A DNA stretch of 27,337 nt from a virus (Duplodnaviria; Caudoviricetes), in the IMG/VR virus record IMGVR_UViG_3300024051_000012, positions 1 to 27,337 of that record; one strand, 5' to 3'. Positions 1 through 27,337 of this stretch are shown one piece after another. Position numbers and translations under genes: made by a program. Every line of letters begins with the position of its first letter. The stretch's first letter is position 1. Under the pieces are notes generated by a model. The model worked only from the letters and a program-made list of their open reading frames with translations. It was not told where the DNA came from and made no database searches.

Positions 1-34
1 CGGGGGCGCGAGTTCGCGCCCAGGGTCAACATCT

Positions 35-43
35 TGCTATCCT
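35..43 (+). promoter_or_regulatory. Extended -10 element (TGcTATCCT) of the tRNA-Tyr promoter
   Basis: TGn-TANNNT match about 37 nt upstream of the mature tRNA 5' end; no clear -35. Confidence 0.5.
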
Positions 44-79
44 TCCATGCGCCCCGCTTGCGTTTGTGGGCAGGGCACT

Positions 80-160
80 GGCGGGTTACCCGAGCGGCCA
101 AAGGGGGCTGACTGTAAATCAGCTGCGCAAGCTACGGGGGTTCGAATCCCTCACCCGCCA
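80..160 (+). tRNA. trnY: tRNA-Tyr (anticodon GTA)
   Basis: Acceptor stem GGCGGGT/ACCCGCC+A, D-arm, anticodon arm GCTGA-CT GTA AA-TCAGC, long variable arm, T-loop GGTTCGAATCC; CCA not encoded. Confidence 0.97.
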
Positions 161-172
161 CTGAGCACGAAA

Positions 173-205
173 ACCCCCTCGCCGGGCATCCGGGAGGGGG
201 TCTTC
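173..205 (+). terminator. Intrinsic terminator after tRNA-Tyr
   Basis: ACCCCCTC-g-CCGG gcat CCGG-GAGGGGGT hairpin followed by CTTC. Confidence 0.7.
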
Positions 206-308
206 AGTTGCTCACCTAAGCCGAAGCCTAAGCCGAGGCCCGCCAACACGCAGGCGATCATGGCGCGCAGACACCGCACCGAGGATGCCGCGAGACATAA
301 GGTGTTGC

Positions 309-333
309 GGGGTTCGAGTCCCCTCAGCTCCAC
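309..333 (+). other. Isolated 3' fragment of tRNA-Ala (or tmRNA); probable att core at the prophage left boundary
   Basis: GGGG-TTCGAGT-CCCC T-arm then CAGCTCC-A-C, with U70 matching the G3:U70 alanine identity pair; no GGGGCTG 5' half upstream. Confidence 0.75.
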
Positions 334-381
334 TTGTATCATGCCTGGTAATCGCCAGGTTTCCCGCACCACTTTCCGCCG

Positions 382-403
382 TGGGCACACGCGATGGGCA
401 CAC
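382..403 (+). repeat. TGGGCACAC direct repeat x2; candidate tyrosine-integrase arm-type sites
   Basis: Exact 9-mers at 382-390 and 395-403, about 50 nt from the putative att core. Confidence 0.55.
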
Positions 404-425
404 CGACCGCCAACGCCAGCCCATG

Positions 426-499
426 CATGTGACGAATCCGACACGATTCTTCACGTGTGGACTTGCGCCGGTCATGAATCATGTCCTATACTGAATTCA
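426..499 (+). promoter_or_regulatory. SigA-type promoter (-35 TTGCGC 463-468, -10 TATACT 487-492) with inverted-repeat operators
   Basis: 18-nt spacer; imperfect IR CATGTGACGAATC/GATTCTTCACGTG at 426-457, CATGA-A-TCATG at 473-483 inside the spacer, TGAATTCA at 492-499. Confidence 0.7.
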
Positions 500-544
500 T
501 CAGGGAAGCCCAGCAGGGCCTCCCGGAACCCGAAGGGAAGAACG

Positions 545-859
545 ATGAGCATCATCGATGATCTGAAGATCAGCACCGACGAGACCACCGTCAACCGCTA
601 CCACCAGCTGCGTCGGGCGGGCCGCCTGTCTGAGGCGCAGATTCGCTACGCCGAGGACCTGATCGCCAAGGGTGGTGACGCGGAGGCGAAGGCCGAGGTG
701 GTCGCACGGATCGCGGCGAGCCGTCCCGGTGGCGCCCTGTATGAGGCGAAGAAGGCCGAAGCGGCCTCGAAGGCGGCACCCAAGGCTCAGTCCGCGCGCC
801 AGGCAAAGATGCAGGCCGAGTATGAGGCGTGGGTGGCTGCTGGCCGCCCCGCGAAGTGA
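545..859 (+). CDS. 104-aa Ala/Lys-rich hypothetical protein; candidate anti-CRISPR/anti-defence protein
   Basis: ATG at 545 after GAAGGGAAG RBS and a clear promoter; directly upstream of an Aca2-like gene. The longer 47..859 call runs through the tRNA and is spurious. Confidence 0.8.
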   Translation: MSIIDDLKISTDETTVNRYHQLRRAGRLSEAQIRYAEDLIAKGGDAEAKAEVVARIAASRPGGALYEAKKAEAASKAAPKAQSARQAKMQAEYEAWVAAGRPAK

Positions 860-870
860 AGGAGTCGATG

Positions 871-1314
871 ATGGAGTCCCTGGACAGTGCGGCCCTGCGT
901 GATGAGTTTGCGCGTGACGCTCGACGTAATGGTGCGGCGTATGGCGCGTACACCGCCGCGGAGGTGCTGGTGGCGCGTGAGACGCTGGGCTTGACTCGGG
1001 CCGCGCTCGGTGACGCGTTGGGCGTGACGGAGCGTGCTGTGGCGCGGTGGGAGGATGGTCAGCGCGCGATCAGTGACGAGTGTGCGACTGGCCTGGACGC
1101 GTTGATGGAGCGTGCCGAGCGTGAGGTGCAGGCTGTGGTGCGTGCGATGCAGGACGCGCCTCAGCGTGACCGGCGTCTGCTGGTGTACCGGTCGGATGCG
1201 CACCTCGCGGCGTCGGGTGGTGAGCCTGGACGGACGGCGGGATGGACGCGGGCGATTGCGCGGCGTGTGCAGGACCGGTTCGATGGGCAGGTCGATATCG
1301 ACTTCATGCCGTGA
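871..1314 (+). CDS. XRE-type HTH regulator, Aca2/YdiL (DUF1870)-like
   Basis: AAGGAG RBS at 859-864 (start 871 or 868); HTH RETLGLTRAALGDALGVTERAVARWEDG followed by LLVYRSD...GWTRAIA, the YR...W...A pattern of Aca2-like C-terminal domains. Confidence 0.8.
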   Translation: MESLDSAALRDEFARDARRNGAAYGAYTAAEVLVARETLGLTRAALGDALGVTERAVARWEDGQRAISDECATGLDALMERAEREVQAVVRAMQDAPQRDRRLLVYRSDAHLAASGGEPGRTAGWTRAIARRVQDRFDGQVDIDFMP

Positions 1315-1339
1315 TCGTTTGTCGCTTAGTAAACGACAA

Positions 1340-1381
1340 AAGCCGCCCCGCCGACTCCGTGATGGAGTGGCGGGGCGGCTT
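1340..1381. terminator. Bidirectional terminator between the + operon and the minus-strand late operon
   Basis: AAGCCGCCCCGCC-g-ACTCC gtgat GGAGT-GGCGGGGCGGCTT long hairpin with an A-run on the left. Confidence 0.85.
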
Positions 1382-1396
1382 GTGTGTGTGCGGGCG

Positions 1397-1531
1397 CTAG
1401 GTCGGGTAGAGGCGTCCTGTGGTGGACGCAGGGGTGCTGTTGTGTGCGCCGTTGACGACGATGCCTGGGGTGGCGGCGAGGGTGGATGGTGTGACGCCTG
1501 GCCCGATGTTGACCCATGCGGTGATGGCCAT
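1397..1531 (-). CDS. 44-aa small protein MAITAWVNIGPG...TGRLYPT (absent from the ORF track)
   Basis: ATG overlaps the upstream stop (TAATG coupling); ORF ends just before the terminator. Confidence 0.65.
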   Translation of the reverse strand: MAITAWVNIGPGVTPSTLAATPGIVVNGAHNSTPASTTGRLYPT

Positions 1532-2484
1532 TAGACGGCCCACGCAATCGCTGGGAGGCAGCGGTTGGAAATCGTGTTGTTGGCTGATGCGCCTACCGCA
1601 ATCACGCCCGGGCCGGTGCTGCCGCTACTGATTGTCGGGAAGGCACGATAGGTGCGGGCTTCGCCGTTGATGGTCGCGACCTGGATGACGGATGTGGCTC
1701 CCGCGTCGCCTGGATGGACGACGACCATGCTGTTCAGGACGAATGGCTCCACGCCGGGAGCCGCGCAGGGGATGGGGTACACGGGGGCCGTGGTGCCGTC
1801 CTCTGACAGGGTGGAGCCTGTGGAGGCGTTGTTGCCGTTGACCGCATAGGGCAGCATGACGGGGGCGTAGACGTTCTGCGCGGACTTCGCAGAGCCGCTG
1901 GTTCCATCATGCCCGATCACGTGGAAGAAGCTCTGTCCGCCGAATCCAGCGATGACGAGCGCGTCGCCTCGGTAGGTGCCGTCGGTGTTGCAGGCGCGGG
2001 CTATGGTGAAGCCGCCGAGGTGGCCAGCGAGGTTGCCGGTCGCTGGCCACAAGGCGATGCTGAATGATGATCCGTCGCCGGACGCGTAGGAGGGGTATTC
2101 GGTCGAGGATGCGGTGGCTGGCGTCGGTGAGGCGACGGTTGCGGCCAGGAGGGTGTTGCCGGTGATGGTGCCCGCCCCGTCACTGGCGGTGCCGACCGTG
2201 AGGCGGAAGTCCGCGCGACCGGCGGAGTTTCCCGTCCCGTAGTCGATGCGGAAGAAGATCGGGTGTGTTGACTGGAGGGCGTCGTTGAAACGCCACACCT
2301 CATAGTTCGTCCACGTGTTGATTCCGGGCACGGATGCGGTGGAGATGGTCAACTGGCCGGTATCGGCTGTTTGGACTAGGCCGATGGCGGCGAGGGCGTC
2401 GTGGATGCCTTGGATCCACTTGCGCCATTCGGTCGCGGTCGCTCCCGTTTGTGCGCTCATCCACGTGAAGGTTGAGATGGTCAT
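1531..2484 (-). CDS. Minor tail / tail-fibre-associated virion protein
   Basis: GLVQTADTGQ...YEVWRFNDALQSTHPIFFRIDYGTG motif, Thr/Gly/Ser-rich, directly after the fibre gene. Confidence 0.7.
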   Translation of the reverse strand: MTISTFTWMSAQTGATATEWRKWIQGIHDALAAIGLVQTADTGQLTISTASVPGINTWTNYEVWRFNDALQSTHPIFFRIDYGTGNSAGRADFRLTVGTASDGAGTITGNTLLAATVASPTPATASSTEYPSYASGDGSSFSIALWPATGNLAGHLGGFTIARACNTDGTYRGDALVIAGFGGQSFFHVIGHDGTSGSAKSAQNVYAPVMLPYAVNGNNASTGSTLSEDGTTAPVYPIPCAAPGVEPFVLNSMVVVHPGDAGATSVIQVATINGEARTYRAFPTISSGSTGPGVIAVGASANNTISNRCLPAIAWAV

Positions 2485-2487
2485 GGT

Positions 2488-3525
2488 TTACGCCTCCCGA
2501 AGTTGCATGGTGATGGTGGTCGCGTCGCCATCAACGCTGTAATACAGGTCTGTTTCGCCCACGGCTCGGACGTCGTGAATGGGTGCACCGTCATCAGTGG
2601 TCGCGTCGGGTGCGACGTACTCGTACACCAGGTCCGCGCCGCCCGTGTAGGGGGTGGTGATGGGGCGGTCGGCGTCGGCGGTGCGGCCATCAGCGGTGCG
2701 ATACACGCGGAATCGGCACGGGCCGCTGTAGGTGATGGTGTAGATGACGTACTGTGCGGGGGCTTCGAACGTGCCGTCACCCATCGCGTCTGTGAGGGTG
2801 ACAGTGGTGGGGGTGGGCGGGAAGGAACTGCCGCCGCCGGTTTGGTTCACCCATTGCGTGTCGAAGTCCGCGCTGGATGCCTTCGCGAGGACTTGACCGG
2901 TGGAGCCGCCTGCGGGGACACCGGATTCCGTATCAGCCTTGCCACTGAGCGCCGCCTGGACGTCTGTCGAGATCGGCTTGTCAAGGTCTGACGTGTTGTC
3001 CACATCGCCCAGGCCGACTGCAGTCTTGGTGAGTCCCGCTGGTTGGACTGCTGTGTCCGCGAGCGCGCCCTGCGCTGCGGTTGCGAACGCCGAAGCATCC
3101 TCCGTGGCGGCGGTGCCGAGCGACGCCGCGTCGGCCTTGGCCGCGAGCGCCGAACCGAGGCCGGTCACGTCTTCGATGGTGTGTGTGTGCGCCTCGGGCG
3201 GGAACTCGGTGGGCTTGTCGGTGAGGTCGTCCCAGGACGACGCGCCGCCGCTGGCCGGGTCGGTGTATACCAGTTCACCGTCGAGGGTGGCGAGGGTCTT
3301 CCCGTCCGGCTGCGCGGCCGGGTCGGGGACGTGCGAGTCACCGTCCGCGCCGTGGAGGGAGGCGAGCCATTCGGCCTCAGTCCCGGTGAAGCCATTCTCG
3401 ACGGCGACGTCGTAGGCAGATGCGCCAGCAGCGCCAGGGTTGCCCTTGCCGCCTGCCGGGCCTTGCGCTTCGAGGACGACGGCAGGCTCAACGGCCTGCT
3501 CGCGGACAACAACGATCTCGCTCAC
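2488..3525 (-). CDS. Tail fibre-like protein with collagen and phage-tail repeat modules
   Basis: Short GXY run, SAYDVAVENGFTGTEAEWLASL, WDDLTDKPTEFPPEAHTH, VGLGDVDNTSDLDKPIST and GGSTGQVLAKAS motifs. Confidence 0.8.
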   Translation of the reverse strand: MSEIVVVREQAVEPAVVLEAQGPAGGKGNPGAAGASAYDVAVENGFTGTEAEWLASLHGADGDSHVPDPAAQPDGKTLATLDGELVYTDPASGGASSWDDLTDKPTEFPPEAHTHTIEDVTGLGSALAAKADAASLGTAATEDASAFATAAQGALADTAVQPAGLTKTAVGLGDVDNTSDLDKPISTDVQAALSGKADTESGVPAGGSTGQVLAKASSADFDTQWVNQTGGGSSFPPTPTTVTLTDAMGDGTFEAPAQYVIYTITYSGPCRFRVYRTADGRTADADRPITTPYTGGADLVYEYVAPDATTDDGAPIHDVRAVGETDLYYSVDGDATTITMQLREA

Positions 3526-3962
3526 GCGTCGCTCCTTGTCACGTCAGGCTTCACGGCGACGGGGCCTTTCGCGTAACGCGTGACCTGACCGTCTGGCGCG
3601 ACCAGCTCAAGGTCATACACGCCTGCGGACCGGTCGTTCCACGCCTCGGCCTCGGTGGTCGCGGCGGGGAGGACGAGCGTGACTGTCGAACCGGTGTGTT
3701 CCGTCCCGGCCGTGTCGGTGACCGTCACGTCGTCTTCGAACACGACGCGGGGCCCGTTCACGGTGTCGGACGTGAACTCGATCCACACCTCACCGCCGAC
3801 GCTGTCACGAATCTGTGCGCGCCCCGACCAGCCGTCCGCGGCGAGGTCGCCATAGATGGAGTGGTCGGTGAGGAATCCGTTCACGGTGTCGGCTCCCTGC
3901 GGGATGATCCACTTGCGGGTCACCTTCGCGTCGTAGCCGGCTGGGGGAATCTCGACGGTCAC
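3522..3962 (-). CDS. Ig-like fibre/baseplate-associated protein (BppU/LtfC-like)
   Basis: IPQGAD...GWSGRAQIR...GVYDLELVAPDGQVTRYAKGPV motif; GGAGG RBS; overlaps the fibre start. Confidence 0.7.
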   Translation of the reverse strand: MTVEIPPAGYDAKVTRKWIIPQGADTVNGFLTDHSIYGDLAADGWSGRAQIRDSVGGEVWIEFTSDTVNGPRVVFEDDVTVTDTAGTEHTGSTVTLVLPAATTEAEAWNDRSAGVYDLELVAPDGQVTRYAKGPVAVKPDVTRSDA

Positions 3963-3977
3963 GCTCGCCTCCTACGG

Positions 3978-4466
3978 TCAGTCGGTTTCGGGCAGTTCGT
4001 AGGCGGGGGTGGGGTCGCCGCCCAGTTCGGCCTCGTTCCACGTGCCGTCACCGGCGGGCGGGTTGTCGAGGTCGAGCGGGGGAAGGGGCACCTCGGCGGG
4101 CGTGCCAGGGATTCCCTCCACGGCCGCGATCACCAGCGTCGAGAGGGCCGACCCGCCAGCGGCGAGCAGCACTGCACGCCAGTCCACGTCGGTGAGCAAC
4201 GCAGCCGACGCGGTGGCCGCGACAATCATCTGACCAAACTGGCGCAGCGCCTTCATGAACGCTGCGGCCGCCCACCCGTGCTCATTGACGTCAGGCAGGG
4301 AGATGAGTGCGGTGGCGATGGCGATCACGACGGCCAGGCCGACAGTGAGTGCGGCGATCTGCCACGTGCCAGCCGGATCATTGACGAGGCCGGGGATGAA
4401 CGGCACGACGGCCGCGAGTGCGGTCTTGAGGATGACCCTCAAGATGGATTGGATGAACGCGATCAT
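3978..4466 (-). CDS. Holin with two tandem r1t-like hydrophobic units
   Basis: Several hydrophobic helices, KALRQFGQ...DVDWRAVLL motif, acidic Pro-rich tail, directly after the endolysin. Confidence 0.75.
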   Translation of the reverse strand: MIAFIQSILRVILKTALAAVVPFIPGLVNDPAGTWQIAALTVGLAVVIAIATALISLPDVNEHGWAAAAFMKALRQFGQMIVAATASAALLTDVDWRAVLLAAGGSALSTLVIAAVEGIPGTPAEVPLPPLDLDNPPAGDGTWNEAELGGDPTPAYELPETD

Positions 4467-4478
4467 GCTGGGGTTCCT

Positions 4479-5375
4479 CTACTTTTCGAGGAGCGCGGAC
4501 CAGGTGCCTTCGCCGACGATGTAGTCGGCGTGGCCCTTCCCGTCTCCGGTGTTGTACTTCGCTTGGAATTGGCCGACGATCTTCTTCGTTGCCGGGCCTG
4601 CGAGGCGGTCGGGGCGGCCGTTCTTGCCGACGAGGCCTGCGGGTCCGTAGCCGTGGGCGAGCAGGAGCGCTTGGAGGCGGCCGACGTCGGCGCTGGTGAT
4701 GGCACGCTTGTGTGCGTTGCGCAGGTCGAGGATTTGCAGGTTGGCCTTCACGGTGACCTCCTTGGCGGTCGGCTTGGGCTTGGGGGCGGGCTGAGGCTTG
4801 GGGGTCGGGGTGACGTTCGCGGCCTCACCAGCGATGGCACGGGCGCGCGTGATGATCTCGGGAATCTGGGCGATCTTCACGTCGCCGGGGCAGATTTTGC
4901 CCAGCGACCGTGACCACACCTCACCGCCTGCGACGCGGCCAGGGTGGACGTGGGAGAAGTTGCCGTCGATGCCGAGCCGGTGCGGCCCGATACCACGCGA
5001 GGTCGGCAGGGAGTTCGGCATCGCGGTCAAGGGGATGCCGTGGGTGGCGTGCGCCCAGGCGCACAGGCGGGCGAGTGCGTCGAGCTGTGCGTCGGTCCAC
5101 GGCTCACTGTTGGGGCTGCGCAAACCACCCTGCGTTTCCACACCGATCAGGCGACGGTTGCCCATGTACGCGGTCCCTGCCCGGTAGCGGGTGTCGATCT
5201 GTTGGCAGATGGTGCCGTCCTTGCGCACATAGAAGTGCGCGACGGTGCCGGGAGCGTAGGAGGGGTAGGCGGATTCGGATACGGCGACGTGGAGGACTAC
5301 GCCGTCGTAGCGCTCCATCGGCGTCGTATATCCGGCAACGATGCGGTCGGTGAGGGCGTGCGGCATTATCGCCAT
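4479..5375 (-). CDS. Endolysin: N-acetylmuramoyl-L-alanine amidase (Amidase_2) with Pro/Lys linker and peptidoglycan-binding domain
   Basis: VVLHVA, AHFYV...G, IGVET, IGPHR and KICPG Zn-amidase motifs; VGRLQALL...FQAKY...IVGEGTW PG-binding motif; GGAGG RBS before ATG 5375. Confidence 0.9.
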   Translation of the reverse strand: MAIMPHALTDRIVAGYTTPMERYDGVVLHVAVSESAYPSYAPGTVAHFYVRKDGTICQQIDTRYRAGTAYMGNRRLIGVETQGGLRSPNSEPWTDAQLDALARLCAWAHATHGIPLTAMPNSLPTSRGIGPHRLGIDGNFSHVHPGRVAGGEVWSRSLGKICPGDVKIAQIPEIITRARAIAGEAANVTPTPKPQPAPKPKPTAKEVTVKANLQILDLRNAHKRAITSADVGRLQALLLAHGYGPAGLVGKNGRPDRLAGPATKKIVGQFQAKYNTGDGKGHADYIVGEGTWSALLEK

Positions 5376-5414
5376 GGCAGGTTCCTCCAAGGCTTGGAGT
5401 TGGTTTGGGGATGC

Positions 5415-5439
5415 GAAAGCCCCGCACGCTGGCGGGGCT
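5415..5439 (-). terminator. Hairpin/weak terminator upstream of the endolysin
   Basis: AGCCCCGC-cagcgt-GCGGGGCT-TTC on the minus strand. Confidence 0.6.
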
Positions 5440-5459
5440 GGGGGTGGGGGCGGTGAGGC

Positions 5460-5831
5460 TTAGGCGGTCGTGTCGCGGCCGTCAACGTGCTTCGTGAAGC
5501 GGCGCTCCAACGTGCGCACGGCACGCAACAGTTCGGCGATGTCCTTGCGCATCTCGCCGATGTCGCCGCTTTGACGATCCATGCGCTCAGCCAAGCCATC
5601 CATGTCGTCGCGCAGATTCGTCGAATGCGTGTTCGCCACCTGCTCGTGAATCTCCGACTGCTGGCGGCGAGACTCGGCACGCTCCTTCTTCGCCTTGTGA
5701 CGCAGGGGCCAGCCGATGCCGAGCGCCGCGACCGTGATCGCCGTGATGGTCGTGAGTACCGCGACCACGATGTCTTTCGCTGACGTGACAATCACGTCCG
5801 TATGGTCGGCGGCGGTGAGCAGTGTGTACAT
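5460..5831 (-). CDS. Single-TM coiled-coil lysis-cassette protein (DUF2746-like)
   Basis: N-terminal TM helix, HEQVANTHSTNLRDDMD motif, C-terminal coiled coil. Confidence 0.75.
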   Translation of the reverse strand: MYTLLTAADHTDVIVTSAKDIVVAVLTTITAITVAALGIGWPLRHKAKKERAESRRQQSEIHEQVANTHSTNLRDDMDGLAERMDRQSGDIGEMRKDIAELLRAVRTLERRFTKHVDGRDTTA

Positions 5832-5855
5832 GAATCCCTCAGACGTGGTTGGTGG

Positions 5856-6812
5856 TCACAGCCCCGTTTGGCGCTGCCGTAAAGATGGGCCGCCCGCATA
5901 GCCGCCGTGCTGACGTTGACGAAGCGGCGGACCGCCAGTCACACCCGACAGCACTTGCCGTTGACGCAGTGACGGCGCGCCCGACGCATCCTTCGCATAC
6001 CGAAAGCTCGGCCACACGACGGAGGCGTACAGGTCGATGAGGCTCACATCGACGGTGCGGTCCCCGGAGCCACCCATCACGTCGAGGGCGATGAGGACCG
6101 GGAAGTGATTGCCGCCCTCGTCGATGTCGGTGATCTCGAGTTCCACGGTCGCGGAATCGTCGACGGCGCTGTGGATCGTGTCCCAGCCGGTGGGGGCACC
6201 GGTCTCGGCGTCGATGACGCCGTAACGCCACGTGGAGCCGTCCAGGCCAGGCTTCGACCACCCGTTCTCGCGAGCGCTCACCTTCACTTGCGCGTAGAAC
6301 GGGTCGACCGAGTCGGCCGCGAGATGGAGCCTGGCACGGTACTTCGTGAAGATGCTCGGGCGGCCGCGAGATGACAGGCCAACGTCGAGCGGCGCTGGTT
6401 CGTCCTCGTCCTCAAACTGGATCATCGTCCAGCCGTCAGCGCCAGCAAACGCGGGATGTGTGGCGTTCACGAACTGTGTGAAGCGGATCTGCTGCGCGAT
6501 GTCGCGCGCATACGTGGAATAGCCCGACGAGTCCCGCACGGTACGCAAATACAGGGCGTTGAGGTTGTTGGTCGACTGCGACCAGTACGCCAGCCACCCG
6601 CGCGAACTCGCAGAGCCAACGCCAGGGAAGGAGCCGGTGAACGCGTCGTCATAGTTCGGGCCAGCCACAAGCGTCGGAGCCTCAAGACCATCGACCATCG
6701 GGTCAAACCAGTACTCGCCAAGCGACGACACTTTCCACGCCGCCGGGGCAAATACGGCGCGGCCCGGATACTCACCCGCCGAGCCCGTGAACCACTCCGA
6801 GAAGATCGGCAT
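5856..6812 (-). CDS. Minor tail protein (318 aa) with C-terminal triple GxP(S/P)LRQRQ repeat
   Basis: ATG coupled to the upstream stop (TGATG at 6810-6814); position in the tail module. Confidence 0.75.
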   Translation of the reverse strand: MPIFSEWFTGSAGEYPGRAVFAPAAWKVSSLGEYWFDPMVDGLEAPTLVAGPNYDDAFTGSFPGVGSASSRGWLAYWSQSTNNLNALYLRTVRDSSGYSTYARDIAQQIRFTQFVNATHPAFAGADGWTMIQFEDEDEPAPLDVGLSSRGRPSIFTKYRARLHLAADSVDPFYAQVKVSARENGWSKPGLDGSTWRYGVIDAETGAPTGWDTIHSAVDDSATVELEITDIDEGGNHFPVLIALDVMGGSGDRTVDVSLIDLYASVVWPSFRYAKDASGAPSLRQRQVLSGVTGGPPLRQRQHGGYAGGPSLRQRQTGL

Positions 6813-9622
6813 CAGTCGCCCGCTCGACCGTAGAAGCGGCCCCACGCGTAGCAGTCGGCCGCCGTCATCATCGCCACCCACACCCACGGGGCACGGGCCG
6901 AAGCGAACTCCCACGACGCGTCATCGACCAGGCGGCCAGTGACTGGCACGGCACGTGCGCCCGTGTGATTCCAGTACGTCTTAGGCCAATACCCGGCAGG
7001 CTGATCCCTCCAGCCCCACGCCTGCAACAGTCCCTTGTCTTCGAGGCTGTCGTCTTCCCACGGGTCTTCGTCTGCTGTCAGCGGATCGCCAACCCACGCC
7101 AGAAGCTGTGCGGCGGTGACGGGCTTGCCGAACACGGCAAGGCTGAACCGTGTGGGACTACTCGTGTACCAGTCGGTGCGCACCACGGTGCCGAAAACTC
7201 CCAACGGAATGCGGCGCACGTCCCACAGTCCGCCGTTGACGGCATGCTTAGGCATTCGGCCACCCGGCGATTCTGCGTCGAACGTCGCGCGGTCCGTCTG
7301 CACGGCGCCCTTCAGGAGCCTGTTGATGGCGAGCTTCGCTGGATCGGTAGCGTTCCGATCCGCGGTTGCCATCGCCTGGACTGTCGGATAGTCGCGGGCC
7401 TTCGAGTCCACGGTGATCCGCACCTGCTCGCTGGCGACATCCACTTGCGTGACGTGAAGCAGCAGGTCTTGGCCGTGGATGCCACGCACCTTCACGTTCA
7501 TGCCCTCACGGATCGCGAAGCGCGACATCTGCGGCGGGTCCATCGTGAACGTGATCGACCCAGCCCATCCTGGCGTGATCGAGCGCGCCAGCATCTCACG
7601 AATGATGGGCGTGGCCTGCGCCTTCGTGTAGCCCTGGCCGAAGTTCACCTTGTCTTCGATGCGCAGAATGCTCGCGTCATAGGCCGAATTCGCGCCGAGG
7701 TCATCGCCGTCAGGGCCGAGGCGGCGCGGCTCCACCTTCGGCGACGACGCGAGCGGCGCAATGAACGCACCGTCAAGCGTGCCAGTGTTCGCGCCCGTGT
7801 CAAACGTCGCGGCCCACGTTTGCGGGCCGATCACGCGGTCCCTGAGAATGCCCAGCCGCTCCTGCATCCTGCCGCACGCGTTGGCGTCCGACTGCGAGTA
7901 GTAGCCATCGACGGGCAGGCCCATCTTCGCTTCCCACACGCTCACACCGTTGCCGGTGTCCGTGTCGGCGTCACGCATGCCGACAGTGATCCAGCGCGAC
8001 GGGCTCGCGAAGGGGTATCGCGGCGTGTCGTCAGGATGCCAGTTCGGGTACTTCCAGTTCATCCACCGACCACCGTCGGGCGCGACGCCCTCCGCGTAGA
8101 TCGCGTTCGTCCAGTCCGTCGAATCGGCCTGGATGTCAACCGTGATGCCGCGCTGGCCAAATCGCACATCGACGTCCACCGTGGTGGTGTTCTTGCGTGC
8201 CAGCACCGGAGTGCGCTCAGCGCACGTGACCGTCCACTGGCGGCCATCCTTAAGCGCCGTCGCCAGCAGCTCCTGCACAAAGCCCGTCATGGTCGGCTCC
8301 CAGCCGCCAGCGACTGAGCGAGCGATGCCCGTCGTCACCTTCGCCATCTTCTGGGTGCGGCGAGAAATCGCGCCATTCATGATCGCGGGGATGAGCGTGC
8401 CGATGTCCTGTGGCGCAGTAGAAGTGGACGGCTTGCGCAGCTGATAGTCCGACGCGTGCACCACACCGATGCAGTCCAGCCCCCAATGCCCAGTGTCATC
8501 GCTCACCGACGTGCCGGTCACGACGCCCTCCCACGCCGACTGCACCGTCTCGGAATCGATGAGCAGGTATTGGATGGAGACGTTCGCGCCGGGCTTCGCC
8601 CATGCGGGAATCGCCACCCACGGCGTGATTTGCGGCAAGTCAATGCGTGCCGAACGCGGGCCAAACGGCTCCGAACGGGTGTACATCACTGACGGCAGTT
8701 CGGCGCCCAAATAGGCGGTGATGTCCACACCCTCGGCGACGACACGGCGATACGCCCACGGCGCATCGGTGCGTGCAGTCGGCTGCCACGCGTCCATGTC
8801 CACACGGCCATCCACAATGACCGGCGCGGGCATGGTTTCTGACACGTGGCGAATCGGCGCTACGCCATCCGGTGCGAAGTCCGCATCGGGCCACGACGGC
8901 GGCTCCTGTGAGCCAGCAGAGTCGCCAGGATCGGGCAGGGTCGGCTCGTCAATGTCGCCCACCGTGATGACGCCAGTGGCGTTGATTCCCCACGATGTGG
9001 CGCCCTCGACGCCAACCGACGGATATACGAGCGCGGCGATGGCCTGTGCGGTATCCACGGCCGTCTCAGCATCGACGGTAGTGTCGTCAAACTCCCACAC
9101 GCCGAGCAGTCCGCCCGCCGTGGGGGGCAGGTACATTGTTGCGGCGGCGGGCGTGGAGCCAGCATCGCCGGTCGCGATGACGCCGTGAACGTTTGTGGCG
9201 ACAATCGTCTCGCTCGAAGTGCCAACGAGGGCGAACACGACCACGCCAGCACCAAGCGCAGGCACGAGCGGCACCGCGCTCGCGATGTATGTGTCATCAA
9301 CCTGCGCCGCAACGAGGGAGTTGGCCGATACGACCAGCAGGCCGAGCGGGCCAGTCAGGAGTGCCGAGTTTGATGCGGCCGACAGGTCAGAGAAGGCGAG
9401 AAAGATTGCATGATCGCCGGACGGTGCAAGCGTGGTGTCACTCGTGAGCGTGGATGCTCCATCGGCGGTGGCACGAGGGATCAGATGCCCCCCAGCAAAT
9501 GCCGTCACGGGGTGCGGGACGGTGTTCGGCACCATCTCCACGTCGCCGAACGCGACAGTGGAGAACGCAGCACTCGGCGGGGTGAGCAGCCGCGTGGCGT
9601 CACCCAGATTTAGCGCGGTCAC
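6812..9622 (-). CDS. Large minor tail / baseplate hub protein with internal peptidoglycan-binding-like segment
   Basis: 936 aa shortly after the tape measure; hub-like WEGVVT, TNAIYAEG and IREGMNVKV segments; GLPVDG...Q..LGI..D.VIGPQTW motif. Confidence 0.8.
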   Translation of the reverse strand: MTALNLGDATRLLTPPSAAFSTVAFGDVEMVPNTVPHPVTAFAGGHLIPRATADGASTLTSDTTLAPSGDHAIFLAFSDLSAASNSALLTGPLGLLVVSANSLVAAQVDDTYIASAVPLVPALGAGVVVFALVGTSSETIVATNVHGVIATGDAGSTPAAATMYLPPTAGGLLGVWEFDDTTVDAETAVDTAQAIAALVYPSVGVEGATSWGINATGVITVGDIDEPTLPDPGDSAGSQEPPSWPDADFAPDGVAPIRHVSETMPAPVIVDGRVDMDAWQPTARTDAPWAYRRVVAEGVDITAYLGAELPSVMYTRSEPFGPRSARIDLPQITPWVAIPAWAKPGANVSIQYLLIDSETVQSAWEGVVTGTSVSDDTGHWGLDCIGVVHASDYQLRKPSTSTAPQDIGTLIPAIMNGAISRRTQKMAKVTTGIARSVAGGWEPTMTGFVQELLATALKDGRQWTVTCAERTPVLARKNTTTVDVDVRFGQRGITVDIQADSTDWTNAIYAEGVAPDGGRWMNWKYPNWHPDDTPRYPFASPSRWITVGMRDADTDTGNGVSVWEAKMGLPVDGYYSQSDANACGRMQERLGILRDRVIGPQTWAATFDTGANTGTLDGAFIAPLASSPKVEPRRLGPDGDDLGANSAYDASILRIEDKVNFGQGYTKAQATPIIREMLARSITPGWAGSITFTMDPPQMSRFAIREGMNVKVRGIHGQDLLLHVTQVDVASEQVRITVDSKARDYPTVQAMATADRNATDPAKLAINRLLKGAVQTDRATFDAESPGGRMPKHAVNGGLWDVRRIPLGVFGTVVRTDWYTSSPTRFSLAVFGKPVTAAQLLAWVGDPLTADEDPWEDDSLEDKGLLQAWGWRDQPAGYWPKTYWNHTGARAVPVTGRLVDDASWEFASARAPWVWVAMMTAADCYAWGRFYGRAGD

Positions 9623-9975
9623 GGCGCCACATACTCCGACAGCAAGTCGCCCGCACGAGCCGTTAGCGGATCACCCTCAGAGGGCGTCTGCGCGAACGTC
9701 ACCGCAATCGGTGGCCACACCAGATCGCCGTCGCTGAGCGCCGAGAACAGGCCGAGCGCGGCCACGTCGCCAATGCCTTCCGGCGCAAGGCCAAGATCGA
9801 CGTCCAGCACGTTCACTGTCGCCGACCCGTCAGAATCGAAGTGGTCGCGCGACACTGACAGGCCGGTCATGGCGACCAGCTCGCCGTCGCCGTCAATCCA
9901 GCCCGGCCACAGTTCGGCAGGCAGACCAGCCCACGCGGACTGCACCAGGCTCGCGCCATTCGCGAAATCAACCAT
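9619..9975 (-). CDS. Minor tail protein (118 aa)
   Basis: ATG coupled to the upstream TGA with GGAGG RBS; acidic small tail-module protein. Confidence 0.7.
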   Translation of the reverse strand: MVDFANGASLVQSAWAGLPAELWPGWIDGDGELVAMTGLSVSRDHFDSDGSATVNVLDVDLGLAPEGIGDVAALGLFSALSDGDLVWPPIAVTFAQTPSEGDPLTARAGDLLSEYVAP

Positions 9976-10412
9976 CAGGAGCCCTCCACAACGGCGCGTG
10001 AACACGGAATCGACAGCACGTACTCATGACGGCCGCGCGCAACCTGGAAGCCGTCAAGGCCAGAAGCGAGCGAGATGTCGGCGGGCTCGCAGTCATACAC
10101 CGTGTCCTCGCCCTCGATTGACTCGGTGAGCGTGAACGAGAATTGCGACAGGGCGCTGAACAGCGACTCGGCGTTGTCGCGCGCCGCCTGCCAGTCCTCA
10201 CCAAGCACCCGCACCACGCCCGTGAGCGTGACAGGGCCGCGAGTGGCAGAAATCAGCCGCCGCCCAGACTGGTACGGGCCATCCACGACCACGCGCGACA
10301 CTTCCTGGATCGGCGGGTTCCACTCCACGATCTCGAAAGCTTCATGGTCGTTGATCTCGAGCGCGGTGCTCGGCGTGGATACCTCAATCGACAGCGAAAA
10401 CAGGTCGCCCAT
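9975..10412 (-). CDS. Distal tail (Dit)-like protein
   Basis: Immediately after the tape measure, coupled start, 145 aa, beta-rich. Confidence 0.65.
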   Translation of the reverse strand: MGDLFSLSIEVSTPSTALEINDHEAFEIVEWNPPIQEVSRVVVDGPYQSGRRLISATRGPVTLTGVVRVLGEDWQAARDNAESLFSALSQFSFTLTESIEGEDTVYDCEPADISLASGLDGFQVARGRHEYVLSIPCSRAVVEGS

Positions 10413-13045
10413 CAGCGGCCTCCCGACTTCCGGTTAAGGCGATCCAGCGCATCCAGGCCGGGCTGGCCAGGGTTGGCGAAGTACGCGTTGTGGATGACCG
10501 TGGGGGCCTCCGAGCGGTGTGTGGATGAGACGGGCACCGTGACAACCTGGGGCGCGGCGGGGGCGATGGTGCCACCGTCCCGGTAGCCCTTCACCGCGAC
10601 GGCAGCCATGACGGCGCGCACGTCCTGGCGGCGGATCGCGTCCATCGTTGGAGTGCCCCAAAAGCGGTGCGCCGCGGCCGTCTGCATGTACTCGTTGGGC
10701 GAGGCCATGATCGGGATGTTGTCCGACATGTCCGACCCGATCCCGATGATGGGGCCGCCGAAGCCATACCGGCGCGGCACACCGCCACCACCGCCACCAC
10801 CAACGACACGGCCAGCACTCGACGCTGAGCCATAGTTGCTGTTGTAGGCGTCCGTGGCGACGTGCACCGTCACCCGGTCGGCCTCGATCTTTTGCTTCCA
10901 GTCCCAGTACTTCTCGTTGGCGGCGTGGAAGTCGATGTCGGGCTGAATCTCAGGCGCGAGGCCAGCCTTCGTCAGGCCCAGCGAGAACTCGTTGTTCGCG
11001 GCCTCGCCCTTCTCACCCCACAGTGCGACGATCTTGTTCCACTGCGCGTCCGTCGCGCCCGCGAGCGCGTCAAGCACTGGCGCTGACGACTGGCCCTGCG
11101 CCGCCAACTCGTTGAGCATCGCGCGGGCATTGCCTTGCAGATACTGCGGCGTGTCCGTGTTGATCCGCTCGGCCAAGGTGTTGACGTTGTCTTGCCACTC
11201 CTTCTGCGCCTTGACCTGGGCCTCGAGCTGCTTGATGAGGTCCTTGATCTTGACGGTCGTGCCGTCGTAGTAGTCCTCCCACGAGTCCTTCGCGGACTTC
11301 GTGGCGTCGGCGGTGGATTGAGCCAGATCCTTGTTCTTGTCGATCACGGCCTGGTAGGCGTCGGGCAGCGAGATGAATGACGAATTCGCGCCTTCGATGG
11401 CGTCGGCCCAGTCGTCGTATGCCTTCTGGGCGGCGGCGATGGCTTCCTTCTGCTCCTCGGTCAGTTCCACAACCTGCTGGCCGGACTGTGCGGCCAACTG
11501 CTGCTGGTTGTCCACCGCCGCGAGTGCTTCACGGTAGGCGGGCATCAGTTGGTTCAGTTCTTCGAGGGTGCCACCACCGGCCTCCCACTGTTGGCGCAGG
11601 ACGTCGAAGCGCTGGGCGGCGATGTCGGCGTGGCCGGAGTTGACGAGGTTGGCGAGAGCCTGGCCGATGAGGTCGATCTGGTCGATGGCTTCGGTGCGGC
11701 CCGTGTCGCCGTGGCCGAACGTGTGGCCGCGCACCCAGCCGCGGATGTCCTGAATGCGGTCCATCAGCGACGGGTTAGTGATGCGGTGCGCCGCATCGGC
11801 CATGTCGTTGATGTTGCCGGTCAAGCCAAACGTATCGTCCGAGATGCCGTCGAACACGCTCGAGATGTCTGTCATCTTCAGCAGGGCCGACGTGGTTTCC
11901 TCCACGCCAACGGTGACGTGCTTGTTCATCGACTCGAAGGCAGACGTGAGGGCCGTGACGCCCACCAGCAGCGCCGTCGCGAAGCCGCCACCCTTGGCAA
12001 GCTTGCCCATCGACAGGCCCACTCGCGAGAGCGCCGCATTCGCCGCGAGGAGGCGGGGCGCGAGCAGCAGGAAGCCGCCGCCAAGGAGGGAGATCGTGGC
12101 CGTCAGGCCCACCGCGGCGGCGATGGTGCGCTTGAGTCCGTCCGGCAGGCGCTGGAAGCCACGCATGGCGTCCGCGAGGTTGTTCAGCCAGCCGACCAGC
12201 GCACCGCCGCCCTTGGGGTCAACGAGCGGGGCCGCCAACTCTGACGCGAGATCACGCCATGCGGCCTTCACGCGGTCAAGGGCGCCGACGTAGGTTTGCT
12301 TGACGTTCGCGGCGGCGCCGCCAAACTTCGCCTGCATGCCATTCACCAGCGGATCCCAAATCTGACCAACTGGAATGCCGCCAGGCTCGGATGCCATATC
12401 TCGAATCTGTGCGGCCGTCTTGCCCATCTCGTCGCCAATGAGCTTGGCGGCGTCGATGCCGTAGTAGCCGAGACGTTGCAGGGCGTCGCCCGAGAGCCTG
12501 CCCTCTGAGTTCATTCGAGACATGATCTCCGCCAGGGCGGCGATCTGTTCGTTGCTCCCGCCCATGGCGGCAACAGCGTTCTGGATAGCGTCAAGCGTTG
12601 GGATGACGTTCTTTGCCTCCACGCCAAACCCAAGCATCTGCTGCTGGGCGGTGATGAACACCTGCTTGGCGAACGGCGAGTTGCGCGCGAAATCGTCCAG
12701 CTTATCCATCTGCGCGTTAGCCGACTCTGCCGACCTCAACAATGTCGTGAGCGCCGCACGAGATGACTGCTGAAGCGTGTTGTACGCGATGCCCGTATTC
12801 AGCAGCGCCGTCGCCAGGCCAGCCACCGATGCGCCATAGGCGACCAGTACAGCGCCGGACCGCTGCCACGCCTCACGGTTGACCTCAGCCGACCGGACCA
12901 TGCGGCCCATCGATGTCTCGATCTTCTGACCGTTGCGGTCAATGTTGCTCGACGCGTCACGAGTCGCATCAGCGGCCTGCGCCATCTGACGCTTGAAGTC
13001 CGCGACCTCAGCACGCAGGTAGACGGAGATTGTCCGGTCTGCCAT
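10412..13045 (-). CDS. Tape measure protein
   Basis: 877-aa Ala-rich helical protein, FARNSPF and LQRLGYYGI tape-measure domain, hydrophobic mid-segment, follows the tail chaperones. Confidence 0.93.
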   Translation of the reverse strand: MADRTISVYLRAEVADFKRQMAQAADATRDASSNIDRNGQKIETSMGRMVRSAEVNREAWQRSGAVLVAYGASVAGLATALLNTGIAYNTLQQSSRAALTTLLRSAESANAQMDKLDDFARNSPFAKQVFITAQQQMLGFGVEAKNVIPTLDAIQNAVAAMGGSNEQIAALAEIMSRMNSEGRLSGDALQRLGYYGIDAAKLIGDEMGKTAAQIRDMASEPGGIPVGQIWDPLVNGMQAKFGGAAANVKQTYVGALDRVKAAWRDLASELAAPLVDPKGGGALVGWLNNLADAMRGFQRLPDGLKRTIAAAVGLTATISLLGGGFLLLAPRLLAANAALSRVGLSMGKLAKGGGFATALLVGVTALTSAFESMNKHVTVGVEETTSALLKMTDISSVFDGISDDTFGLTGNINDMADAAHRITNPSLMDRIQDIRGWVRGHTFGHGDTGRTEAIDQIDLIGQALANLVNSGHADIAAQRFDVLRQQWEAGGGTLEELNQLMPAYREALAAVDNQQQLAAQSGQQVVELTEEQKEAIAAAQKAYDDWADAIEGANSSFISLPDAYQAVIDKNKDLAQSTADATKSAKDSWEDYYDGTTVKIKDLIKQLEAQVKAQKEWQDNVNTLAERINTDTPQYLQGNARAMLNELAAQGQSSAPVLDALAGATDAQWNKIVALWGEKGEAANNEFSLGLTKAGLAPEIQPDIDFHAANEKYWDWKQKIEADRVTVHVATDAYNSNYGSASSAGRVVGGGGGGGVPRRYGFGGPIIGIGSDMSDNIPIMASPNEYMQTAAAHRFWGTPTMDAIRRQDVRAVMAAVAVKGYRDGGTIAPAAPQVVTVPVSSTHRSEAPTVIHNAYFANPGQPGLDALDRLNRKSGGR

Positions 13046-13081
13046 AGCGGAAACCTCCCGGCGTGAGTAACGTAGGCCCGC

Positions 13082-13399
13082 ATGGGGACACTGATTGTTT
13101 TCGTTGTCGTGCTGGTCGCAGCGTTCGGCGTCATCATGGGATGCGCGCTGCTGAACCTCGAGGGCCGCGATAAGCGCGACGCCGCCACGCGAGCGGGGCT
13201 TACGACTCAGGCGGACAGTGTGCTCGACGGTCTATTCGACGGGCGGCCAGTCGTGACATTCACCGCCAGCAAAGCGACACTCGCGCGCGAAACGCTCATC
13301 GAAGGGGCTGGGATGCGCGGTTACGCGCTCACGTCAGAAACGCCGCGCCCCCAGTCCATCCGAGACGAACGCGACCTGGTGTTCACGAAAACTCAGTAG
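13082..13399 (+). CDS. Opposite-strand small membrane protein (moron-like)
   Basis: N-terminal TM helix; fills the gap between chaperone and tape measure; TAACGT -10-like box 8 nt before ATG suggests a leaderless transcript. Confidence 0.75.
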   Translation: MGTLIVFVVVLVAAFGVIMGCALLNLEGRDKRDAATRAGLTTQADSVLDGLFDGRPVVTFTASKATLARETLIEGAGMRGYALTSETPRPQSIRDERDLVFTKTQ

Positions 13400-13736
13400 C
13401 CCCATCGTTGGGCGGCAACTCGCCCGTGAACTCGATGAACCACTCCGTGCCAGGTGCGACCTCGCCCGCGTTCTTGCGGGCCTTCTCAATCACCTCTAGC
13501 GCGAAGTCCTGCCGCTGGACCGCGCGGAACCAGCCCATGTTGTTCGGGTCGCGCGTCAGCCACGCCGGATAGCCGCTCGATGTGAGCGACGCCTCAAACT
13601 CCGCCAGGCCCTCCATGAGGCCACGATTGAGGGCCGACAGGCGCAAGTAGTCCTCGGGAAGGATCGACCAGTCGCGAGCGGCTCGCAAGGCGCGAACTAG
13701 GCCGGGCCGAGACCAGAGTTCGCGTCCAAGAAAGGG
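13383..13736 (-). CDS. Tail assembly chaperone, -1 frameshifted extension (gpT-like part)
   Basis: The -1 frame is open from slippery C CCT TTC (13730-13736) through LGRELWSRPGLVRALRAARDW to the stop at 13383. Confidence 0.8.
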   Translation of the reverse strand, partial: PFLGRELWSRPGLVRALRAARDWSILPEDYLRLSALNRGLMEGLAEFEASLTSSGYPAWLTRDPNNMGWFRAVQRQDFALEVIEKARKNAGEVAPGTEWFIEFTGELPPNDGATEFS

Positions 13737-14314
13737 GCGTCAGGCTCAGCCCCCAACGTTGACACCTCGTTCAGGGCCTCCACGAGGATGCGGCGCCATG
13801 CGTCGTTCGCCTCGAACAGCTGCGTTAACTCGTCAACGCTCAACGCCGGCTCAGCCACGCCGCCGTCAGTGCCAAGGACGCGGGAGCGCTCCGACCCGGC
13901 GAACGCAAACCGCTCCACTGCAAACGACAGGGCCAGCGACTCCCGCTCGGTGGTGTTCTCAAGGAGTTTCTGCGTCCACTCGTCACGCTCGGCCTCGAAC
14001 CGCTCCGTGCGCTCCTTCGTCGCGCCGCGACCCACCGGGCGAGGCGGGTCAGGGATCGGCAACTGGGCATCGATCTGGACGCGGATCGGCTCGGTCAGGC
14101 GCGCCACCGTGATGTCGGCGCGGGATGCCACGAGGCGAGCCTTGGCGGCATCCCACCGCTGGCGAACATCATCAGTCAGATCGCCGTCGCGTGTCGCGTC
14201 AATCTCGGCGCGGATCGCCGCCAACTCGTCATACGCGGCCTGGTCGGCATACAGCGAGATCGTCTTGCGCCGGATGGTGCCGGTCGCAAGGAATTCTGAA
14301 AGCAGGTCACTCAT
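13697..14314 (-). CDS. Tail assembly chaperone (gpG-like)
   Basis: Between major tail and tape measure; ends ...DAPFL with a slippery heptamer. Confidence 0.85.
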   Translation of the reverse strand: MSDLLSEFLATGTIRRKTISLYADQAAYDELAAIRAEIDATRDGDLTDDVRQRWDAAKARLVASRADITVARLTEPIRVQIDAQLPIPDPPRPVGRGATKERTERFEAERDEWTQKLLENTTERESLALSFAVERFAFAGSERSRVLGTDGGVAEPALSVDELTQLFEANDAWRRILVEALNEVSTLGAEPDAPFLDANSGLGPA

Positions 14315-14321
14315 TTCACTC

Positions 14322-14399
14322 TCCCGTAGATCCCGTAGATGTTGCGGCCCCGAGGGGCCAACCCCCCACCAGCGCTACGGGTCGCCAGCGGGGGGCTGG
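14322..14399 (-). promoter_or_regulatory. Structured intergenic RNA: 17-bp hairpin whose loop complements tandem CUACGGG repeats at the chaperone RBS
   Basis: Stem 14358-14374/14383-14399 fully paired only on the minus strand (4 G-U pairs); loop ACCCGUAG; TCCCGTAGA x2 at 14322-14339. Confidence 0.65.
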
Positions 14400-14407
14400 G
14401 TCTTGGG

Positions 14408-14932
14408 TCAGGAGCCGGACACGATGAAGCAGTTCTTCGCGAAGCGCTTCACGGTCAGCGGCACGACGTCCTTGTGGTAGCCGTCGCCCGAGTTGTTGCG
14501 CGGGCTGTCGGTCTCGACCTCGAAGTAGTCGTACTCGTCGCCGACCTCCCACGGGTCTGTGGCCTTCTTGCCGCCGCGACGGATGGTGAGGAAGCCGCGC
14601 TTGCCGCGCTGCTTGTAGTCCTGGAACTTGTCGGACTGGATGTCGATCTGCCCGCCGTCCGACTGGGTGTGGTCGAACTGGCGCACAAACGTCAGCTCGC
14701 CCGACGCGTTCTTCTTCGTGAACACCTGCGCGGCGCTGGACTCATCGAGCACGCGCTCGGGCAGGGTGTCGGACGCGGTGGCGTCCAGGTTCAGCGGCGA
14801 CAGCAACTGGTCGGAAAGGTACACGACGTCGAGCGCCGTAACTTCCTCGAGGGTGATCGCCTCGATGTCTACCGGGGCGCTGGTGAGGTCAACGACGCGA
14901 GTGTCGTCGTCGGCGACTTGGCGAAAGGCCAT
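14408..14932 (-). CDS. Major tail (tube) protein
   Basis: AAGGAG RBS before ATG 14932; GFLTIRRG...WEVGDEYDYFEV motif; synteny. Confidence 0.85.
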   Translation of the reverse strand: MAFRQVADDDTRVVDLTSAPVDIEAITLEEVTALDVVYLSDQLLSPLNLDATASDTLPERVLDESSAAQVFTKKNASGELTFVRQFDHTQSDGGQIDIQSDKFQDYKQRGKRGFLTIRRGGKKATDPWEVGDEYDYFEVETDSPRNNSGDGYHKDVVPLTVKRFAKNCFIVSGS

Positions 14933-15018
14933 GATTGCTCCTTGGGTGGGCCGCGCCGACGGCGCGGGTGGATGGGTTGCCCGTAGTTCCACGCGTCGCG
15001 CGCGGAAGAATGAAGCGG

Positions 15019-15429
15019 CTAGGAGTCGGAATCGCCAGTTGGCGCGGCGTCGTAGCGCATCAGGTCGGTGCAGTAGATCGGGTGGCCAGCGCCGGGAAGC
15101 TTCACTGAGCGATCCACGGACGGCGGCGCCTGGCTTGCACGCAAAGTGATGCGGCCATGCCAGCCGGCTGGGCGCACATACGCGCGATCCAATGCGTCGC
15201 GCACGTCAGCCACCATGTCACGCAACTGCTCATCAGACTCCGCGACGTACATCACCTGGAAGTAGTCGCCGATGGGCTGCTCGCCGCCCATCGTCAAGGC
15301 GCGACGCATGAACTCCGGCGCGATGATGACCACGTAGGGAGCCTCCGGCAGGGGATTTGGCGCCTCCGTGCGAAAGCATCCGATGCCGCTCGGGATCAGC
15401 GCCTCGATAGCATCCAAGTGCACGCTCAT
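15019..15429 (-). CDS. Tail terminator protein
   Basis: PYVVI...FQVMYVA...VRDALD motif; synteny. Confidence 0.75.
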   Translation of the reverse strand: MSVHLDAIEALIPSGIGCFRTEAPNPLPEAPYVVIIAPEFMRRALTMGGEQPIGDYFQVMYVAESDEQLRDMVADVRDALDRAYVRPAGWHGRITLRASQAPPSVDRSVKLPGAGHPIYCTDLMRYDAAPTGDSDS

Positions 15430-15917
15430 AGCACGTCATCCAGCAGGTCTGACAGGGCGGCCTCGAAGTTCTTGGCCTCGTTGTCAAGCGCGATCTGCGG
15501 GTCCGGCACTGTGGGTGTGCCACGACGGCCTGGCGAGGGGAAGATCGCGATGTTTGCCAGTGCGGCAGGGGATTGCGAGCCGGTCGTGAAGTCGGATTCG
15601 TTGAAGGCGACTCGATCCCGACCGGCAGTCGTGCGACGCTTCCCAGTGACACCACGAACATCCTTATTCGGGCCGATCTCCGCCTCGATCACGCCATCGC
15701 CCATGAACGATTCCTGGCGGATGTCGTAATCCACTGTGTGCGCGACGGGCTTGAAGTGCACGGATCGCTCAAAGTTGCCAGCGATCTCATCCTTGATGTT
15801 CTGGGCGCCCTTCTTCACAATCGGCACCACATGACGATTCAGCTGCTCCGGGACGGCGCGCATGTCAGCGGCCAGCGTCCGCAACTCGGACGCATCAAAA
15901 GCGGGCTTGGCGGTCAT
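15426..15917 (-). CDS. Head-tail joining / HK97 gp10-like neck protein
   Basis: IVKKGAQNIK, AEIGP, ALANIA motifs; synteny. Confidence 0.7.
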   Translation of the reverse strand: MTAKPAFDASELRTLAADMRAVPEQLNRHVVPIVKKGAQNIKDEIAGNFERSVHFKPVAHTVDYDIRQESFMGDGVIEAEIGPNKDVRGVTGKRRTTAGRDRVAFNESDFTTGSQSPAALANIAIFPSPGRRGTPTVPDPQIALDNEAKNFEAALSDLLDDVL

Positions 15918-16309
15918 GCCGTCACCTCCTCGATGGGGAAGCGTCGGGCCGTCGCGAGAGACTTCACGCTCGGACCAGCGATACGGAACACGCGGCCCAC
16001 GAGCGCCGGATCAAGTCGGGACGCCGTGATGGTTACCACATCGTCGGCGGCGAAGTCTGGCGCCGAGATCGGCACATGCAGGTGGTAGCGGATCAGCGTG
16101 TACGTGTGGCCGCCAGCAACAGCGGTCTGCTCGTACGCCTCAAACGACTGCACCTTGCACTTGCCCACATACACCGACTGCTTCGTGTCGGCGTGCTTGC
16201 GAGTCGCCGGATTGTAGGTCCGACCCGTGATGCGCTCAACGGTGCACGCGTCGAGCATCAGCCGCTCGGCGGCGCGACGCCCTGCCAGGGTTGCGCTTAC
16301 GGCGCTCAC
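15914..16309 (-). CDS. Head-to-tail stopper (DUF6093-like)
   Basis: GRRAAERLMLDACTV...VYVGKCKVQ...ATARRFPIEEVT. Confidence 0.8.
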   Translation of the reverse strand: MSAVSATLAGRRAAERLMLDACTVERITGRTYNPATRKHADTKQSVYVGKCKVQSFEAYEQTAVAGGHTYTLIRYHLHVPISAPDFAADDVVTITASRLDPALVGRVFRIAGPSVKSLATARRFPIEEVTA

Positions 16310-16890
16310 GGCGCCTCGCCAGTGACGACCGCGGCGCCAGCGAACCTGCCGCGCAAGCGTGCAATGGTCGCATCTGGCAGATCCATCGGGGAAACCACTT
16401 CATCGTCGCCGCGCGTGAACGACCGCTGGTAGTCGTCGATGTGCTCGGCAGAGTCGCCGCGATGGGGGTTGTAGCCGTCGTCCATCCGTGCAACACCCGC
16501 CGCCACGAGAGAGCAGACGAGATCAACCACGTCAGCGGGTGCGGCCTTGAGCCCCTGCGTATACGTGACAGTCACGACAGACGGCTCGCCTACGGAGCCC
16601 CACCCGGCATTGCGGTAGAGGCGGTTGCCCGCCCACTTGTAGTCCGTGACTGGCTCGTCGTTGATTGCCACGGCCAACACCGAACGGATGACAAATCCTG
16701 GCAAGGTGAGCGACCGGGACGGCGGCGCGAAAAGCGTGACCGTCCCGGTCGTCTCAGTGATGGAGCACCCAGCGGCCTCACGCACCGCCGCCGAGGCGGC
16801 CGACAGCAGCGCAGAAGCTGCCTCATCTGACGATGCGGCAATTCCACGCGCTTCGAGGTCGGCGAGCGACGCGAGGGCCTTGAGTGTCAT
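16306..16890 (-). CDS. Head-to-tail adaptor
   Basis: LASLADLEARG...ASAAVREAAG...VTVTYTQG...IDDY motifs; directly after the capsid. Confidence 0.8.
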   Translation of the reverse strand: MTLKALASLADLEARGIAASSDEAASALLSAASAAVREAAGCSITETTGTVTLFAPPSRSLTLPGFVIRSVLAVAINDEPVTDYKWAGNRLYRNAGWGSVGEPSVVTVTYTQGLKAAPADVVDLVCSLVAAGVARMDDGYNPHRGDSAEHIDDYQRSFTRGDDEVVSPMDLPDATIARLRGRFAGAAVVTGEAP

Positions 16891-16901
16891 CGGAGCCTGC
16901 C

Positions 16902-17963
16902 TTACGCGACCTTCACGGACGCGACCACGAGGCCGCTAGCGCGGACCACCTTCGCGCCGTACAGGTGCAGGCCCTTGAGGGCGTCAGCGAACCGCTTTTC
17001 GGGCTGGTACGCAACGACCTTGTTGATCTGCTCCGCGTAGGAGGTGGCGATGGGAGAGCCAGCGATGGCCACCCGCTGGGCGCCGGTAAGGACGGTGTCG
17101 GTCTGCGACGCCGCAGCCGATCCGGCCTTGTCCATGGTCGCCACCGAGCCGTCCGCGTTCACCGAAGCGATCTTCGTGCTCGAGGCGATGTTGGTGCCGG
17201 TCACGGTCAGGCCGACGTCGCCCTGCGAGAACGTTCCGGGGTCGCCCGTCAGGGTCTTCGCCGTGGTCGCCACGGCGATGCTGTCGGTGATCGCGCGGGC
17301 CGCGACAGGGGCGTTGTTCGACTTGAGAATGGTGAAGCCTGCGGCCTCACCAACCACGCCGTTGCGCAGGCCGCTGGACGTGCCAGCTTCGTTGGCCTTG
17401 ATGAAACGGCTGTCGAGCAGGAGCCGACCGTAGCTGGCGGGGTCGAGTACGATCCAGCGGCCATCGGTCGGGACGTTCTGCTCGTCAAGCTTCACGCTTG
17501 CAGGCACCAGCAGGTTGTCGTAGACGTTGGATGCGGTCGTGCCGTCGATGACTCCGAGGGCCCCCGCCGCGGCACCGACCATGCGGGAAGCCACGAACTT
17601 GTCGGCGACATCCCGCAGACCAAACGCAGCGCGCTGCGTCGCCTCCGTCATGAGCCGTCCACCATCGCGCGACTGGCGACGGTCGATGTCGTCAATCTGG
17701 AAGTTGAACGCCTTCGACTGGTCGATGACGAGGGTCTGGTCCGAGTCGGTCAGCGTCTCCGGGTCGGACAGGTTGGTGTCCTTGGCGTAGTCCACGATGG
17801 TGGGGTCGGCCACCGAAGTGATGCGGACAGTGTCGCCGTAATTGGCGATTTCTCCCTCGTAGTTGCGGTTCACGCAGGGCGCACCGCCGTACACGAGAGA
17901 CTTGGAGAGGACGGACAGCAGGTTCGCGGACCAGACCTCGGGGATGAACTTGGTGATCGCCAT
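16902..17963 (-). CDS. Major capsid protein (HK97 fold, P22-coat-like family) with inserted beta-domain
   Basis: FIPEVWSANLL, VNRNYEGEI, GDTVRI, LDEQNVPTDGRW, FADALKGLHLYGAKVVR; AAGGAG RBS. Confidence 0.93.
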   Translation of the reverse strand: MAITKFIPEVWSANLLSVLSKSLVYGGAPCVNRNYEGEIANYGDTVRITSVADPTIVDYAKDTNLSDPETLTDSDQTLVIDQSKAFNFQIDDIDRRQSRDGGRLMTEATQRAAFGLRDVADKFVASRMVGAAAGALGVIDGTTASNVYDNLLVPASVKLDEQNVPTDGRWIVLDPASYGRLLLDSRFIKANEAGTSSGLRNGVVGEAAGFTILKSNNAPVAARAITDSIAVATTAKTLTGDPGTFSQGDVGLTVTGTNIASSTKIASVNADGSVATMDKAGSAAASQTDTVLTGAQRVAIAGSPIATSYAEQINKVVAYQPEKRFADALKGLHLYGAKVVRASGLVVASVKVA

Positions 17964-17975
17964 GGTGGCGCTCCT

Positions 17976-18671
17976 TTACTTGGTCGTGGTGATGCCGAGC
18001 AGGTCGTTGAGTTGCCCCTTGTTCTGGGCCTCCACGATCTGATCGGGGGTCATGGACGCGAGTTGCTCGCGGGTGAGCTGCGTAACCCCGGCTGCATTGC
18101 GCGCACCGGCGTCGGCAGAGCCCTGGAATCGAGTCGTGGACTCGGCTGCCAGGTACGGCTTGGATTCGATGAGGGCGCTGATGGCGGCTTCAATGGCCGC
18201 GGCATCAACATCTCCGTCGTCGTTGACCTCAAACTGCGTGAGGTCAAGGAACTTGAGCGCGTCAGCGGGGTCGGACAGTTTGCCCGTAGCGGCCGCCTTG
18301 ACTTCCGCGTTGAGGATGCGCTGATTGAAGCGCTGATCGGCGGCAAGGCGAGCGTCCTGCTCGGCCTTCCATTCGGCCTCGCGGCCCTCGGCGGCGGCCT
18401 TCAATCGCTCGACCTCCGCCTTCGCGTCTGCGACCTCCTTGCGGGCGGCGTTCCGCTCTGCCTTCATCGCGTCGATGGCCTTCTTGCCAGCGTCGCCAAG
18501 TTCTGCGGGGCCAGTTGACGTGTCAGCGCCTGTCGTAGTCGAGCCGGGTTGCTGCTCGCCTGCCGTCTGACTCGCGTCGCCGCCTGCGGGGTCAGTTTCG
18601 CCAGCTTCGCCCTCGGCGCCAGCCAGGCTCAGCAGGCCGTGGCGCGCAAAAATCGTCCATCGGTTCTTCAT
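17976..18671 (-). CDS. Capsid scaffolding protein
   Basis: LGDAGKKAIDAMKAERN coiled coil, LSDPADAL, KPYLAA and FQGSADAG motifs; GGGAG RBS before ATG 18671. Confidence 0.85.
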   Translation of the reverse strand: MKNRWTIFARHGLLSLAGAEGEAGETDPAGGDASQTAGEQQPGSTTTGADTSTGPAELGDAGKKAIDAMKAERNAARKEVADAKAEVERLKAAAEGREAEWKAEQDARLAADQRFNQRILNAEVKAAATGKLSDPADALKFLDLTQFEVNDDGDVDAAAIEAAISALIESKPYLAAESTTRFQGSADAGARNAAGVTQLTREQLASMTPDQIVEAQNKGQLNDLLGITTTK

Positions 18672-18720
18672 GGGTTCTCCCGTTGCGGGTAGGCACGCGC
18701 CCCTTGCGGACGAGTGAGGT

Positions 18721-19761
18721 CTAGGTGATGCCGAGCCAGCCGTGGTCGCGCAGGAGACGCTCAGCGTGAGCCTTGTTCTCGGCAATCTGGAAAATTGATT
18801 CAGGCATCAGACGAGGGGCGTTGATGCGGCGGTAGCGGCCGTCCTTGGACTCGCCCATCGCGGACAGGGCACGCACGCGTGACATCTGGTGGTAAGCGAC
18901 ACCCCGACGCGTCGTGCCTTCCAGCGTGTACTTGACGCTCTTGCCATAGATCTGCGCCGTGCGAATGCCGCCGGTCTTGCGGTAGGCGTTGATGAGTTGG
19001 TTCATCGTCTGTGTCGGCGAGTCTTGGCCGAACTCCAACCAGGTGCGCGCGTTGGCCTTCGAGCCGAGCACTTTCGCCAGCGATGACTCGTCGAGCGAAT
19101 GCAGATAGTCCACCGCGTTGACACGCATGTCCTCCGCCACGGACTCCGGCGCCGGCACGTGAATGCAGTCGCATCCAGGATGCCGCTCGAAGCCCCGGTT
19201 CATCCTGAACCACTTGCCAGCGAGCACCACGCACCGACCACATGACGGCGGAGTGAGCATCCGCACGTAGCCCGCTACGGGACGCGCATAGGTTGCCGCC
19301 TGCTCCACGCCACGCGCGGTGTCGCTCAGGAGCGAACCAAGGGATGCCGATAGCCACTGCGATCCAGCCGCGAGGGCCTCCGGCGTGGAGGCCCCCTCCT
19401 TTATGGCGCTCTTTGTGTGGATGACGGCGCCATACAGTAGCGACTCCGTAGGCCGCCCGTCGCCCACGGTGCCGACCCATTGGCGCGTATCAATCGACCA
19501 GGATGGTACGTCTGATTTCGCCAGTCCGGTTGCGTGCAACGTGGCGGGAACGAACTCTGCGGCCGCCACCGCGACTCGCTTCTGAGCGGTATTCGCGATG
19601 GCGATCAGGCTTGGTGCGATCCTCACAAAGTCGGCATCAAGTTCGTCGCCCATACGTCGCCATTGGCGTAGCGCTGCGCGAATTGCCTCCACGCGCTCTC
19701 GGCGCTGCCGAGCGTCGTACTCCACTGCCACTGACGGCAGGCTTTGGGTCGGCATGGCCAT
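18721..19761 (-). CDS. MuF-like minor head / capsid maturation protein
   Basis: GYVRMLTPPSCGRCVVLAG...FERHPGCDCIHVP; between portal and scaffold. Confidence 0.8.
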   Translation of the reverse strand: MAMPTQSLPSVAVEYDARQRRERVEAIRAALRQWRRMGDELDADFVRIAPSLIAIANTAQKRVAVAAAEFVPATLHATGLAKSDVPSWSIDTRQWVGTVGDGRPTESLLYGAVIHTKSAIKEGASTPEALAAGSQWLSASLGSLLSDTARGVEQAATYARPVAGYVRMLTPPSCGRCVVLAGKWFRMNRGFERHPGCDCIHVPAPESVAEDMRVNAVDYLHSLDESSLAKVLGSKANARTWLEFGQDSPTQTMNQLINAYRKTGGIRTAQIYGKSVKYTLEGTTRRGVAYHQMSRVRALSAMGESKDGRYRRINAPRLMPESIFQIAENKAHAERLLRDHGWLGIT

Positions 19762-19764
19762 GCG

Positions 19765-21216
19765 CTACGCCCCGGCTTGCTGCGCCTTCTGCTCCTCGCG
19801 CACCAAGTAAGGATCCTCGCCCTCGGCGCGAACCATCTGCATGATCCGCTCGACACGCGACGGCGAGTATCCGTAAATGTCCTCGAGGACTGACTGGAAT
19901 GGCATGCCGGCGCTGCGCGCCTTGATTGCTGCGTCGGAAACCTGGATGTCGGACGCTGATGCCGGATTGCGCCAACGCACATGCCCGCTACGTGCGGCCT
20001 CAGCTATCTTCGTGTTGGACCGCACTAGCGCGAACAGGCGGAACACTTCGCGCAGTGCCGAGGCGTGGGGCCCCTGCGCCACGGCAACCTTTGCCACGAG
20101 CGGCGCATCGAGCGCAGTCAATGTCTCGCCATTCACGTTTCCGAGCTCACCGTGGATGAGGTAGATCGGGGTGGATGTCTGCGCGGCAATGTGCTTCACG
20201 GCGACGTTGATCGTTGACGTAAACACGTCAAGGCTCGCCGGGTCCCATTGCCCGATGGTCGTGCTCTGGCCGGTCAGCCACAGCAGGCGGCCCTGCTTCA
20301 GCGCCTCATGATCGACGGGCTGCTCGCCGACCACTTGCCCATCCTCATCAAGAATCGGCATCTTCGGCGGCGCTTGGCCCATCACCACGCGGGCTGGCAT
20401 CGATGCGTAGTCTGCCGCCACAAACAAGTACGCCCACAGCAGGTTGACGGCGTTTTGCATCGCGATGGTGCCGGAGATGTCAGACAGCGGCCCCACGCCC
20501 AGGCGTGGACGATTGGGGAACTCGACGACCGGCACCACCCCAAGCGGGTTGCGCAACGGCCACGTGGCGTCCGAATTGCCCTGGCGTGGCGCCCATCCAC
20601 CGCCAAATCCCAGCGACGCTGGCAGATACAGCCCTGAGTCCGAGGTGCCATCGGCGTTGCGGCGCTCGTAGGTCTTGCGCGACCACTTCCACACCTCGTT
20701 CGGCGTGTACAGCGTCAAGAACTCGAGGTCGTCGTCAGTCCAGGTCTTGAGCGCGAAGCGACGCACGCGCGGACGCTCCACATCGTGCTCGACGATGACC
20801 TGCGACGGGTGCTCCCATGACAGCGTCGGCTCGTCATTCTCGTCGCCCCACACGAGCGCGAAGGAGCGCTTTGACACGGTAGATGTCTGGAAGCCCTGCG
20901 CGGACTGTGCTGGGCCGTCGTTGGTCTCCCAGTCGCGCCAGAGCACCTGCTCATCTGCGCTGAGTGGGTCCGTGTCGTCGCCGAGCCGGAATCCATCTAC
21001 GATCAGACGCTGTGCAGGTGCGGCGCCTACGACGCCACACCAATTGTCCGAAAACCCCTCGTAGCGCCCCTCGTGGAGTGCGCGCCATTCGCGCGTCGCA
21101 AACTTGAGGGGTTGCTTGCCATCAAAGTGGCTCTCGGTCTCTTGGATGCTCGGGCGGCGAGCAGCGAGCGCATCGTATAGCTGCATGGCCTTTGTGAGGG
21201 CGGCTACGGCGTCCAC
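19765..21216 (-). CDS. Portal protein (SPP1 gp6-like)
   Basis: 483 aa after terminase; DNWCGVV, NPLGVVPVVEFPNRP and ADYASMPARVVMG motifs; GGAGG RBS with GTG. Confidence 0.92.
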   Translation of the reverse strand: MDAVAALTKAMQLYDALAARRPSIQETESHFDGKQPLKFATREWRALHEGRYEGFSDNWCGVVGAAPAQRLIVDGFRLGDDTDPLSADEQVLWRDWETNDGPAQSAQGFQTSTVSKRSFALVWGDENDEPTLSWEHPSQVIVEHDVERPRVRRFALKTWTDDDLEFLTLYTPNEVWKWSRKTYERRNADGTSDSGLYLPASLGFGGGWAPRQGNSDATWPLRNPLGVVPVVEFPNRPRLGVGPLSDISGTIAMQNAVNLLWAYLFVAADYASMPARVVMGQAPPKMPILDEDGQVVGEQPVDHEALKQGRLLWLTGQSTTIGQWDPASLDVFTSTINVAVKHIAAQTSTPIYLIHGELGNVNGETLTALDAPLVAKVAVAQGPHASALREVFRLFALVRSNTKIAEAARSGHVRWRNPASASDIQVSDAAIKARSAGMPFQSVLEDIYGYSPSRVERIMQMVRAEGEDPYLVREEQKAQQAGA

Positions 21217-21234
21217 GCAGTCACCTCCCTCGGG

Positions 21235-22827
21235 TCACATCACGAATGCGTATTCGTTGGTTTGGGCGCCAAGTGCGCGAACGTCTGATGCGGCCTCGTG
21301 CGCCAGCACGTCAGCCATGAGAATGTCGATCTTTTGATGCTCGGACGGCTTGCCGAGGACGTACTTGTCGCCTGCCTTCGCGACCTTGCGGGCGTTGAGG
21401 AAGTGAGTGCGCGCCGCGGTCTCATCATCATGCGTCGTGAGACCCTCTGCGCAGTCCTCTAGATAGCGCACGAGGGCCGCGAACATCTGCTGGATGCGGT
21501 TCGTGTACCACAAGATCACGCGGTCCTCGCCGAAGGCATCCGCCCACGCGTCCGCCTGCGTCTCCCAGTGGAGCGGATCGACATACAGTCGCTTCACGGT
21601 GTATCGGGCGAACATCTCGCGCACCGCTGAGTCAACCTCGCCGCGCGGAATGCGCCCCTCAGGCCACTCCGCCGGGTTCCAATAAGTCGGACGGTCATCT
21701 GGCCCATACGTCGGGGTGAAGCGATGCCCGTCGATTGTCTCTGCGCGCAGCGCCGTCCAGTCGCCAGACCGTGACCCGTCAAAGCCGAGTGTGACGGCCG
21801 TGCGGGGCTTGACCTCAACGACAGCGGCAGTGGCATCAACGAGCGGCTCGCCCATGAACGCGCCAAGCCCCTGCACGAGACGATTGCCAAAGAAGCGCTC
21901 AGCCTGCGTGGGGTCGGTCTCCACAAGCTCGGCGGCCTCGGCGTCAATGTCTCTGATGTTCACCCAGGGGGATTCCGCATACACATATGCGTGAATCTTG
22001 TGACGGTCCGCCTTGTTGCCGTAGGACAGATCGGCGGGCGGCTTGCGATAGTAGCGAAAGATGTCCTTTGCGCGAGATTCGAACGCGATCTGCGCAGCTG
22101 AGTTCTCCATGGGGTCCCACGGGTTCGTCAGCTCGAGCGACCTGCCCTGGGTGCCGGCGATGCCACGTCGAGACGTCTGCCACGCCTTGAGAATCGAGCC
22201 CGTATATAGCCCTGACTCGTCGCCGAGCAGGAACGTGAGCGGCTTGCCGAGCTTCGACTTCGCCGCCGCCGTCATGACGTCGATACGGCCATCGTTGGGT
22301 AGGCGCATGAACCCTTCGCGGACCTTCACGATGTCATCGAGGGGTCCTGATCGCACAAACTGCTGAAGCGGCGCGTAGACGTTGTCCACCTGATCCTCAG
22401 CGGTGGCCATCAGCCCGATCAGGGACTGCTCGCGCGGAACTCCCATCGCCTCGCCCGGCTCGTAGTGGTACTCCCAACCACAGAGACAACCGTGCTCCGA
22501 GCAGCGATACACCTCGCGGCCGCGAGCCCACCCGGCGAATAGCGATGGGCCGACCGCCTCGAAGAGCGTGAGAGCGGCGCCAAACGGAGACTTGCCAGAC
22601 TTCTGCGGGCCGACGATCACCGAGCGGCGATGCACGAACGGATCGTTGAGCTTAAGCGGGTTTGGCTGCGCCCCCGGGGCGATCTCGTAATGACCAATCG
22701 CGCATCTCAACTGCCAGCCGTCCATGACGAACGGCTCACCGCGGTAGACGCCAGCGGTCACGGTGCAATGCGCTGTCGCCCAGTCCGCAAACAGGTAGCC
22801 AAGCGAGGCGTTCTGATCACCTGTCAT
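21235..22827 (-). CDS. terL: Terminase large subunit
   Basis: Walker A GPQKSGKS, Walker B FLLGDESG, RNase H-like LGFDGS and KIDILMA; start placed at ATG 22827. Confidence 0.93.
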   Translation of the reverse strand: MTGDQNASLGYLFADWATAHCTVTAGVYRGEPFVMDGWQLRCAIGHYEIAPGAQPNPLKLNDPFVHRRSVIVGPQKSGKSPFGAALTLFEAVGPSLFAGWARGREVYRCSEHGCLCGWEYHYEPGEAMGVPREQSLIGLMATAEDQVDNVYAPLQQFVRSGPLDDIVKVREGFMRLPNDGRIDVMTAAAKSKLGKPLTFLLGDESGLYTGSILKAWQTSRRGIAGTQGRSLELTNPWDPMENSAAQIAFESRAKDIFRYYRKPPADLSYGNKADRHKIHAYVYAESPWVNIRDIDAEAAELVETDPTQAERFFGNRLVQGLGAFMGEPLVDATAAVVEVKPRTAVTLGFDGSRSGDWTALRAETIDGHRFTPTYGPDDRPTYWNPAEWPEGRIPRGEVDSAVREMFARYTVKRLYVDPLHWETQADAWADAFGEDRVILWYTNRIQQMFAALVRYLEDCAEGLTTHDDETAARTHFLNARKVAKAGDKYVLGKPSEHQKIDILMADVLAHEAASDVRALGAQTNEYAFVM

Positions 22828-23293
22828 CGCCAACAGCCTCGAGGCGCCGAGCGCGCTCGCGGGCATTCGGCAAACGGGCTGGCGCCTCGGTTTCGGCGCG
22901 CTTCGCGGCCACTTCGTCTGTAGCGATCTTGTAGCCGGCGCGATTCAGGGCGTCGTTACTGAGGAGGATGTCGCCCTCACGCTGGCGCAGTGCAGCCCAC
23001 AGCGAGGCGGGAGCCTCGGGGTCCTCGAGCATGGCCTTGATGCGGCACCAGTCCGCGACCTGCGGGATGACCCACGACCACTGCGGGGTTGCCCAAAGCG
23101 CCGCCTGTGGCGTTGACCACGCCCACGCCCACCAACTGAGCGATGACCCGATAGCGGGCCCCGGGTAGTCCGGCACCTCGCCCGTATATCCCTCAGCGGG
23201 GAGCGCCGTAAACGCAAGCTTGCGCATCTCCGACCTGCCGGAGCCTGGGCTAGGGGGGGGTCCTGACCTCTTCCTGGCGCCACCACTGGGCAT
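22817..23293 (-). CDS. terS: Terminase small subunit
   Basis: MPSGGARKRSGPPP N-terminus, WWAWAWSTPQAALW; AGGAGG RBS; overlaps terL start. Confidence 0.85.
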   Translation of the reverse strand: MPSGGARKRSGPPPSPGSGRSEMRKLAFTALPAEGYTGEVPDYPGPAIGSSLSWWAWAWSTPQAALWATPQWSWVIPQVADWCRIKAMLEDPEAPASLWAALRQREGDILLSNDALNRAGYKIATDEVAAKRAETEAPARLPNARERARRLEAVGDDR

Positions 23294-23384
23294 GATTACC
23301 TCCTACCCGCATTGCGCGGCTGAGAGCCGCATTGCGCAGGCTCGAGGATGCTGAAGCTGGGCGAGGTGGGTCGGTTTGAACCCT

Positions 23385-23450
23385 TCGCGCGTTTTTTTGC
23401 CCTCCCCGGCGGTCACGCGCCGAGTCAACGAGGGGCCACCCCCCGGTCCA
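23385..23450 (-). other. Putative cos/packaging initiation region
   Basis: Non-coding gap between HNH and terS with G-run, ACCGCCGGGGAGGG and a 7-nt A-tract on the minus strand. Confidence 0.55.
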
Positions 23451-23462
23451 TCTGATGGTGCG

Positions 23463-23846
23463 TCACTGCGTGGCGTTCCATCCGCCTCGCGAGGTGCGAG
23501 CGGTGCGCGCATCGTGGCAGTGCTTGCACTTGCCGCGACCGTATTGCGGATCGTTGGGGTCAAGTCCTTGCGCCTCAAGGTCGCGTCGCTCGATTGGATC
23601 GTGGTCGGCTACCACCGACCTGGCCCCACACATGCCCTCGTGATGTCCGCATTCGCCGAGGCAAACGCAGTACGGGTTCTTGGCGAGAACCTCTGCACGA
23701 AAGCTGCGGTGGCCTCGCGTTGAATAGGGGTTACCTTCGGGCCGCCTAGCCGCCTCGGCCTTGGCGGCGCATGCCGGGCATCGACCCTTGCCGTGGTGAA
23801 GATTCGGGCACCCTGGCGTGGAGCATGGGCGCATGGTCGCACTCAC
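23463..23846 (-). CDS. HNH endonuclease (terminase-associated)
   Basis: CSTPGCP...CPAC N-terminus, VADHD...GRGKCKHCHDART; GTG coupled to the upstream stop. Confidence 0.88.
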   Translation of the reverse strand: MSATMRPCSTPGCPNLHHGKGRCPACAAKAEAARRPEGNPYSTRGHRSFRAEVLAKNPYCVCLGECGHHEGMCGARSVVADHDPIERRDLEAQGLDPNDPQYGRGKCKHCHDARTARTSRGGWNATQ

Positions 23847-24469
23847 GCGCCCTCCATCCTGGCCGTCACGTGGGCGGCTATGGCGTGGCGTTGCACTGCC
23901 TCATGGCTGGACAGCCACGGGCCGTCGGGGAGGCTCTGGTGTGCTGTGCGGACCTTGACGTCTGGTGCGATGACGTCCGGGTCACCCAACATGTTGCCGT
24001 ACAGCGAGCGCTTGTCGAGCAGGGGCCTGGTCGCCACGATGTCGAGCGCCTCGAGCATCACGTCGGACCGGATCGGCATCGGCACGTGCGCCTCGTAGTC
24101 CCAGGTGGGCAGGTCCATCATGACAAGACGGTCGCGGGTGGCGAGTTTGCGGCGCGTGTAGATGCCCCGCTCGGCTCGGGTTTCGAGTTTCCCGATGGCC
24201 CACATGACCGGCTGAGCGTCGTCGAGCCAGTAGATGTCGTCGGCGGACCAGATGAAGTGCTCGAATGTCTCGCACGCGAGCCGCATCGCGTTGTTGGTGT
24301 TGACGAAGACGTCATGGCCTTGCGCCATCGGCAGGTGCTGGTCAGCGAGGCCGAGGTCGTGGCCAATGGTTGCGACTTGGTAGTCCGTGTGGTGGTGGAT
24401 GGATGCTATGGCGAGCGCCAGGGTGTCATTACGCGGCGACGCGGCTACGGGGATTACCACGACTGCCAT
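23843..24469 (-). CDS. Phage GT-A/Stealth-like glycosyl- or phosphotransferase-like protein (208 aa)
   Basis: FIWSADDIYW (DD motif), YEAHVPMPI, KRSLYGN, DVKV; true start ATG 24469 just after the upstream stop. Confidence 0.65.
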   Translation of the reverse strand: MAVVVIPVAASPRNDTLALAIASIHHHTDYQVATIGHDLGLADQHLPMAQGHDVFVNTNNAMRLACETFEHFIWSADDIYWLDDAQPVMWAIGKLETRAERGIYTRRKLATRDRLVMMDLPTWDYEAHVPMPIRSDVMLEALDIVATRPLLDKRSLYGNMLGDPDVIAPDVKVRTAHQSLPDGPWLSSHEAVQRHAIAAHVTARMEGA

Positions 24470-24471
24470 GG

Positions 24472-25035
24472 CTATGACCCGAGGCGCTCCTGCACGATCC
24501 GCGTCCATCCGATGCTGTCGAGGTGCGCCTTCGCCTCGCGGGTGCCTTGGTTGGTGGAGATCCCGAACCGCACACGGGTGCCAATGTTTTCCAACGGCAT
24601 CCACGTGACGCCGGTGCGCTTCACGGCGAGCCACAGGGCGCTGTGGTCTCCACCTTCCCAGTAGGCGAGGATGTCGATCCAGGCGCGCAAGAACTCGCGG
24701 GTGGAGTGCGTGTTGGGCAGATAGTGCACGTGTCCGTATGGGCGACCGTTGGGCTTGGCTGCCCACCCGATCACGTCTGTCTGCGGGTAGTCCCACGCCT
24801 TGAGGATGGTGCTGTCCACATCGACGTACACCAGGTTCTCGCCGTGCTTGTCGAGTTGTTCGAGCATGAACTTGGGCTTTCCGCGCGTGATGGCGAGGTA
24901 GTCGTCACCGTAGGAGCGCTTCACGATGCTCGCAGGCATCCCGACGGCTTTGCATTCGGCGCGCAGACGCTTCGCGTGCTCGGCATACTCGCCGTGTGTC
25001 AGCGGCGTGTCCTGGTAGAACGCGACGAGCTTCAT
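24472..25035 (-). CDS. Nucleotide-diphospho-sugar transferase (GT-A, DxD)
   Basis: KPKFMLEQLDK...LVYVDVDSTI, then FLRAW...DHSAL; ATGA-coupled. Confidence 0.8.
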   Translation of the reverse strand: MKLVAFYQDTPLTHGEYAEHAKRLRAECKAVGMPASIVKRSYGDDYLAITRGKPKFMLEQLDKHGENLVYVDVDSTILKAWDYPQTDVIGWAAKPNGRPYGHVHYLPNTHSTREFLRAWIDILAYWEGGDHSALWLAVKRTGVTWMPLENIGTRVRFGISTNQGTREAKAHLDSIGWTRIVQERLGS

Positions 25036-25682
25036 AGGTCTGAGATTCCTTCCAGGAGGTCATGCTGTATGGCCTCAATGGGGCGCGTCATGGAGGTAGC
25101 GAAGTCGGTCCATTTCGTGTCGCCGCCGATGACCTCGGCGCAGTACAGGCGCATGAACGGTATGCCGTATGACGCTGCGACGATGCATCCGTGGAGCGAC
25201 GATGAGACGACCGCTTCGCATTCGGCGATCTGGCGACACACATCCTCGGGCTCTTGGCGTGTGTCAATCTCGAACGCGCCGAACGGCGTTGGCCGCATGT
25301 CCACGTAGTGCCGCACGAATCCGAGCCGGTGCTTCTTGTGTCCCGCCGCCCAGAAGTGTGATGCCAGCAGGCCAGGATCGCCGAGTGGCACGTTGACGCC
25401 GAGCATGTCGGCGGTGAGGTGGCCGCGCACTGCTCGCACGTCGAGCGCTGGCAGCTTCTGCGGGGGATCTTTGTGGTAGCCAGTGCCCCAGACGATCGTG
25501 CCAGGCCGGAGCGGTTCGAGGGCGTGCTTTTGGAGGATGGAGCCGGTCGTGAGTATCTCGGCCTTACCGAAGCGAACCCATTCTGTTGTGTGGCCGAGGC
25601 GTTCGAGGAATATGTGACCGAGTTCGTCCCCGAAGTTGGTGAAGCGGCGGGGGCGCGCCCACCAGGTCCGTAGGTGCGCCAC
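25032..25682 (-). CDS. Polysaccharide pyruvyl transferase family protein (ExoV-like)
   Basis: NFGDEL, GSIL, VWGTG, AVRGHLT, LGDPGLL, VVSSSLHGCIVAASYGIP; GGGAGG RBS before GTG 25682. Confidence 0.88.
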   Translation of the reverse strand: MAHLRTWWARPRRFTNFGDELGHIFLERLGHTTEWVRFGKAEILTTGSILQKHALEPLRPGTIVWGTGYHKDPPQKLPALDVRAVRGHLTADMLGVNVPLGDPGLLASHFWAAGHKKHRLGFVRHYVDMRPTPFGAFEIDTRQEPEDVCRQIAECEAVVSSSLHGCIVAASYGIPFMRLYCAEVIGGDTKWTDFATSMTRPIEAIQHDLLEGISDL

Positions 25683-25854
25683 TCGCCCTCCCAAACTGTC
25701 TTCCCTCGCGCGTCAGCGCCAGTGTGTGTGGTGGCCGTCGTTGGCCCCGTGGATGGTGTGTTCGCTGCGGTGCGGCGAGGGAAGCGTGTGTGAGCCTTTT
25801 GCCAGCCATGCTCAGGGCGGTCCGGCTCGACGGCTAGTCGGCCGGTGGGAACAC

Positions 25855-25882
25855 GAAAGCCCCGTCCAAAGACTGGGGCTTC
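25855..25882 (-). terminator. Terminator just downstream of the late promoter
   Basis: GAAGCCCC-a-GTC tttg GAC-GGGGCTTTC on the minus strand. Confidence 0.7.
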
Positions 25883-25909
25883 CGCGGTCACGCCAATGGC
25901 GTTTGTACC

Positions 25910-25938
25910 AGAGTGCCAACATGCATGGTGATTGTCAA
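25910..25938 (-). promoter_or_regulatory. Late promoter: -35 TTGACA, 17-nt spacer, -10 CACTCT
   Basis: Perfect -35 at 25933-25938, 17-nt spacer, TG-extended CANNNT -10 at 25910-25915. Confidence 0.75.
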
Positions 25939-26090
25939 CCGACACGCCGCGCGAGCCATTCCATGATCTGCCTGAGACGGACGGCTTCGACAAGCGCGGC
26001 GCACAGTTCATCCACCGCCTCGCGTAGCGTTCCCAGCTTGCATGATGTGCATTGGCCACATCGACATGGCCTCCCATCGTGCCATGTCAT
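25935..26090 (-). CDS. 51-aa Cys-rich hypothetical protein
   Basis: ATGA-coupled to the upstream gene; CRCGQCTSC cluster then an amphipathic helix. Confidence 0.55.
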   Translation of the reverse strand: MTWHDGRPCRCGQCTSCKLGTLREAVDELCAALVEAVRLRQIMEWLARRVG

Positions 26091-26881
26091 GCCGCGACCT
26101 CGATCCCCGCGAGTTCCACCGCATCCGCGAAGCGGAACATTTGCGGATTGCGCAGCACAGGCACGAGGCGACCGCGCGCGATCCATGCGTCAATAGTGCC
26201 GCGTGGAGTCTTCCCGCCGAGCAGGCGTAGGGCTGGCCCGATTTCGGAACGCTTCATGAGCCTGGCCGCGAACGCGCTCGCTAACTGGTCCCGCACATCC
26301 GCCAGGTTGGCTTCCTGCTCGCACTGGTCGCACTTGGCCTTCTCGGCGCCAGCCCTGAGCCACAGGTCTCCACCGCAGGCTTCGAGGCATGGCCCCATGA
26401 AGCGTGGTGGCAGGGGCTGAAGTACGAGGTTGCGGGTTTTGTCGAGGTAGATCATCGCGTCGTCGCAGAAGTCGAGGGCGATCTGACGGTTCTGGCGGAC
26501 GGTGTTGCCGTCGTCGTCGCGCACGGGCTTGCCTCGGTAGCCCTTGTCAAGCACTTTCGCGTTGCGCGTGTCGTCTTCGCTTGTCCAGTGGCCGTGGCGT
26601 TTCGCGATGAGACGCAGCATCCCTTCGAGGGTGTCTGGTGCGCGTTTCACGTCGTGTGTTTCCATGAGTAGGCAGGTGATGTAGAACTCGGCTGTTTGCT
26701 CAAGGTCGTACAGCAGGTCGGATGCCACGAGGTCGATGGGGGGCTTCGATTGGGGCATGACGCGTGATGGTTCACCCTTGCCGCGTCGTGGCTCAAGGTA
26801 GAGCCGGATGGTGGGCACGAGACGTGCGAGAGTACGCCAGTTTTCGGCGGCTTCGAGGGCGGTGGTGGTGTCGATCGTCAC
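26087..26881 (-). CDS. Zn-ribbon + C-terminal HTH protein; probable late-gene regulator
   Basis: GPCLEACGGDL...CDQC and TIDAWIARGRL...FRFADAVEL; sits just upstream of the late promoter; GTGA-coupled start. Confidence 0.8.
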   Translation of the reverse strand: MTIDTTTALEAAENWRTLARLVPTIRLYLEPRRGKGEPSRVMPQSKPPIDLVASDLLYDLEQTAEFYITCLLMETHDVKRAPDTLEGMLRLIAKRHGHWTSEDDTRNAKVLDKGYRGKPVRDDDGNTVRQNRQIALDFCDDAMIYLDKTRNLVLQPLPPRFMGPCLEACGGDLWLRAGAEKAKCDQCEQEANLADVRDQLASAFAARLMKRSEIGPALRLLGGKTPRGTIDAWIARGRLVPVLRNPQMFRFADAVELAGIEVAA

Positions 26882-27171
26882 TTCGCGGTCTCCTGTCGTT
26901 CGCGTCCGTCGAGGCTGTGGTGGATGATGAGCCATCTGTCGCCGTCTTCACTTCCGGTATGTAGTTCGCTCGCAGGCCCGCATGGGCATGCGTCCCAGGC
27001 TTCGTGGATGATGGCGTCGTTGCCGGGGTAGACGTGGATGGTGCCGTCGTTAACCTCGGTGGTGACCCAGCCGCGCCAGTTGGGGCAGCGTTCTAGATGC
27101 TTGCCGCGGATGCCAACGATCCGCTGGGCGCCGCGCTTGAGTCCGCACACGAGTGCGCTGATAGCCCTCAT
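26878..27171 (-). CDS. Small His/Cys-containing phage protein
   Basis: HVYP..D...H....CPCGP...IIHHSLDGRE motif; GGAGAGG RBS before ATG 27171. Confidence 0.7.
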   Translation of the reverse strand: MRAISALVCGLKRGAQRIVGIRGKHLERCPNWRGWVTTEVNDGTIHVYPGNDAIIHEAWDACPCGPASELHTGSEDGDRWLIIHHSLDGRERQETAK

Positions 27172-27337
27172 GCGCCCTCTCCGGCCTCGAAGTCTGCGGA
27201 CCCTTCCTGGGATACCAGGCGGGGGGAGTTCGTCGCTGTATGGGCCGATTCTGGGCCGCTCATCGGCACATCTGCCCAATGCCTGCCATCGCGGATGGCG
27301 GCGATGAGTGCTCGCGGCGATGCGATGCGGTCTGTCA
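27168..27337 (-). CDS. Small hypothetical protein, truncated by the window edge
   Basis: Open frame ...TDRIASPRALIAAIRDGRHW...EAGEGA* ending in an ATGA overlap with the next gene. Confidence 0.5.
   Translation of the reverse strand, partial: TDRIASPRALIAAIRDGRHWADVPMSGPESAHTATNSPRLVSQEGSADFEAGEGA

Follow-up and report, generated by a model that had tools for sequence, protein, structure and literature searches.

Gene layout at the cassette

The window studied here (the whole stretch of DNA analysed, 27,337 nucleotides) is one contig of a partial viral genome whose early region is missing; no integrase or replication gene was named in it by Pfam and PHROG, and the host group of the virus is probably the actinobacteria. 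The features relevant to this work are listed below in their order on the minus strand.

26087-26881, minus strand: upstream gene, phrog_908 (unknown function, E 1.2e-19)
25910-25938, minus strand: candidate promoter with extended -10 TG, putative, from a relaxed scan and absent from the standard scan
25855-25882, minus strand: inverted repeat rich in GC that follows the candidate promoter, read from the sequence
25682-25032, minus strand: ORF1, 216 aa, GTG start with GGGAGG upstream; predicted ketal pyruvyltransferase of compact GT-B-like fold
25035-24472, minus strand: ORF2, 187 aa; predicted sugar transferase of the GT-A type, near GT77 (PF03407) and GT34
24469-23843, minus strand: ORF3, 208 aa; predicted minimal Stealth-like sugar-1-phosphotransferase
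23463-23846, minus strand: HNH endonuclease gene, phrog_144 (E 1.2e-10), with a GTGA overlap with ORF3
22817-23293, minus strand: terS, after the HNH gene; PF25673, below cut-off
21235-22866, minus strand: terL, after terS; phrog_19179

A preliminary description of this DNA had reported three tightly coupled genes at 23843-25682, joined to an HNH gene and accompanied by neither a clear transmembrane helix nor a GtrABC-type flippase or membrane transferase, and each of these statements was borne out for the sequenced part of the genome. ORF1 and ORF2 share an ATGA overlap, 2 nt separate ORF2 from ORF3, and the ORF3 stop codon is overlapped by a GTG (23846) from which the HNH gene may start, with an ATG at 23834 as the alternative. 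Maximum 19-residue hydropathy was 1.31, 0.61 and 1.28 for ORF1, ORF2 and ORF3, compared with 2.68 for the holin, an assessment by hydropathy and not by signal-peptide prediction. Pfam and PHROG scans of the 33 ORFs of this partial genome gave no Gtr-type flippase and no membrane transferase. The three frames are intact, and their GC3 values (0.77, 0.86 and 0.85) lie within the range of the called genes in the window (0.70-0.93). Full-length homologues were found for each, numbering 2177, 11 and 30 proteins for ORF1, ORF2 and ORF3, respectively (E<=0.001, query counted). A 317-aa ORF at 23843-24796 was rejected, being ORF3 extended through ORF2 to a false start; the homologues begin at the 208-aa position.

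A standard promoter scan found 0 promoters, with 0.9 expected, while a relaxed scan returned a pattern at 25938-25910, TTGACA-N17-CACTCT with a TG upstream, without chance control. The inverted repeat, which the terminator scan did not report, may possibly be a terminator or antitermination site. The product of the upstream gene, which we take to have Cys-rich and C-terminal helix-turn-helix-like segments, could possibly be a late-gene regulator. The arrangement of a gene, a 200-700 bp gap and then glycan genes was also seen in three related viral loci (L084, L089 and L093), the upstream genes being compared by position. It is plausible that ORF1-3 are the first genes after a late promoter, and they may be co-expressed with the packaging genes.

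Predicted activities of the three enzymes

ORF1 matched PF04230 with 46 bits (cut-off 25.3, E 8.5e-12), although only across residues 130-179. All three motifs published for WbbZ, namely NxGD, RxxxS/T and His (N29-G31-D32, R121 and H226 in WbbZ numbering; PMC10629545), were present in pattern and order as N16-F-G18-D19, R86-G-H-L-T90 and H164. The motifs were also found in 74 of 79 viral ORF1 relatives, a count that is biased because the His motif served as the search pattern. R178 was invariant in 61 aligned rows; in Pvg1p, R337 is the second PEP-binding arginine. Foldseek with the AF2 model of ORF1 (pLDDT 96.4) placed Pvg1p and WbbZ best, at ranks 1-3, and VIA comparison gave Z 11.8 with 6x1l (rmsd 3.6, 183 aligned) and Z 10.1 with 5ax7 (rmsd 3.9, 183 aligned), the next row reaching 8.5.

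It could be that ORF1 is instead a plain GT-B glycosyltransferase or another transferase, and that the virion glycan is not pyruvylated. The restricted Pfam match would fit this, as would the 10-14% identity in the structural matches to WbbZ and Pvg1p, the GT-B enzymes that follow at Z 7-8.5, and a 'galactosyl transferase' annotation on one phage relative. However, ORF1 and most of its viral relatives, within the bias noted, carry the three published motifs, and in the fold comparison the two solved pyruvyltransferases rank first and second, so this alternative is given a small chance only. The earlier assignment as a pyruvyl transferase was therefore retained, and ORF1 is predicted by Pfam, motifs and fold to be a ketal pyruvyltransferase. 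WbbZ, Pvg1p, CsaB, WcfO and the phage enzyme WbbZ-Cv (PMC10629545, PMC4872226) share with it the three motifs and a two-domain GT-B-like fold, whereas ORF1 is shorter, divergent in sequence and far under the cut-off of the CsaB equivalog TIGR03609 (21.3 bits against 213.1). ORF1 is, moreover, linked to packaging genes, while WbbZ/CsaB-type enzymes are linked to O-antigen or wall loci.

In ORF2, D72-V73-D74, K53 and G129-D130-H131 were invariant across 11 sequences. Pfam gave 0 families for ORF2 itself, PF03407 included, but 17-25% of the members of its ESM Atlas neighbours by features carry PF03407, and one structure row, a PF03407 cluster at TM 0.77 with predicted models on both sides, was close enough for naming. 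One viral relative (L083) matched PF03407 directly (E 3.2e-5, 24.4 bits against a cut-off of 22). No ORF2 match was obtained in the cultured-phage collection or by pattern scan of viral contigs, and PDB profile searches with the alignments of all three proteins gave nothing significant, the best relevant row being the GT77 enzyme 6mw5 (E 0.34). ORF2 is predicted to be a DxD GT-A enzyme near GT77/GT34, in agreement with its first description as a DxD sugar transferase.

The third gene had been described as a second GT-A/Stealth-like protein; the Stealth part of this description stands and the plain second GT-A does not. With the AF2 model of ORF3 (pLDDT 94.6), the top four VIA rows were GNPTAB (three structures) and CpsY, at Z 13.6-14.9, rmsd 3.2-3.5 and 191-198 aligned, followed by a row at Z 11.2, and HHalign against two full bacterial Stealth proteins gave a probability of 93.9 (E 1.5e-7). 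D77, D78, H128, P130, R154 and S187 were invariant in 128/128 family rows. A76-D77-D78 aligned with the NDD of bacterial Stealth proteins and H128 with the HTP histidine, while R154 lies outside the aligned stretch and is the presumed equivalent of Arg986. Asp408, His956 and Arg986 are the strictly conserved residues of Stealth sugar-1-phosphotransferases, and the acceptor of GNPTAB is mannose (PMC9388126). ORF3 thus shares with GNPTAB and CpsY the fold, the Asp-Asp pair and the position of the catalytic His, but differs in being a stand-alone 208-aa core, of a family that is mostly viral and comprises 2307 clusters at 50% identity, in having Ala at position 76, where GNPTAB has Asn406 and 106 of 128 relatives have Asn, and in that no equivalent of Asn1151 was identified. 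It belongs to phrog_7999, of unknown function, and matched none of Pfam Stealth CR1-CR4 (0 families at E<=0.05); Stealth_CR2 was matched by 19 of 30 scanned relatives at E<=0.001, all below cut-off. ORF3 is predicted to be a Stealth-type sugar-1-phosphotransferase and not a second plain glycosyltransferase, and the glycan product would consequently contain phosphate.

Relatives and gene neighbourhoods

Che8 gp108-110 and Corndog gp35-38 are mycobacteriophage virion glycosylation genes (Freeman et al. 2023, as cited in later papers). Two of their products, the GT25-related enzymes gp110 of Che8 and gp38 of Corndog, are called essential for glycosylating the capsid in the accessible part of PMC12363180. 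As in Che8, three coupled soluble glycan genes stand directly before the HNH and packaging genes in the window, where ORF1-3 precede HNH-terS-terL; this is the slot that gp108-110 hold in Che8, ahead of its HNH gene and the end of its genome. The content of the slot differs: instead of gp108-110, the window has ORF1, a predicted pyruvyltransferase, ORF2, which is GT77-like, and ORF3, a Stealth-like phosphotransferase. No gp110-, gp109- or gp108-like gene was detected in the window by BLAST and profiles (partial genome); ORF3 occupies the place of the gp110-like gene, and the known initiating step is therefore missing.

Relatives of ORF1 are common in viral contigs, with 186 matches, and neighbourhoods were counted within 1.5 kb of the relatives in 79 fetched viral loci, which form 31 lineages at 55% identity. 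GT2/GT7C-like genes were found in 46 loci (14 lineages), gp110-like genes in 18 (three lineages), Stealth-like genes in nine (six lineages) and ORF2-like genes in nine (five lineages). ORF1 relatives often adjoin homologues of Che8 gp110 and gp109. Genes of the gp110-like and Stealth-like types were together in 0/79 loci; this mutual exclusion is weak, because only ~2 co-occurrences were expected and 16 of the 18 gp110-like loci are one lineage. L089, the nearest relative in which ORF1 and ORF2 occur together, has a gp110 homologue as its third gene (38% identity over 193 aa, E 8e-34), while another such relative (L090) has a different gene there. In a quick tree of ORF1, dereplicated at 70% identity and without rooting test, two sister rows near the window (L004 and L033) have an ORF1 relative followed by a gp110-like gene in the one, and by a Stealth-like gene and then head closure and tail terminator genes in the other.

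The exact ORF1-ORF2-ORF3 trio was absent from every other locus fetched. This absence, together with the varying third gene and the Ala in place of the usual Asn in ORF3, would also suit an incomplete or partly active mosaic of exchanged genes, the products of which no longer form one pathway. That the three intact, coupled frames keep their invariant residues, and that the ORF1-Stealth and ORF1-ORF2 pairs recur in 6/31 and 5/31 lineages, makes such a mosaic improbable.

Among the scanned genes, 14 of the 31 lineages had a head, tail or packaging gene at a distance of up to 3 kb and 20 had one at up to 5 kb (raw counts without baseline); DNA-metabolism genes lay within 3 kb in 5/31. A further proposal is that the target is phage DNA, to which the three enzymes would attach a pyruvylated sugar ahead of packaging, as a hypermodification. 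Phage GT-A enzymes do glycosylate DNA, some of them near terminase genes, and the window lacks the early region of the genome; the accessible text of the source for these enzymes (bioRxiv 10.1101/2023.12.21.572611), however, links the glycosylation of DNA with 5mYOX or ThyS-like genes in the same cluster and nowhere contains 'pyruv' or 'Stealth'. Pfam and PHROG named no 5mYOX/ThyS-like gene in the 33 ORFs of the window (early region missing), and Pfam named none in 134 neighbours, where one weak TET-associated GT match below cut-off was seen (L007). DNA as the target is considered very improbable.

A Methyltransf_24-type family is present in Che8 gp108 and Corndog gp35, and the gene directly upstream in 13 gp110-like loci is an ORF1 relative in five and a Methyltransf_24-type enzyme in three; these data suggest that the caps may be exchangeable. 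In the cultured mycobacteriophages Boilgate (gp3) and Cheetobro (gp6), a Stealth-like gene lies just before the terminase gene, and in TurkishDelight one lies between the major tail and head-tail adaptor genes. Profiles found no glycosyltransferase in the whole Boilgate genome; a Methyltransf_24-type gene lying across the genome end was all that they returned there. In the cultured phage Tunturi_5, gp300, which adjoins a gp109-like gene, is a candidate for the pyruvate step.

Neither the major capsid protein (16902-17963) nor the tail tube protein shows a Ser/Thr-rich C-terminal tail, and the former has a Ser/Thr-rich insertion of ~70 aa. Glycan profiles matched 0/80 capsid-relative loci, which shows the cassette to be accessory; only 25 of these loci reach 7.8 kb upstream and one of the 25 has the insertion, so this count gives nothing on a link between insertion and cassette.

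A possible virion glycan and its alternatives

One interpretation of these data, to which a probability of roughly 0.55 is assigned, is that ORF1-3 build a pyruvate-capped, phosphate-containing glycan on the virion, possibly started by ORF3. The pathway would be cytoplasmic and would yield a short, negatively charged glycan on the phage's own virion proteins, with the Stealth-like ORF3 transferring a sugar-1-phosphate, the DxD enzyme ORF2 attaching a further sugar and ORF1 capping the glycan with a pyruvate ketal from PEP. Donors would be host nucleotide sugars, since no sugar-synthesis gene is present in the window. In the most likely order, which takes about half of the probability just given, ORF3 would initiate by forming a phosphodiester between a sugar and Ser/Thr of a structural protein, replacing Che8 gp110. 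We know of no Stealth enzyme that acts directly on a protein hydroxyl. Alternatively, a priming enzyme would be supplied by the host or encoded in the part of the genome that lies beyond the contig. The activities are inferred, and it is the gene neighbourhoods that point to the virion as the likely acceptor.

The virion glycan proposed in the preliminary description is thus strengthened by the ORF1 relatives beside gp110/gp109 homologues and by the shared slot, and weakened by the lack of a counterpart to gp110, the enzyme described as essential in the known system. Ala76 of ORF3 and the absence of Ser/Thr-rich C-terminal tails also count against it, as does the fact that the one phage pyruvyltransferase tested biochemically acts on a host O-antigen. 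The last point belongs to the main alternative, in which the cassette modifies a lipid-linked cytoplasmic precursor of a host cell-wall glycopolymer with sugar-phosphate, sugar and pyruvate and so masks the phage receptor, as lysogenic conversion or late superinfection exclusion.

A scan of bacterial genomes with the single protein found nothing, and a scan with the alignment found 42 loci. The six closest actinobacterial matches are 42-48% identical, and four of the six lie in wall-polymer (teichoic-type) loci carrying TarS-type GT2, IspD-like, glycerophosphotransferase or full Stealth genes, one of them beside two full-length Stealth genes. Pyruvate ketals occur on actinobacterial wall polymers (accessible part of PMC6801904), and the missing membrane proteins are compatible with a wall target because O-antigen conversion by the phage-encoded WbbYZ relies on soluble enzymes and needs no Gtr flippase (PMC10629545). 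Against this, the cassette is coupled to HNH and terminase genes on the structural strand and is no separate moron, the nearest relatives of known context adjoin gp110 homologues, and the Streptomycetaceae tree rows form one small group (seven rows, support 86) inside a mostly viral clade of 37 rows (support 99), in a tree without rooting test. A wall-polymer target is on balance unlikely, and modification of the virion is preferred.

The preliminary description knew of no pyruvylated phage virion glycan. For bacteriophages this holds within the literature searched, where a pyruvate-capped phosphoglycan coat would be unreported, but the novelty is narrower because related cases are already described: phage WbbZ pyruvylates the host O1 antigen in vitro (PMC10629545), a core pyruvyltransferase-like protein was noted in Lak phages (PMC8346664), and Mimivirus fibrils carry 4,6-pyruvylated GlcNAc, with L143 as the candidate enzyme (accessible part of PMC10117803). 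Mimivirus resembles the window in encoding a pyruvyltransferase within a glycan gene cluster, its pyruvate being on a virion glycan, and differs in being a giant virus of eukaryotes that encodes its own sugar synthesis; the accessible text describes no Stealth-type step, and L143 is compared with ORF1 by proposed function.

A broader and more tentative proposal, itself somewhat unlikely, is that widespread viral minimal Stealth enzymes replace gp110-type priming and phosphoglycosylate virion Ser/Thr directly, with phages swapping pyruvate and methyl caps. If the virion reading is correct, it would assign a function to PHROG 7999 and its large unnamed Stealth-like family and would extend virion glycans beyond those of a few mycobacteriophages. 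A modular anionic glycan code of pyruvate, phosphate and methyl groups would then exist on phage particles of many viral lineages, and it would be relevant to adsorption, to soil and mucus binding and to antibody recognition in phage therapy.

Genome setting and layout of the cassette

The window is a single 27,337-bp contig of ~65% GC, and Pfam and PHROG scans showed its minus strand to be the arm of a siphophage genome that encodes morphogenesis and lysis. The same scans named no integrase or replication gene in the window, and the genome is therefore partial. The host is probably actinobacterial, because the terminase resembles those of Arthrobacter and Gordonia phages (~51% identity). Past the lysis genes, positions 1397-3962 hold tail-fibre-like genes of 146, 345, 317 and 44 aa; the 317-aa product, in which Ser and Thr make up 21% of residues, matched no family in Pfam or PHROG. 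Between the tail chaperone genes and the tape measure lies a plus-strand ORF of 105 aa (13082-13399), which has a hydrophobic N terminus and opposes the operon direction.

Minus-strand features of the window
25682-25032, minus strand: ORF1, predicted pyruvyltransferase
25035-24472, minus strand: ORF2, predicted GT-A sugar transferase
24469-23843, minus strand: ORF3, predicted Stealth-like sugar-1-phosphotransferase
Minus strand, by Pfam/PHROG: HNH, terS, terL, portal, protease, scaffold, capsid, adaptor, tail tube, tape measure, endolysin, holin

ORF1 and ORF2 overlap by 4 nt, a 2-nt gap separates ORF2 from ORF3, and ORF3 overlaps the HNH start by 4 nt. These overlaps and coordinates, together with phage-like GC3 values and full-length homologues for all three ORFs, bear out the three coupled genes of the preliminary description, and the cassette is a real feature; that it is an incomplete mosaic we regard as quite improbable. 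A hydropathy scan detected no hydrophobic helix in any of the three proteins, as had been claimed of transmembrane segments. A standard scan gave no promoter upstream of the cassette, and a relaxed scan gave one candidate for the late promoter, TTGACA-N17-CACTCT at 25938-25910. The gap between HNH and terS (23294-23462) contains G-runs, an A7 run and repeated GCGCAATGCGG. This gap likely holds the packaging site; the cassette would then form the right terminus of the packaged DNA, an arrangement shared with mycobacteriophage Che8, where the virion glycosylation genes gp108-110 directly precede gp111, HNH and the genome end.

Predicted chemistry of the three enzymes

ORF1 matched PF04230 above the Pfam cut-off. 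Three motifs, NxGD, RxxxS/T and a His, are described as common to validated pyruvyltransferases (Kelly et al., PMC10629545), and ORF1 carries N16-F-G18-D19, R86-G-H-L-T90 and H164, of which N16, G18, D19, R86 and H164 were unchanged across 61 aligned sequences. Asp106 of Pvg1p, reportedly required for activity (PMC4872226), would occupy the matching position. With the AF2 model (pLDDT 96.4), both Foldseek and VIA-align ranked Pvg1p and WbbZ first (VIA-align Z 11.8 and 10.1; next 8.5). The family match, motifs and fold uphold the earlier pyruvyl transferase call, and ORF1 is taken as a predicted pyruvyltransferase; a non-pyruvyl activity would be very unlikely.

ORF2 had no Pfam match. Its homologues align with an invariant DVD plus a GDH motif, and in the ESM Atlas it falls close to PF03407 (GT77-type) and GT34, in clusters that are mostly viral. 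ORF2 is likely a GT-A sugar transferase.

The AF2 model of ORF3 (pLDDT 94.6) best matched Stealth enzymes, namely three GNPTAB structures and CpsY (Z 13.6-14.9; next glycosyltransferase 11.2), with CpsY first in Foldseek. Profile alignment with two full bacterial Stealth proteins paired ADD with NDD, and H128 with the conserved His, residues whose GNPTAB counterparts are described as metal and ribose binding and as the base (PMC9388126). Across 128 family rows D77, D78, H128, P130, R154 and S187 were invariant, while position 76, Ala in ORF3, was Asn in 106. The family comprises 2307 clusters at E<=0.001, mostly viral in the ESM Atlas. On this fold match and these conserved residues, ORF3 would add a sugar-phosphate rather than a plain sugar; of the earlier label 'GT-A/Stealth-like', the Stealth part holds and a plain sugar transferase does not.

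Neighbourhoods of ORF1 relatives

Of 210 pattern matches in a scan of viral contigs, 186 proved to be ORF1 relatives; 80 loci were retrieved, 79 with a usable ORF. Within 1.5 kb, 46/79 loci had a GT2/GT7C-type gene or fusion (a descriptive count only, because the profile was built from the same loci), 18 a homologue of Che8 gp110, nine a Stealth-like gene and nine an ORF2-like gene; gp110-like and Stealth-like genes occurred together in none. Collapsed at 55% identity into 31 lineages, the counts were 14, 3, 6 and 5, respectively. Direct BLAST matched Che8 gp109 in 13 loci and Corndog gp37 in 19, including phage Tunturi_5. As a control, 80 loci were picked by capsid similarity, 25 of which extend sufficiently upstream; none held a member of these families.

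At the locus with the nearest ORF1-ORF2 pair (L089), the third gene is a gp110 homologue (38%, E 8e-34). Another locus (L084) reads GT, GT4, Stealth-like, HNH, terL, and a Glycomyces prophage has GT32-like, ORF1-related and GT2/7C-like genes, then terS-terL. Upstream of the gp110-like gene, an ORF1 relative was found in 5/13 loci and a Methyltransf_24-type gene in 3/13, in a sample biased by a query taken from a pyruvyltransferase locus. In one clade of ~33-kb phages (L253-L265), a pyruvyltransferase or a methyltransferase, alternating, precedes the gp110-like gene. Other viral pyruvyltransferase cassettes (L056, L058, L063, L163) have as partners NeuB plus cytidylyltransferase, LicD, GT10 fucosyltransferase, deacetylase or UDP-sugar dehydrogenase; L056, L080 and L081 each carry two pyruvyltransferase genes.

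Within 3 kb, morphogenesis genes were present in 14/31 lineages and DNA-metabolism genes in 5/31, counts with no baseline and incomplete gene labels. Phage DNA glycosylation has been reported (bioRxiv 10.1101/2023.12.21.572611); modification of DNA by this cassette is the least probable of the readings considered.

Target of the cassette

The chemistry of the cassette is well supported, and its target we infer by reasoning. Our preferred interpretation, to which we give roughly a 55% chance, is that it builds a glycan on the virion: ORF3 would transfer a sugar-1-phosphate, ORF2 would then extend it and ORF1 would cap the extended glycan with pyruvate, all three acting in the cytoplasm during assembly. 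Virion glycosylation is known in mycobacteriophages from published accounts (PMC12363180, PMC12619734, PMC13445384, PMC12582341, PMC11256854). Counting against the virion reading, no gp110 homologue was found by BLAST or profile in the window, itself a partial genome. Che8-type glycans are reported at C termini (PMC12619734), whereas neither the capsid nor the tail tube protein of the window has a C terminus rich in Ser/Thr. The major capsid protein (16902-17963, 353 aa) has a ~70-aa Ser/Thr-rich insertion near residues 220-295, and its relatives fall into two length classes (350-356 and 280-292 aa); the insertion is possibly a surface domain and candidate glycan acceptor.

It could instead be that the cassette modifies the host wall. 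The ORF1 alignment gave 42 bacterial-genome matches, the six closest all actinobacterial: four Streptomyces loci among wall-polymer genes, one standing alone and one prophage. Pyruvylated wall polymers are described in actinobacteria (PMC6801904), and pyruvylation of O1 antigen by a phage WbbZ is reported as demonstrated (PMC10629545). In a quick tree, the Streptomycetaceae rows form one group of seven within a 37-row clade (support 99); elsewhere in that clade, every row with a known context is phage or phage-like. Host wall modification appears rather unlikely, and it is the strongest of the rival readings.

The earlier statement that no pyruvylated phage virion glycan was known stands for bacteriophages: a search of titles and abstract openings, with most subscription papers outside its scope, found no pyruvylated or phosphoglycosylated bacteriophage virion. 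Among viruses at large, a pyruvylated virion glycan is reported for Mimivirus (PMC10117803). Lak phages are said to have a pyruvyltransferase-like core protein (PMC8346664), and PMC9703825 treats CsaB as an enzyme of the host only.

Related genes occur in cultured phages, with 12 mycobacteriophage records carrying a Stealth-like gene near the left end. Boilgate gp3 (L250:602-1288) and Cheetobro gp6 (L249:1286-1972; HHalign prob 98.2) are unannotated Stealth-like genes directly 5' of the terminase. The annotation of Boilgate's 84 genes includes no glycosyltransferase, and a glycan-profile search of that genome matched only the Methyltransf_24-type gene gp84, across the genome end. In Streptomyces phage TurkishDelight (L001:9113-12696), the double GT4 gene gp20 and Stealth-like gp22 flank the major tail gene. 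Within the virion reading, a bolder step would make ORF3 the direct protein-priming enzyme; this we hold doubtfully. It draws on three arguments, each weak singly: ORF3 seems to take the slot of gp110, Stealth-like and gp110-like genes seem to exclude each other, and the Stealth-like gene of Boilgate stands alone.

The ORF1 relative in Tunturi_5 is gp300 (L002:7962-9700); its annotation reads galactosyl transferase, and the gene after it resembles Che8 gp109. The pyruvate step could be studied in culture with Tunturi_5, and the virion-glycan target is testable because cultured phages with related genes exist.
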